Shown here piece after piece: positions 1-64,000 of a DNA stretch of 64,000 nucleotides. The notes beneath the pieces are model-generated. The model was not told the origin of the DNA. It did not search any database and worked only from the letters and a program-made list of their open reading frames with translations. This DNA is from Methanocaldococcus sp. 28A. Its GTDB lineage: Archaea > AGJL01 > Methanococci > Methanococcales > Methanocaldococcaceae. Made by a program: the position numbers and the translations under genes. The stretch is from assembly GCA_049852185.1 (NCBI GenBank), contig CP187540.1. One strand, given 5' to 3'. How positions within the stretch are numbered: position 1 is the stretch's first letter; every line of letters begins with the position of its first letter.

Positions 1-128
1 GCCAATTCTTCATAACCTTCTGGAATTTCATCTTTTGATTTTGCTAATTTTACAGCAACAAATGGTTTGTCTAACATCATTAATTCCATTAATTTTTTTC
101 CATATTCTTTTATTTCATTAACGTCCAT
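1..128 (-). CDS. 5' part of a probable DUF169-family protein (runs off the window)
   Basis: ATG at 128 with AGGTGAG RBS; MDVNEIKEYGKKLMELMMLDKPFVAVKL resembles DUF169 N-termini; BRE/TATA (CGAAAAGTATATA) on the minus strand near 185-199. Confidence 0.6.
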   Translation of the reverse strand, partial: MDVNEIKEYGKKLMELMMLDKPFVAVKLAKSKDEIPEGYEEL

Positions 129-211
129 GCTCTCACCTGTGAATGGTTGTGTATGTCCTACGAACTATATGTAGTATTCCTAAGTATATATACTTTTCGA
201 TTTAATTTAGG

Positions 212-906
212 GAGGTTGTCAAGATAAGGATTAAATAAATATGTGTAAATAAAGGAAGATATGAAACTTACGATAGAAACGTTAAAAGAAAGGATTAAGA
301 AGATAGTTAAGAGGAATAAGAAGTCGATAGAGATTAAAATCTTAGCAGGAATTTTGTATTATCTGGGATTATCGTTAAGAAAGGTTAGTTTGTTTCTTTC
401 ACAGTTTGAGAGCATAAGCCATGAATCGGTTAGAATATATTACCACAAGATTAAAGATATTTTAAACGAGCCTGAAAGAAAGACAAGAAACCTAATTGCA
501 ATCGATGAAACTAAACTAAAGCTTGGAAATGAAACTATTTATGTATGGTCTGCTATCGATGTGGAGTCTAAAGAATGTTTGGGTATCTATGTCTCTAAAA
601 CAAGATTTTATCTCGATACTATGTTATTCGTAAGAAGGATATTAAAATTTTGCTCGAATAAACCAAAAATTTTGGTTGATAGTGGTAAATGGTATCCGTG
701 GGCTCTACAGAGATTAGGCTTAAAATTCGAAAGAGTTCGATTCGGTTTAAGAAATTGTGTCGAAAGTTTCTTCTCTCTACTCAAACGAAGAACCAAATCT
801 TTCTATAACCGATTCCCTAATAACTCTAAATTCTCATCTGTCATTAGTTGGCTTGAATCTTTCTCCTCTTTCTATAACTTCTTCCTTTACTTATCTTGAC
901 ATCGTC
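212..906 (+). mobile_element. IS6-family insertion sequence, apparently intact
   Basis: TIRs GAGGTTGTCAAGATAAG / CTTATCTTGACATCGTC; flanking direct repeat TAATTTAGG (203-211, 907-915); encloses the transposase. Confidence 0.92.
261..899 (+). CDS. IS6-family DDE transposase
   Basis: [21 protein letters not shown] and RNCVESFF motifs typical of IS6/IS240 transposases. Confidence 0.93.
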
Positions 907-913
907 TAATTTA

Positions 914-1133
914 GGGTTTGGTCATAAAGTATATAATTTTTTATAATTGAGATTTAAGAACCCTAAGTTCGATTCTTGAGTAAATAAATTATTTTTATAT
1001 TCCTATTTTCCATATAGAAGTAACTTAGTTTTTATGGCTCAAATAGTATTATAAACTATGACTTTACAGTATATTTCGTGTAATATTGCGTTGTAATTTT
1101 TACATGACTATGTATATTAGCCTCAAATACTCT
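914..1133 (-). mobile_element. Right-end fragment of an IS5-like element
   Basis: Reverse-complement similarity to about 42555-42780, including the terminus G(A/G)GTTTGGTCATAAA. Confidence 0.75.
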
Positions 1134-1134
1134 T

Positions 1135-1236
1135 AGGATTTTCGCACCAATATTATTCCATAAATAAAATAAAAAATATTATCTCTACATTCAAACAGTT
1201 ATACCTTTTAATATTTATATACCTGCGAAAGGCTCA
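1135..1236. repeat. Degenerate MITE of the AGGACTTTCGCAG family
   Basis: TAGGATTTTCGCAC...CCTGCGAAAGGCTC matches the ends of the 40739-40825 element. Confidence 0.55.
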
Positions 1237-1356
1237 CAATTATATGGTAATTATAGAAGTAGCAAAAGGTAGTTTAGGAAGAATAAAGTTGTTAAAAAAT
1301 AGAGAGGAGTTTCTTTAATATCTGTGCAGTTTGTATAGGAGAGTAATTGTGAATAT

Positions 1357-1577
1357 CCGTTTCCTATTACCATATCGTATTATAGTATAAATAACATATA
1401 ATAACTTACGGCTATGAAAATGTGTTGTCCTCAACCCATAGCTTCATCAAGATTACAAATCTCTCTGCTGTGGGTTCATTGGACTTCGAGCTGAACGGAT
1501 ACATCCCACAAACATTATATTATTAAATTATGTTAGCCTCGAAGGCAATGCCCTCTCATCAGCCAATAAATTAATTA
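1357..1577 (-). ncRNA. Structured-RNA mini-element copy 1 (omega-RNA/HgcC-like), truncated by the ISH3-like IS
   Basis: About 150 bp nearly identical to 30780-30940; K-turn hairpin at 1533-1566; terminus GGAAACGG at 1357. Confidence 0.7.
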
Positions 1578-2773
1578 CAGTATCTACGAATATGCACTAT
1601 GTATGCACAACCAGATATTACACATAACCACATTTAAATAATCGAATTTATTTAATAACTTACATATTTCGACGATGAAGAATTTTAAAGAAATACATTC
1701 TTTTTTATTACGAATTTTAATCCAAAAGTTATGAATAACGCATTTAAGCATAAAAAGGAACAACCTAACTTTTAAAGAGGTTGATTTCGTTTTTATAACT
1801 GCATCTTTAAGCATTTTAAATCGTGTTTCAATATTCCATCGTTTTTTATACATTTTTATGTAAGATTCTTGATTTTCAAAGTTGATATTAGTTAAAAAGG
1901 TATAATATACCTTTTTTCTTTCGTTGTTTGTAATTATTTCGTCCTCAGCAATAACTAATTTAGGAATAGTATTTTTATCGATAACATAATCGAATTTCCA
2001 TTTTTCTTCTTTTTTATATTCCTCCTTAAGATAGTATTTAACTTTATCATTTTTCGGAATAAAGCTTATGTAATTACATCCGTATTTTTCAAAAATTTTT
2101 ATTATTTCAAAATTTTTAAACTCTCTATCGGTAAGTACTACAATATTACATGGATTTATTTCTAAATCGTTAATAGTAAAGTCCATAAATTCCTTCACAT
2201 GATTAAGCAACGAATATTCCTTAAAAAGAATATCACAATAGATTATTAACGAAAAATCTTCTGTATGTAAAGTAGCACTATATATTTATACGAACCAGTA
2301 CTGCCCCTCTCTTTTATATATTCGTGAATTAATTCTAAATCTAAATTATTACCATAATAGGCATCATAATGCGTATCTATCGATAGGCAAAAATTTCTAT
2401 TATTTTTTTTAAATCATTGAATATATTTTTAACAAAAGATTTATAAATTTCTTTAAACATAGAATTACCTGCCTTATTTATATATCGATAGTAAGAGTCT
2501 GCCGATGGATAATTTAGCCTTGCTAATGGTCTCTAAATATGTATTATATTATTCGACATCGCCTCTATAAATCCTCTTGTATAATCTTCAACTCGATAAA
2601 TCCTTGGACAAATTTGAAGAACATTGTTTATGAATTCGTTAAATTCATTAAATGATTTTATAGCTAACAATCTTATGTCGTTCATTGTTCTACATCCTCC
2701 TATTTTTTTAATAACTATTCGATATTATGAAATATTAACTTTTCTGTTTATTTTATGATGTTCGGAGATACTG
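1578..2773 (-). mobile_element. ISH3/IS4-like insertion sequence with a frameshifted transposase
   Basis: TIRs CAGTATCTACGAA / TTCGGAGATACTG, TA on both flanks; related copies at 25767 and 49347. Confidence 0.88.
1584..2685 (-). pseudogene. IS4/ISH3-type DDE transposase pseudogene
   Basis: ATG 2685 with GGAGGA RBS, 5' half broken; C-terminal ORF 1584-2210 has LTDREF and YKKRWNIETRFKMLK (YREK-type motif). Confidence 0.85.
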
Positions 2774-2834
2774 TATTCTATCTCTATTATAAAAAATTAT
2801 ATACCTTATAACCAAATTAATATAAGGGATTATT

Positions 2835-5291
2835 ATGACTAACTTAACTCCAATGATGAGGCAATATTATAAAATTAAAGAAAGATATAAAGATGCATTA
2901 CTATTTTTCAGAGTTGGAGATTTCTACGAGCTTTTTGATGAAGATGCAAAAATCGCCTCTAAAGAGCTTGGTATTGTTTTAACATCAAGAGATAAAAAGC
3001 ACCCCATGGCTGGTGTTCCTCATCATGCAGTATTCCCATATATAAAGAGGTTGATAGAGAGGGGTTATACTGTAGCTATATGTGAGCAGGTTGAAGACCC
3101 TTCAAAAGCTAAAGGTTTAGTTAAAAGGGATGTTGTTAGAGTTATAACTCCAGGAACATTAATTGAAGAAGAGCTATTAACTAAGGAGAATAATTATCTT
3201 ATTTCAATATATAAAGGCTGTAAGTTTGGAATTGCATTAATTGATGTATCTACTGGGGAATTTTTAACTACAACTGTAGATAGTTTTGATGAAGTTATAG
3301 CTGAAATATTAAAATTCACTCCAGTTGAATGTATACTACCAAAAGATTTTGAGAATTTGGAAGAAATAAAAAAACATATTCCTGTAGTTCATCCATTAAG
3401 TGATGATTATTACAAAAAAGAAAATAGCTTAAATCTACTTGAAGAATGTATTACTAATTTAAAAAGCTTGGAACTTGAAAATGAATCTATAATGGCTTGT
3501 GGTGCTGCATTGAAGTATATTAAAGAATCTTTAATGATAAAGGAGCTTAAATTTAGATTGCAGAAATATATTAGCAAAGAATATATGATATTAGACTCCA
3601 CTACTTTGAAAAATCTTGAGATATTTAAAAACTTAATTGATAATAGTAGAAGAGGCTCTTTAATTGAGGTTTTAGATAAAACAATGACTGCGATGGGAAG
3701 TAGGTTATTAAAAAGATGGCTACAAAGACCTTTAATAAATGTAGATGAGATAGATAAAAGATTGGAAGCTGTTGAAGAACTCTATGAAAAGAGTTTTTTA
3801 AGGCAAAATCTTAGAGAGATTTTAAAAGATGTTTATGACCTTGAGAGGATAGTAAGTAGAATAGAGTATAAAAAAGCCACACCAAAGGATTTAATAGCTT
3901 TAAAAAATTCTTTAAAAGCCATTGAAGAAATAAAAAACTTTAACTTTACTTCTACAAAATTAAATATAATTGTTGAAGAACTAAAAACATTAAATGACAT
4001 TGTAGAGCTTATAGATAGTGCTATAGTGGAAGACCCTCCATTAAGTATAAAAGATGGAGGGATAATTAAAGAGGGCTTTTCCTATGAGTTGGATGAGTTA
4101 AGAGAACTTAAAGACAACCACGAGAAATTCATTAAAGAGCTTGAAGAAAGAGAAAGAAAGGCAACGGGCATAGAAAAATTAAAGATTGGTTATAACTCTG
4201 TTATGGGATATTACATAGAGGTGCCAAAATCAAAAATTAAGTTAGTTCCAAAACATTATAAGAGAAAGCAAACCTTAGCTAACACTGAGAGATATACTAT
4301 AGATGAGCTTGAGTCAATGGAAACTAAAATATTAGCGTGTGAGGAAAAAATAAAAAATTTAGAGTATGAACTCTTTATAAATATTAGAAATAAAATAGCT
4401 GAGAGAGTTGATGAGATAAGAGATTGTGCTTTAAAAATAGCTGAACTTGATGTATTATCTACATTTGCAGAAGTTTCTGTTCTATATAATTACAAAAAAC
4501 CAAAAGTAAATAATGGCTATGATATAATTATAAAGGATGGAAGACATCCTACTGTTGAATTAACAGTTAAATTTACTCCAAATGATGTTACATTAACGAG
4601 AGATAGTAGGATAATATTAATAACCGGCCCTAATATGGCTGGTAAATCCACATATTTAAGAATGACAGCTCTAATAACAATAATGGCACAAATTGGATGT
4701 TTTGTTCCTGCAAAATATGCAGTTATAGGGGTTGTAGATAGGATATTCACAAGAATTGGAACTGTGGATGATATTACAAGAGGTTATAGTAGTTTTATGG
4801 TAGAGATTGCTGAAGTAGGACAAATATTAAGAAATGCAACGAGCAAGAGCTTAATACTATTGGATGAAGTTGGTAAAAGCACAGGAAGTAGAGATGGTAC
4901 AAGTTTGGCATGGGCTATTGTGGAATATATACACAAAATAGGAGCTAAGACATTATTTGCTACCCATTATCATGAATTAGCAGAGCTTGAGAGCTTATTA
5001 GAAGGAGTTAAAAATTACCACTTTAGAATTATAGAGGGAGAAACATTAGAGTTTGATAGAAAGATAAGGAGAGGAGTTAGTAAGGAGAGCTATGGAATAA
5101 AGATAGCTGAGTTAGTTCTACCTAAAGAAGTAGTTGATAGAGCTTATGAAATATATAAAACCTTAGATACTAAGGTAGATAATAGCATAATCAAAGAAAT
5201 TGCCAATATAGATACAAATAATTTAACTCCAATACAAGCTCTTATAGAGTTAGATAGAATAGTGAAAAAATGCAAGGAAATGAAACACTAA
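2835..5291 (+). CDS. mutS: DNA mismatch repair protein MutS (MutS1 type)
   Basis: TPMMRQY and GDFYELF mismatch-binding motifs, Walker A GPNMAGKS, LILLDEVG, FATHYHEL, SYGI, C-terminal LTPIQAL helix. Confidence 0.97.
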   Translation: MTNLTPMMRQYYKIKERYKDALLFFRVGDFYELFDEDAKIASKELGIVLTSRDKKHPMAGVPHHAVFPYIKRLIERGYTVAICEQVEDPSKAKGLVKRDVVRVITPGTLIEEELLTKENNYLISIYKGCKFGIALIDVSTGEFLTTTVDSFDEVIAEILKFTPVECILPKDFENLEEIKKHIPVVHPLSDDYYKKENSLNLLEECITNLKSLELENESIMACGAALKYIKESLMIKELKFRLQKYISKEYMILDSTTLKNLEIFKNLIDNSRRGSLIEVLDKTMTAMGSRLLKRWLQRPLINVDEIDKRLEAVEELYEKSFLRQNLREILKDVYDLERIVSRIEYKKATPKDLIALKNSLKAIEEIKNFNFTSTKLNIIVEELKTLNDIVELIDSAIVEDPPLSIKDGGIIKEGFSYELDELRELKDNHEKFIKELEERERKATGIEKLKIGYNSVMGYYIEVPKSKIKLVPKHYKRKQTLANTERYTIDELESMETKILACEEKIKNLEYELFINIRNKIAERVDEIRDCALKIAELDVLSTFAEVSVLYNYKKPKVNNGYDIIIKDGRHPTVELTVKFTPNDVTLTRDSRIILITGPNMAGKSTYLRMTALITIMAQIGCFVPAKYAVIGVVDRIFTRIGTVDDITRGYSSFMVEIAEVGQILRNATSKSLILLDEVGKSTGSRDGTSLAWAIVEYIHKIGAKTLFATHYHELAELESLLEGVKNYHFRIIEGETLEFDRKIRRGVSKESYGIKIAELVLPKEVVDRAYEIYKTLDTKVDNSIIKEIANIDTNNLTPIQALIELDRIVKKCKEMKH

Positions 5292-5773
5292 AAAATAAAA
5301 TATTGGATATAATAAAAGAGCTTGAATATATAAATAAAAAACTAAACAGTAAGGCAATAGATAAAGCTATAGAAAATTTAAAAATAGCCATATATGGGGA
5401 TAAAGTAGGAGCTGAAGGATTCTATCATAGCTATATTAGAGAGAAGTTATTGGAGATATTTAAAGGCAATCAATATATTGAATCTTTAGGAACTAAACTT
5501 TCTAATTTAGGTTTTAGACCAGATTTAGTAATTATAAATGATAAAGAGGTTATAATTGCAGAAATAGAAACAGATAAAAAAAGAGCAATAGATAAAATGA
5601 GAAAAATAGCAAATTTAATAGATAATATAAAAAAACATCCTATTGCAACAAATAGAGACGTTAAAATAATATTTTGCTTATTATCTGCAGATAGCAAAAT
5701 TATAAATAAAGCCAAAATGTATGGTTTTGAACTCTTTGTTTTAGATAAAGGTAGATTGAAAAAATTATGCTAA
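5270..5773 (+). CDS. Hypothetical protein with a PD-(D/E)XK-like nuclease motif
   Basis: Overlaps the mutS stop by 22 nt; FRPDLVII...IIAEIETDK pattern. Confidence 0.65.
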   Translation: MQGNETLKNKILDIIKELEYINKKLNSKAIDKAIENLKIAIYGDKVGAEGFYHSYIREKLLEIFKGNQYIESLGTKLSNLGFRPDLVIINDKEVIIAEIETDKKRAIDKMRKIANLIDNIKKHPIATNRDVKIIFCLLSADSKIINKAKMYGFELFVLDKGRLKKLC

Positions 5774-5856
5774 TTTTTTATTATTTTTAATTTTTCAAAT
5801 ATTTTTATAATCAAATATATTGAATATAATATTTTTGACACAATTATACACAAAAC

Positions 5857-5872
5857 CGAAAAGTTTATATAG
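5857..5872 (+). promoter_or_regulatory. BRE/TATA promoter of the thermosome gene
   Basis: CGAAAAGTTTATATAG, about 55 nt upstream of ATG 5925. Confidence 0.6.
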
Positions 5873-5924
5873 AATTTCATTAACATATATATACCGAATA
5901 AGGTAACAACCTGAGGTGAGAGAC

Positions 5925-7553
5925 ATGGCAATGGCAGGAACTCCAATAGTAGTATTACCACAAAATGTTAAGAGATACGTTGGAAGAGATGCTCAAAGAA
6001 TGAACATATTAGCAGGTAGAATTATTGCTGAGACAGTAAGAACAACATTAGGTCCAAAAGGAATGGACAAAATGTTAGTTGATGAGTTAGGAGACATTGT
6101 TGTTACAAACGATGGAGTTACAATATTAAAAGAAATGAGCGTTGAGCACCCAGCTGCTAAGATGTTAATAGAAGTTGCTAAAACACAAGAGAAAGAAGTT
6201 GGAGATGGTACAACAACAGCAGTTGTTATTGCTGGAGAGTTATTAAGAAAGGCTGAAGAGTTATTAGACCAAAACATCCACCCATCAGTTATCATCAATG
6301 GATACGAAATGGCAAGAAACAAATCAATTGAAGAATTAAAAGCTATAGCTAAAGAGATAAAAGCTGATGATACAGAAATGTTAAAGAAAATTGCAATGAC
6401 ATCAATTACTGGAAAAGGAGCAGAGAAAGCAAGAGAACAATTAGCTGAAATCGTTGTTGAAGCTGTTAGAGCTGTTGTTGATGAAGAAACAGGAAAAGTT
6501 GATAAAGACTTAATTAAAGTTGAGAAGAAAGAAGGAGCTCCAATTGAAGAAACTAAGTTAATAAAAGGAGTAGTTATTGACAAAGAGAGAGTCAATCCAC
6601 AAATGCCAAAGAGAGTTGAAAACGCTAAAATTGCATTATTAAACTGCCCAATTGAAGTCAAAGAGACAGAAACAGATGCTGAAATAAGAATTACTGACCC
6701 AGCTAAATTAATGGAGTTTATTGAGCAAGAAGAGAAAATGATTAAAGACATGGTTGAGAAGATTGCTGCTACAGGAGCTAATGTTGTCTTCTGTCAAAAA
6801 GGAATTGATGACTTAGCTCAGCACTACTTAGCTAAGAAAGGAATTTTAGCAGTAAGAAGAGTTAAGAAATCAGACATGGAGAAATTAGCTAAAGCAACAG
6901 GAGCAAAAATCATTACAAAGATTGATGACTTAACACCAGAAGATTTAGGAGAAGCTGGATTAGTTGAAGAGAGAAAAGTTGCTGGAGATGCAATGATATT
7001 CGTTGAGCAGTGTAAACATCCAAAAGCTGTAACAATCTTAGCAAGAGGTTCAACAGAGCATGTTGTTGAAGAAGTTGCAAGAGCTATAGATGATGCAATT
7101 GGAGTAGTTAAGTGTGCATTAGAAGAAGGTAAGATTGTTGCTGGTGGAGGAGCTACTGAAATAGAATTAGCTAAGAGATTAAGAAAATTCGCTGAAACCG
7201 TTGCTGGAAGAGAACAATTAGCAGTTAAGGCATTTGCTGATGCTTTAGAAGTCATTCCAAGAACATTAGCTGAGAACTCAGGATTAGACCCAATTGACAT
7301 GCTCGTTAAGTTAAGAGCTGCTCACGAGAAAGAAGGAGGAGAAGTTTACGGATTAGATGTCTTCGAAGGAGAAGTTGTTAACATGTTAGAAAAAGGAATT
7401 GTTGAACCATTAAAAGTTAAAACACAAGCAATTGACTCTGCTACAGAAGCTTCAATCATGCTCTTAAGAATTGATGATGTCATTGCTGCTGAGAAAGTTA
7501 AAGGAGACGAGAAAGGAGGAGAAAGTGGAGACATGGGAGGTGACGAATTTTAA
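5925..7553 (+). CDS. ths: Thermosome (group II chaperonin) subunit
   Basis: GPKGMDK and GDGTTT motifs; GAGGTGA RBS favours ATG 5925. Confidence 0.97.
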
Positions 7554-7701
7554 CACCTTCGAATAAATAACCCTTAATTTCTAAAATTTTCATTTTTTTA
7601 TTCCAATTAAAATCTATAAATTTAAATTAACAAATTTTAGAGTATATTTTTAGCATCTTCAAATAGGCAGTCCATTAAAACAAGGATGATTATAAAAAAA
7701 T

Positions 7702-7741
7702 GGGGAGTATCCCAATAAAGGGGCTCCGCCCCTCTATGGTT
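7702..7741. repeat. REP-like palindromic repeat (GGGGAGTATCCCAATA...GGGGC-N3-GCCCCTCTATGG)
   Basis: Same unit at 54838-54878, inverted at 54737-54770, degenerate at about 12002-12028. Confidence 0.8.
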
Positions 7742-9095
7742 AGGAAACAGTAGCTATTGTCCTAACACATCCTCCCCCATCTCCAACAGGAACACTCTGC
7801 CCATATTTTCCACAGTAACCAACACTCAGCTTGAAATCCTTTGTAATCGCATCCACTTTAAATAATATATCTAATATTTCCCCACTTAATCCAGCATCTT
7901 TTAAAACTTGAGTTAATTTACCATTTTCAATTAAATATGCTTCAACAGCACTAAATTGGAACAAACCTTTTCCTGTATTAACTTGCCCTCCTCTTGAACC
8001 TTTCAAAAATATTCCCTCTTTTGTATCTTCCAAAAGCTCTTCAAAGCTCCAATCTCCTGGTTTTATAAATGTATTACTCATCCTTACAATTGGTTTGTTT
8101 AAGCCTTCAGCTCTACCATTTCCTGTTAGCTCAGCATCCATTCTTCCAGCGGTTTCTCTTGAATGTAAATATGTTTTTAAAATTCCATTCTTAATGATAA
8201 CTGTTCTTTTTCCTTCAACTCCCTCATCATCATATTTGTAAGAGCCGAATGCATCTTTAACTGTAGGGTCATCTATAACTGTAACATACTCGCTCCCAAC
8301 ACTTTCTCCTAATTTATCCTTAAATACACTATCATTTTGTAAAACCAAATCTGCCTCTGAAGCATGTCCAACAGCTTCATGTATAAAGACTCCAGCCAAC
8401 TCAGGGTCTAAAATCACTTTAAATTTGCCTTTTGGACAAGGTTTTGCTTTCAGTAATCTTAAAGCTCTATTTTTTGCTTCTAAAGCTAAATTTAAATAAT
8501 TATCTTTTATTTTCTCAAATCCAAAGCCACCAGTCCTTTCTGCTCCATATTGCAAGTTTCCATTTTCTTTAGCAACACAGTTCATATACATTATGCATCT
8601 TGTTATTTTTCCTTCAATTCTTGAACCTTCGCTGTTTAAAAATATTTTTTTTCCAAAAACATCAGAATAGCTAACAGAAATACTTTTAATCTTTTCATCA
8701 ATCATATTTTTGTAAGTGTCTATAATAATCTCTTTCTTTTCTTCAATATCAACATTATTAGGATTTATTTTTCCAACCATTGTATAGCTATCAATTATTG
8801 CTTTATAATCTTTCAATATAACATCTTTTTCTGAATATTCATTTGAGATTTTAGCCATCTTATATGCCTTATTTATTAGTTTTTCAATCTCCACGTCATT
8901 TACGATATTTGATGTAACAAATCCCCAACCATTTTTGTATAGAACTCTAACCGCTACACCATTTCCAAAACCTGATGACATTTCTTCTATTTTACCATCT
9001 TTCAATGTTATGGTGTTGCTTTCTCCAAAGTTTATTCTTATATCTGCATAATCTCCAACTTCTAACAATTTTTCTATTTTTTCTAAGTTAAGCAT
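7740..9095 (-). CDS. tldD: TldD-family metalloprotease
   Basis: HEAVGH motif, PIVRMSNT, CGKYGQSVPVGDGG. Confidence 0.92.
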   Translation of the reverse strand: MLNLEKIEKLLEVGDYADIRINFGESNTITLKDGKIEEMSSGFGNGVAVRVLYKNGWGFVTSNIVNDVEIEKLINKAYKMAKISNEYSEKDVILKDYKAIIDSYTMVGKINPNNVDIEEKKEIIIDTYKNMIDEKIKSISVSYSDVFGKKIFLNSEGSRIEGKITRCIMYMNCVAKENGNLQYGAERTGGFGFEKIKDNYLNLALEAKNRALRLLKAKPCPKGKFKVILDPELAGVFIHEAVGHASEADLVLQNDSVFKDKLGESVGSEYVTVIDDPTVKDAFGSYKYDDEGVEGKRTVIIKNGILKTYLHSRETAGRMDAELTGNGRAEGLNKPIVRMSNTFIKPGDWSFEELLEDTKEGIFLKGSRGGQVNTGKGLFQFSAVEAYLIENGKLTQVLKDAGLSGEILDILFKVDAITKDFKLSVGYCGKYGQSVPVGDGGGCVRTIATVS

Positions 9096-9344
9096 GCTAT
9101 CACCAAGGACATAAATGTTGACTTTAAGATATTTTATTTATTATTAAGAAGGTAGATATAGATATATTGAAAAAGATAGTGTTATTATTTTTGATATTTG
9201 ATAATAAATATACTACCAATTGTAATCTTAGGGTTATATGGGAAGAGCTGAGAATGTTGAGGAAGTTGTATAAAATTCTCCATTTAAAGAATTTAAATAT
9301 AGACCATAAAACGCTAATATAATATAAATTATAATATAAATAAT

Positions 9345-9640
9345 AGGTTGAGACTATAAGAGAAATAAAGATTAAATAAATATCTGTAAATAAAGAAAGA
9401 GATGAATCTTATTATAGAAATGTTAAAGGAAGGATTAAGAAGATATTAAGAGGAATTAAAAGTCGATAGAGATTAAAATTTTAGCTGAAATTTTGTATTA
9501 TTTAGGATTATCGTTAAGAAAAGTTTGTCTCTTTCACAGTTTTAGAGTATAAGTCATGAATCGGTTAAATTTTTAACAATCATTAATTGACTCGAATCTT
9601 TCTCCACTCCATATAATTGGCTCCTATCCTTATCTTAATA
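9345..9640 (+). mobile_element. Degenerate, internally deleted IS6 remnant
   Basis: Similar to IS6 positions about 225-430 joined to an IS6 3'-end-like sequence; no intact ORF. Confidence 0.8.
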
Positions 9641-9803
9641 TCAATAAATGTAGGAGATATTATTTAATAAAAATACTTTATTTACAACTTTATTTTAAAT
9701 ATTTAAAGATTCAAGAGAAATAACTTTTTTTTGTGAAATATTTCAAATTAATTATAATTATAACACACCGTAATAATCTATACAAAAATCTAAAAGTGAT
9801 ACC

Positions 9804-10454
9804 ATGATATTCATCACAGGAACAGATACTGGTGTAGGAAAAACTTATGTTTCAGCTATTTTAGCAAAGAATTTGAAAAAAATGGGTATTAATGTTGGAT
9901 ATTTAAAGCCAGTTGAGACTGGAGGGAGGGAAGATACTTTAACTTTAAAAAATGTCTTAAAGAATGATGATGACTTGGATTTGATGAATCCAATAAATTT
10001 AAAACTACCTTTATCTCCAAATATTGCTTTTGATGTTGAAAATGTTCATTTAACTTTAGATGAGATAAAAGAGAAAATAATGAATGCCTATAAAACTTTA
10101 AAAAACAAATATGATTTTTTAATTGTTGAAGGAGCAGGAGGGGTTTGCGTCCCTATCAAAGAAAACTTTTTAATGAGTGATTTGATTAAGTTTTTGGATT
10201 TAGATGCAGTTGTAGTTTCAAGACCTAATTTAGGGACTATAAATCATACATTATTAACTGTTGAGCATTTGAGGAATAAAAATATCAATGTTAGAGGAAT
10301 TATTATTAATTGCATAACTGATTTGAGTGAAGTTTTATATTATGAAAAAACATTTGAAACTATTGAAAAAGTTGGTGATATTGAGATAATTGGAATTGTC
10401 AAAAATAAAGAAGATTTTGAGATTAACTTTGAAAAAATATTATTTGGTGAATAA
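9804..10454 (+). CDS. bioD: Dethiobiotin synthetase
   Basis: ITGTDTGVGKT, KPVETG, VEGAGG, GTINHT. Confidence 0.96.
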   Translation: MIFITGTDTGVGKTYVSAILAKNLKKMGINVGYLKPVETGGREDTLTLKNVLKNDDDLDLMNPINLKLPLSPNIAFDVENVHLTLDEIKEKIMNAYKTLKNKYDFLIVEGAGGVCVPIKENFLMSDLIKFLDLDAVVVSRPNLGTINHTLLTVEHLRNKNINVRGIIINCITDLSEVLYYEKTFETIEKVGDIEIIGIVKNKEDFEINFEKILFGE

Positions 10455-10455
10455 A

Positions 10456-11841
10456 ATGAATATTGATAAAAATTTACTTGAAAAATGGGATAAAGGATAC
10501 ATTTGGCATCCATATACACAAATGAAAGAATATAGAGAATCGAAAAACTTAATTATAGAGAGAGGGGAAGGAAATTATTTAATTGACATTTATGGAAATA
10601 AATATTTAGATGCTGTTTCATCTATATGGTGTAATCTATTTGGACACAGTAGGAGGGAAATTATTGAAGCAATAAAAAATCAGGCTGAAAAGATTTGTCA
10701 TTCAACACTCTTAGGTTGTGGAAATGTCCCTTCTATTTTATTGGCAAAAAAATTAATAGACATTACTCCAAAGCATTTAACAAAGGTATTTTATTCTGAG
10801 GATGGGGCAGAGGCTGTTGAGATTGCAGTTAAAATGGCATATCAATATTATGTTTTGAGAGGAGATAAAGGAAGAACTAAATTCATTTCAGTTAAAGAGG
10901 GTTATCATGGAGATACTTTTGGAGCAATGAGTGTTGGAGGAAGCGAATTATTCCATGGAGTATTTAAACCTCTTTTGTTTAAAGGCTATCATACAAATCC
11001 TCCATACTGTTATAGATGCAAATACTATAACTTTAAAGATACTGATGAAAGAAATGAAAAAGGCTGTAATATGGAATGTTTAAATGATATGATTGAGTTA
11101 ATTGAAAAGCATGCTGATGAAGTATTTTGTGTTATCCTTGAAGGAGGAGTTATGGGCTCTGCTGGAATGATACCATTTCCAGATGGATATATTGAGGAAG
11201 TAGCAAAAGCTTGCAAGGAGAATGATATAATCTTTATTCTTGATGAAGTTGCTACTGGATTTGGAAGAACTGGAAAGATGTTCTTTTGCGATAATGAAGA
11301 GCTAAAAAAATTAGAAAAGCCAGATATTCTCTGCTTAGGTAAAGGAATAACTGGAGGATATCTACCTTTAGCTGCAACTCTAACAACTGATAAAATCTAT
11401 AATCAATTCTTAGGAGAATTTGGAGAGAGTAAGCAGTTATATCATGGACACACATATACAGGAAATCAACTTTTATGCTCTGCTGCTTTAGCAACATTGG
11501 AAATCTTTGAAAAAGAGAATGTGATAGAAAATATCCAGCCAAAAATAAAGCTTTTCCATAAAGAGCTTAGAAAATTAAAAGAACTTGAGCATGTTGGTGA
11601 TATTAGAGGTAGGGGCTTTATGGTAGGAATAGAGCTTGTAAAGAACAAAGAAACAAAAGAGCCATATCCTTATGGTTATAAAGCGGGCTATAGAGTTGCT
11701 GAAAAATTGCTTGAAAAAGGTATCTATATGAGACCTATAGGTAATGTAATAATTTTAGTTCCACCATTGTCAATAACAGAAGAAGAGATTATTTATCTAT
11801 GCGATTCTTTATATGATGCTATAAAAGAAGCTGACTTATAA
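10456..11841 (+). CDS. bioA: DAPA aminotransferase
   Basis: IWHPYTQ, DEVATGFGRTG, LGKGITGG; GGTGA RBS before ATG 10456; follows bioD. Confidence 0.95.
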   Translation: MNIDKNLLEKWDKGYIWHPYTQMKEYRESKNLIIERGEGNYLIDIYGNKYLDAVSSIWCNLFGHSRREIIEAIKNQAEKICHSTLLGCGNVPSILLAKKLIDITPKHLTKVFYSEDGAEAVEIAVKMAYQYYVLRGDKGRTKFISVKEGYHGDTFGAMSVGGSELFHGVFKPLLFKGYHTNPPYCYRCKYYNFKDTDERNEKGCNMECLNDMIELIEKHADEVFCVILEGGVMGSAGMIPFPDGYIEEVAKACKENDIIFILDEVATGFGRTGKMFFCDNEELKKLEKPDILCLGKGITGGYLPLAATLTTDKIYNQFLGEFGESKQLYHGHTYTGNQLLCSAALATLEIFEKENVIENIQPKIKLFHKELRKLKELEHVGDIRGRGFMVGIELVKNKETKEPYPYGYKAGYRVAEKLLEKGIYMRPIGNVIILVPPLSITEEEIIYLCDSLYDAIKEADL

Positions 11842-12021
11842 CCATAGGCGCAATAAATCGAAGTCTAATATAGGACTTTCGCAGGGAATAAAATTTTAAA
11901 GCATATTGATGCCTAAAGGCATTTATAACTGTCTGAATGAAAAAATAATATTGAACTGATTAAAGCTAAAGCTTCAAAACTACATTAGTATATATAAATA
12001 TAGAATGGGCATACCTCCTCT

Positions 12022-12528
12022 CTATGGTTTAATAATTCTCTTTAAATTAATTGAAAGCAGAGAGCTAATTTTATTTAATTGCTCTTCAGAGATTTCTATT
12101 TTTTTCTGAAGTAGTTTAGATATATCAATTACAATATAATCTTCACCAACATCTCTTGGATGTATTGGAGATACTTCATTAAATACTGAAAATACTGGAC
12201 AAAAATCATGGCAATATAAGCAATAAATGCATCTTTCATAATTAATTTTTGGTATTTTATCTTTAACATAGTTTTCAGTTATTTTAACTGGCTCAGTAGG
12301 AATCATCTCAATTGCATTAGTTGGGCAAACATTAGCACATCCCTCACAACCTATACAGAGCTCTTCAATAACTGTTTTTGGAATCTTAATAGTTCCAGTT
12401 AATATTGCTTTTCTCATCTCTAAGCTTGTATATCTATCACTACCAAAGATAATTCTTTCGAGGTTTTTATATATACCAGTCAAAAATATTTTGGCAAAAT
12501 TTTTTAGTTCATCCAACTCAATCACCAA
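12022..12528 (-). CDS. ehbL: Energy-converting hydrogenase B, 2[4Fe-4S] subunit
   Basis: Two CxxCxxCxxxCP motifs; last gene of the ehb cluster. Confidence 0.8.
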   Translation of the reverse strand: MVIELDELKNFAKIFLTGIYKNLERIIFGSDRYTSLEMRKAILTGTIKIPKTVIEELCIGCEGCANVCPTNAIEMIPTEPVKITENYVKDKIPKINYERCIYCLYCHDFCPVFSVFNEVSPIHPRDVGEDYIVIDISKLLQKKIEISEEQLNKISSLLSINLKRIIKP

Positions 12529-12560
12529 AATATATTATTAAATATATTTTATTAAATATA

Positions 12561-13967
12561 TTATTCTTTAACTTTAACTTTCCATTTTCTATGCAAATAG
12601 ATAGCTTTAGTTGGGCAAATATTGTAGCAAGCTCCACAAAATTCACATTTATCAGCATCAATAACTCCATACTCAATACAGTTATTTGGACAAACTTTAT
12701 TGCAGAGACCACATTTTATGCAGAAGTCCATATCAGTTCTAATAAATGAGTTCTCTCTATCAACAACTTTTTTATAGGATGTTGTGTTTGGAATAACATC
12801 TCTTGGGCAATGAATAGCACATGTTTCACATGCTATGCAATTATCAGTGAATAAAATCTCCTTATTACTTCTATTTATAACTATAGCGTCCCTTGGACAT
12901 ACATTTGAACATGTTCCACAAAGTATGCAGTTTTCATCCTTAATTTTTTCCAATTTAACAGTTATTATCTCTATAGCATTTTCTGGACAGTTATTTATGC
13001 AAATTTCACATAAAGAACATCCTCCAACAACTCTATTATCTTTAACCCTTCTAACGTCATTCGGACAGATTTCTACACATTTTAAACATTTCCAACAAAC
13101 GTCTGGACTATAATACAAATGCCCATCCTCAAACCTTAAAGCTCCACTTGGGCAATATAATGAGCATAATCCGCAATTTATACAGTAACTTGTTGGTTGT
13201 TTTTCTTTATTTTCTTTAATTTTAATAACTTTAAAATTTTCAACTTTTAAAGCATCATTTGGACAAACTTTTATACATTTTAAACAGAGAATGCATTTGC
13301 TATAATCAACCTCCCCATCTTTAATGGCATCTTTTGGACAAACCTCTCCACATAAATTACAGGATGTGCATGCATCTATAGAATCTTGGATTATTGTTTC
13401 TCTTGGGCATAAATAAGAGCATCTTAAGCATCCAACACATTTATTTCTATCAATTTTAATTGATTTTCTTTCAACTTTTTTAACAATGTTTTTTGGAGTT
13501 CCATAAGCATCTACTAACTTAATTTTCATAAGGTTCTCTAAAATTTTTAAATATTTCTCTGCCAATCCTTCTCTTTTGGTAAATATTAATTCATAAGAAC
13601 TAACCCTTGCATTATATGGGCAGACCTCAACACATACTCCACACATTGAACAAATTCCCATAGGGTATTTTTTTCCTTCTTTCTCCACTATCTTTATAAT
13701 TCCTATTGGGCAGGCATTAGCACAAATACCACAACCATTACATCTTCTCCTATCTACATAATAGCCTCCAAACTTGTTTCTTTTAATTGCTTTATTTGGA
13801 CAGGCTCTTGCACATTCTCCACATGTTAAACATGTAAAGCTTTTATTATTTAATAAAAATATTGCATCTGTTGGGCAGGCTTCCATGCATTTTGCAGTTT
13901 TATGATAAAATGGACAAGATTCACATTTTTCTTCTGCTCTACATTTATCTAACAAGGTTATAATCAT
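12561..13967 (-). CDS. ehbK: Ehb polyferredoxin subunit
   Basis: More than 10 CxxCxxCxxxCP repeats; GGTGA RBS favours ATG 13967. Confidence 0.85.
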
Positions 13968-14001
13968 AATATCACCAATAAGGATAAAATTAATGTACTT
14001 T

Positions 14002-14247
14002 TTATTTCCTTCCAAATAATCTATTTCCTACAATAATGCCAATTACTGCAGATATATAAGAAAATGAAATAAATAGGGTATCATAATAGGGAAATGCTTT
14101 TAAGAAATAAGCAATAATTACAGCTAAAATTAAATATCCAAAAATATTCCTTATTTTGTATCTGTATTTAGCTCCTATCAATACTCCCAATAAAAATGCA
14201 AGAATTGATGGATAATATAAATAGTTTGATACTATTGTTTCTAACAT
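14002..14247 (-). CDS. ehbJ: Small membrane subunit of Ehb (EhbJ-like)
   Basis: Three hydrophobic segments; position in the cluster. Confidence 0.6.
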
Positions 14248-14264
14248 CCTATCCACCAATTTTA

Positions 14265-15053
14265 TTATTTTAGTTTTTCCTCTGACTTGCTAATTTTTTC
14301 AATAATAACCTTTTCACAAGATAATAGGAAAGCAGCTGTAGATAATCCAGCTAGGACCTTTAATCCAACAATTATATTTAAATATGGGATTATTCCAGCT
14401 GTTATAATTTCTTTTGGTGCTGGAAATACGATAAAAGAATTAATTTCTGTGAAGTTGAACAAATAATAACCTCCAATAAACATTCCAGCAACCCCAAACA
14501 ACAGATAACCTAAAGCCCCCAAAACCTCCAATTTTTCTAAAAACTTGTGTTCAAACCACAATGGACTGTTTGAACCAAAGGCAATGATTGATAAGATAAA
14601 TGCAGCTGCTATCAAAGCCCCTCCTTGAAACCCTCCTCCAGGTGTTATGTGACCTCCTAATATAGTTATAACTCCCAAAGCAGCCATTAAAACACTCATA
14701 GGAAATGCCAAAAATTTAATTATTGGAGTAAATTCTCCCCATCTTTGAAGAGTTATATAATCATCTGACTCTGAAGCTTGAAATACCTCTTTTAAATAGG
14801 TATTGTCATACAATGATTTCCCAAACACAATCCAAGAAACCATAACAGCCACTACTAAAACCAAACACTCTCCTAAGGTATCGTAAGCCCTCCAATCAAA
14901 TATTACCGCACATACATAGTTTGGAATAATGTAATGTGTAAGATAGACAATATTAACTCCCGGATTTACTTGCATGTTTGCTAAGCTATACAATATAGAT
15001 GCCCCAAATATAAAGAAAGATAAAGCAACAACTAAATCTCTTTTAGAGCTCAT
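14265..15053 (-). CDS. Ehb MnhB-like membrane subunit (EhbH+EhbI-like fusion)
   Basis: DWRAYDTLGE and GHITPGGGFQGG motifs in one ORF. Confidence 0.8.
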   Translation of the reverse strand: MSSKRDLVVALSFFIFGASILYSLANMQVNPGVNIVYLTHYIIPNYVCAVIFDWRAYDTLGECLVLVVAVMVSWIVFGKSLYDNTYLKEVFQASESDDYITLQRWGEFTPIIKFLAFPMSVLMAALGVITILGGHITPGGGFQGGALIAAAFILSIIAFGSNSPLWFEHKFLEKLEVLGALGYLLFGVAGMFIGGYYLFNFTEINSFIVFPAPKEIITAGIIPYLNIIVGLKVLAGLSTAAFLLSCEKVIIEKISKSEEKLK

Positions 15054-15084
15054 TATATCACCTTATATAGGATAAAATTAGATT

Positions 15085-15399
15085 TTATGTAATATTTGTC
15101 ATATAAATGCTGAATGCTATTGCCCCTAAAAATATAGAGAGCCAAAATAATTGATAATTTATGGCATTTGAATTTTCTTCCTTAAACTTAAAGATTAAAG
15201 GCGATATTGCTAAAGAAAAAGCTAAAGTTGCTAACCCAAACAATGTCATTAAAGTTTTCCCATAAACCCTACCAATAATTAAAGCTCCAAATATAAACAA
15301 TAAATATAAAGTGAATTCTCCAGTAAATACTGCTCCAACAGTAATGCCATCTCCATGCTCCTCTTTATCCAACTTCTTTTGAAAGTCATTATAATCCAT
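15085..15399 (-). CDS. Ehb small membrane subunit (EhbG-like)
   Basis: Hydrophobic; lies between the MnhD-like and MnhB-like subunits. Confidence 0.55.
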   Translation of the reverse strand: MDYNDFQKKLDKEEHGDGITVGAVFTGEFTLYLLFIFGALIIGRVYGKTLMTLFGLATLAFSLAISPLIFKFKEENSNAINYQLFWLSIFLGAIAFSIYMTNIT

Positions 15400-15414
15400 A
15401 AAATTCACCTAAAA

Positions 15415-16860
15415 TTATTTTAAAGAATAACTAACCCCCAACTCTTTTGCATAGTCCCATAAGTAGTTTAATACAATATCTGGATAAATTCCAATTATTA
15501 TACACAAAGCAGTTAATACAAATAAGCTAAAGACAGCAAGTTTAGGAACTCCATTATTTTGATATTCTTTTAAAGTTTCTTCATCAACTGGCTTTAAATA
15601 AATTAGATAAAATGCCTTCATCATAGAGACAAATGTTCCAATACTAACAATAATCATTATTATGGCTATTTCTGGCATATTGGCTTGCATAGCCGCTTGA
15701 GCTAACATCCACTTACTTTGAAAACCATTAAATGGTGGAATTCCACTTATTGCAAGCTTAGCACATAAAACCATAAACGCTACAGAAGGCATTAAGGGTA
15801 ATAATCCTCCCAACTTATGCAAATTACTTCCCTTTTTACAACTTACAATATATGCTCCCAAAAACAGGGCAGATTTATAAATAACATGATTTATTGCATG
15901 GAAGATACCTGCAACAATTCCTAATGGAGTTCCTAAAGCTAAACCTGTTGCAACATAGCCACCTTGACTTATAGCGTGATATGCTAACAGCTTTTTATAA
16001 TCGCTCTGCAATAATGCCATTACAACCCCAAAAACCATTGCCAAAACTCCCAAAGCAATTAAAACACCATGAGCAGATGAAAAATAATCCAATCCATTGA
16101 ATAATTTTAGAATAATTAGCATTAAGCCAACTAACACAAATTTTGAGTATGTTTGCAACATTGCAGAAATAAAACCTTTAGACCTTGCATATAAATCAGC
16201 TTTAACGTTATGGAAAGGAGGAAGACCTGCTCCATAAGCTAAACCTACAATTAAGAGCAGCAATCCCCCATAAATCATTGGATTATCAACTAACAGATAG
16301 TTTCTCATGTCTGTAATGTTTAAAGTTCCAGTTGATGCCAATAAGAAAGCTATTCCTAATAGCATTAAGGCTGCTGCAACATTACCCATTATCATATATC
16401 TTAATCCAGCTTTATAAGCTTCTTCAGTTCCTGATAGAAATACTAATCCAGCTTGAACAATTGAAACTATCTCAAAGAACACATACAAGTTAAAAATATC
16501 ATCTGCCAAAACTATAGCTGCAATACTCGCAAATCCCATTAATGAGAGAGTAACAAACATATTATTTTTTAATTTCTCTCCCATTCCTGTAATTAAAACA
16601 AGAGAGGCTATTAAGGACAGGGTTACAATAACTGCCTGCTTTGCTGGATTGTATAAATATGCTATTCCAGAAACCCATCCATCAACAACTCCATGCCCAC
16701 CAAAGTAATAATAACCATATTGACTAATAAATGGCAAAACAATCAAAATAGCAGCTGTAATAAATGTTATATATTTAACTGCTTTCTCTTTTCCATGTAA
16801 TAAATTCATGATTATTGCCATGATTAACGGATATACAATTATCATTGGTAAGTAGTTCAT
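15415..16860 (-). CDS. ehbF: Ehb antiporter-like large membrane subunit (MnhD/NuoM family)
   Basis: DIFNLYVFFE, KKLLAYHAISQ, GIPPFNGFQSKW. Confidence 0.88.
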   Translation of the reverse strand: MNYLPMIIVYPLIMAIIMNLLHGKEKAVKYITFITAAILIVLPFISQYGYYYFGGHGVVDGWVSGIAYLYNPAKQAVIVTLSLIASLVLITGMGEKLKNNMFVTLSLMGFASIAAIVLADDIFNLYVFFEIVSIVQAGLVFLSGTEEAYKAGLRYMIMGNVAAALMLLGIAFLLASTGTLNITDMRNYLLVDNPMIYGGLLLLIVGLAYGAGLPPFHNVKADLYARSKGFISAMLQTYSKFVLVGLMLIILKLFNGLDYFSSAHGVLIALGVLAMVFGVVMALLQSDYKKLLAYHAISQGGYVATGLALGTPLGIVAGIFHAINHVIYKSALFLGAYIVSCKKGSNLHKLGGLLPLMPSVAFMVLCAKLAISGIPPFNGFQSKWMLAQAAMQANMPEIAIIMIIVSIGTFVSMMKAFYLIYLKPVDEETLKEYQNNGVPKLAVFSLFVLTALCIIIGIYPDIVLNYLWDYAKELGVSYSLK

Positions 16861-16926
16861 TGTCCCCCTCCAATATTTTAGAGAGCGTTAAATCTATAAG
16901 GCCGTGGAAGTGTTATTATATATTGT

Positions 16927-17283
16927 TTAATCCTCTTTTAGTATTACAGAGCTTTTGAGTGTTTTATATTTTTTATATAAAATTATAGAGACTCCAAGCA
17001 TTATAGCAAGCATTGAAGCCTCTATGACTATATTTGTCAAAACCAAAGCATGTGTTAGTGGATAAGCTGATTCCTTAGCAAAAACCTCTACAGGAACGCC
17101 AGGAAGTTTTATTGGGATTGTTCCACCATTATATCCAATTGTAATGAGGGCTAAATTAACTCCACTACCTAAAATCTCTAGAGCAATGATTTTTTTCAAG
17201 ACATTATCTACAAAAAACACACCATACAGTCCAATAATAACTAAAAGCCCAGAAGTGATGAATGATGCTGTTTGAAAATCCAT
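16927..17283 (-). CDS. ehbE: Ehb MnhC-like subunit
   Basis: KKIIALEIL and PLTHALVLTNIVI (MnhC-type). Confidence 0.8.
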   Translation of the reverse strand: MDFQTASFITSGLLVIIGLYGVFFVDNVLKKIIALEILGSGVNLALITIGYNGGTIPIKLPGVPVEVFAKESAYPLTHALVLTNIVIEASMLAIMLGVSIILYKKYKTLKSSVILKED

Positions 17284-17349
17284 CCTACCCACCAAAAATT
17301 TATCATTATTATTAATGACAGATTAGGTTTAACAGTATATAAATATTAC

Positions 17350-17790
17350 GTTGAGAAAAGATAGAATAGGAGCCAATTATATAAGGCGAAGAAAGATTTT
17401 AGTATTATTCTTTTTCTACTTAAAAAAGGAACTTTTGGTATAATTTTTAAACTGAATCAAACTCTTTTAAATTTTAGTTTTAATTCCTATAATTCCTATT
17501 TACTCCCATTAACCAAAATTTTTAGTTTATTTGAGCAAAATTTTCATATACTTTTTACGAATAAGATTGTGTCGAGACAACATCTTTTTAGAGTCGATTC
17601 CTAAACATTCTTTAGATACCTCATCGATAACAGACAACATAAATATTTACACAATCTTTTCCACAGTATGGACAATTATACATAAAATCTCCTCAATTTC
17701 CAATTTATTTCTTTTAACCTTCTTTTTAATCCTTTCCTTTAACATTTCTAATAAGATTCATATTTTTCTATTTTTTTATACATCAATTTC
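17350..17790 (-). mobile_element. Degenerate IS6 remnant
   Basis: Fragments align to 20660-21300 (e.g. GAGCAAAATTTT...TTTTACGAATAAGAT, CCTAAACATTCTTTAGAT). Confidence 0.8.
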
Positions 17791-17867
17791 CTCAAAAAAA
17801 TGATAAAATATTTATAGAATAAAAAAATCTTTATTATGTAAAACTTATAATGTTGAAGGTAGAGAAC

Positions 17868-18899
17868 ATGAAAGTATCTGTTTATGGAGCGGGAAATCAA
17901 AATTTATATATAAACCAATTAAATCTACCAGAAAAATTTGGTGGAGAACCACCTTATGGTGGAGCAAGAATGGCTATAGAATTTGCTAAAGCTGGACATG
18001 ATGTTATCCTATCAGAACCTAATAAAAATATAATGAGTGAAGAATTATGGAAGAAAGTTGAAGAAGCTGGAGTTAAAGTTGTTAGTGATGATATAGAAGC
18101 AGCAAAACATGGAGAAGTTCATATCTTATTTACACCATTTGGAAAAATAACATTTAACATAGTAAAAACTATTATTGAATATGTCCCTGAAAATGCTGTT
18201 ATTTGTAATACGTGTACAGTTTCACCTATTGTTCTGTACTATTCTTTAGAATCAATTTTAAGAACAGAAAGAAAAGATGTAGGAATTAGCTCAATGCATC
18301 CAGCATCTGTTCCTGGGACTCCTCAACATAGACATTATGTTATTAGTGGGAAAACAACCGAGGGTAAAGAATTAGCAAGCGAAAGTCAAATAAACAAATT
18401 GGTAGAGCTTGCCAAAAGTGCAGGAAAAGAAGCCTATGTAGTTCCTGCTGACGTATCTTCAGTAGTTTCGGATATGGGTTCTTTGGTAACAGCAGTAGCG
18501 TTATCTGGAGTTTTAGATTACTATACTATAGGTCGTGAAATTATAAAAGCTCCTAAAAAGATGATAGAACATCAAGTTATTATGACATTACAAACAATGG
18601 CATCGCTTGTAGAAACTTCAGGTATTGAAGGCTTGATAAAAGCGTTAAATCCAGACTTGTTAATAAAAAGTGCTTCATCAATGAAGTTGTCAGATATGCA
18701 GAGAGATTTAGACGCTGCTTTAGAAATTCTTAAAAACTTAGATGAAAATTTGAAAAAAGAAGTAGAAAATGCAGAGATAAAACCTACAACGCTTGTAGCA
18801 GCTCAGTCATTAGTTAAAGAGATAAAAGCCTTACTAGGTGGAGCTGCTGCTGAAGGAGCAATAAAAAGAAGTGCAAAAAAACTATTCGAGTGTTGCTGA
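17868..18899 (+). CDS. Hmd paralog (HmdII/HmdIII family)
   Basis: YGAGNQ, PPYGG, NTCT and SMHP..VPG motifs. Confidence 0.9.
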   Translation: MKVSVYGAGNQNLYINQLNLPEKFGGEPPYGGARMAIEFAKAGHDVILSEPNKNIMSEELWKKVEEAGVKVVSDDIEAAKHGEVHILFTPFGKITFNIVKTIIEYVPENAVICNTCTVSPIVLYYSLESILRTERKDVGISSMHPASVPGTPQHRHYVISGKTTEGKELASESQINKLVELAKSAGKEAYVVPADVSSVVSDMGSLVTAVALSGVLDYYTIGREIIKAPKKMIEHQVIMTLQTMASLVETSGIEGLIKALNPDLLIKSASSMKLSDMQRDLDAALEILKNLDENLKKEVENAEIKPTTLVAAQSLVKEIKALLGGAAAEGAIKRSAKKLFECC

Positions 18900-18951
18900 A
18901 AGAGCAATAAAAAGATAAATAATATTATTTATATACTATTAGGGGAAATTT

Positions 18952-19434
18952 ATGAAAAAATGTGGGGAAATAAAAGTTGTAGTAATTGGTTCGAGTGATG
19001 TTGGAAAAACCACATTAATGGAAAATTTAATTGGTAGAATTGGAAAAGTTGAACATAATGGTATTACAACAGCCATTGATTATGGATCATTAACAATAAA
19101 TGATAAAAAAATTCACTTCTTTGGGACTCCAGGTCAAAAAAGGTTTGAATTTATGAGAGAATTGGCATTAAAAGGTACAAATTTAGCTTTAGTAGTTTTA
19201 GATGCATCAAGAGGAATAACTAAAGAAGACGAAGAAATAATAAAACTATTAGAATCTAAACAAATTCCATACGGAGTTTTTATAAATAAAACAGATATTG
19301 GGGAAATTAATATAAATGACGTTTATAATTTATGTAATCCAAAATTCGTTGTTAAAGGTAGTGCAATAAAAAAAGAAGGGATTAATGAGCTTTTTAATGA
19401 GATATTATATCATACATTCAGTGAAAATATTTAA
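18952..19434 (+). CDS. Small Ras/MglA-like GTPase
   Basis: GSSDVGKTT, GTPGQKRF, NKTD, SA motifs. Confidence 0.9.
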   Translation: MKKCGEIKVVVIGSSDVGKTTLMENLIGRIGKVEHNGITTAIDYGSLTINDKKIHFFGTPGQKRFEFMRELALKGTNLALVVLDASRGITKEDEEIIKLLESKQIPYGVFINKTDIGEININDVYNLCNPKFVVKGSAIKKEGINELFNEILYHTFSENI

Positions 19435-19512
19435 AAATAAAAAAATTTTATATATAAAAAAATACATAAGTCATATAGTTAAGATTGTTAAGATATTTGA
19501 TAAGGTGAGAAT

Positions 19513-19857
19513 ATGATAGATAGAGTATTAATAGAGCTAAATAAAACAGAAGGGATTAAAGGTTCAATGGTTGTAGGGAAAGATGGATTAGTTATAGCTA
19601 CTCAATTGCCAGGAAATATTGATGCCGAGTTAGTAGGGGCTATGGCATCAGCAGCATTTGGGGCAGCTGAGAGAACAGCTGCAGAAATTGGTATGGGTAG
19701 TTTAGTGCAAACAATGGTTGAAGGAGAGCATGGTAAAACTTTAATGGTCGATGCTGGTGAGGGAATCTTAGTTGTTTTAACTGATGCAAAAGTTAACTTA
19801 GGTCTAATTAGAATTACTATGAAAAGAGCTGCAGAAAAAATAAAAGCTATGATTTAA
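19513..19857 (+). CDS. Roadblock/LC7 (MglB-like) protein
   Basis: [16 protein letters not shown]...NLGLIR signature. Confidence 0.9.
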
Positions 19858-19922
19858 ACTAATTAAATTTTAGAAGTATTATTATGGTGGATTAGCCTGA
19901 AAATGTGATTTTAGAGAGGTGA

Positions 19923-20393
19923 ATGAAATTGCACGATTATCTTAAGAGTAATATGGAAGTTAAAATGTTCGAAATAGATGACATTATTAAAACTAAAAGG
20001 ACGCACTTGGGAGACGATGTTTCAGTATGGCTATTCAGAGTTTTAAGGCTCATCGCTTTAGATGAAATAATTAGTATGGGCAGTTGTGGCATCGTCTATC
20101 ACGCTGGTAAAAAGATAGGCAAAACTCTAAAACTTGAAACGCTCGATGATTTCTTGGACTGGATTGAAAAGCATAAAATTGGAATTCCAGAGGTCAATGG
20201 CAATGTCGTGAAAATTTACGAATGCGTTACATGTTCTGGTATTCCTAAAATTGGTAAACCCGTCTGCCACTTCGAAGGAGGGCTTATAGCAGGATTTTTG
20301 GAAAAGTTATGGAATAAAAAGGTTTTAGCTAAAGAGGTTAAGTGTTGGGGATTAGGTGATGAGGTGTGTGAGTTCAAGATAATAGAGATATAA
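19923..20393 (+). CDS. V4R-domain protein
   Basis: ECVTC...CHFEGGLIAG...EVKCWGLGDEVCEF. Confidence 0.88.
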   Translation: MKLHDYLKSNMEVKMFEIDDIIKTKRTHLGDDVSVWLFRVLRLIALDEIISMGSCGIVYHAGKKIGKTLKLETLDDFLDWIEKHKIGIPEVNGNVVKIYECVTCSGIPKIGKPVCHFEGGLIAGFLEKLWNKKVLAKEVKCWGLGDEVCEFKIIEI

Positions 20394-20429
20394 TAACAAA
20401 GCTGCAGAGAAAAATACATATTGATGAAT

Positions 20430-20626
20430 ATGGAGCGACATTATACATTAAAAGAGGCGGCAGAAATTTTAGGAGTTTTAGTTAGAACATTACATTAAAA
20501 GAGGGGTTAAATTAATTAAGAAATTGAAAGGTGGGGCTGGGGTCCCCGTATCTGGGGCGGAGGTTGATGATATGCTTCCTGATGAACTCATAGGGAAGCT
20601 GAAACTGATGACGCCGTTTGAAACTG
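20430..20626 (+). mobile_element. Internally deleted IS607-like remnant: TnpA(S) HTH stub plus a structured RNA
   Basis: MERHYTLKEAAEILGVLVRTLH* (MerR-like HTH of IS607 serine recombinases), then GC-rich 20531-20615 with several TGATGA/CTGA motifs. Confidence 0.7.
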
Positions 20627-20652
20627 TTTAATTTTTCATAGACTAATTGAGG

Positions 20653-21346
20653 GAGGTTGTCAAGATACGATAAGAAATAAATTATATAGGGAGGAGAAAG
20701 ATTTGAGCCAGCTAATGGCGGTTGAGAATTTAGAATTATTAGGGAATAGGTTATAGAAAGATTTGGTTCTACGTTTGAGTAGGGAGAAGAAACTTTCGAC
20801 ACAATTTCTTAAACCGAATCGAACTCTTTCGAATTTTAGTCCTAATCTCTGTAGAGTCCACGGATACCATTTACCACCATCAACCAAAATTTTTGGTTTA
20901 TTCGAGCAAAATTTTAATATACTTTTTACGAATAAGATAGTATCGAGATAGCATCTTGTTTTAGAGATGTAGATACCTAAACATTCTTTAGATTCCACAT
21001 CGATGGCAGACCATACATAAATAGTTTCATTTCCAAGCTTTAGTTTAGTTTCATCGATTACAATTAGGTTTCTTGTCTTTCTTTCAGGTTCGTTTAAAAT
21101 ATCTTTAATCTTGTGGTAATATTGTCTAACCGATTCGTGGCTTATACTCTCGAATTGAGAAAGAAACAAACTTACCTTTCTTAACGATAATCCTAAATAA
21201 TACAAAATTCCTGCCAAAATTTTAATCTCTATCGACTTTTTATTCCTTTTAATTACCTTCTTAATCCTTTCCTTTAACATTCCTATCGTAAGTTCCATAT
21301 TTTCCTTTATTCGTATATATCTATTTAATCCTTATCTTGACATTCT
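20653..21346 (-). mobile_element. IS6-family insertion sequence copy 2
   Basis: TIRs GAGGTTGTCAAGATA / TATCTTGACATTCTC. Confidence 0.92.
20660..21298 (-). CDS. IS6-family transposase
   Basis: Same length as and highly similar to the 261-899 protein. Confidence 0.93.
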
Positions 21347-21359
21347 CCTCAATTAAATC

Positions 21360-22380
21360 GAGGTTGTCGAAAAATATTAAACTAATTGATAGTAGATAAT
21401 ACGAAATATGAAGCGGGAAGAAAATAAGAAAACAAGAGAGAAAAAGAAAAGTTTCAAGAAGCGGAAGGATTATTGGAAAGCTTACGACCTTAGATATAAG
21501 AAATACGACATAGTGGAGACATATACATTTATTTTACGTATTATAAATAAGTTAAATCGCCCCTCGATAGAAAGACGAAGGGTAGGTCGAGCTCTAGCTA
21601 TATCCCATAATGAATATATGGCTGTTCAAATATTAAAACATATCTACACACTTAGTTTGAGAGACTTAGAGACCATATCGAATATCCTACCAGTAAAGCA
21701 TTCAAACGAATAGATTATACCTCTTTGTCAGCCTTACTTACCTTTACGTATGTAATTATAGACAATTTACTGAAACAGCCCACCAATAAAATATATATCG
21801 CTGACTCCACGGGTGTTTCCATAAATAGATTATATAGTGAATGTATTTATCGAGGAAAACGGACTAAACGACGAGTGTTTGGTAAATTGCATATTTTAGC
21901 ATGCTATTATCCTAACTATGGCTATATTCCAGTAGTTGCTGCCCGTTGGGGCACTAATTATAGTTCCGATAGTGCAAACTTATTAGAAATGCTTAAACAA
22001 ATCGATTTTTTAGATATTGAATATCTATTGGCTGATAGTGGATACGATTGCTGTGAACTGTTCGAATACTCACTAAATCACAACATCTCCCCCATAGTTA
22101 AAACTAAAGAGTTTAAATGGGATTATAAAACCAATAAGGTTAGAAAACGAATCAAAGGTATGTTTAATCAAAATTTATATAGATACCGTGGAGTCGTGGA
22201 ATCCATTTTTGGTGGGCTGGAAACTAAAAACCGTCTAAAATTAAACGATAGATTGCTAAATATTAGACGAAACAGCACTATCGCTGCTGCAATAGTACAT
22301 AATATATTAATATTAATGAGATTATCAGTATTAATACATAATACTTCATGCTCTTCCTAATTCAATTTTTCGACAACCTC
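21360..22380 (+). mobile_element. IS5-like insertion sequence with a split transposase
   Basis: Perfect 16-bp TIR GAGGTTGTCGAAAAAT. Confidence 0.88.
21408..22360 (+). pseudogene. IS5-type DDE transposase in two frames
   Basis: ORFs 21408-21713 and 21725-22360; IADSTG, KLHIL, LLADSGYD, YRYRGVVESIFG. Confidence 0.8.
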
Positions 22381-22483
22381 ATAAAGTGCGAAAAACCTAT
22401 ATACTGTTATTAAGAATATTAACTATTGTTATAATTAAATCCTAATTTAATTTAAATTTTCAAATTGAAAAATCTTTTGGGGG

Positions 22484-23329
22484 ATGTATGTGAAAGTAAT
22501 GAAAATTGTTCAAAATAAAGAAATTATAACCGTTTATCCTACAACCACAATAAGAAAAGCATTAATGACTATGAATGAAAATAGATATAGAAGATTGCCT
22601 GTTGTAAATGCTGGAAATAATAAGGTTGTTGGAATAATTACAAGTATGGATATTGTAGATTTCATGGGTGGGGGTTCAAAATACAACTTAATTAGAGAAA
22701 AGCATGAAAGAAATTTCTTAGCAGCTATAAATGAGCCAGTTAGAGCTATAATGGAAGAGAATGTTATAACTCTCAAAGAAAATGCTGATATTGATGAAGC
22801 AATAGAAACCTTTTTAACAAAGAATGTTGGTGGAGCTCCAATAGTTAATGATGACAATCAATTAATTTCATTAATTACAGAGAGAGATATAATTAGAGCA
22901 TTATTAGATAAAATAGATGAAAATGAAGTTGTAGATGATTATATAACAAGAAAGGTTATTGTTGCCACACCAGGAGAGAGATTAAAGGATGTTGCGAGAA
23001 CCATGGTTAGAAATGGATTTAGAAGATTACCTGTGGTTAGTGAGGAGAAATTAGTAGGAATTATAACATCAACTGACTTTATAAAACTTTTAGGTAGTGA
23101 TTGGGCTTTCAATCACATGCAAACAGGAAATGTTAGAGAGATAACAAATGTTAGAATGGAAGAAATTATGAAGAGAGATGTTATAACTGCAAAAGAGGGG
23201 GATAAATTAAAAGAAGTAGCTGAGATAATGGTAAATAATGATATTGGAGCTTTACCTGTAGTTGATGATGATTTGAAAGTTAGGGGGATTATTACAGAGA
23301 AGGATGTTTTGAAATACTTTGCTAAATAA
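22484..23329 (+). CDS. Four-CBS-domain protein
   Basis: Repeated RRLPVV / GIIT..D motifs. Confidence 0.92.
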   Translation: MYVKVMKIVQNKEIITVYPTTTIRKALMTMNENRYRRLPVVNAGNNKVVGIITSMDIVDFMGGGSKYNLIREKHERNFLAAINEPVRAIMEENVITLKENADIDEAIETFLTKNVGGAPIVNDDNQLISLITERDIIRALLDKIDENEVVDDYITRKVIVATPGERLKDVARTMVRNGFRRLPVVSEEKLVGIITSTDFIKLLGSDWAFNHMQTGNVREITNVRMEEIMKRDVITAKEGDKLKEVAEIMVNNDIGALPVVDDDLKVRGIITEKDVLKYFAK

Positions 23330-23665
23330 TGATTTTATTTTTTTATATTTATAATAATATTAATTTACTTTTTTAGAGTATTTACTAATTTACTATTATT
23401 AAGAACTTTAATATCAATCTTTTTATACATTGCTAAGTAGTGTATATTAGAATAATCATAAATAACTCAGTAATGTATAAATATTTAAAAACTAAAATAA
23501 TTCTATCATAATATTGGAAAATATAACTTTACAAAAATAAAGTGGCATATTATTTTGATACAGAAAAGGAAGTCATTGATAGAGTTAGATATATTTGCCC
23601 AGAATGGTAATAAATATTTATTATTTTTATTATTTAATTTTTTATTTAAACATTTTGGTGATAAA

Positions 23666-25117
23666 ATGATAATAAAAAAGAATCTCTTAATTTTATTAAG
23701 TTTTTTTATATTAATATCATTTCTTCCAGTTTATGCATTAAATAGTGAATGGAATTCTATTCAACAGAATGGAGACATTTGGATTATAATTTATAATAAT
23801 AACATTTATTTATACAATGATATAACTCCAAAGTATATTGTTTATCTAAATAAAACATACTCCAATGAAGAGATTAACAGACATTTTGGATATTTATATT
23901 ATAAGGATAGTTTTATCCTGGGAAATCGAACTTTTATCGTATGTAATGCTTGGGATGGTTATAGTATTGGTAAATTGGATATTAACGATAGAATACTATA
24001 TTTATATGGAGAAGTTCTTGGAGAATTTTACAATCTAAAAAGTAACAATAATGATGCTTTAGCATGTTTTAATAATAAAGGAGGAATGGGAGCAGAGCCA
24101 ATATTGGTTGAATTAAAATATAACTCAACTACAAATAACTTGATATGGATTGGAGATAATTTTTATGGCTTAAACTTAAATTTGAGTAAGTATTTGTTTA
24201 ACTATATCAATAACGTTAAGAATTATTATTTTTATGAATTTAAGCCAGTAAGTTTTTGTTTTGATTACAATCCAAAAGAAAAATATTGGCTTATTTATGG
24301 TAATGGAGTTTTTTCAGTCGTTTATATGAGAAATGATACCAGTTTAAAGTATGTAAATAGTTATTTAAAATTCTTAGTGAAATACAATGGCACATTTTAT
24401 GATTTTAAATATTTCAATAATTCATTATGTCAAATAGTTTATAACAAATATGGAAATTACTGGATTTGTGTGGGAGAGAATAAATTATATCTTTTAGATG
24501 ATGACTTAAATTTAATAAAAACTATTGGTGTAAATAAGAGTATATATAAGGTATTTCCAATAGATAAAGATAATATTTATTTAGTTTATCCAAAAAAGGC
24601 AGTTGTAGAAATTTGGAAAATAGAAAAAGTTAAAGTTAAAAGTAATTTTAGTAAGGAAATCATAGAGAAATATAAAGAATATAATAAGACCCCTCCACTA
24701 TATCTTACAGAATATAAGGAAGTAAAGGTTGGAGAAAAGGTTGTAGAGATTAAAGATTTACCGAAGTTAGTAAGCAATATAGAAGAAAATAAAAATTATA
24801 CCTATGGTATTAAAAACTACCTCTATGAAATTGAAAAAATTAACTTAAAAAATAATAAAGTTGTTGAAATAAATACTGATGATTTAAATCCAATAGATGT
24901 TGGTTATAATGGAAAATACTTCATTTTAATTGGAAATGATTCATCATTGTATATCTTTAACAATGGGACTTACAAAAAAATTGCTAATTTGAATAAATTT
25001 ACTGATAAATCTAAAAATAAACTGGTAAATTATTACATATTAAGGATTGTTATAGCAATAATTTTATTTTTGGTTATATATTATGGAAGAAAAATTAAAA
25101 TAACTTATAATTCATAA
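23666..25117 (+). CDS. Secreted, C-terminally anchored Asn/Tyr-rich surface protein
   Basis: GGTGA RBS before ATG 23666; N-terminal signal-like segment; C-terminal hydrophobic helix and basic tail. Confidence 0.7.
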   Translation: MIIKKNLLILLSFFILISFLPVYALNSEWNSIQQNGDIWIIIYNNNIYLYNDITPKYIVYLNKTYSNEEINRHFGYLYYKDSFILGNRTFIVCNAWDGYSIGKLDINDRILYLYGEVLGEFYNLKSNNNDALACFNNKGGMGAEPILVELKYNSTTNNLIWIGDNFYGLNLNLSKYLFNYINNVKNYYFYEFKPVSFCFDYNPKEKYWLIYGNGVFSVVYMRNDTSLKYVNSYLKFLVKYNGTFYDFKYFNNSLCQIVYNKYGNYWICVGENKLYLLDDDLNLIKTIGVNKSIYKVFPIDKDNIYLVYPKKAVVEIWKIEKVKVKSNFSKEIIEKYKEYNKTPPLYLTEYKEVKVGEKVVEIKDLPKLVSNIEENKNYTYGIKNYLYEIEKINLKNNKVVEINTDDLNPIDVGYNGKYFILIGNDSSLYIFNNGTYKKIANLNKFTDKSKNKLVNYYILRIVIAIILFLVIYYGRKIKITYNS

Positions 25118-25131
25118 TAAAGGGGGTATTT

Positions 25132-25537
25132 ATGACAAAAAAATATTAATATAGAGTGTATTTTGGCATCTTTAACTTATATATCCTTCATAATACTTCC
25201 AGTTTTTGTTCCTTTGATATTTGCTATTATTTTTAGGAAAAATAAGTTTATTTTATTCTACTCAATTCAGGCATTGTTTATTCACATAATTTTATTAGAA
25301 TTTATATTCATATCTTTCCCAATCTTTAAATCTATTTGTAGATACATTACAATTTTATCCATAAATACCCAAAATCTCATGATTGATTATTTAGAGTTTG
25401 TTTTAGGAATATTGTATCTTTTAATTGTTGTAATCCCAATTTTATTAGGAACATATTAGTTCTCTGGTGGAAAATGGTTTAAATTTCCATTGATTGGTTT
25501 TATTTCTGGAAAGATTGTACATTATTTAAACAAATAA
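25132..25537 (+). pseudogene. DUF4870-like membrane protein, frameshifted and with an internal TAG
   Basis: FYSIQAL motif; after TAG 25457-25459 the frame continues FSGGKWFKFPLIG to TAA 25537. Confidence 0.6.
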
Positions 25538-25766
25538 ATTTTTATTTTTTATTATTGACTGTTTATAGTAGTTTCAATAGTTTACACTATATAACAATGT
25601 ATAAATATTTAAAGATTAAAATAAACACTATAAGATTGAAAGATATAACTTTACAAAAATAAAGTGGCGAAGTATATAGCTATAAATGAAATGCAAAATA
25701 AAAAACTGAAAAATAAAAGATTGGGGCTTATAATTGGTAGCATTATTTGGTTAGGAATATTATTTA

Positions 25767-26581
25767 CAGTATCTCCGAACATCATAAAATAAATAGAAAA
25801 ATTAATATTTTATAATATCGAATAGTTATTAAAAAAATAGGAGGAGGTAGAACAATGAATGACATAAGATTGTTGGCTATAAAATCATTTAATGAATTTA
25901 ACGAATTCATAAACAATGTTCTTCAAATTTGTCCAAGGATTTATCGAGTTGAAGATTATACAAGAGGATTTATAGAGGCGATGTCGAATAATATAATACA
26001 TATTTAGAGACCATTAGCAAGCTAAATTATCCATCGGCAGACTTTTACTATCGATATATAAATAAGGCAGGTAATTCTATGTTTAAAGAAATTTATAAAT
26101 CTTTTGTTAAAAATATATTCAATGATTTAAAAAAAATAATAGAAATTTTTGCCTATCGATAGATACGCATTATTATGGTAATAATTTAGATTTAGAATTA
26201 ATTCACGAATATAGAAAAGAGAGGGGCAGTACTGGTTCGTATAAGTCTATAGTTGCTACATTACATACTGAAGATTTTTCGTTAATAATCTATTGTGATA
26301 TTCTTTTTAAGGAATATTCGTTGCTTAATCATGTGAAGGAAATTATAGACTTTACTATTAACGATTTAGAAATAAATCCATCTAATATTGTAGTACTTAC
26401 CGATAGAGAGTTTAAAAAAAATATTCATAACTTATGGATTAAAATTCGTAATAAAAAAGAATGTATTTCTTTAAAATTCTTCATCGTCGAAATTACTAAG
26501 TTATTAGATGAGTTTGATTATTCAATCATGGTTATGCGTAATACTTGGTTGTGTATGTCTAATGCATATTCGTAGATACTG
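25767..26581 (+). mobile_element. ISH3/IS4-like element copy 2, internally deleted
   Basis: TIRs CAGTATCTCCGAA / TTCGTAGATACTG, TA flanks; near-identical to 1578-2773 but lacks about 380 bp of the catalytic region. Confidence 0.9.
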
Positions 26582-26634
26582 TATTATATTTATAGATGCG
26601 AAATATTTTTGGGATACCACACTCTTACATGCAA

Positions 26635-26760
26635 TGCCGTAAAGTATTTATAATAGTTGGGGTATATAAAGAAACCAAGTGATTAAGGGGTTGTAATATA
26701 TAACCTATAAAATAGAGGACTAAAATGGGTTAATTTTATTCAATTCAAAAAATGCCTCCT
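26635..26760 (+). promoter_or_regulatory. Probable CRISPR leader
   Basis: AT-rich non-coding stretch with BRE/TATA-like AAAGTATTTATAA immediately before repeat 1. Confidence 0.55.
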
Positions 26761-26910
26761 ATTAAAATCAGACCGATTCGGTATGGAAGCCTTCAATTGC
26801 ATGAATACCTACTCCAGCATTAAAATCAGACCGGTGCGATATGGAAATTATCAGTTTTTGGCGGGTTATCACATACGGAAAAATTAAAATCATAAATCTT
26901 GGATTAAATA
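26761..26910 (+). CRISPR. Orphan mini-CRISPR: 2 repeats plus 1 degenerate repeat, 2 spacers
   Basis: ATTAAAATCAGACCGATTCGGTATGGAAGC (26761), ATTAAAATCAGACCGGTGCGATATGGAAAT (26819), ATTAAAATCATA... (26883); spacers 28 and 34 nt; resembles the Methanocaldococcus repeat ATTAAAATCAGACCGTTTCGGAATGGAAA. Confidence 0.82.
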
Positions 26911-27057
26911 GTAGCTTTTAATCCTTTTATTATTTTATTATCCTAATAATATTTATTAATTTATATATTTAAAAATTATAAAAATATACTAACTAAATAA
27001 TTAATAATATTTTACTAATTTTATTTTTATTTTAAAAATAATTTTTAGGTGAAATAA

Positions 27058-28305
27058 ATGTATAAAGTTAAGGATATAAACCTTTGGAAAGAAGGAGAGA
27101 GAAAAATTCAATGGGCAAAACAACACATGCCTGTTTTAGGTTTAATTAGAGAAAGATTTAAAGAAGAAAAACCATTTAAAGGAATAACAATAGGAATGGC
27201 TTTACATTTAGAGGCAAAAACAGCTGTTTTAGCTGAGACTTTGATGGAAGGAGGAGCAGAAATAGCTATAACTGGTTGTAATCCTCTTTCTACTCAAGAT
27301 GATGTAGCCGCAGCATGTGCTAAGAAAGGTATGCATGTCTATGCATGGAGAGGAGAGACGGTTGAAGAATACTACGCTAATTTAAACAAAGTCTTAGACC
27401 ATAAGCCAGATATTATTATAGATGATGGCTGCGATTTAATATTTTTGTTGCATACAAAGAGAACAGAGCTTTTGGATAAAATTTTAGGAGGTTGTGAGGA
27501 AACAACAACTGGAATTATAAGGCTTAAAGCTATGGAAAAAGAAGGCGCTTTAAAATTCCCAGTTATGGATGTAAATGATGCATACACAAAACATCTATTT
27601 GACAACAGATATGGAACTGGGCAGAGTGCCTTAGATGGAATTTTGAGAGCTACAAACTTATTAATTGCTGGAAAAACTCTTGTAGTTGCTGGTTATGGAT
27701 GGTGCGGTAGAGGAGTAGCAATGAGAGCTAAGGGTTTGGGAGCTGAAGTTGTTGTTACTGAAGTAAATCCTATTAGAGCATTAGAGGCAAGAATGGATGG
27801 ATTTAGAGTTATGAAGATGGAAAAAGCTGCAGAGATTGGTGATATATTTATAACAACTACTGGATGTAAAGATGTTATTAGAAAAGAGCATATATTAAAG
27901 ATGAAAAATGGAGCTATCTTAGCAAATGCTGGACACTTTGATAATGAAATTAATAAAAAGCACTTAGAAGAGTTAGCTAAATCAATAAAAGAAGTTAGAA
28001 ATTGTGTAACTGAATATGATTTAGGAGATAAGAAAATATACCTATTAGGAGAAGGTAGATTGGTTAATCTAGCATGTGCAGATGGACATCCATGTGAAGT
28101 TATGGATATGAGCTTTGCAAACCAAGCTTTAGGGGCTGAATATATTTTAAAGAACCATGATAAATTAGAGCCAAGAGTTTATAACATTCCTTATGAGCAA
28201 GATTTGATGATTGCCTCTCTAAAGCTAAAATCTATGGGAATTGAGATAGATGAATTGACTGAAGAGCAAAAGAGATATTTAGAGGATTGGAGAGAGGGAA
28301 CATAA
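27058..28305 (+). CDS. ahcY: S-adenosyl/S-inosyl-homocysteine hydrolase
   Basis: [38 protein letters not shown]. Confidence 0.96.
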
Positions 28306-28328
28306 AAAATAAAAATATTTGTAGATAA

Positions 28329-29585
28329 TTATTCAAACTCTAAATCTATATCTTCCAATCTTCTCTTAAATTCTTCTAAAACTATATCTTCATACTTCTC
28401 TTCTGTTGTAGGATTTCCATTTTCATCTCTTGCTACAAAGCATGCAGCTAATCTTAAATAATGTCCAGCGTCATCCCATGGAACTGTTGAAATAAGCTTC
28501 TCTTTAATTAAATATTGTGAAAAGTCTTCTGCTGTTTCAAATTCAATACCATTAGCTCTTCTTGGTGATTTAACATATAAATAAAATGTACCTCCTGGCA
28601 TTCTTGCTTTGAATCCAACTTCATTTAATATCTTAACCATCTTTCTTAACCTTCTCTCATATTTCTGTCTGACTCTTTCAGTAATTTCTGGATGTTGTAA
28701 GCAGTATATTCCAGCTTTTTGGATTGGAATAAATTGCCCGCTATCAAAGTTGTCTTTAACTGTTGCAAACGCTTTAATTATAAGCTCATTTCCTACTAAA
28801 AATGCTAATCTCCAACCAGTCATGTTAAATGCCTTTGAAAAGCTGTGAATTTCAACTCCAACTTCTTTTGCATCTTTAACTGATAAAAATGAGAGTGGCT
28901 TTCCATCATAAACCAAAGCTCCATAAGCAGCGTCTTGAACAACAATAATCTCATTTTCAAATGCAAAATCTACAACCTCTTTGTAAAACTTTTTTGTTGC
29001 CTGAGCTCCTGTTGGGTTGTTTGGATAATTGAGATAGAGTATTTTTGCTCTCTTCTTAATATCCTCTGGAATGCTCTCTAAATCAGGTAAGAAGTTGTTT
29101 TCCTCTAATAATGGTAAATTATAAACTTCTCCCCCATACCATTTTGTGTGTGTTGCGGTAACTGGGTAGCCAGGAACTGTCATTAAACAAACATCTCCAG
29201 GGTTTATAAATGCTGAGGTTATATATGCCAATGCTGGCTTTGAACCCATTGAGTGTATAACCTCATTAACTGGGTCTATATCTTTAACACTATAAACCTT
29301 TTCCATGTAAGGTGGGACGGCATCTTTTAACTCCTGAATTCCGTTATCTGCATATCCTCTATTCTCCCATTTTTTAGCTTCTTCACACAAAACTCTTATA
29401 ACTTCTGGGTCTGCCATTTCATCTGGTTCCCCAACACCCATGTCTATTAATTCCATGTCTGGATGTCTTTTCATAGCTTCTTGCTTAGCCCTCTTTATCT
29501 TTTCAAACTTGTAAATTACATTTTCTTTTCCAAACTTCTTTCCACCAATTCTCTCAGCAAATAAGTTTTGTATGTAACTTTCCAT
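28329..29585 (-). CDS. dapL: LL-diaminopimelate aminotransferase
   Basis: Class I PLP motifs NYPNNPTG, DAAY, SFSKAFNMTGWR; methanococcal DapL-like N-terminus. Confidence 0.8.
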   Translation of the reverse strand: MESYIQNLFAERIGGKKFGKENVIYKFEKIKRAKQEAMKRHPDMELIDMGVGEPDEMADPEVIRVLCEEAKKWENRGYADNGIQELKDAVPPYMEKVYSVKDIDPVNEVIHSMGSKPALAYITSAFINPGDVCLMTVPGYPVTATHTKWYGGEVYNLPLLEENNFLPDLESIPEDIKKRAKILYLNYPNNPTGAQATKKFYKEVVDFAFENEIIVVQDAAYGALVYDGKPLSFLSVKDAKEVGVEIHSFSKAFNMTGWRLAFLVGNELIIKAFATVKDNFDSGQFIPIQKAGIYCLQHPEITERVRQKYERRLRKMVKILNEVGFKARMPGGTFYLYVKSPRRANGIEFETAEDFSQYLIKEKLISTVPWDDAGHYLRLAACFVARDENGNPTTEEKYEDIVLEEFKRRLEDIDLEFE

Positions 29586-29705
29586 ACTCTCACCAAATCA
29601 ACATTTTATCCGTCTTCATAATATTGGTTTTGTATAAAAGTGTTTATATTTAAAAAAGTTTAGTTTATTTTGCACAAAACTATAAGTTGATTAGATATAA
29701 AAATT

Positions 29706-30014
29706 TTATTTAGCAAGTGTAAATCTTACATCATCATCTCCAACATCAAAAATTCCTAATCTAACACCGGCATCAATCCAGCCATAGGCATAATTTAATG
29801 AAGCAAATGCAGTTACATAATCTCCTCTCTCTTTAAATGCTTTAGCATCTTCAAAATAACTCTCTATCATCAATAAAAAATCTTTAGCTACCTCATACAA
29901 TAAACTCCTTTTTGGAGGCAAACCTTTTTTAATGATTTTTATAGCTTCATCAGTTCTTTTAAAGTAATTTTCTAATTTTTCTTCAGTAATTTCTTTAATC
30001 ACTTTTCTCACCAT
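29706..30014 (-). CDS. DUF357 protein
   Basis: YFEDAKAF...[20 protein letters not shown] signature; start codon uncertain. Confidence 0.85.
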
Positions 30015-30027
30015 TATATATCTGACA

Positions 30028-30658
30028 GTGTGAATTAACGAAAAGAATCTTAAAAGCAAAAAACAGAAATAGGATGAGGTTAAATAGTTTATTAAAAAAA
30101 GGTGATACCTATATGTTAGCAGCATTTAATGATATACTGGTTGATTCTATAAATAGTTTAGGGATATGTTCTTCGGAAGAGATAGCGAAGTATGGGGTGA
30201 CGAGGACATTAATGCCGATAAAGACGATTAAAGGGATGTCATATTTAGAGATTGATAGGACAACTGCTATTAAAAATCTACAAGAACTGTCAGAATAGGA
30301 TTAGACTAATCGGACTTAGAGTTTTCTTGTGGAGAGAGATATTATTATGATGATGGAAAGTACGATGACAAGAATACATTAAATAAAATAGTTAAATTCA
30401 CTAAAAGCTAATAATAAAGAAAACGAAAAGAAGTAGTAAGAGCTATGGTGCTAAAATTAGGGATAAAATCTTCGATAAATATAATATAAGAAAGAGGAAT
30501 ATGTGAAGGTTTCTTCGGAGCTTTAACCAACAGATTTAGAAATAAATTGAATACTTTCTTAACTTCGCTTCTATTACTCGAATCGCTATTTGGGTTTGCA
30601 TATATTCTTTAATCATATTGCTGAGGTATCGTATGTAAGTCCTATCTTAGACACACAC
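30028..30658 (+). mobile_element. Decayed DDE (IS5/IS4-like) IS remnant
   Basis: RBS+ATG at 30113; broken frames containing DGKYD and RGICEGFFGAL; end CTATCTTAGACACAC. Confidence 0.6.
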
Positions 30659-30724
30659 TTTTGGATGGAGTTTTATAAAAACAAAAGTATAGATTTGTTT
30701 TGTATGTTCTATTTAAGGAAATTA

Positions 30725-30993
30725 CCGTTTCCCACTTCCATAGCTTATAACAACTTAATTTATACAAACTGATAGCTATGGAAATGTGTCGTCCTTAACC
30801 CCTTGCTTCATCAAGATTACCAATCTCTCTGCTGTGGGTTCATTGGACTTCGGGCTGAACGGATACAGCCCCACAAACCTTATATTATTAAATTATGTTA
30901 GCCTCGAAGGCAATGCCCTCTCATCAGCCAATAAATTAATATTAATTACCTCTTTATTTATATGTTACGATATGCTACAGAACCTGGAAACTG
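30725..30993 (-). mobile_element. Complete non-coding mini-element carrying an omega-RNA/HgcC-like structured RNA
   Basis: Imperfect inverted ends CCGTTTCC / GGAAACTG; TTA on both flanks; TATA near 30955-30963; K-turn hairpin 30898-30931; GGGCTG/CAGCCC stem. Confidence 0.75.
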
Positions 30994-31064
30994 TTACAAA
31001 CCCAGTAGTATTAATATAGTCTAAAAGAGATGTTAAAAATTAATATTTAGAGATAATATTTTAT

Positions 31065-31457
31065 TTACTGCTCTTCATTTCCAACTTCTAAACCTAACAA
31101 TTCAGGAATTGATTTCGCTCCATATTCAACAACCTTAACGTTAATTTGGACTATATCAGGAGCTATAGTGTTACCTCTAACTGTTTTTCTTCTTCTTTCT
31201 CCTTTTCTTTTTGGTCTGAATCCTGGTGGAGCACTTAATAAAACTCTAACCTTTCTACTTCCGTGGATGTCAGGTCTCATTGGGAAACCGCTTGAATCAG
31301 TACCTCCTGTTATTTGCAATTTGTATCCTTCTAAACCTAAAATTTTTCCATCAAAGGTTTCTCCAATTTTCTTACCAACTAATGAGGTATTGTCTGCCTC
31401 AATTTGGTAGCATCTTCCTGTTTTTGGGTCTGCAACTACGAATTTTGCTGTTGGCAT
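31065..31457 (-). CDS. rps6e: 30S ribosomal protein S6e
   Basis: [12 protein letters not shown] and [10 protein letters not shown]. Confidence 0.97.
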
Positions 31458-31575
31458 GGTATTCCCTCCTATATTTTTATTTTTGTTATTTGTTTTCAGT
31501 TTCCAAATTTTTAAATTAACTTTTAAGTTTGATAAAACAGATTTTTTAAGAGTATTTTTATAAATATCTTTATTT

Positions 31576-31695
31576 CACCCTACGCCTTCCCAGCTTCATC
31601 ATTTTACTACCCCTCTGGGGATTAGAGGGGTAGAAACTCAACTGGGTCATCGACACGTCCCAACTCCTTAAATAGGAGTCAGGACAATAGGCGAT
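31576..31695 (-). ncRNA. Candidate high-GC structured ncRNA (3-way junction with K-turn)
   Basis: Two long near-perfect hairpins closed by CGCCU/AGGCG; TTTAAAA box about 25 nt upstream. Confidence 0.7.
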
Positions 31696-31733
31696 AATAA
31701 TTGAACTCTTAATATTTTAAATAATTTTTGGTT

Positions 31734-31928
31734 TTATACTTTTAATGCTATTGTGATAATATAGTATAGAATTATGAGCCCAGCAATTGCTAAAAACATA
31801 TATTGAGTTCTTAACATTTTTTTCCTTCTTTGCATATATTCAATTCTACATTTTTCTGAGCAGAAAACTTGGTCTGGAGGAATTGATATACCACAATTTA
31901 AACAGTGTTTATGTTTTGGAATATCCAT
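31734..31928 (-). CDS. DUF2116 Zn-ribbon membrane protein
   Basis: HKHCLNCG...FCSEKC plus a C-terminal TM helix. Confidence 0.85.
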   Translation of the reverse strand: MDIPKHKHCLNCGISIPPDQVFCSEKCRIEYMQRRKKMLRTQYMFLAIAGLIILYYIITIALKV

Positions 31929-31929
31929 T

Positions 31930-32610
31930 TTATCCCTCAATTATTGTCCCATTTATTATTCCTTTACTAACATTTAAAAGCTCTTCAGGTGTTCCTTTAA
32001 CAACAGCTACTTTTAATTTAGCTCTTTCAATAATCTTAGCTGCTAATAAATCAACAACTGATGATGAACCTGCTTTTAATGAAGAAGATAATGCCAAATC
32101 GACGAGCTGTTTAGCTCTCATCTTATCGAATTTTTTAGCATTTTTATATTTATTTGGGTCTTTGTCATAAACACCATCAACATTTGTTCCAATAACTAAC
32201 AAATCAGCATTTATAAACTCTGCCAATGAAGCTGCGACTGCATCAGTAGTGTGTCCAGGATGAGTCCCTCCCATCACTGGAATTTTTCCTAAGTTCAATA
32301 TAAACTCCGCCTCTTCAAATGATGTAGGGACTTTTTTTATACTATAATTTCCTAAAGCAGTGATTAAAATCATTGCATTCATTCTTGTAGCCATTATTCC
32401 AAGCTCATCACAAAAACTCTCATTAGCTCCAAGTTCTCTCCCTATCTGTATATATTCTCTCGCTGTTTTTCCTCCTCCAACAACTATAGCTATCTCATGT
32501 CCCTCATCCTTAATCTTTTTAAAGGCATTGGCATATTCTTTAATTTTTTCAGCATTGGCTCCCTCTTTTGGCATAACTACTGAACCTCCCAAATCAAAAA
32601 CAATTCTCAT
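31930..32610 (-). CDS. pyrH: Uridylate kinase
   Basis: LGGS, VVGGG, PGHTTD, NVDGVYDKDP; RBS favours ATG 32610. Confidence 0.95.
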   Translation of the reverse strand: MRIVFDLGGSVVMPKEGANAEKIKEYANAFKKIKDEGHEIAIVVGGGKTAREYIQIGRELGANESFCDELGIMATRMNAMILITALGNYSIKKVPTSFEEAEFILNLGKIPVMGGTHPGHTTDAVAASLAEFINADLLVIGTNVDGVYDKDPNKYKNAKKFDKMRAKQLVDLALSSSLKAGSSSVVDLLAAKIIERAKLKVAVVKGTPEELLNVSKGIINGTIIEG

Positions 32611-32681
32611 TTTCTCACCAAAACCTCCTAATAAAAGAGTTATCTGGACTTTTGGAATATATATGAAGAACCCTGACACCT

Positions 32682-32794
32682 TATAGTTGTGTGCAAAACT
32701 ATCTTAAATAAAATAAGGAATTAGTGAATGCCTTCTTTAAGGAAGGCATTCAAATTGTCCTTATAAAAGTTTATTTTATTTTGCACACAACTAT
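32682..32794. repeat. MITE, TATAGTTGTGTGCAAAA family
   Basis: 17-bp TIR; internal hairpin GAATGCCTTC/GAAGGCATTC; copies at 41936 and 58022. Confidence 0.88.
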
Positions 32795-32966
32795 TACAGA
32801 ACTTTATTAGTTACTAAATATATAAACTGTAAAAGTCCTGTCAAAATATCAAAATAGGGAGTATTTAATTTTAATTCTATATACTTTTAAATATTGAAAT
32901 ATATATATTAATATGCATAAAAAATAAAAAGGTGTATTGTTATTATAGATATATTGTAAGTTGGGC

Positions 32967-33170
32967 TTAACCTCTCAATGCAGCCTTTACATCTTCAACT
33001 TTTACAGTCTTTCTCTTTGCGTGCTTAGCCAAATCAACTGATTTCTTCGCTATTTCCAAAGCAATTTCCTCTAATGCTTCGGCAAAGTATTTTCCAGCTG
33101 CTTCACTAACTCTCTGAGCACCAGCTTTCTTTAATATTCTTACACATGGTGCAACTGGAAGCTCAGCCAT
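32967..33170 (-). CDS. Archaeal histone (HMf family)
   Basis: [17 protein letters not shown]...[13 protein letters not shown]. Confidence 0.97.
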
Positions 33171-33252
33171 AATACCACCTCAGAACTTTACATTTTTAGT
33201 TTTTTATAATGGAAGTATATATATTTTTCGGGATATTCTCAAATATTCTCTC

Positions 33253-34302
33253 CTATACTTTTTTGAGTATTATTGTGAGCTCATTTTTGGTATTAGCCTT
33301 TAAATTAGTTATTTTAAATAGTTCGATATTTTTATATTGGTCTAAAATTTTTAATACTTGCTCTAAATCTTCCTTTTTGGTCTTTGAATTTCTTGCTTTT
33401 AATGTATGAATTATATATCTATCACTTTTTAAATATTTCGCAAATTTTAATGTTAAATAGATAGATTCATCAGGATATAGGTTAGTGTCATTAGTTATCA
33501 AATCAATTTCCTCATTAATATCTTTTTCAAAATCCACATGTTCAGCTCTCTTTTTTATATGGATTATGTTGTTAGCTTTTATCTTTAACTCTCCAGTATC
33601 TATAGCATAAACCTTTTTAGCTTTTTTTGATAATATTTTTGCCCATCCTCCTGGAGATGAGCCAATATCTAAAACGCAATTTAAGTTTTCAAATATAAAC
33701 GGAAATTTTTTTATTAATTCACTCATTTTTCTCTCTGAGCGGTTTAATGGTCTTTCAGCATATCTCTTTAAGTTTTTTAAATTGTTTATATTCTCTTGAA
33801 TAACAAGTTCATTAAAATCATCATAATATATTGAGATATAGCTTTTATCTTGTAAAATTTCAATATTTATTTTGAAATCCCAATTTTTTAGATTTACTTT
33901 TAAATTTAAATCTTTAAAGTTATCTAATATATACTTTCCAATTATTCTTTCAAGTTCTTCACTTGTAAATTCATGATTACCTCTCCTGTTACACCTAACT
34001 ACAAAAGATTTATTTCTTAATTTTTCTTTATTTTTATTGATTAAAAAAGATACAGTTCTTTTTATCTCATCAATATCTGTTTTACATTCTATCTCTAACG
34101 GAATCAATTTCAACAAAAATTTTAGATTAGCCTTATTTTCTTTAATAATATTTAAAAATTCATGAGAATTTTGAGAAAAAACTATTAAAATTCCTCTAAA
34201 TGGAGTCCATAGAATTTTCTTTTTTATTGGTAATTTATTTAGCTCATCTCTCAATTGAGGCTCGAATCCAGGTTTTGTTGTTACTAAAGCTACTGGTTTC
34301 AT
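33253..34302 (-). CDS. THUMP plus FtsJ-like RNA methyltransferase
   Basis: THUMP-like SFVVRCNRRG; NRSERKM; DIGSSPGGW. Confidence 0.8.
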   Translation of the reverse strand: MKPVALVTTKPGFEPQLRDELNKLPIKKKILWTPFRGILIVFSQNSHEFLNIIKENKANLKFLLKLIPLEIECKTDIDEIKRTVSFLINKNKEKLRNKSFVVRCNRRGNHEFTSEELERIIGKYILDNFKDLNLKVNLKNWDFKINIEILQDKSYISIYYDDFNELVIQENINNLKNLKRYAERPLNRSERKMSELIKKFPFIFENLNCVLDIGSSPGGWAKILSKKAKKVYAIDTGELKIKANNIIHIKKRAEHVDFEKDINEEIDLITNDTNLYPDESIYLTLKFAKYLKSDRYIIHTLKARNSKTKKEDLEQVLKILDQYKNIELFKITNLKANTKNELTIILKKV

Positions 34303-34306
34303 AAAT

Positions 34307-35230
34307 CTAAACACCACAGAACTCAATAATATTTTTTGCCAATCTAACTTTGTCCTCCAATGTTTTCATAATTGTGTTGGTTATAAAAACTTCACAAGGT
34401 ATTTTTTTAGCTATTTCTTTATCAACATTATCTATAACTAAGATATCAACTATATCTTTATAAAATTCATAAACTCCTTTAACTGATACCTCATAACCCT
34501 TAGCTTTCATTAATTTACCTGCAGGACCTGAGACAGCAGAATTTCCAACTATTGGAGAAACAGCCACTACTTTTTTATCTTTTAATAACTCTCTAATTCC
34601 ATTTAAACTTAAAATTGGTCCTATAGAAGTTATTGGATTTGAAGGACCAATGATAACAAGGTCGCTATTCTCTATAGCTTCAACAGCCTTTTCACAAGGT
34701 TTAGCATATAAACTATTTTCATAAATAACATCTAAAACCTCAACATCCCCTCTTCTTTTAACCCAAAAGTCATGGAATTTTAATAAATCTATTTTTCCAT
34801 CAACCTTTGCCAAAATTTTTGTTTCAACTCTATCATCGCTCATTGGAATTACTTTTGCTTTAATTCCTAAGGCTTCTCTCTCCATATCTACAATTTCTGA
34901 GAGTTTATAACCTCTCTTTAAATAATATGTCTTATGCATTTTTAATGCCCTATCTTTATCTCCTATCCTCAAAACTTCATCAAATCCAAGATTTTTTAAT
35001 TGCTCATGTGTATAAAATGTATCTCCTTTAACACCATACCAAGTTTCTTCATTAATTAAATCTGCTAAGGTATAGAGAACAGTATCAACATCAGGTGATA
35101 AATATAAATCTCCTATCCAAGTATCTTCACCAGTATTAACAATAACAGCCAATTTTTTATTATTAACAACTCTTTTTAATCCTTGCAATAGCTTTGGAGT
35201 TCCTGTCCCTCCAGATAATACTGTAATCAC
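34307..35230 (-). CDS. cofD: 2-phospho-L-lactate transferase (F420 biosynthesis)
   Basis: LSGGTGTPK, SPDVDTV, IGPSNPITSIGPI. Confidence 0.95.
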   Translation of the reverse strand: MITVLSGGTGTPKLLQGLKRVVNNKKLAVIVNTGEDTWIGDLYLSPDVDTVLYTLADLINEETWYGVKGDTFYTHEQLKNLGFDEVLRIGDKDRALKMHKTYYLKRGYKLSEIVDMEREALGIKAKVIPMSDDRVETKILAKVDGKIDLLKFHDFWVKRRGDVEVLDVIYENSLYAKPCEKAVEAIENSDLVIIGPSNPITSIGPILSLNGIRELLKDKKVVAVSPIVGNSAVSGPAGKLMKAKGYEVSVKGVYEFYKDIVDILVIDNVDKEIAKKIPCEVFITNTIMKTLEDKVRLAKNIIEFCGV

Positions 35231-35234
35231 ATTC

Positions 35235-36428
35235 TCACCTAATCTTCAACTTAAGCTTATTGATTAACTTATTAGTTATCCTGTCTGTTAAGTAGTATTT
35301 TTTTCTATTGCTTCTTGTTTCAAAGAAATCATCTATTATTTTTTTAATATTCTTTTTTCCATTGTATTTTTTTGCAAGTTCTCTCATTTTTAAAGCATTT
35401 CTTTTATAAAATTTTATATTTGTTATGTCAAATATAGCTTCCTCTAACCTATATAGCTCTTTATAAGATAGAGCTATTCCACAACCTAAATTATGGACTT
35501 TTTTAGCATTATTTCCCTGCTCAGGATGGTCTAAATCTGGAATAACAATTAACGGTTTTCCAAATGATAGAGCTTCCATTATTGTTGAATGACCACCAGA
35601 AGATATAATAAGTTCTGCATTTTTTATAAGTTCTTTCATATTTGTTGTTATTGGGATTATTTCTATGTCTTTATCCTTATAACTGTGTAATTTTAAATCA
35701 TTTTTTAGCTTTTTAGCTACTTCATAACTTCCACATACAAGTTTTACATTCAAATTATTTTTTAAGGCAATTTTTCCAAGCTCTTCAAGAATTTTATATC
35801 TATACTCAAAACCTCCAATAACGCTTAATATGTAATTTTCTTTAGTATTTTCATCATTATCCTCATCTTCAATATCATATCTAATTAAAGGGCCTATAAA
35901 CTCCATATTTTTTATAATTTTTAGGTTGTATTCACATATAGTATATGGTGGAGGAAAATCAGGTACTATAAATCTTTCACATCTTTCATTTATTATGTTT
36001 AGAGCTTTCATTGTTGGATAGACAATTAAATCTGTTTTTAATTTATATTTTGTATAGTTTTGATTGCTTATACAGATAACCGGCTTTTTTAAAAGTTTTG
36101 CTGCTACAATTGTACTATATTTGCAGTCAGAGATTATTAAATCAGGATTATATTCTTTTATAATTTCAATTTCTCTCCTAATAGCTTTTTTTGGGCTGTA
36201 TTCTTTATTAAATATACTTGAAGTTAAATTAAATTTTCCATCTTTTCCTTTAAGTTTTATCTCAGGGAATGTTTCAAAAACTTTAAAGTTATATTTTTCA
36301 ATGAAATCTTTACTTTTTCCATAGGCGATATATGAGATTTCATAATCATCTTTTAAAGCTTCACCAATTGCGATACATCTTGTTGTATGTCCAAATCCCT
36401 CCCCACAAACTGAAATAAGAATTTTCAT
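35235..36428 (-). CDS. GT-B glycosyltransferase (MJ1255/MurG-like)
   Basis: [28 protein letters not shown]. Confidence 0.88.
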
Positions 36429-36437
36429 ACTACCCAC

Positions 36438-37745
36438 CTATAATAGCTTTTTACTTTCTTCAGTTAAAGTTAATTTATTAATTCTTCCAATTTTTTCCTT
36501 TCTTATTATTTTTCTATCTTCTAATTCAGATATAATTCGTGAAACCTTTGGCTTACTCATTCCAGTAATTTCAACAATTTCTTTTTGTGTAATATGTCCA
36601 TTTTTTTTTATCAAATCAATTATGATTTTCTCTTCTTCTGTTAAAAAACTCCATAAAACCCCTCTCTTTTCTTCCATATATTTCTTTGCAATCTCTCCTA
36701 AGTTTTTAACTTTTTCTTTTAGCTCTTCATTCTCTTTCTTTAATTTTTCAATATATTTATTTAGTGATTCAATATTTTCTTTATATGAGAGATTTTCATT
36801 TACAAGTTTTTGTATTCTACTTTCATATTCGGAAATCCTTTCGTTTAACACTCCAATAATCTCATTCTTACGTAGTAAATTTTTATTAGCTTCACTTAAT
36901 TCATCCTCTAAATCTTTTATTTTCGCAGTTAAATTTTTAACTACATCTTCTTTTTCTTTTAATTTGTCTTTTACTTCATTTAATTCATTTTTTATGTTTT
37001 CAGTGTCTTTTATAATCTTCGTTTTAGATATTCTCTCTCTAATAAATAAACCAGCAAATATTGACGCCCCAAATATTGTAATTATTAAGAGATATTTTAA
37101 ATTATTATTAATAGATGGATATTCTACAATATTATTTGATGGATATGTTATAAAGGTATATTTTACAGCAATCGTGAAGGTTACTGCCTTATTTAAAGAC
37201 AAATCCCATATAATTATTTGATGTTTTCCATCGGTAGTTATTTTGTATCCAGAAGGGGTTACAAGTAAAGTACCTTGAGGGGAAGATATAACTGCTCCTG
37301 GTGGAAGAATTACTTTTATAGTAGCATTTTTTGCAGGGATTAGAAAGTTCATAATGAGTTGATTAATATCATTTTTCGTCCAGATTGCATCAGTTACTAA
37401 ACAATTAAATGTTACATTTACATACTCATGTGGAGGAACAGGTTTTTCAAATTCTATGGTAATTTTTGAGAGTTCACCAGTGTATAACGCACTATATCCT
37501 CTAATGTTTATAGAAGAGTTTATTGTAAGATTTTCAATATTTTGAGGAATGGTATATGTAATACTACTCAAATTTTTATTATCGTTATTGTATATTACCA
37601 TAGTTATTGTCTCATTTATGGTATCATCAGGATTAACTATGCATTTGATATCTATCTTTTCAATGCTGTATGCCAAAGATATATTTCCCAACAATAGAAA
37701 GAAAAACAAAAATATTAAAAATTTCTTAGGTTTAATGTATATCAC
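36438..37745 (-). CDS. Membrane-anchored protein: extracellular domain, TM, coiled coil, winged HTH
   Basis: Signal-like N-terminus, TM near residue 220, heptad region, C-terminal ITQKEIV...SKPKVSRII..LE. Confidence 0.8.
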   Translation of the reverse strand: MIYIKPKKFLIFLFFFLLLGNISLAYSIEKIDIKCIVNPDDTINETITMVIYNNDNKNLSSITYTIPQNIENLTINSSINIRGYSALYTGELSKITIEFEKPVPPHEYVNVTFNCLVTDAIWTKNDINQLIMNFLIPAKNATIKVILPPGAVISSPQGTLLVTPSGYKITTDGKHQIIIWDLSLNKAVTFTIAVKYTFITYPSNNIVEYPSINNNLKYLLIITIFGASIFAGLFIRERISKTKIIKDTENIKNELNEVKDKLKEKEDVVKNLTAKIKDLEDELSEANKNLLRKNEIIGVLNERISEYESRIQKLVNENLSYKENIESLNKYIEKLKKENEELKEKVKNLGEIAKKYMEEKRGVLWSFLTEEEKIIIDLIKKNGHITQKEIVEITGMSKPKVSRIISELEDRKIIRKEKIGRINKLTLTEESKKLL

Positions 37746-37768
37746 CTTTTATTGGTAGAATATTATTA

Positions 37769-37805
37769 TAGGAGTTTCGCAGTTTTTATTAATGTGAAAG
37801 TCTTA
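37769..37805. repeat. Minimal AGGACTTTCGCAG-family remnant (both ends, about 10-nt spacer)
   Basis: TAGGAGTTTCGCAG...TGTGAAAGTCTTA. Confidence 0.5.
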
Positions 37806-37878
37806 ACTACTTATATCACCTTATAATATATATAAAAATTTGTTTCGCATAGATCAAAATACAAAAGGGGTTGGAAAG

Positions 37879-38736
37879 ATGCTAAAAGATTATAGGCTAT
37901 CAATTGCTATACCAATAGCCCTTCTTATATTATCAATTTTATTAATAGGTTTTAAAGGAATTCCTAAAAGTATTGACATTACAGGAGGAACTGAGATAAC
38001 AATTAAAGTGGATAAAGATATAGATATAACTCCTCTAAAAGAGTCACTTAATGGAATAGCAGACGTAAAAAAATTAAAATCAGCTGATGGATATTATATA
38101 GTTATTAGATGTAAAAATAAAGACATAAACATTGTAAAGCAAAAAATTAAAGAATTTTTCCACGTTGATAGTTTAGATAAGTTAAATTATTCTGAAAAGA
38201 CTATTGGAGCAACGTTAAGTTCTAAGTTCTTTGAAGAAGGATTAAAAGCTATTGGATTTGCATTTATATTCATGGCAATAGTTGTCTTCATCTACTTTAG
38301 AAATCCTGTGCCAAGTGGAACAATTATACTATGCGCATTATCAGATCTAATTGTTACCTTAGGTGCAATGAGCTTATTTAATATTGAGCTATCATCAGCT
38401 ACTATAGCTGCTTTATTAATGGTTATTGGTTATAGTGTAGATTCAAACATTTTATTAACTACAAGAGTTTTAAAGAGATTAACAAAAAGTTTTGATGAAA
38501 CTGTTAAAGATGCTATGAAAACAGGATTAACAATGACCTTAACTACAATTAGTGCCATGACTGTATTATTAATTGTTGTAAAGTTATTTATCCCAATTGC
38601 ATATATATTAGCTAATATAGCTACTGTCTTAATCTTGGCTTTAATTGCTGATATTATAAACACATGGTTATTAAATGCTGGAATCTTAAGGTACTATATC
38701 ACAGAATACAAAGCAAAGAAAAAATCATACATTTAA
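37879..38736 (+). CDS. secF: Protein translocase subunit SecF
   Basis: SIDITGGT, IGYSVDSNILL. Confidence 0.93.
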   Translation: MLKDYRLSIAIPIALLILSILLIGFKGIPKSIDITGGTEITIKVDKDIDITPLKESLNGIADVKKLKSADGYYIVIRCKNKDINIVKQKIKEFFHVDSLDKLNYSEKTIGATLSSKFFEEGLKAIGFAFIFMAIVVFIYFRNPVPSGTIILCALSDLIVTLGAMSLFNIELSSATIAALLMVIGYSVDSNILLTTRVLKRLTKSFDETVKDAMKTGLTMTLTTISAMTVLLIVVKLFIPIAYILANIATVLILALIADIINTWLLNAGILRYYITEYKAKKKSYI

Positions 38737-39236
38737 AAATATTCTTTTTTTAGAATCTCTAAAAACTTTTTTATACCTTTTTCAATGCCATTTTTTTGTC
38801 TCTCTTTAACATTCTCAAAAGTAATTAGGTTGGCATAAACATCTGTAGTAAATAAATAACAACTATTATCAGTTAATATACAAATAGCCCCCCTTCCAAT
38901 GCCAGCAGTAGTTCCAATAGCTATATTAACATTTAGCTTTTTCTTTAATCCCCATGCCATTAACTTAGCAACCTCTAAATCTTTCTCTTCACTATATGCC
39001 TTTGCATATCTATAATTAAAATCTGGCTCTGGAAGTTTTATATCTAAGAGCTTTTCAGCTCCTACAATTGAAGGAATAAACATGGCAGCTATAATTTTAA
39101 TACTTCTAATTAACTTTAAATCTTCATCAGAAAATAAATATTTAAATTCAAAATCTTCATAGCCAGCTGCTGCTTTATGAATTGTTAATCCAATATTCGC
39201 ATGTGTAAAACATTCAGCAGTAGCAACTGTAATCAT
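38733..39236 (-). CDS. hcgF: UPF0254 / HcgF-family protein
   Basis: ITVATAECFTH and GTTAGIGRG signature. Confidence 0.8.
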   Translation of the reverse strand: MITVATAECFTHANIGLTIHKAAAGYEDFEFKYLFSDEDLKLIRSIKIIAAMFIPSIVGAEKLLDIKLPEPDFNYRYAKAYSEEKDLEVAKLMAWGLKKKLNVNIAIGTTAGIGRGAICILTDNSCYLFTTDVYANLITFENVKERQKNGIEKGIKKFLEILKKEYF

Positions 39237-39254
39237 TTTAATCACCGGGATAAT

Positions 39255-39947
39255 ATGGGCGTTAAAGAATATTATGATAAATTAGCTAATAGTTATGATA
39301 AATTGTATAAAAACAGGTATATGAGGATTGTGGAAAGAGAAGTTTTAAAAAAAGAGATTAAAGATGATGACTTCGTTTTAGATATTGGTTGTGGGACAGG
39401 AGAGCAATTAAAAATTTTAAATAAAGCAATAGGTTTGGATATATCAATAGAAATGGCTAAAATAGCACATAAAAAAACCAACAAACCTGTAGTTGTTGCT
39501 AATGCTGAATTTCTCCCATTTAAAAATAGGAGTTTTGATAAGGCAATATCATTTTTTGGAGCTTTAAATCATTGTAATTTAAAAAGAGCTTTAAAAGAAG
39601 TTAATAGAGTTTTAAAAAAGGATGGGATTTTTATATTCACTGTAGCTAATGTCTATGATATAAAATGGATTGTAAAGAATATTTTAAAAGGAAACTTCAA
39701 AAAGGTAAGAAATGCTTTAAAGAAAAGAAAAGGAACAATAATAAAAGTTATTGATGGAGAGAAAATAAAAGTAAAAACACGATTTTATAGCATTAAAGAA
39801 GTTAGAGATTTCTTAGAAGATAATGGCTTTAAAATAGTTTATACTTTTGGGGCAAACATTACAAACTCTCCATTGGATAGGTTTATTTATAAAAGCTTTT
39901 TAAAGCATTTTTCCTCATATATAGGATTTGTTGCTAAAAAAAAGTAA
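39255..39947 (+). CDS. Class I SAM-dependent methyltransferase
   Basis: VLDIGCGTG, LPF..SFD motifs. Confidence 0.9.
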   Translation: MGVKEYYDKLANSYDKLYKNRYMRIVEREVLKKEIKDDDFVLDIGCGTGEQLKILNKAIGLDISIEMAKIAHKKTNKPVVVANAEFLPFKNRSFDKAISFFGALNHCNLKRALKEVNRVLKKDGIFIFTVANVYDIKWIVKNILKGNFKKVRNALKKRKGTIIKVIDGEKIKVKTRFYSIKEVRDFLEDNGFKIVYTFGANITNSPLDRFIYKSFLKHFSSYIGFVAKKK

Positions 39948-39953
39948 ATAATA

Positions 39954-40712
39954 TTATTTTTTAATCTTCTCTTTTCCAGCTTTTTTAATTGCATCATACA
40001 TCATCTCAACAGCATTAGGATTCTCTTCCAATAAATTACCAGTAACTATTGTATCAGCTCCTGCTAAAACTTTTTCATAAGCAATTTCTGGTTTTCTAAT
40101 CCCTCCACCAACAATTATATTAATCCCAGAAAGCTTTTTTGATAAAGCTATTGTTTCATTATTCACTGGGTATTCTGCCCCACTACCTGCCTCTAAATAA
40201 GCCCATCTCATTCCAAAGAACTTTGCTGATAAACAATACATAGCTGTTATTTTTGGTTTGTTTTGAGGTATCTCCCTAATTTCTCCAACATAACCAACAG
40301 CAGTTTTTTTAGCTGGCTCTATGCAGAGATAAGCCATTGGTATTGGCTCTAAGTTATACTTTAAAATTGTTATCGCCCCTAAAGTTGGAGCGGTTATTGC
40401 CCAATATGTATTAGAGGAGTTCATTAAGCTCATGTAAAATACAGCATCAGCATATCTTGAAAGTCCATCAACATTTCCTGGGAATAGGATTATTGGAAGC
40501 TTAGTTATTTTTTTTATTTTTTTCACTGCTTCATCTAAATTAACAACTCCTATACTTCCTCCAACCATTATTGCATCTGCATAATCCTTAACTTTTTCAG
40601 CTATCTCTTCAATATTTTCTTCCTCTGGGTCTAATAGAGTTAGATAAACAGCACCCTCCTCTTCAATGATTTGATTCAATTTTTTTTCAACTTTGCCTAT
40701 TTTTATTTCCAT
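39954..40712 (-). CDS. Geranylgeranylglyceryl phosphate synthase
   Basis: TLLDP, MVGGS, YLEAGSG, VGGGIR, VTGN. Confidence 0.93.
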   Translation of the reverse strand: MEIKIGKVEKKLNQIIEEEGAVYLTLLDPEEENIEEIAEKVKDYADAIMVGGSIGVVNLDEAVKKIKKITKLPIILFPGNVDGLSRYADAVFYMSLMNSSNTYWAITAPTLGAITILKYNLEPIPMAYLCIEPAKKTAVGYVGEIREIPQNKPKITAMYCLSAKFFGMRWAYLEAGSGAEYPVNNETIALSKKLSGINIIVGGGIRKPEIAYEKVLAGADTIVTGNLLEENPNAVEMMYDAIKKAGKEKIKK

Positions 40713-40738
40713 AATCTCACAGAATTTTTAATGGTCAT

Positions 40739-40825
40739 AGGACTTTCGCAGCTTTATATTAATTTAGAATTTAGAAACCTTTAAGGTGTCCATGTCCAAA
40801 AAATATTTATTCCTGCGAAAGCCCT
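40739..40825. repeat. MITE, AGGACTTTCGCAG family, with target duplication
   Basis: 13-bp TIR (1 mismatch) flanked by the direct repeat ATGGTCAT (40731-40738, 40826-40833). Confidence 0.85.
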
Positions 40826-40829
40826 ATGG

Positions 40830-41915
40830 TCATTTTTCAATGATTGTCTCTTTTATTGCCATCCCAAAATGTCTTGCATATTCCTCTGGTTTTATTAAAA
40901 CTTTGTCTCCAGGTTTTAAATCAACAACAGAAACTGGCTCTCCTTTTTCATTAACTAACCTTATTGTTTCAGCATTTTGTAATATGGTTCTAATAATATC
41001 TCCCTTATATTCTGCTTCAATTAATATCAATGGCCTTCTTTCAATCTTTACCCTACCAACTATAGCTTCCCTTGCATTTCCATCCTTATCAACAATTAAA
41101 ACCTTATCTCCCGCCTTTAACTCACTTAAATATTTTGTTTTATTCCCTGGGCATAATATATAGGCATGAACAGGCCCTGCATTAACTCTAAAAGGTCTTG
41201 TAGCTACGTAAGGATTTTCTACAGTTTCAGAATGAACTAAAAATAAACCTCTTGAATAGGAACCAATTAACATTCCTTCTCCTATACTCATTAATGAGCA
41301 GGTATCTATACAAACCCTATCTCCACTACCTATTGGCTCAACTTTTGTTATTGTTGCTACATCTAAAGCAATTTTTTCCTTATTCATTTCTTCAATTAAT
41401 TTTGACAACTCCTTTATATCCTCTAAGTTTTTTGGATTTAAAAGAACTCCATCAGTTCCTTTCTCTAAAATTTCATAAGCAACCTTTGCCTCATCAACTG
41501 AATTAACACTTGCAATAATTTTTACATCTCTATTAAATAAATCAGCAATTAAATTTTCTAATGGAATAATTGTCCAATCCCTACCCTCTAAGATAATGTT
41601 ATCAACAAAACCAAACCTTGCTACTTCAGAAGCTAATTCTTCATCTTCTTTTGATTCTATTGGTATATAGATAGCTGTTTCTTTACCCAAGTTTTTAGCT
41701 TCTTTTAAAAACTCTATGTTGTCATCTTTATTTACTAAAACAATATCTGCATCTAAGCTATGTGAAGCTACTTTAATATTTCCAAGCTCTTTAATTTTTT
41801 CAATATCTTCTGGTTCAGCAATAACTACTGGAATTGATGATTCCAAAGCCATCTTTACAATTTCCTTTTTATCCTCCCAATTATCTCCAGTAACATTAAC
41901 CCACCCAAATTTCAT
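40830..41915 (-). CDS. aroB': 3-dehydroquinate synthase II
   Basis: GDRVCIDTCS, RPFRVNAG, GRVKIERRP, LQNAETI, ARHFG. Confidence 0.93.
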   Translation of the reverse strand: MKFGWVNVTGDNWEDKKEIVKMALESSIPVVIAEPEDIEKIKELGNIKVASHSLDADIVLVNKDDNIEFLKEAKNLGKETAIYIPIESKEDEELASEVARFGFVDNIILEGRDWTIIPLENLIADLFNRDVKIIASVNSVDEAKVAYEILEKGTDGVLLNPKNLEDIKELSKLIEEMNKEKIALDVATITKVEPIGSGDRVCIDTCSLMSIGEGMLIGSYSRGLFLVHSETVENPYVATRPFRVNAGPVHAYILCPGNKTKYLSELKAGDKVLIVDKDGNAREAIVGRVKIERRPLILIEAEYKGDIIRTILQNAETIRLVNEKGEPVSVVDLKPGDKVLIKPEEYARHFGMAIKETIIEK

Positions 41916-41935
41916 AATTTCACCTTTTCATTTTT

Positions 41936-42052
41936 TATAGTCGTGTGCAAAATGCAATAAACTTTTATAATGATAATTTGGATGCCTTCCATGAGGAAGG
42001 TATTCATTAATACCTTATTATTTTATTTAAAATAGTTTTGCACACAACTATA
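41936..42052. repeat. MITE, TATAGTTGTGTGCAAAA family
   Basis: TATAGTCGTGTGCAAAA...TTTTGCACACAACTATA. Confidence 0.88.
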
Positions 42053-42114
42053 ATATTATAATATTATAGGACTTTTGCTGGAATAAATATATTATGCTAT
42101 TGAATATAGACACC

Positions 42115-42780
42115 GAGTTTGGATAAAAAGTAATAAATAACAAAAATAAAGAGGGGGTGTATGGATATGAAGCGAAAAAAATGAAAGAGACCTATTATAA
42201 CGAATACGAAGTTATGGAGAGATATGAAGATAAGGATGTTTCTATGATAAAACAAGCTGTTTTTTCGATAGAGCCTCCATATAGATTAAAGAACGATTAG
42301 ACTGGGAAACCAGGTTATAATCCAAGAGCAATAGCAGTATTATTTAAAGATAAGATATTCGAAATCCAACGATTGGATTTTAAAGGAGCTTGGATTAGAT
42401 ACCTGTCATTGAAATCAACTATTTGTGGAAAAAGTAGTCCATATTTGAAGAAGCTGTTAGCTAATATAAGCGATATTTTATGCGTTTTAGCAGATAAAGG
42501 ATATGAATCGAAGTTAAACGCTCAATTAATTGCAGAAAAATCATCCAAGAAAATTTAAGAGTATTTATCGATTTAGAGTCAAAATCGAGGCTAATATACA
42601 TAGTCATGTAAAAATTACAACGCAATATTATTATGCTGTAAAGTCATACTTTAAAATACTATTCAATACATAAAAACTAAATTACTTCTATATGATTAAA
42701 AATAATTCATTTGCTCAAGAATCGAATTTATGGTTCTTAAATCTCGATTATAAAAAATTATATAGTTTATGACCAAACTC
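42115..42780 (+). mobile_element. Decayed IS5-like element
   Basis: TIR GAGTTTGG / CCAAACTC; fragments GKPGYNPRA and VLADKGYES. Confidence 0.75.
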
Positions 42781-42803
42781 TTTTCTTTTTAAAAAGTTAA
42801 ATA

Positions 42804-43136
42804 TTAAAAGATTATCAAATTCCCTAATGCTAATATAACTAGCATTCCCATTAATGCTAAATGAGCTGAATATATTCCAGAATTTTGGTATTGAGTTTTT
42901 AATATATTACATATTGTGCTACATATTGTTAAGGGAGCTATTATTTGGAAAGCTATTGCTAAATATCCAACTATATTGTTATCTATGAATAATGAAGCTA
43001 AAGTTAATATAAAGGCTATTATTAAAGATATAAAGTGAGGCATTAATCTCATTCCTGTTAATCTAAATGTAGCAAATCCAGAGAACATTGCTCCAAATAT
43101 TATAGACAATGAAACTAATGTAACTACTTCATTCAT
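42804..43136 (-). CDS. Small integral membrane protein
   Basis: Four hydrophobic segments, GFATFR..GMRL.PHF; follows the upstream ORF closely. Confidence 0.7.
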   Translation of the reverse strand: MNEVVTLVSLSIIFGAMFSGFATFRLTGMRLMPHFISLIIAFILTLASLFIDNNIVGYLAIAFQIIAPLTICSTICNILKTQYQNSGIYSAHLALMGMLVILALGNLIIF

Positions 43137-43148
43137 TTTATCCCTTAT

Positions 43149-43592
43149 TTATTTTTTTATTTTTTTGAATATTAATTTTACTTGATCTGATTGAGGAATA
43201 ATCTCATGTAACATTAATTTATATTCTTTGTTAATCTCATAGATATTAGAAAGTAGATATATATATGGACATACATAAGGAGCAGAATTTTCTTCCATTA
43301 ACTTTTTAAGAAATAAGTCAAGGGTAGGTTTTACAATTGTAAATATAACCTTATCATCTTTTTCTTCTATTATTAAATCCTCTGATAATCCAAATGTATT
43401 AACAAATAAATTAATTATGTCTTCTTTAGTCATGTTGTCATGTAAAAGTCCAATTTCCTTTAATAATTTAATTATTTCCTCAGATGCTCTTCTACCTATA
43501 ACCATACTTGCAGTACCTACGATATCACTAATTGCTTTATTTATTCCATAATATAATGCAGACACAAATACACTATCAATGTTCTTCTTCAT
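43149..43592 (-). CDS. Hypothetical protein (possible V4R-like fold)
   Basis: AGGTGA RBS; operon with 43607-44425; PYVCP motif. Confidence 0.6.
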   Translation of the reverse strand: MKKNIDSVFVSALYYGINKAISDIVGTASMVIGRRASEEIIKLLKEIGLLHDNMTKEDIINLFVNTFGLSEDLIIEEKDDKVIFTIVKPTLDLFLKKLMEENSAPYVCPYIYLLSNIYEINKEYKLMLHEIIPQSDQVKLIFKKIKK

Positions 43593-43606
43593 AATTTTCA
43601 CCTAAG

Positions 43607-44425
43607 TTATAACCATACGGGTCTAACATTTGGCTTTGATAGATAGTTTAAGAATGTTGGAGCTCCTGCAATCTCAAATCCATCTTCTAAGTTATTTTCA
43701 TTAATTCCTCTAAATTTTGCACTTAACTCACAAACATATATTTTTACTCCTCTTTTTAGAATGTCTCTAACTAAATCTCCAAGTTTTGGAAAGTCAGGAT
43801 GTTTAACTTTGTCACATTCACCCTTTAAACCTAAGCTTGCTCCATCCATCATTAAGAATATTGTTGGCTTTAAGTTCATTTTTAAAGCAACATCTGCCAT
43901 CATGAATGTTGCATAAGCCTTTTCAGCGTTTCCTGTTCCCGTTGTATTAATGATGAAAAGCTCATCAATTTTTGTTATTGCTGCAGTTTCTTCTTTCTTT
44001 TCTCCTTTCTTAACTAATATTCTGTAAGTTCCATCTCCTTTATCTTCAACTTTTAATATTTCATTCCCCATACCTTTTAATCCTTCTGTTAAATCAGTTA
44101 AAGCATTTTTTCCACAGATAATCTCTAATATTTCTCCATTCTTCATTTTTGATAACATGTCTGAGACCATCATTATAGGTCCTGGACATGTAGCACCTAC
44201 AACGTTAATAGTTTTATCTGCATGAATTTCCCCAACATAGATTTTAATTACATTTCCATCAACTTCATACTTTAAGTTATATTTTTTCAATAAATTTTCA
44301 ATATCTTTTATTTGCTCTTCCCCATCGGTTTCAACAACTAAAATTCCATCTTTTGTATCACTTAGAATCATGTCTATTAATAAAGAAGGACTTCTTAACC
44401 CTTTAACTTTAAACTTTCTTATCAT
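43607..44425 (-). CDS. TusA/SirA plus DsrE sulfur-relay protein
   Basis: TCPGP TusA motif; C-terminal DsrE (FLMMDG, VKIYVCE..AKFRG). Confidence 0.85.
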   Translation of the reverse strand: MIRKFKVKGLRSPSLLIDMILSDTKDGILVVETDGEEQIKDIENLLKKYNLKYEVDGNVIKIYVGEIHADKTINVVGATCPGPIMMVSDMLSKMKNGEILEIICGKNALTDLTEGLKGMGNEILKVEDKGDGTYRILVKKGEKKEETAAITKIDELFIINTTGTGNAEKAYATFMMADVALKMNLKPTIFLMMDGASLGLKGECDKVKHPDFPKLGDLVRDILKRGVKIYVCELSAKFRGINENNLEDGFEIAGAPTFLNYLSKPNVRPVWL

Positions 44426-44811
44426 TTATCTCACCACGTTCTAGTTATCCGCCTCCTACGATTTTTTCAATTATTCCAAAAGTAGTGGATAACTCCCCTA
44501 CCTCCCTACTTTATTGGCAGGTAATCAGGAAAGACGGAAACTCACAATATATTCGGCAGAATAGCACTCTCATTCGAGCTACTTTTCTCACATATTGGGA
44601 CAACTATATAATTATATTAAATATATTATTTAAATTATTTTAGTTATATTAATTATTAACATTATTAAAACAAAATCAATAAAACTACCAAATACAAATT
44701 TTATGAAATTAGGATATTCATAGTTGTGTATTATCTACGAACAAACACAGATATATATTGACATAATATACTATTTACTAACATATATATAAACTTTTCT
44801 TTTATTATGAG

Positions 44812-44932
44812 GAGGTTGTCAAGATAAGAGAAGGAAGTGAAGGATTCAAGCCAACTAATAACGGTTGAGAATTTATTATTATTGAGGAATCCTTTATTTA
44901 CACCTACTTATTTATTTTTATCTTGACAACCC
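44812..44932. mobile_element. IS6-derived MITE (about 120 bp)
   Basis: GAGGTTGTCAAGATAA / TTATCTTGACAACCC; interior made of both IS6 subterminal sequences. Confidence 0.88.
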
Positions 44933-45188
44933 CTGTCCAGTTTATCTTTCCAAATCTATTTCGAATTACCAATTATTTTATCTTAGATTTAAAATAAATT
45001 TCATTCGATGGGAGAGTATTAAAATAATATTACTTTTTTATTTTTTCATACCAATTATGTCACTAATCTCTAACAAAAAAATAATTATTGTTCTCTTTTT
45101 CAGATTAAAAAGGTCAAAAATATTTTTATATTATTGAATACACTATATAATTTGACGACTAAAAATAAAAAATAAAATGCGAGGTGAG

Positions 45189-45512
45189 ATGGTGACAAAA
45201 ATAGCAATTTTAAGATGTGATAGTGCAGCAAAAACTTGCCCTGCAGTAGGTTGTGTAACAGCAGCATTAAACAAAAAGGATACATTTAAGGACTATGAGG
45301 ATATTGAGTTCTTAACTATAATAACATGTGGAGGATGTCCAGGAAGATTAGGATTGAATCAAATAAAGCAATTAATAGAAAAGTATGGATTGGAAGTGGT
45401 TCATTTTGCAACCTGCATGAGTGCATTAAAACCAAAATGCAGATATGCTGAAGAAATTAAGGAAGAGATTGAAAAGATGGGAGCAAAGGTTGTTATAGGC
45501 TCACACTTCTAA
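45189..45512 (+). CDS. CGGC-domain protein
   Basis: IAILRC..C...GC, TCGGCPG, HFATC; GAGGTGA RBS. Confidence 0.88.
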   Translation: MVTKIAILRCDSAAKTCPAVGCVTAALNKKDTFKDYEDIEFLTIITCGGCPGRLGLNQIKQLIEKYGLEVVHFATCMSALKPKCRYAEEIKEEIEKMGAKVVIGSHF

Positions 45513-45946
45513 ATTAAAACTTTAATTTTAGTACTTAGGTAAACCCATATATTTAAATGGTAATATTTATAGACATAATAAAATATAAAGTTGATGATGA
45601 CCTAAATTATTAAATAACAATTCAAGATATATTAAAAAATAGTTAAATTAGATAATATTAAAAGATTTGATTTTGTGAATAATGAGCATTCCTTGTAATC
45701 ATCCTTGTATTTTTTGACAAAAAAGCAATTAAGGGAATAGATTGTGAAATAAAAAGCACATTATTTAAAATCACAGAAATATGAACACAAACTGTCTATC
45801 TAACTAAAATTTTAATTGAAATTTGTTAAATTTGTTAAAAATCTTTTTATATTATTTAACATTAATAAAATATTTAACCATCTGGATTATTCTCGTAAAG
45901 GATTAGCTCATAATTTAATAATTTAAATAATTTAATAGGTGAAAAT

Positions 45947-47593
45947 ATGAAATACAATCCAAGACCAACAAAAATGTTTTGCTTCCAATGCCAAGAAGCA
46001 GCAAGAAATGAGGGTTGTACAGTAGTAGGGGTTTGTGGTAAAAAAGATATAGTAGCAAACCTTCAAGATTTATTAATTTATACTATAAAAGGTTTATGCT
46101 ATACATGTAATAAAGCAAACTACTTAGATGATGAAGTTATGGAATATATTCCAAAGGCGTTATTTGTAACAATAACAAACGTCAATTTTGATGACCAAGA
46201 TGTGATAGATTGGATAAAGAAAGGAGTAGAATTGAGAGAAAAAGTTATTGAAAAAGCTAATTTAAATAAAGAAGAACTTCCCCACTGTGCTACATGGACT
46301 TATAACGATGAGAAAGACATAATAGAATTATCAAAAGCAAAGGAAGTTAGTGTTTTAGCAGAAGATAATGAAGATATAAGGTCTTTAAAAGAACTCATAA
46401 CTTATGGGATTAAGGGAATTGGGGCTTATTTAAGCCATGCAATGCATCTCGGTTATAATAATGAGGAAATCCACAAATTTATAGTTAAAGCAATGACAAA
46501 ACTCATTGAATGCAATGATGTAGATGAACTCTTCAATTTAGCAATGGAAACTGGTAAGTATGCAGTAGATACATTGGCATTATTAGATAAAGCAAACACT
46601 GAAACCTACGGACATCCAGAAATAACAGAAGTTAATTTAGGAGTTAGAGACAGACCAGGAATATTAATTAGTGGACATGATTTAAAAGATTTAGAGCAGT
46701 TATTAGAGCAAACTAAAGGAACTGGAGTTGATGTCTATACACACTGTGAGATGTTACCTGCCCATTATTATCCATTCTTCAAGAAGTATGAGCATTTCGT
46801 TGGAAACTACGGAGGTTCGTGGCCACACCAAACAGAAGAGTTTGAGAAATTTAACGGCCCAATAGTTATGACAACAAACTGTTTAGTTCCACCAAAAGAT
46901 TCATACAAAGATAGAGTTTATGTAACAAATGAAGTTGGCTACCCAGGATTGAAGAGAATTCCTGTAAGAGAGGATGGAACTAAAGATTTCTCAGAAGTCA
47001 TTGAACATGCTAAGAAATGTGTGCCACCAACACCACTTGAGGAAGGAAAAATCGTTGGAGGATTTGCACACAATCAAGTATTAGCATTGGCAGATAAGAT
47101 AATTGAAGCAGTTAAAAGCGGAAAGATAAGAAAATTCGTTGTAATGGCTGGATGTGATGGAAGACACAAGACAAGAGAATACTACACTGAATTTGCTAAG
47201 AAGTTACCAAAAGACACAGTTATATTAACATGTGGATGTGCAAAATACAGATTCATTAAGTTAGATTTAGGAGACATTGATGGAATTCCAAGGGTATTGG
47301 ATGCTGGGCAATGTAATGATAGCTATTCATTAGCAGTTGTTGCTTTGAAATTGAAAGAAGTCCTTGGATTAGATGACATAAATGAACTACCAATTGCTTA
47401 TAACATTGCATGGTATGAACAAAAAGCAGTTACTGTATTATTGGCATTACTCTACTTAGGTGTTAAGAATATAGTATTAGGCCCGACAATTCCTGCTTTC
47501 TTATCACCAAATGTAGTGAAAGTATTAGTTGAAAAGTTTGGAATATCAACAATCTCGACAGTTGATGAAGATATTAAGAGATTAGTTGGATAA
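45947..47593 (+). CDS. hcp: Hybrid cluster (prismane) protein
   Basis: [10 protein letters not shown]...[33 protein letters not shown]. Confidence 0.97.
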
Positions 47594-47671
47594 ATTTCCT
47601 AACACTTATTAAAACCTTTTCTATTAAAACTTTAATTTGTCTTATAAGTTAGTTTATTCTCCTACAGTAAT

Positions 47672-47715
47672 CCGTTTCCCATTTCCATAGCATATCGTAA
47701 TATTTAATAATATAC
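47672..47715 (-). mobile_element. Solo end fragment of the 30725-30993 mini-element family
   Basis: CCGTTTCCCATTTCCATAGCATATCGTAA matches the ends at 1357, 30725 and (inverted) 30964-30993. Confidence 0.65.
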
Positions 47716-48048
47716 ATCTTACCGATAATCCTTTTTAAACTATACAATAAAAAAATAAAAATTAAAAACTTACTTAGTGTTTTATATTCTCCCAAATATG
47801 TTTTAATTGTTGGATTATCTTTAGTCTACCAAATTTTTATTTTGAAAGTTGCTATTTATTTAATGTTTTTAAAATCTTTTATTGTTTTTTATTTTCTTAT
47901 TGTAATAGCAAGAATGTTTGGAGTTTATTTTAAGGTTACAAATTTTTAAAAGACAATAATTTAAATTATAATTTAGATTATATATAATAATAAAAAACAA
48001 AACTGTAAAACTTAGCTCTAAGATGTTTTTAATCTATTTGGTGAAATA

Positions 48049-49224
48049 ATGAAAATCATTGGAAAAATAGGAAAAGATAAAATAAAGATAGATGAAAAGA
48101 CTAAATTTTCAATAATTTTAGATAATGTTGCTAAAAAAGCTGATATAGCTGAGGGAAAAAGAGCTGTTGAAGATATAATTAGGGTTATTTATAGACATCA
48201 GCCAATATCTACAAAAAAGATTGGTCAAAAGACAAGATTGCCTTTACCAATAGTTGCTAAAGTGAGGACTATCTTAGAGAGAGAAAAAATATTAAAGAGG
48301 ACTGAAAGAGGAGCTGAGCTAACAGATTTAGGAATAGAATTTGCAGAGAATTTTTTAAAATTAAAGTATAAAAAATCTTTAGTATGTGATAGATGTAAGG
48401 GGAGGGGCATAGTTTTAGATGAATTTTTTGAAGATATTTTAAGTAAGGTTAGAGTTTGGGCTAAAAGAAGACCATTAGTTGATACAACAATAGACCAATC
48501 TTTTGCAACACCAGAGACATCAACATATAGAGCTGCTTTAATGTATGAAAGAGGGGATTTAGAAGGAAAGAGAATTCTATTTGTTGGAGATGATGACCTA
48601 ACATCTCTACCAACTGCTCTAACAAACATGGCTGAAGAAATAGCTGTTGTGGATATAGATGAGAGGATACTAAAGCTTATAGAAAAATTTTCACAAAAAG
48701 AAAATGTTAAGATTAAAACAATTAAACATGATTTAAGAAAACCTCTTCCTGAAAATTTAAAGGATAAGTTTGATGTAATCTCAACAGACCCGCCATATAC
48801 TGTTAATGGATTAAAGCTATTCTTATCAAGAGGGATTGAGGCATTAGGAAACGAGGGAGTAGCTTATTTGTCTTATTCTCACAAGCCAATAGATGAATGG
48901 CTCTCTATCCAAAAAGCAATTACTGATATGAATTTTGTAATTTCTGAGCTAATACCAAACTTTAATTATTATGAAGGTAGTGAGATAATTGCAAATACAA
49001 CATTTATAGCGAGATTAATTGGAAAAAATTTGAAAATAAATATTGGAGATACTGAAAAAATATACACTGGTTTAGTTAAGCCGGTTATAAGATATTACAA
49101 ATGCTTAAAATGTGGAAAAATCCATAAAGTTGGAGATAAAATAAAAAAAGTTGAGGATTTAATTTGTGAATGTGGAGCGAAAAAATTTAAAATGATTAAG
49201 AGAGAAAAGGTGAAAAATGGATAA
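48049..49224 (+). CDS. BpsA-like (DUF43) aminopropyltransferase paralog with HTH and Zn ribbons
   Basis: DQSFATPE, GDDDLTS, TDPP; CxxC..G and C-terminal CxxC...CxC. Confidence 0.8.
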   Translation: MKIIGKIGKDKIKIDEKTKFSIILDNVAKKADIAEGKRAVEDIIRVIYRHQPISTKKIGQKTRLPLPIVAKVRTILEREKILKRTERGAELTDLGIEFAENFLKLKYKKSLVCDRCKGRGIVLDEFFEDILSKVRVWAKRRPLVDTTIDQSFATPETSTYRAALMYERGDLEGKRILFVGDDDLTSLPTALTNMAEEIAVVDIDERILKLIEKFSQKENVKIKTIKHDLRKPLPENLKDKFDVISTDPPYTVNGLKLFLSRGIEALGNEGVAYLSYSHKPIDEWLSIQKAITDMNFVISELIPNFNYYEGSEIIANTTFIARLIGKNLKINIGDTEKIYTGLVKPVIRYYKCLKCGKIHKVGDKIKKVEDLICECGAKKFKMIKREKVKNG

Positions 49225-49346
49225 TTAAAATTAAAAAGCATAGTGTTCCGTTCTATTACTATACTCCAAAGTTAAAGTCCCTGATGAAACTATTCCTAAA
49301 AGTTTCGGGGAGAAGTTAAAAATGAATAATGTTTATATTTATAATA

Positions 49347-49951
49347 TAGTATCTATGAATATGCACTAGGTATGCACAACCGGGTATTAAACATAACCAC
49401 ATTTAAATAATCAAATTTAACTAATAATCGAAATAGATTATTAACAAAAAATTTTCTATATGTAAGGTAGTAATTATAGACTTATACGAACCATTACTAC
49501 TCTTTTCTTTTCTAAATTTGTGAATCGCATTTAAATCCAATCTTTTTTCATAATAGCCCTCAAAATGCGTATCTATCGATAGGTAAAATTTTTTATAGTT
49601 TTTTTAAATCGTTAATTATCTTTTTAACAAAAGATTTATAAACTTCTTTAAACATAGAATTATCTGCCTTATTTATATATCGATAGTAAGAGTCTGCCGA
49701 TAGATAATTTAGCTTACTAATAGTCTCTAAGTATGTGTTATTCGACATTACCTCTATAAGTCCTCTCGTATAATCTCTACTCGATAAATTCTTAGATTAA
49801 TTCGCAAAACTTTGTTTATAAATTCGTTAAATGAGTTTATAGCCAACAATCTTATGTCGTTCATAGTTTTATTCTCTCCTATTTTTTTAGTAACTATCGA
49901 TATTATAAAATATTAACTTTTCTATTGATGATATAATGTTCGGAGATAGTG
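49347..49951 (-). mobile_element. ISH3/IS4-like element copy 3, heavily deleted
   Basis: Mutated TIRs TAGTATCTATGAA / TTCGGAGATAGTG with TA flanks; interior similar to 1578-2773. Confidence 0.85.
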
Positions 49952-49970
49952 TATAAAAACTTAAGGGAAG

Positions 49971-51224
49971 GTGATTATTTTGATTTACACTGCATTTACA
50001 CCTTATGGAGCTTTTGGAATTAAGAATAATAAAGAAGTTAATAGCTTAGATGACATAGAATATAAAAAATTGTTTAATGAAGATGAAATTCCAAATATAA
50101 TGTTTAAATTAAAAACCCAACCAAATAAAATAATATATGAGCTAAAAGAGGAATGGGGAGATGAGATTAAATTAGAAACCCTTAGCGTTGAGCCATTTAA
50201 TATAGGAGATTTCTTAAGAAACAATTTATTTGATATTGGAAAGGAATTGGGATATTTCAATAATTATGAGGAATTTAGAAAGAAAATGCATTTTTGGAAC
50301 ACTGAACTAACAAAAAAAGTTATAAAAAGTTATGCACAACAAAAGGATAAAATCATTATTCAAGTTGCAGAAGCAATATCTGATTTAGATAAAACTCTAA
50401 ACTTATTATCTGAGAGATTGAGGGAGTGGTATTCTCTCTATTTCCCAGAGTTAGACCACTTAGTTAATAAACATGAAGTTTATGCCAACTTAGTAACTAA
50501 TCTAAAAAAGAGAGAAAACTTTACAAAGAGTCAGTTAAAAAAAATCCTTCCTTCACAATTGGCTGGGAAAATTGCTGAAGCAGCAAAGAATTCAATGGGA
50601 GGAGAATTAGAAGATTATGATCTAAACGCTATTGTTAAATTTGCTGAGGAAATATGCCATTTATATGAAAAGAGAAAAGAGCTATATAACTATTTAGAGA
50701 AATTGATGAATGAAGAAGCTCCAAACATTACCAAACTTGCAGGAGTGTCATTAGGAGCTAAATTAATTGATTTAGCTGGAGGGTTAGAAAAATTATCTAA
50801 GAAGCCTGCCTCAACAATACAAGTTTTAGGGGCTGAGAAAGCTTTATTTGCTCATTTAAGAACAGGAGCAGAACCTCCAAAGCATGGTATAATTTATAAT
50901 CACCCTTTAATTCAAGGTTCTCCACATTGGCAAAGAGGAAAAATTGCCAGAGCTTTAGCATGTAAATTAGCAATTGCTGCAAGAGCTGATTATGCTGGAG
51001 ATTACATAGCAGATGAACTCTTAGAAAAGCTAAATAAGAGGGTTGAAGAGATTAAGAGGAAGTATCCAAAACCTAAAAAGAAAAAGAAGAAAGAGAAACC
51101 TAAAGCAAAGAAAAAAGAAAAGAAAGATAAAAAAGAAAAACCTAAGAAAAAGAAAGGTAAGAAAAAAGACAAAAAAGGAAAAATGGAAAGAAAGGTTATA
51201 GGAAAAACAAAAAGTAGAAAATAA
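49971..51224 (+). CDS. nop5: Box C/D RNP protein Nop5
   Basis: REWYSLYFPEL, QVLGAEKALF, PKHGIIY, KKE-rich tail. Confidence 0.96.
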   Translation: MIILIYTAFTPYGAFGIKNNKEVNSLDDIEYKKLFNEDEIPNIMFKLKTQPNKIIYELKEEWGDEIKLETLSVEPFNIGDFLRNNLFDIGKELGYFNNYEEFRKKMHFWNTELTKKVIKSYAQQKDKIIIQVAEAISDLDKTLNLLSERLREWYSLYFPELDHLVNKHEVYANLVTNLKKRENFTKSQLKKILPSQLAGKIAEAAKNSMGGELEDYDLNAIVKFAEEICHLYEKRKELYNYLEKLMNEEAPNITKLAGVSLGAKLIDLAGGLEKLSKKPASTIQVLGAEKALFAHLRTGAEPPKHGIIYNHPLIQGSPHWQRGKIARALACKLAIAARADYAGDYIADELLEKLNKRVEEIKRKYPKPKKKKKKEKPKAKKKEKKDKKEKPKKKKGKKKDKKGKMERKVIGKTKSRK

Positions 51225-51595
51225 TTAAATTTTAATGACTTTTTCTTTTTATTTTTGTTTATGTAATGGACGATTAAAGCATATATAATTCCATCAAGAA
51301 TCAATAAAATCATTGTTATTTTATCCATATTTTCCCATTATTTTTATTTTAATTGTTTATAATGTGTTTAATAAGGTAAATAAATTCTTATTAAGTGAAT
51401 AAACTTTCTGATATAAAATTTTTTTCTTATTAAATAACAATTCAATAAAATCATTTTATATTCCTCAAACTTTTCCCAACTTATAAAACTGTTAATGTAA
51501 TAAATCCCATCATTATTTAAATGCTTTCCAGAAAATAAGGCCTACCCTTATTTATCACCACACTAAATGGGCAGTGTTCTTTATTGATTGGAGAT

Positions 51596-52762
51596 TTACT
51601 TATTTTGGCTATTGTTACACTTTTTCACAAACATACGCTTCACTACTATTGGTGTTATTGTAGAGGTTATTATAGATAAAGTTACGATTGTTACGAATAG
51701 ACTGTTATCTATTAAACCAAGCTCTTTTCCAATTGAAGCCGCAACTAATGAGGCTGAAATTTTTGGAATTGTTAATAAACTTCCAAAAATACTTCTTAGC
51801 TTATCAAATTTTAGTAATTTTAAAGCAAATAAACCTGAAATAAATTTTAAAAATACTGCTGAAAATAATGTAATTAACAATAATTCTAAATTATTTAGAT
51901 TAAAGGCTACTCTAATATTAGTTTCCATTCCTAAAACTAAAAAGAATATTGGAATAAAAAATCCATAACCTATTGCGTTTAAATTTTTATTTAACAGTTC
52001 ATCATGCTCCTCTTTAGTTAAAGCTTCACTAACAGCAACTCCACATATAAAAGCTCCAACTATTGGATGAATTCCAAGGATTTCTCCAATCATTATGGTT
52101 ATAAATATAATAAATAAAACATAATGAATTCTCTGTGCATGAAGTTTTTCAAATATTCCAAGAATATACTTAGATACATAAGGAATAGCCAATAGTAACA
52201 CAACAATGTATAAAAATGCTTCTAATAAGAACATCCCTATATTGCTATCTCCAACACCTAATTTTATAACTACTGAAAGCAAGAGAAGTGTAAATAAATC
52301 AACCATAATTGTAGCACTTAATATTATAGTTCCTAATCTTGTTTTAACCATATTCAGCTCATTTAAAACCCCATAGACTATAGCTACAGAGTGTGAAGCA
52401 AAAATTACAGCATACAATAAACTTCCAATGAATCCTAATCCCAAATATTGTCCAATTAGATATCCACCAAATCCTGGAATTAACAAAGAAAATAGACATA
52501 AAATTAGTGAGTTTTTAAATTCTCCTCTTAAAGTTTCGTTATCTACTTCTAAGCCTGCTAAGAACATTAGCATAATTGCCCCAAGCTCTGCAAGCACTTT
52601 TAAAGTTACATCTAATTGAAGAATATTCAATCCATAAGGTCCTATAATCATTCCTGCAACCATTATTGATGTTATAGCTGGGATGTTAAATCTCTTTAAT
52701 AAGGCAGGCACAATAAAAATTATCGACAATACAATAAAAAATATATAATAATAGTTCTCCAT
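51596..52762 (-). CDS. CPA2/NapA-type cation:proton antiporter
   Basis: LMFLAGLE, IVGAF, FFIPIFF..LG; about 12 TM segments. Confidence 0.9.
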   Translation of the reverse strand: MENYYYIFFIVLSIIFIVPALLKRFNIPAITSIMVAGMIIGPYGLNILQLDVTLKVLAELGAIMLMFLAGLEVDNETLRGEFKNSLILCLFSLLIPGFGGYLIGQYLGLGFIGSLLYAVIFASHSVAIVYGVLNELNMVKTRLGTIILSATIMVDLFTLLLLSVVIKLGVGDSNIGMFLLEAFLYIVVLLLAIPYVSKYILGIFEKLHAQRIHYVLFIIFITIMIGEILGIHPIVGAFICGVAVSEALTKEEHDELLNKNLNAIGYGFFIPIFFLVLGMETNIRVAFNLNNLELLLITLFSAVFLKFISGLFALKLLKFDKLRSIFGSLLTIPKISASLVAASIGKELGLIDNSLFVTIVTLSIITSTITPIVVKRMFVKKCNNSQNK

Positions 52763-52874
52763 TACCTCACCATTAAAGATTATAATAGTAATTAATTTAA
52801 ATTAACTTAAATTTTAATTAAATTTAACATCCTTATAGTTGTTAATGTTTATTAATTTATCGCAGGTGATATAA

Positions 52875-53648
52875 ATGCTAATCTTGGCTGGATTAGGACT
52901 TTATGACGAAAACGATATGACATTAAAGACATTAAAATATGCTAAGAAAGTAGATAAAATTTACGCTGAATTTTATACTGCAGTTTTAACTGGAACTACA
53001 ATAGAAAAGATAAAAGAGGTCTTAGGCAAAAAGATACATGTTTTAAGTAGGAAAGAGGTTGAATATGAAGGATATAAATTGATAGAAGAAGCAAAGGATA
53101 AAGATATAATGTTTTTAACAGCTGGCGACCCTATGGTTGCTACTACTCATGTAGATTTAGCAATAGAAGCTAAAAAGAAAGGGATTGAAGTTTTAATAAT
53201 AAATGCTCCATCAATTTATTCAGCTGTTGGAATTACAGGATTACAATTATATAAATTTGGTAGAACTACTTCAATTGTGTTTCCAGAGAAAAATTACTTC
53301 CCAGAAACTCCTTATAATGTAATAAAAGAAAATTTAGAGAGAGGATTACATACCCTCTGCTTATTAGATATTAGAGTTGATGAAAATGAAAAGAGGTTTA
53401 TGACGGCAAATGAAGGATTAAAAATACTGTTAGAGCTTGAAAATAGAAAAAAAGAAAATGTTATATCTGAAGACACAAAAGCTGTTGTTGTAGCAAGAGC
53501 TGGAAGTTTAAAACCAAAACTTGTTTATGGAAAGATAAAAGATTTAATTAATTATGATTTTGGTGAGCCATTGCATTGTATAATAATTCCAGGAAAACTT
53601 CATTTCATGGAAGAAGATGCGTTAAAATATCTATGTGAAAATATTTAA
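52875..53648 (+). CDS. dph5: Diphthine synthase
   Basis: AEFYT, GDPMVATTH, GLQLYKFG, HTLCLLDI. Confidence 0.96.
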   Translation: MLILAGLGLYDENDMTLKTLKYAKKVDKIYAEFYTAVLTGTTIEKIKEVLGKKIHVLSRKEVEYEGYKLIEEAKDKDIMFLTAGDPMVATTHVDLAIEAKKKGIEVLIINAPSIYSAVGITGLQLYKFGRTTSIVFPEKNYFPETPYNVIKENLERGLHTLCLLDIRVDENEKRFMTANEGLKILLELENRKKENVISEDTKAVVVARAGSLKPKLVYGKIKDLINYDFGEPLHCIIIPGKLHFMEEDALKYLCENI

Positions 53649-53655
53649 AAATTTT

Positions 53656-54708
53656 TTATGTTGTTGAACTTTCAGCGTCATTATATAGTTCATCTCCAAC
53701 ATCAACCTCTCCCTCAAACCCTCTACTATCTTTCAAAGTTTCTATTCTGAACATATATGATTTATACCAAATATCTTCTGGTTTTTTCTTTATTGGAGCT
53801 AATTCCCATGCTCTTGTTTCTTCTTCATAACCCCAATTTACATAGTGGTTGAAATTTCTTATTATATCAGTTATAACCACATTGAAGTCATTTATTAATG
53901 TTCTTTGAATCTCTCTCCATTTATCTAAAGAGCTTTCTCTTCTTGTAATTCCAAAGTAACCAGCTCTTCGTTCTCCTTTTAATGCTGATATTCCTCTCCC
54001 TATAAATGTTTTTATTGCATAGACGGTCTCTGGTGGGTCAGTTATAAAAGTATCAAATGCTTTACTGTATTTTTCTGGTAAGGGTTTTCTTAAATCTAAG
54101 GTTATAACTTCAATATTTTTGTAATTTAATTGTTCAGCAACTTTTTTTATGAAATTAATTAATCTATCGTCAATATCTACAACAACTATTTTTCTTGGTA
54201 AGTTTGAGAGCATTAAGGCAATGCTTGTTAAGTCATCATCACCCAAAACTAAAATATCCTTATTGAACAAATCTCCTCTTGAATTCATTAAAGCAATTCT
54301 TGATATTGTGCATTCTGGTGTAACGAAACCTTGGTCATATTCATGCTTTGGCATAGGTCTGTCTTTAACAATCTCTTTAAATTTTTTTAGCAAATCTTGA
54401 TAATTCTTTAAAGAAACACCTCTTCCTGCACAGTACTCACAAACGCTATCATCTTTTTTACCAATTCCATAGGATTTTATAAATTCATACCCTTTCTCAG
54501 TAAATTCTATTCCATTACCTATTTTTATTAACCCCTCCTCCTCCAAAACTCTTATAATATCAGCAACTAAAGGTAATGGCTCTTCACTCAAATCAACAAT
54601 TTTCCAAAAATCGTTAGTTGTTAAAATAGCAGATAAAACACTCTCAACTGACTTGTCGTATACTGGAATCTCTGATTTTGTTCTAATCTTCTCTAAGATT
54701 CTATCCAT
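53656..54708 (-). CDS. bpsA: Branched-chain polyamine synthase
   Basis: DQGFVTPE, GDDDLTS, DPPET, C-terminal DAESSTT; GAGGTGA RBS before ATG 54708. Confidence 0.88.
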   Translation of the reverse strand: MDRILEKIRTKSEIPVYDKSVESVLSAILTTNDFWKIVDLSEEPLPLVADIIRVLEEEGLIKIGNGIEFTEKGYEFIKSYGIGKKDDSVCEYCAGRGVSLKNYQDLLKKFKEIVKDRPMPKHEYDQGFVTPECTISRIALMNSRGDLFNKDILVLGDDDLTSIALMLSNLPRKIVVVDIDDRLINFIKKVAEQLNYKNIEVITLDLRKPLPEKYSKAFDTFITDPPETVYAIKTFIGRGISALKGERRAGYFGITRRESSLDKWREIQRTLINDFNVVITDIIRNFNHYVNWGYEEETRAWELAPIKKKPEDIWYKSYMFRIETLKDSRGFEGEVDVGDELYNDAESSTT

Positions 54709-54736
54709 TATTTCACCTCTTTTAAGTGTTTCCCTA

Positions 54737-54878
54737 ACCATAGGGGCTACGCCCCTATTGGGATACCCCGATGCATTATCTCGCTTCGCTCGATAATGCC
54801 TCTTAATGTGGAAAAAATTAAAATGGCATGCTTATGGGGGAGTATCCCAATAGAGGGGGCTACGCCCCCTCTATGGTT
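54737..54878. repeat. BIME-like composite of REP-like palindromes
   Basis: Two inverted units plus a central hairpin GCATTATC-TCGCTTCGCTC-GATAATGC. Confidence 0.8.
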
Positions 54879-55359
54879 TTAAGTATTTTCTATAGCAAGC
54901 TCCCTGCCCTATTCCTTCGTTGATAGAAACCTCTATCCAATTTATATTTGAAAAACCGAGATTTTTTAATCTATCAGCTATTTCATTAGCAAAATATACT
55001 GCCAAATCTTCAGAAGTTGTTGATGGAATAGGCAAAAGTATAACATCCTCAACAGGAATACTGTATTCTTTATTCTCATATTTAAAGTATAAGGTTTTGT
55101 CCATTAACTCATAATAAACCTTTTCATGATTTTTTGGAAGTATTAATTTATGGTCTAATTTATTACAAATCTCTTTTACAATCTTTTTAATTATTTTGAA
55201 GTCACAGACAAATTTAAACTCTCCAACTCTATCTCCATAGAGTTTTACGTCCACATAATAAGAATGTCCATGTATTACTCCACAAGTTGGATGTCCAAAT
55301 ACAATATGAGCTGAAGAAAACCTTAAACCTGCATGCAATCCATTTAACTCTAACATCAT
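54871..55359 (-). CDS. queD: 6-carboxytetrahydropterin synthase / PTPS family
   Basis: FSSAH, C..IHGHSY, DF, LDH, TSEDLA. Confidence 0.85.
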   Translation of the reverse strand: MMLELNGLHAGLRFSSAHIVFGHPTCGVIHGHSYYVDVKLYGDRVGEFKFVCDFKIIKKIVKEICNKLDHKLILPKNHEKVYYELMDKTLYFKYENKEYSIPVEDVILLPIPSTTSEDLAVYFANEIADRLKNLGFSNINWIEVSINEGIGQGACYRKYLKP

Positions 55360-55850
55360 ACCTTTACACCTTTTTTTAGTTTTAAATAATTAACTAATCC
55401 TCCAGCATTTAAAATATCTCTTTCTAAACCTTTTGGTGTTTCACATTTTATTGTTTTGTTTTTATTAATTATTTTAATCTCTTCTCTATCTAAATCAATC
55501 TCAATTATATCTCCATCTTCAATTTCATCAGTATTAGCAATAATAGGAATTAATCCAACATTTATGGCATTTCTATAAAATATTCTTGCAAAACTTTTAG
55601 CTATAACTGCTTTAATTCCACTGTATTTTATTGCTATTACTGCTTGTTCTCTACTTGAACCGCATCCAAAGTTTTCTCCTGCAACTATTATATCCCCCTC
55701 TTTAACTTTTTTTGGGAAATTTTTATCAATCCCAGCCATACAATGTGAAGCTAATTCATAAGGGTCTGTAGTTCTCAAATAAGGTCCTGGGATTATTGCA
55801 TCTGTATCTATATCATCTCCAAATTTATGAACACTTCCTTTAATAATCAT
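55356..55850 (-). CDS. hacB: Homoaconitase small subunit
   Basis: LeuD fold (DTDAIIP, NFGCGSSRE) with the YLRT loop characteristic of methanogen homoaconitase. Confidence 0.85.
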   Translation of the reverse strand: MIIKGSVHKFGDDIDTDAIIPGPYLRTTDPYELASHCMAGIDKNFPKKVKEGDIIVAGENFGCGSSREQAVIAIKYSGIKAVIAKSFARIFYRNAINVGLIPIIANTDEIEDGDIIEIDLDREEIKIINKNKTIKCETPKGLERDILNAGGLVNYLKLKKGVKV

Positions 55851-56102
55851 ATCCTACCACCAAAAAATGTTGATTTTATAGGATTTTTGTAGAAATAAAT
55901 TTTCTATTAATGGTGTTAAAGTTTCAAAGTGCATATATAAATAGAAAAAGTTCTATTTAATTTTAAATTTAACTTAACAAAAATAGAAATAAAAATTTTA
56001 ATATACAATATATAGATTTTATAGATTTATTTTATTATAAAAACTTTTTATAAAAACTTTATAACTTTGAGTCCAAACTCGATATGAATATGAGGGAATA
56101 TA

Positions 56103-57152
56103 ATGAACACCTTTGTAGAAGTTCAAAAATTATATAAAGAATATTATAGCTTTGCAATAAGAAACAACATTATTGAAGTTCCAGATTGTATAGAGTATAG
56201 GGAATTTGGTTATGGATATTTAAATAAGGTTGATAACAGAAATCTATCCTTTAAAAATGAAAGAGAATACAAAAACTGGATTTTAAAAAATGCTCCTTTT
56301 CATTTATATAAATCTTTGGCTTATATGAAATATCCTAATAAGTCTGGTGGAGCGTCTAATAAAGGAATATTTAAGAGAGAATTGGCATTTGATATCGATG
56401 TGCATAAAACAAAAAAATGTAATCATGATGAAGATTGGATTTGCAAACACTGCTTAGAGGAAGCAAAAAATCAAGCTATTTACTTGATTGAAGAATTTTT
56501 AATTCCTGACTTTGGTTTAAATGAAGAAGATTTAAAGATTGTGTTTAGTGGAAATAGGGGTTATCACATCTATATAAAACCAAAGGATGAAAATATTAGG
56601 AATATCATTGAAAATTATTCTAAAGAGGACAGAAGGTTTTTAATGGGCTACATATTAGGAGAAAATCTAAATTTAAATTCAGTTGGTAGTGGTTGGAGAA
56701 GAAGATTAACAAAGGTGATTAAAGAAAAAGATAAAAGAATATCAACAAAAAAACTTGAAAAGGAAAAAAATTGGAAAAAAATTATTGATAATTTAAAGAG
56801 CAAAAACAAAATTTATAATATTATAGAAGAAACTAAAAATAAACTTGAATTGGATGAAAAAGTTATGGATGATGATATAAGGCTTTTGAGGGTTATAAAT
56901 TCTCTACATGGTTATACTGGATTTATTGTTAAGCCATTAAGTAGTTTAAATGAATTAAAGAAATTCAATCCATTAGAAGATGCTGTATTTAAAAATTTTG
57001 AAAATAAATTGTATGAAGTTAATATATATGACAATAGAAAATTCGAAATTGAAATATGCGGAAAAAAATACAACAATAATAGTAAAAAAATTACTGGCTC
57101 AGCTTTGCTATATTTATTTGGGCATAATATTAAATTTGAAATATTAAATTAA
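56103..57152 (+). CDS. priS: DNA primase small subunit
   Basis: REFG, ELAFDID, FSGNRGYH, RLLR..NSLH. Confidence 0.95.
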   Translation: MNTFVEVQKLYKEYYSFAIRNNIIEVPDCIEYREFGYGYLNKVDNRNLSFKNEREYKNWILKNAPFHLYKSLAYMKYPNKSGGASNKGIFKRELAFDIDVHKTKKCNHDEDWICKHCLEEAKNQAIYLIEEFLIPDFGLNEEDLKIVFSGNRGYHIYIKPKDENIRNIIENYSKEDRRFLMGYILGENLNLNSVGSGWRRRLTKVIKEKDKRISTKKLEKEKNWKKIIDNLKSKNKIYNIIEETKNKLELDEKVMDDDIRLLRVINSLHGYTGFIVKPLSSLNELKKFNPLEDAVFKNFENKLYEVNIYDNRKFEIEICGKKYNNNSKKITGSALLYLFGHNIKFEILN

Positions 57153-57811
57153 TCCAATTTTATAACTTCTATTCCATTAACTAATATTTTCCCAGCTTTT
57201 GTTTTCTTTCCTTCTTTCTCTACAAACAATCTTATTTTCCCAGCCCTACAAAAGTGTTGAACTCTCAAACCAATATCTACTAAAGATTTATTATTAAACT
57301 CTCTTCCAATAAATTCTTTTAATGTTTCAGAAGTCGAACCACATGGAGCCTCTCTTAAAATATCAATTTTTTCAATTTTGTTATTTTTAACGTATAATTT
57401 CACTTTTGGTTTTCCAAAATATTTTAAAAATTCTTTTAATTGAGGATAATTATCCAAATAATCTTTTAGTTCATCTTCATCAATATAACACATTAAATAT
57501 GGGCAGAAAGCATTTCCTATTCTTTCAATTTGTTTTTTAAATCCTTCTCCTTTCCAAGCTCCAACAAGAACAAAAGCTTTATTGTTGAGCTCTTTTATTT
57601 TTCTAACGAGCTCGTAGGTTAAATCTGGATTTAGAGTGTAAGTTATAAATAAATCATAATTTTTTAATTTTTCGGCAGTATCTTCACTTATTGTTATTTC
57701 ATCAAAATCTCCATAATAATTAACAATTATAAAATCACATGGAAATTTTGATTTAATTATTTTATAAGCTCTCTCTCCATAAGTTCCATCGGTTAAAATA
57801 GCAACCTTCAC
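57149..57811 (-). CDS. DUF166-family protein
   Basis: G.YGER, NPDL, FGKPK, REAPCGST motifs; GTG start. Confidence 0.75.
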   Translation of the reverse strand: MKVAILTDGTYGERAYKIIKSKFPCDFIIVNYYGDFDEITISEDTAEKLKNYDLFITYTLNPDLTYELVRKIKELNNKAFVLVGAWKGEGFKKQIERIGNAFCPYLMCYIDEDELKDYLDNYPQLKEFLKYFGKPKVKLYVKNNKIEKIDILREAPCGSTSETLKEFIGREFNNKSLVDIGLRVQHFCRAGKIRLFVEKEGKKTKAGKILVNGIEVIKLD

Positions 57812-57860
57812 ACTTCCACCATATATTTAAATTAATAAATATACTATACAAAAATAAAAA

Positions 57861-57936
57861 TGGTAGCCCGGCGCGGATTCGAACCGCGGTCCCGGGGTCC
57901 AAAGCCCCGGATGATAGGCCACTACACCACCGGGCT
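57861..57936 (-). tRNA. tRNA-Gln(UUG)
   Basis: Cloverleaf AGCCCGG...CCGGGCT-A-CCA; anticodon loop CTTTGGA; GGTTCGAATCC. Confidence 0.97.
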
Positions 57937-58021
57937 ACATCAAACGTAAGCAATTTAGTAAATACTAAGAAGAGGTATATATACTTTTCGGCGTAATGTT
58001 TATATATTAGAGGTTGTAATT

Positions 58022-58135
58022 TATAGTTGTGTGCAAAATGAAATAAACTTTAAAAAGGAAATTTTGAATGCCTTCCTTATGGAAGGTAGTCTTTAATACC
58101 TTATTTTAATTAAGATAGTTTTGCACACAACTATA
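58022..58135. repeat. MITE, TATAGTTGTGTGCAAAA family
   Basis: Perfect 17-bp TIR. Confidence 0.9.
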
Positions 58136-58148
58136 ACTATGCTAAGGT

Positions 58149-58225
58149 GCCTCGGTAGCTCAGCCTGGCGGAGCGCCTGCTTGGTAAGCAGGAGGTCGCG
58201 GGTTCAAACCCCGCCCGAGGCTCCA
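58149..58225 (+). tRNA. tRNA-Thr(GGU)
   Basis: GCCTCGG...CCGAGGC-T-CCA; anticodon loop TTGGTAA. Confidence 0.97.
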
Positions 58226-58268
58226 TTTTTTATTTTAGAAGTAAATATTTACTAATTTGAATATAAAA

Positions 58269-59000
58269 TTATTTTGTATCATTAGAAGATTCTTCTTTTT
58301 CATTTTCTTTGATTATTCCAATTGATTTCAAAATATCTTTTAAAAATTCTATAGTTCCTATCTTTCCTTCTCTACTTCTAACTTCATAAACCTTCAAAGG
58401 ATTAATTGCTCTATATATATCATGTTCAGAAACTCCCAAATCTCTACTTCTTGCCTGACAAACTCTTATAGCAACATCGTTAATCTTTGAATCAGCCTCA
58501 TCAGCATAATGTACTATATAGGCCTCTAATGAGTTTGGTCTTGTTGGAGAATGTTCTCCATGGTGAGAGGCTACTATTTTAATAACTTCAATTGGAAAAT
58601 CTCTTTTGTAGAGTTCAGCAACTGCTAATGTTAGATGGTCTAAATTGAACATATCATAGTGGTCAAAAGTGCCATCTTCTTTTCTTATATAGTTATATGG
58701 TTTCATTATATCATGCAATAGAGCTCCAGCAATTATGTAATCCCTATTAACCTTAACACCATAAACCTCTTCTAAAACATCAGCCATCTTTAAAGCCATC
58801 TTTGTTACTGATACTGTATGCTCTATCAAGCCCCCCTCATATCTATGATGCCAATTTATACTTGCGGGAGCTTCTTCAACACTAATACCTGTATCCACAA
58901 TACCTGAGTGTGTTGCCTTAGGATTTTTCAAAAATTCAATAACCTTATTTCTTAGCTCTTCATCCTTTATTAGCTCTGCAAGTTTTATTAATCTCTCCAT
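58269..59000 (-). CDS. mptB: HD-domain phosphodiesterase (MptB-like)
   Basis: APAS..HH...GGLIEH, LLHDIMK, SHHG, HYAD; RBS favours ATG 59000; matches the remembered priS-tRNA-mptB-eppA context. Confidence 0.7.
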   Translation of the reverse strand: MERLIKLAELIKDEELRNKVIEFLKNPKATHSGIVDTGISVEEAPASINWHHRYEGGLIEHTVSVTKMALKMADVLEEVYGVKVNRDYIIAGALLHDIMKPYNYIRKEDGTFDHYDMFNLDHLTLAVAELYKRDFPIEVIKIVASHHGEHSPTRPNSLEAYIVHYADEADSKINDVAIRVCQARSRDLGVSEHDIYRAINPLKVYEVRSREGKIGTIEFLKDILKSIGIIKENEKEESSNDTK

Positions 59001-59081
59001 TAAAATCACCACATAAACTTTTAAATACATATAAAAGTCAAAGTATAGAATAATATTTAAGCTATTTAAAGGTGTTGTGTG

Positions 59082-59441
59082 ATGATTGAACTTGCTAAAA
59101 ATCATCTAAAAAAAGTTATAGAGGTTTGTGGAGCTAACAGACATTGTGAATACTATCCCTGCCATTTTGATGGACAGGTGTGTTTGTGGTGTTACTGCCC
59201 TTTTTATCCATGTGAAGATGAAGAATTGGGAGAGTATATTGAAAGAAAAGATGGAACAAAAATTTGGAGTTGTATGAGGTGTTCTTGGATACATAGAGTA
59301 GATGTTACTACTGAAATACTAAAAGAAATTTTAAATTTAACGAAAGATAAAAGCATAGATGAAGCTCTAAAAATCTTAGATAACCTTGAGGTGATGTTAA
59401 AAATAAAAGAGAAAGTTAAATCTAAATATCCGAATAGGTGA
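59082..59441 (+). CDS. Cysteine-rich small domain protein
   Basis: CEYYPCH...CLWCYCPFYPC...WSCMRC..IH. Confidence 0.85.
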   Translation: MIELAKNHLKKVIEVCGANRHCEYYPCHFDGQVCLWCYCPFYPCEDEELGEYIERKDGTKIWSCMRCSWIHRVDVTTEILKEILNLTKDKSIDEALKILDNLEVMLKIKEKVKSKYPNR

Positions 59442-59445
59442 AATT

Positions 59446-60462
59446 GTGGATGTATTGAATATAGTTTACATTATTAATTTTATATTACTTATTTTAGCGT
59501 CAATCACTGATATTAAAGAAAGAATTATTCCCCATAAGTATATAATCGCCATGATTATAATAAATTTGATTGTTGGGTATTATTATTTTGGAATTAACGC
59601 AATTATCGCATTTTTCTCTACGTTAATGTTATGTTTAATACTAAGTATTGGAATGGGAGGAGGAGATGTTAAGCTATTTACAGCTTTAGCCCCTATTTTT
59701 GCATACCCTAACTCTCTTGTATTTTATATCCCAAAATATATCCTCTACCTAATAGCAGTTAGCATGTTTATTGCTGCAGTTTTTCCAATGTTTAAAATTT
59801 TAACAAGATATTGGAAAGATATTTTACCTTCAGCTTGTTATTTAACTATGATTCTTGGGATATTATATTACTTTATAAATATCTATAAAATTCCATATGC
59901 ATCAATAATAATATGGGCCTACATTATTTTTTCCATATTTATCTCACGAAAAATACCTAAATATAACGAATATACGAAAAAATTGGGCTATTTGTTTCCA
60001 ATATATCTACTACTCCTTTACATATTTAATCCAACATACTTTATTAAGTATAATGTGTTAGTCTCATCAATAATATATCTTTGCGAAATAATACTAATAT
60101 CTATTGTTATTTATGCCCTTACAGGTGTAGAAATTTCAGATAAAAAGCATGTTGAAGAGTTAAAGGAAGGAGACATTTTAAGAGATGTGATAATTATAGA
60201 TAACGATAAAGTTGAAGTGAAAAACTTAAATATAATAAAAAGAATAAAATTTCTGTTAGAACAAGAGATTAAAAAAGATAAAAAAGAAGTAATAATAACT
60301 GATGGAGAAGGGTTGTCCAATGAAGATATCCAAAAAATAAAAAAACTATATAGAGAAGGAAAAGTTCCAGAGAAACTGAACATTATAAAAACTTATCCAT
60401 TTGTTCCATTTGTTGCTATAAGCTATATAATTATCCTTGCATTATTAAAAATTAAAATTTAA
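59446..60462 (+). CDS. eppA: EppA-type class III prepilin peptidase
   Basis: TDIKER, GGGDVK, extra TMs, C-terminal PFVP. Confidence 0.88.
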   Translation: MDVLNIVYIINFILLILASITDIKERIIPHKYIIAMIIINLIVGYYYFGINAIIAFFSTLMLCLILSIGMGGGDVKLFTALAPIFAYPNSLVFYIPKYILYLIAVSMFIAAVFPMFKILTRYWKDILPSACYLTMILGILYYFINIYKIPYASIIIWAYIIFSIFISRKIPKYNEYTKKLGYLFPIYLLLLYIFNPTYFIKYNVLVSSIIYLCEIILISIVIYALTGVEISDKKHVEELKEGDILRDVIIIDNDKVEVKNLNIIKRIKFLLEQEIKKDKKEVIITDGEGLSNEDIQKIKKLYREGKVPEKLNIIKTYPFVPFVAISYIIILALLKIKI

Positions 60463-60490
60463 AATTTCAAAATTATGTAGTGTGAGTACT

Positions 60491-60883
60491 ATGATAAGTA
60501 AGTTAACAAAATCAAAAAAAGCTCAAGTATCTCTTGAATTCTCAATTTTGTTTCTTTTTATATTATTAATATCACTCATAACTATAAGTTATTTTTTATT
60601 ACAAAACTTCTCGAAAGATGATTTAGTTATAGATTCAGTAGATAGTGCTGCAAAAACTTCAGTTTTGTTAATAAATTCAGGATATAATGGAATTCATTCT
60701 AATACTACATTAATCTATGTAGGAATTTCATGGTCAGATGATAAAAAGAGCATATATATCTACATAAGTCCAGATAATGTAACAAGCGAAATAAAAAATT
60801 TTATTAAAAGCTATATTTACAACACTACAAAGATAAATCAAAGTGTGTATAATATATCTATAATAACTATAAATCCAACCTAA
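60491..60883 (+). CDS. Class III signal-peptide (pilin-like) protein
   Basis: KKA|QVSLEF followed by a hydrophobic helix. Confidence 0.88.
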   Translation: MISKLTKSKKAQVSLEFSILFLFILLISLITISYFLLQNFSKDDLVIDSVDSAAKTSVLLINSGYNGIHSNTTLIYVGISWSDDKKSIYIYISPDNVTSEIKNFIKSYIYNTTKINQSVYNISIITINPT

Positions 60884-60919
60884 ATAATATAGTTTAATAA
60901 TAAAAATTAAGGTGGTTAG

Positions 60920-62107
60920 ATGGTAGATATATCAAAAATAAGAACTTTAAAAGAAAAAAGTAAAGGAAGACGACCAAAATCTAATTTGAAAACAATTATT
61001 ATTATAATAGTTACTATTTCTGCTGTAGCACTTTTGATATTAACTGTTCCATCAATTATTGAAACTTTTAAACAAGAGAAAATATTAGCCATGCAAAATT
61101 TTGAAAAAACAAAAAGTGATGCTATAAAACAAATAAATATAATGTTTTCTAAGTATCCATCAGACCCTATGAAAAATATATTTATAGCAAAAATATATGC
61201 AGCAAATAATGAAGAAGAAATAAGTAAGGTTATTAATGAAGCCAGTTATTATATAAAACTTAAAGAGTATAAGGAGACTATTATAAATTATATTAAAAAT
61301 TATTATGGAAAATTCTATAACATGAGTACTTTAGCCCAAGAAACTGTTTTTAAAATACAGTCAGCTAATACTATTGGGGAAGTAAATAAAATCTATAACG
61401 AATATATACAACTTCGTGACTCTGATTTAGAATCTATAAAATCACAATATAAAGCAAAACTGCTACAGGATATATATAACATTATAGAAACTGGTAACAT
61501 TTTTTATTTAAAATCTGAGAAACAATTTATTACAAAAGAACAGTTACTAAATATCCTTAAAACAGCTGATATTAATGAGTTAGAAAATATAAAGAATAAT
61601 TTAGAAACCCCTTCGGAATTATGTAAAGTTTCGTTAGTAGTATCTCCAAATCAATTACCAGACTTACCTAAAAAAGGTGAAATTCTAAATATATACAACA
61701 AGAATGGGTCATTAATCACATCTACATTAGTAGATAGAGTGTATGTAATTGTAAAAAACGTACAATATTCTGAAAGTAAAAGTGTAGAGAGTAGTGTATC
61801 AATGTATGGTAGTACTATAAAAAAATCTGCAAATTCTAATATACAATATAATATAAATGATATCCCAGGAATATTACACGCTACTGTAATAGGTAGATTA
61901 GATTATAATAAAATAGAACAGATGTTTGAAGACTACGGTTATAGATTAAATGAATTAGAACAAAAAACTCAAATACTAGATACTAATAATGTAAAATATT
62001 TATTAGTGCTTTATGTTCCACAGGATACAGTAAATGACTTAGCAAAACAAAAACCTGAAAATTTATATATTTCTGTAATTATAGGTGGAGATTATGAGAA
62101 CTCTTAA
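60920..62107 (+). CDS. DUF515-like pilus-locus protein
   Basis: N-terminal TM, helical repeats, position in the eppA locus. Confidence 0.7.
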   Translation: MVDISKIRTLKEKSKGRRPKSNLKTIIIIIVTISAVALLILTVPSIIETFKQEKILAMQNFEKTKSDAIKQINIMFSKYPSDPMKNIFIAKIYAANNEEEISKVINEASYYIKLKEYKETIINYIKNYYGKFYNMSTLAQETVFKIQSANTIGEVNKIYNEYIQLRDSDLESIKSQYKAKLLQDIYNIIETGNIFYLKSEKQFITKEQLLNILKTADINELENIKNNLETPSELCKVSLVVSPNQLPDLPKKGEILNIYNKNGSLITSTLVDRVYVIVKNVQYSESKSVESSVSMYGSTIKKSANSNIQYNINDIPGILHATVIGRLDYNKIEQMFEDYGYRLNELEQKTQILDTNNVKYLLVLYVPQDTVNDLAKQKPENLYISVIIGGDYENS

Positions 62108-63239
62108 ATCTCTAATATGTATATATTTTTTATTGATGATTTTTAATGTGGGTTATTCAATAATTAATTACATTCCAGATGAATATGTTTATGACATAAA
62201 ACCAACGGATATTGAAGGTTTCGCATATCTCCAATATGACTTTACATTAGAGGGAGAACTAACCAATGATTATCCATATTCAGTTTTTATTACGCTACCA
62301 TCTTCTAATACAAATTATGATGTTTATCAAATATGTTCTGGAAGAGCTGATGAAATTGATCAAAAAATAAGATTATACGGTTATGAGAATTATATGTGGG
62401 TAGATTATGACGTATATCCTAATGAGTTATGGATAATTACTAATCCTCAAACGTTAGATAAAATTAGCTATGAATTACCTTTAGATATACCACCATCTGC
62501 AACAAGAGTTACATACAAATATCCATCTGTTAATATTACATTATCCTCAAACATCACCGGAGAAGGTAATTTCACATATAAACTTTATAAGTATATAGGT
62601 AATTGGAATGTAATATATCCAAATAGTAATACTACATTAAATGGTGTCAACGGTTTTTGGTTACCTCCATATACAACAGTTAAGGTAAAAATAGTTGGTA
62701 GTTTTAACACATATATTGGAAATTCTTATGACAATAAAAATTTTGAGATATACGGTCCTGCAGTAGTAAATGAGATTAGAGTATTAGATCCAAAAAAGAT
62801 ATTTAGTTGTGCTATGGAAAATGGAATTAAAATTGATTATCTTAAATTATATGTTAGAGGAAAAATAGAGAAGAGTAATAATACAGAAACTATTTCTATA
62901 GTGATTCCTGCACCATTAATTATTGAAAATTATAATAGCTTTTCAAAAATAACGTATACTAATTACAATACTAACATATGGATAGACTCTTATGAAAAAT
63001 GGGTAGACAATCTTGAAAAATTATCAAATTCTAACGAAAATGAATACTATGTTGAAGCGGAAGATACTTCATATATTTCAGGGGCGTTATCTCCTGATGA
63101 CCCATTAATTCCTAAATTTGGTTGGGACGTTGAAGATACAAAATCATTATTTACAAAATTTGATGTTCCTGCTATTGCCTACACAACAAGTTCAGATGAA
63201 CCTATAGAGTTTGCCTATGTGGTTTATTGGAATAAATAA
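62094..63239 (+). CDS. Secreted pilus-locus protein
   Basis: Signal peptide; overlaps the upstream gene. Confidence 0.7.
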   Translation: MRTLKSLICIYFLLMIFNVGYSIINYIPDEYVYDIKPTDIEGFAYLQYDFTLEGELTNDYPYSVFITLPSSNTNYDVYQICSGRADEIDQKIRLYGYENYMWVDYDVYPNELWIITNPQTLDKISYELPLDIPPSATRVTYKYPSVNITLSSNITGEGNFTYKLYKYIGNWNVIYPNSNTTLNGVNGFWLPPYTTVKVKIVGSFNTYIGNSYDNKNFEIYGPAVVNEIRVLDPKKIFSCAMENGIKIDYLKLYVRGKIEKSNNTETISIVIPAPLIIENYNSFSKITYTNYNTNIWIDSYEKWVDNLEKLSNSNENEYYVEAEDTSYISGALSPDDPLIPKFGWDVEDTKSLFTKFDVPAIAYTTSSDEPIEFAYVVYWNK

Positions 63240-63260
63240 AAATATTTTTAAGGGATTGTT

Positions 63261-63680
63261 ATGTTATTTAATAAAAGAGCCCAATTATCCTTAGAATTTT
63301 CTATATTATTTTTAGTTTCATTACTAGTAATTACTATTGCCGTAGGTTGGCCAGGAATGTTTGGATTAAAAAAAACTGCCACTATATCTTCAATGAGTTT
63401 AGCACATGCAGCTGTTTCTAAGATGAAGCAGAATATAGAATTAGTAGCAGCCGCAGATGTAGGAACTACAAAAATTGTTTATATAAAATGCCCTCCAGGA
63501 GAGTGGTATGTTTTTAATAATCAATTACAATTTAAAAATTCCTTATTTAATTACACAATATCAACAAATTGTAGTGTAAATATAACTTTAAAAGGAAATA
63601 CAAATATATCCACAAGTAGAATAATCACAGTTAATATAACAAAAACTAATGTAGATAGCGTAACAGTTAATATTCAATAA
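63261..63680 (+). CDS. Class III signal-peptide (pilin-like) protein
   Basis: KRA|QLSLEF followed by a hydrophobic helix. Confidence 0.88.
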   Translation: MLFNKRAQLSLEFSILFLVSLLVITIAVGWPGMFGLKKTATISSMSLAHAAVSKMKQNIELVAAADVGTTKIVYIKCPPGEWYVFNNQLQFKNSLFNYTISTNCSVNITLKGNTNISTSRIITVNITKTNVDSVTVNIQ

Positions 63681-63691
63681 AAAATAGTTGT

Positions 63692-64000
63692 TTAAATCTT
63701 TGGCAACCTTCTATCATCCAGCTCTTTTTGTTTTGCTCTATTCCAGTTTGAAATATTTTGTAAGTATCCTGTTATCCTACTAAATTTAGCAATATCCTCA
63801 GAGCCACAATTTATACACTTATCTAATAAGCCTCCAGCACTTACTCCACATTTATTACAAACACTTAGATTTTTTGTATATGTCCAAAAGCCAATATTTG
63901 TTTTTGTTATCTTTTTTGTTACGTCCATTAAAACCTCTGGATCTGCTGCAGATTCAATATTCCAAACATGCATTATGTGTCCTCCATTACACAAAGGATG
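63692..64000 (-). CDS. nrdD: Anaerobic ribonucleotide reductase, C-terminal part (5' end outside the window)
   Basis: GGHI, CxxC...CxxC, glycyl-radical motif SRITGYL. Confidence 0.93.

Follow-up and report, generated by a model that had tools for sequence, protein, structure and literature searches.

A gene-less miniature of a probable IS607-type insertion sequence in Methanocaldococcus, with a predicted TnpB guide RNA bearing two K-turns

The window considered here is a stretch of 64,000 nucleotides (G000:C1:992001-1056000) from a Methanocaldococcus genome of 1.55 Mb and 29.7% G+C (G000, contig C1), and it includes a short repeated unit, hereafter U1, which runs on the minus strand from position 31000 to 30725 (Table 1). 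The left ends of the different copies align from TTTG or TTCG, and the sequence before them is divergent save for a G-rich motif, which sets the left boundary at 31000, where U1 opens with TTTGTAAC... directly preceded by TGGG. A sequence-only reading of the window had placed the unit at 30725-30993: the unit is indeed found there, but 30993 is inside the element, which is 7 nt longer at its left. The TTA seen on both sides in that reading is not a target duplication, the left one falling within the left end, and the imperfect inverted ends are real but longer than first given (24 of 32 positions alike, counted by eye on the alignment of short copies). This left end is kept in short copies of five genomes in the alignment, and TATAAA occupies a constant place within it in 13 of the 17 short copies, mostly 22-34 nt ahead of the hairpin that follows. 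With the usual archaeal spacing between TATA box and start, transcription from this predicted box would begin at about the base of the first K-turn hairpin. None of the 17 short copies shares a conserved ORF with the others (longest frames 42-91 aa, with frames and strands shifting), and the window holds no tnpB, as had been read from it, the nearest hit to the TNB domain being outside (C1:1077650).

Table 1. Features of U1, and of two related copies, in window coordinates.
Feature	Position	Strand	Basis
TAM-like target motif TGGG	31001..31004	-	just 5' of left end; family junctions
Left end (TTTGTAACAGTTTCC...CGTAACA), imperfectly inverted relative to right end	30963..31000	-	82-84% identical to IS_A/IS_B left ends
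TATA-box-like TATAAATA	30955..30962	-	position in short copies
K-turn 1 hairpin: C-stem, GAU bulge, G.A/A.G pairs, 7-bp NC stem	30898..30931	-	consensus fit, homology
AU-rich linker, leftover of second deletion	30872..30897	-	comparison with IS_A and copy G009a
Hairpin GGGCUG/CAGCCC, nearly invariant	30852..30871	-	19-copy alignment
GUC/GAC-closed domain: covarying stem, K-turn 2 motif (30805-30832) and its capped hairpin	30791..30848	-	helices 4-6
Right end: long terminal hairpin (UUUCCAUAGC/GCUAUGGAAG), then single-stranded GGGAAACGG terminus	30725..30784	-	homology, folds
Flank, guide position if transcription reads through	30705..30724	-	different at each copy
U3, K-turn 1 through right end	1357..1575	-	190/220 identical to U1
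Right-end fragment (...ATGGAAATGGGAAACGG)	47671..47701	-	similarity

Other repeats share the window with U1. Two multi-copy repeats lie back to back beside it (30295-30660, ~365 bp, and 30013-30295, ~280 bp), each with at least eight genomic copies at 76-94% identity. Near the start of the window, a 212-aa ORF (261-899, plus strand) matches an IS240/IS6-type DDE domain, and a ~210-bp repeat (700-907) has many copies in G000, G009, G011, G012, G015 and G016, often at the ends of draft contigs. A single match to the CRISPR-DR13 repeat model (26761-26790, 37.8 bits) is just above threshold, with no array recognized by Rfam around it.

Searching the genome with the unit by BLAST returned 12 matches, so that U1 is a repeated unit, as the first reading had anticipated, and a covariance model of the family recovered six full scaffolds and a number of fragments. 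The full scaffolds are those of U1, U2 (C1:89713-89928), U3 (window 1357-1569), a copy at C1:1177713-1177909 and two within tnpB-carrying elements (IS_A and IS_B, below), with scores of 214 bits for U1, 201 bits for U3 and 193 bits for each of the tnpB-linked scaffolds. U1, U2 and U3 are mutually 85-86% alike. The second copy initially read at 1357-1577 is genuine, but it is without left end and TATA box: a DDE-transposase insertion sequence (a ~730-bp repeat with several copies at 90-96% identity) adjoins and truncates it on that side, the neighboring 208-aa ORF (1584-2210, minus strand) matching DDE_Tnp_1. An end fragment proposed at 47672 was likewise recovered, as a right-end fragment at about 47671. 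Beyond the window, there are further-deleted derivatives unable to make the scaffold (C1:1320599-1320740, and right-end-only pieces), and at G000:C1:606280-606342 two facing right-end fragments form a near-perfect palindrome beside a copy of a DDE-type insertion sequence. The two flanks of U2 (G000:C1:89712-89987) are found far apart in relatives (42 kb vs. 203 kb in G011, 445 kb vs. 1028 kb in G016), and this separation by hundreds of kb places U2 at a rearrangement breakpoint.

Across genomes, an exact 23-mer scan of the genome contig collection gave five loci, all assigned to Methanocaldococcus or Methanocaldococcaceae, and the covariance model detected the element family in 11 out of 40 genomes of a phylum sample, with nothing more distant among these 40. 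Short copies with both ends occupy different sites in G000, G001, G005, G009 and G016. At the U1 locus itself, the closest relative (G011) has a neighboring S6e gene that is 96% identical and synteny ends beyond S6e; the covariance model found no copy of the element family in this genome.

Two of the stretches related to U1 are carried by tnpB 3' ends. The first, IS_A (C1:~448733-450237), encodes an uninterrupted TnpB of 440 aa (C1:448855-450177), and the second, IS_B (C1:~735983-737512), is the same element in frameshifted form. U1 aligns to both in three blocks, namely the left end (54/66 positions for IS_A, 36/43 for IS_B), the K-turn hairpin (30/35 and 31/35), and the last ~35 tnpB codons with the right end (130/169 for IS_A, 114/138 and 23/25 for IS_B), which corresponds to identities of 82-84% for the left end, 86-89% for the hairpin and 77-83% for the scaffold. 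The codons retained in U1 match the C-terminus of TnpB, and the hairpin is written, in the parent, into the codons LADE(E/R)ALPSRL between the two CxxC pairs of the TnpB zinc ribbon. U1 is thus a double internal-deletion derivative. As the alignment shows, two deletions took away almost the whole of tnpB: a first brought the K-turn hairpin, inside the zinc-ribbon coding part, next to the left end and its TATA box, and a second, between two TTTGAT repeats, removed the stretch between the hairpin and the omega-RNA scaffold. At the linker, the parent has about 70 nt of coding sequence (CFDCGFYADRD...), with 64 nt in IS_A vs. 16 nt in U1, and one copy, G009a, still holds the segment of the second deletion with TTTGAT flanking it on both sides. 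The proposal that U1 specifies an omega-RNA-like RNA is supported by homology, since the unit corresponds to a tnpB 3' end plus right end in two insertion sequences.

A possible protein partner is encoded elsewhere in the same genome. The TNB domain search gave eight hits in G000, a genome with three TnpB families of ~24-30% mutual identity, and one uninterrupted gene, that of IS_A, is cognate to U1. Its product matches the TNB domain, the RuvC glutamate and second aspartate of ISDra2 TnpB line up with its IIEDL and ADRD motifs, and the first RuvC aspartate is placed in ALDFN by eye only; judged by sequence, this TnpB is compatible with the U1 scaffold. Two of the four refuting conditions set out with the first reading, a lack of similarity to tnpB-associated RNAs and a genome devoid of TnpB, are contradicted by these results. 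The IS_A protein is ~24% identical to the TnpB of the other IS607-type family in this genome. In a separate tnpB, beside a Y1 tnpA, two TNB hits with equal scores lie 317 bp apart at the 3' end (G000:C1:829441-829958), which suggests a tandem partial duplication. Copies of the U1 family persist without the nuclease: G016 has 16 covariance-model matches and a cognate tnpB broken by stops, and G007, G008 and G009 have copies but no cognate tnpB at E ≤ 1e-40 (G007 and G008 being 86-89% complete assemblies). Finally, a search for resolvase domains found no serine recombinase gene in G000, so that the copies there are probably immobile at present.

To evaluate the RNA, we considered both the fold of U1 and an alignment of 19 short copies from seven genomes (G000, G001, G005, G007, G008, G012 and G016). 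U1 folds at -65.8 kcal/mol (z -4.3). The 34-nt K-turn hairpin, which fits the canonical consensus (C-stem, 3-nt bulge, tandem G.A/A.G and NC stem) as had been read from U1, occurs exactly twice in the window (in U1 and at 1533-1566) against none expected from 100 shuffles, and pairs of K-turn descriptors within 60-220 nt number only seven in the 1.55-Mb contig, of which the U1 family accounts for four. RNAalifold predicts 39 pairs for the 19-copy alignment, with 95.3% of cells paired and 39 double-change cells vs. 15.9 ± 2.9 after shuffling (0/500), a control that overstates the support because the copies are related by common ancestry. When pairing partners were slid, at most 57% of cells remained paired, and this control, together with compensatory pairs in four helices, is better evidence for the fold than the shuffles. 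A second model, which sets K-turn 2 in register and includes the long terminal hairpin, performs equally well (93.4% paired, 43 double-change cells vs. 17.9 ± 3.2 shuffled).

Individual helices follow the same pattern. The C-stem of K-turn 1 covaries (AU:10/GC:7 and CG:13/UA:4), and both GA pairs of this K-turn are present in 16 of the 19 copies, the other three having lost one G.A pair. For the second K-turn (GA..GAUGA), also part of the first reading, both G.A pairs are found in all 19 aligned copies and the first bulge base is variable. The GGGCUG/CAGCCC hairpin has 97.4% of cells paired over its six pairs, three of which are invariant, though the short copies are devoid of an ORF. In the GUC/GAC-closed domain, helices 4-6 include seven pairs with changes on both sides. 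GUCC/GGAC, once suspected of being a pseudoknot, is a nested helix.

The main alternative to a working guide RNA is that U1 is an inert decay product, i.e., the deletion leftover of a dead insertion sequence, with an RNA that has no role and a fold inherited from the omega RNA of its parent. Several of the observations above would fit this view: there are deletion products more extreme than U1 as well as scraps of right end alone, the promoter region of U3 is gone, copies are kept in genomes without an intact cognate tnpB, G000 is without a serine recombinase gene, and U1, U2 and U3 are only 85-86% alike and therefore old. However, the same two-deletion architecture is found at many sites in several species, hence it spread after the deletions occurred. 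The scaffold core is also almost invariant, and its stems keep pairing through double changes though nothing is translated, with the TATA box retained in most short copies. We therefore regard decay as unlikely, and note that persistence without a nuclease, scaffold-less derivatives, the loss of the left end in U3 and the absent recombinase do argue against an obligatory role.

The type of the parent element was assessed from its boundaries and its relatives. Among 18 distinct left junctions, 14 read NGGG (12 AGGG, one TGGG, which is that of U1, and one GGGG), and the others are two AGAG, one TGTG and one AGGA, counts that leave out four rows in which the left-end BLAST query matched right ends in reverse. 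On the right, all but one of 20 distinct ends close with ACGG, hence with GG, and the last GG of the TGGG preceding U1 is probably the core dinucleotide. For U2, the orthologous empty site in G011 and G016 reads ...TGTGAG/AG followed by the U2 right flank (right-hand side only); for U3, whose surroundings are other repeats, no empty-site reading was obtained. Two relatives still include traces of a recombinase. In G012 (contig C34), the left end is separated from a tnpB with 87% identity to that of IS_A by a frameshifted serine-recombinase remnant, which covers aa 65-207 of a 214-aa reference (54% identity over 125 aa, E 1.6e-36), and in G019 (contig C109) the last 62 recombinase residues (aa 146-207) stand just upstream of an intact 442-aa tnpB. 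No intact tnpA of the U1 family was found at any of the 10 cognate-tnpB loci examined, and where full-length resolvase genes were checked among the 17 genomes of the genus, their neighbor is the other tnpB family.

Two studies of IS607 elements describe a strict GG core, a TGGG target or TAM, and measured TAMs of GAGGG and AGGAG (PMC10690162, PMC11061315), to be compared with NGGG in the U1 family. The elements concerned, the C. botulinum IStron (PMC10690162) and ISFba1 with its RAGATH-18-derived RNA (PMC11061315), share with the U1 family the boundary GG, the G-rich TAM, and a tnpB that encodes a zinc ribbon and RuvC motifs and whose 3' end is overlapped by the guide RNA; the U1 family differs in having recombinase remnants in two relatives only and no group I intron. 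Taken together, the recombinase remnants, the boundary GG and the NGGG flank lead us to assign the U1 family, with moderate confidence, to the IS607 type rather than the IS605 type. Literature searches on ISAMJ1, and on IS607 with MITE in archaea, returned nothing useful.

The opposite assignment would make U1 a palindrome-associated IS200/IS605-type element, mobilized in single-stranded form by the Y1 TnpA of C1:830896-831249. There is one Y1 transposase gene in the genome, the right end does form a long hairpin whose 5' arm the left end resembles (by eye), and tnpB-only elements are customarily filed under IS1341/IS605. Yet this Y1 gene stands beside another, unrelated tnpB, and its element has no end similarity to the U1 family (best match of 19 nt, E 0.004), to which the resolvase remnants inside two relatives, the GG at both boundaries and a flank motif that is G-rich rather than a T-rich TAM must be added. 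Such an origin is accordingly very doubtful.

Overall, U1 is probably the miniature of an insertion sequence of IS607 type, with tnpB and a serine-recombinase tnpA; the miniature itself would be non-autonomous and encodes no protein, and this reading includes a probable guide-RNA function. If so, the guides would be taken from the sequence that follows the element end GGAAACGG, and this sequence does vary from site to site as first remarked, with 20 distinct right-end flanks. No second exact genomic match was found for any of 11 guides, nor an exact 20-mer match in viral contigs for the guides of U1 and U3, the two that were scanned. With this coverage, the suggested search for flank targets in the genome and viruses yielded no exact target, but near matches of the U1 guide came up in three paralogous repeat copies, preceded by a GGG motif in two cases and by GTGG in the third. 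Right after the right end of U1, a short repeat GGG-C-N-GTTTCCTTAAATAGAAC... occupies window 30659-30721 (minus strand), and further copies of this GTTTCCTTAAATAGAAC repeat lie at C1:1425506, 1360506, 36125, 162194 and 763360. A search for the 63-nt repeat beside U1 as a possible left end for the second IS607 family gave no hits. U1 appears to have inserted at the GGG heading one copy of the short repeat, and its guide therefore nearly matches the other copies, with 1-3 mismatches in 16 nt. That U1 could be a domesticated guide-RNA gene with a fixed, useful guide, serving host gene control or defense, is scarcely credible, as its promoter-like box, its lack of a protein and the three near-matched sites have to be set against insertion sites that are not conserved (as at S6e in G011), guides that find no second exact genomic match nor, for U1 and U3, an exact viral one, and a cognate TnpB that retains nuclease motifs.

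For the miniature with a working guide RNA, the following sequence of events can be proposed. The left-end promoter would drive an RNA of ~210 nt, initiated near K-turn 1 and continuing past the right end into the flank; L7Ae would bind its two K-turns, and the TnpB of the intact sister element (C1:448855-450177) would bind the scaffold in trans. The resulting complex would cut DNA in which the flank sequence comes after NGGG; an empty site produced by excision of the unit would have this form, so that recombination would restore the copy, as shown for bacterial IS605 and IS607. Our best reading of U1 is therefore that of a gene-less transposon whose omega RNA needs a TnpB from elsewhere and may guard the copy against post-excision loss.

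Such elements are of a known kind, since stand-alone and PATE-borne omega RNAs have already been published: stand-alone omega RNAs are reported to act in trans with compatible effectors (PMC10691335), and PATEs often encode omega RNAs that require TnpB in trans (PMC10055086). U1 resembles these omega RNAs of IS200/IS605/IS607 elements in having both ends and no protein gene, a scaffold beside the right end, a guide position derived from the flank, and a compatible TnpB elsewhere in the genome. It differs from them in being archaeal (Methanocaldococcus group) and IS607-type, in its two K-turns, and in the direct fusion of a former tnpB-side promoter to the RNA. Archaeal non-coding RNAs from tnpB 3' ends and from fused left and right ends are known too, as sotRNAs and as the transcribed, PATE-derived fused-end RNA VNG_R0052 of Halobacterium (PMC4615843). 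The HgcC family (RF00062), which belongs with them, has no match at the loci of the U1 family. The cmscan comparison that had been envisaged with HgcC and sotRNA-type models led to no fitting Rfam family, HgcC included: among 4227 families, a set which may or may not include RAGATH-18, nothing relevant was found in the window (gathering threshold), at eight loci (E ≤ 10) or at five tnpB loci (E ≤ 1), and across the whole genome the HgcC model gave a single sub-threshold hit, elsewhere (24.8 bits vs. a cut-off of 50).

The only unusual trait of U1 is its two K-turn motifs. They share the 3-nt bulge, the tandem G.A/A.G pairs and a UGAUGA-like strand with the K-turn RNAs bound by L7Ae (box C/D and H/ACA sRNAs, RNase P RNA), and differ from these in that neither a C/D nor an H/ACA architecture is present and Rfam gives no hit, the binding of L7Ae being deduced from the motif. 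L7Ae-family genes are present in G000, and the two conserved K-turns suggest L7Ae as a partner. In protein alignments, the core residues of K-turn 1 correspond to a 6-9 aa insertion in the zinc-ribbon loop relative to ISDra2 TnpB and Fanzor2. In the second IS607-type TnpB family, the 3' regions at G000:C1:1519270 and C1:632388 (minus strand) include a K-turn built as AGA-hairpin-GAUGA, which resembles K-turn 2 of U1. In the main texts found by searching for TnpB with K-turn or L7Ae, we came across no description of K-turns in archaeal omega RNAs, and the main text of an L7Ae RIP-seq study (PMC5539422) mentions neither transposase nor TnpB.

It is tempting to speculate that the guide RNAs of archaeal IS607-type TnpBs are three-part particles, in which two K-turns recruit L7Ae as a structural subunit, a possibility that we put forward tentatively and hold to be somewhat improbable. 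Under this hypothesis, the K-turn 1 stretch would be a protein signal and an RNA signal at once, because it is written into a lineage-specific TnpB insertion, and the retention of these modules alone in miniatures would reflect their dependence on TnpB as well as on L7Ae.

Beyond this locus, U1 adds another gene-less transposon that would live off a nuclease encoded elsewhere. Recognizing such units is useful for annotation, in which they would else pass for novel small RNAs or spurious ORFs, and the copies may help explain rearrangement points in Methanocaldococcus genomes, as for U2 at its synteny break. The deletions themselves amount to a natural experiment on the parts of the RNA, in which promoter, K-turn 1, GC hairpin, K-turn 2 domain and terminal hairpin survive, and from these surviving parts a minimal scaffold can be hypothesized for a hyperthermophilic TnpB whose TAM is G-rich. 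Should L7Ae prove to be in the particle, the guide RNAs of transposons would be linked to the archaeal world of K-turn ribonucleoproteins, which would also be relevant to reconstituting archaeal TnpBs as editing tools.
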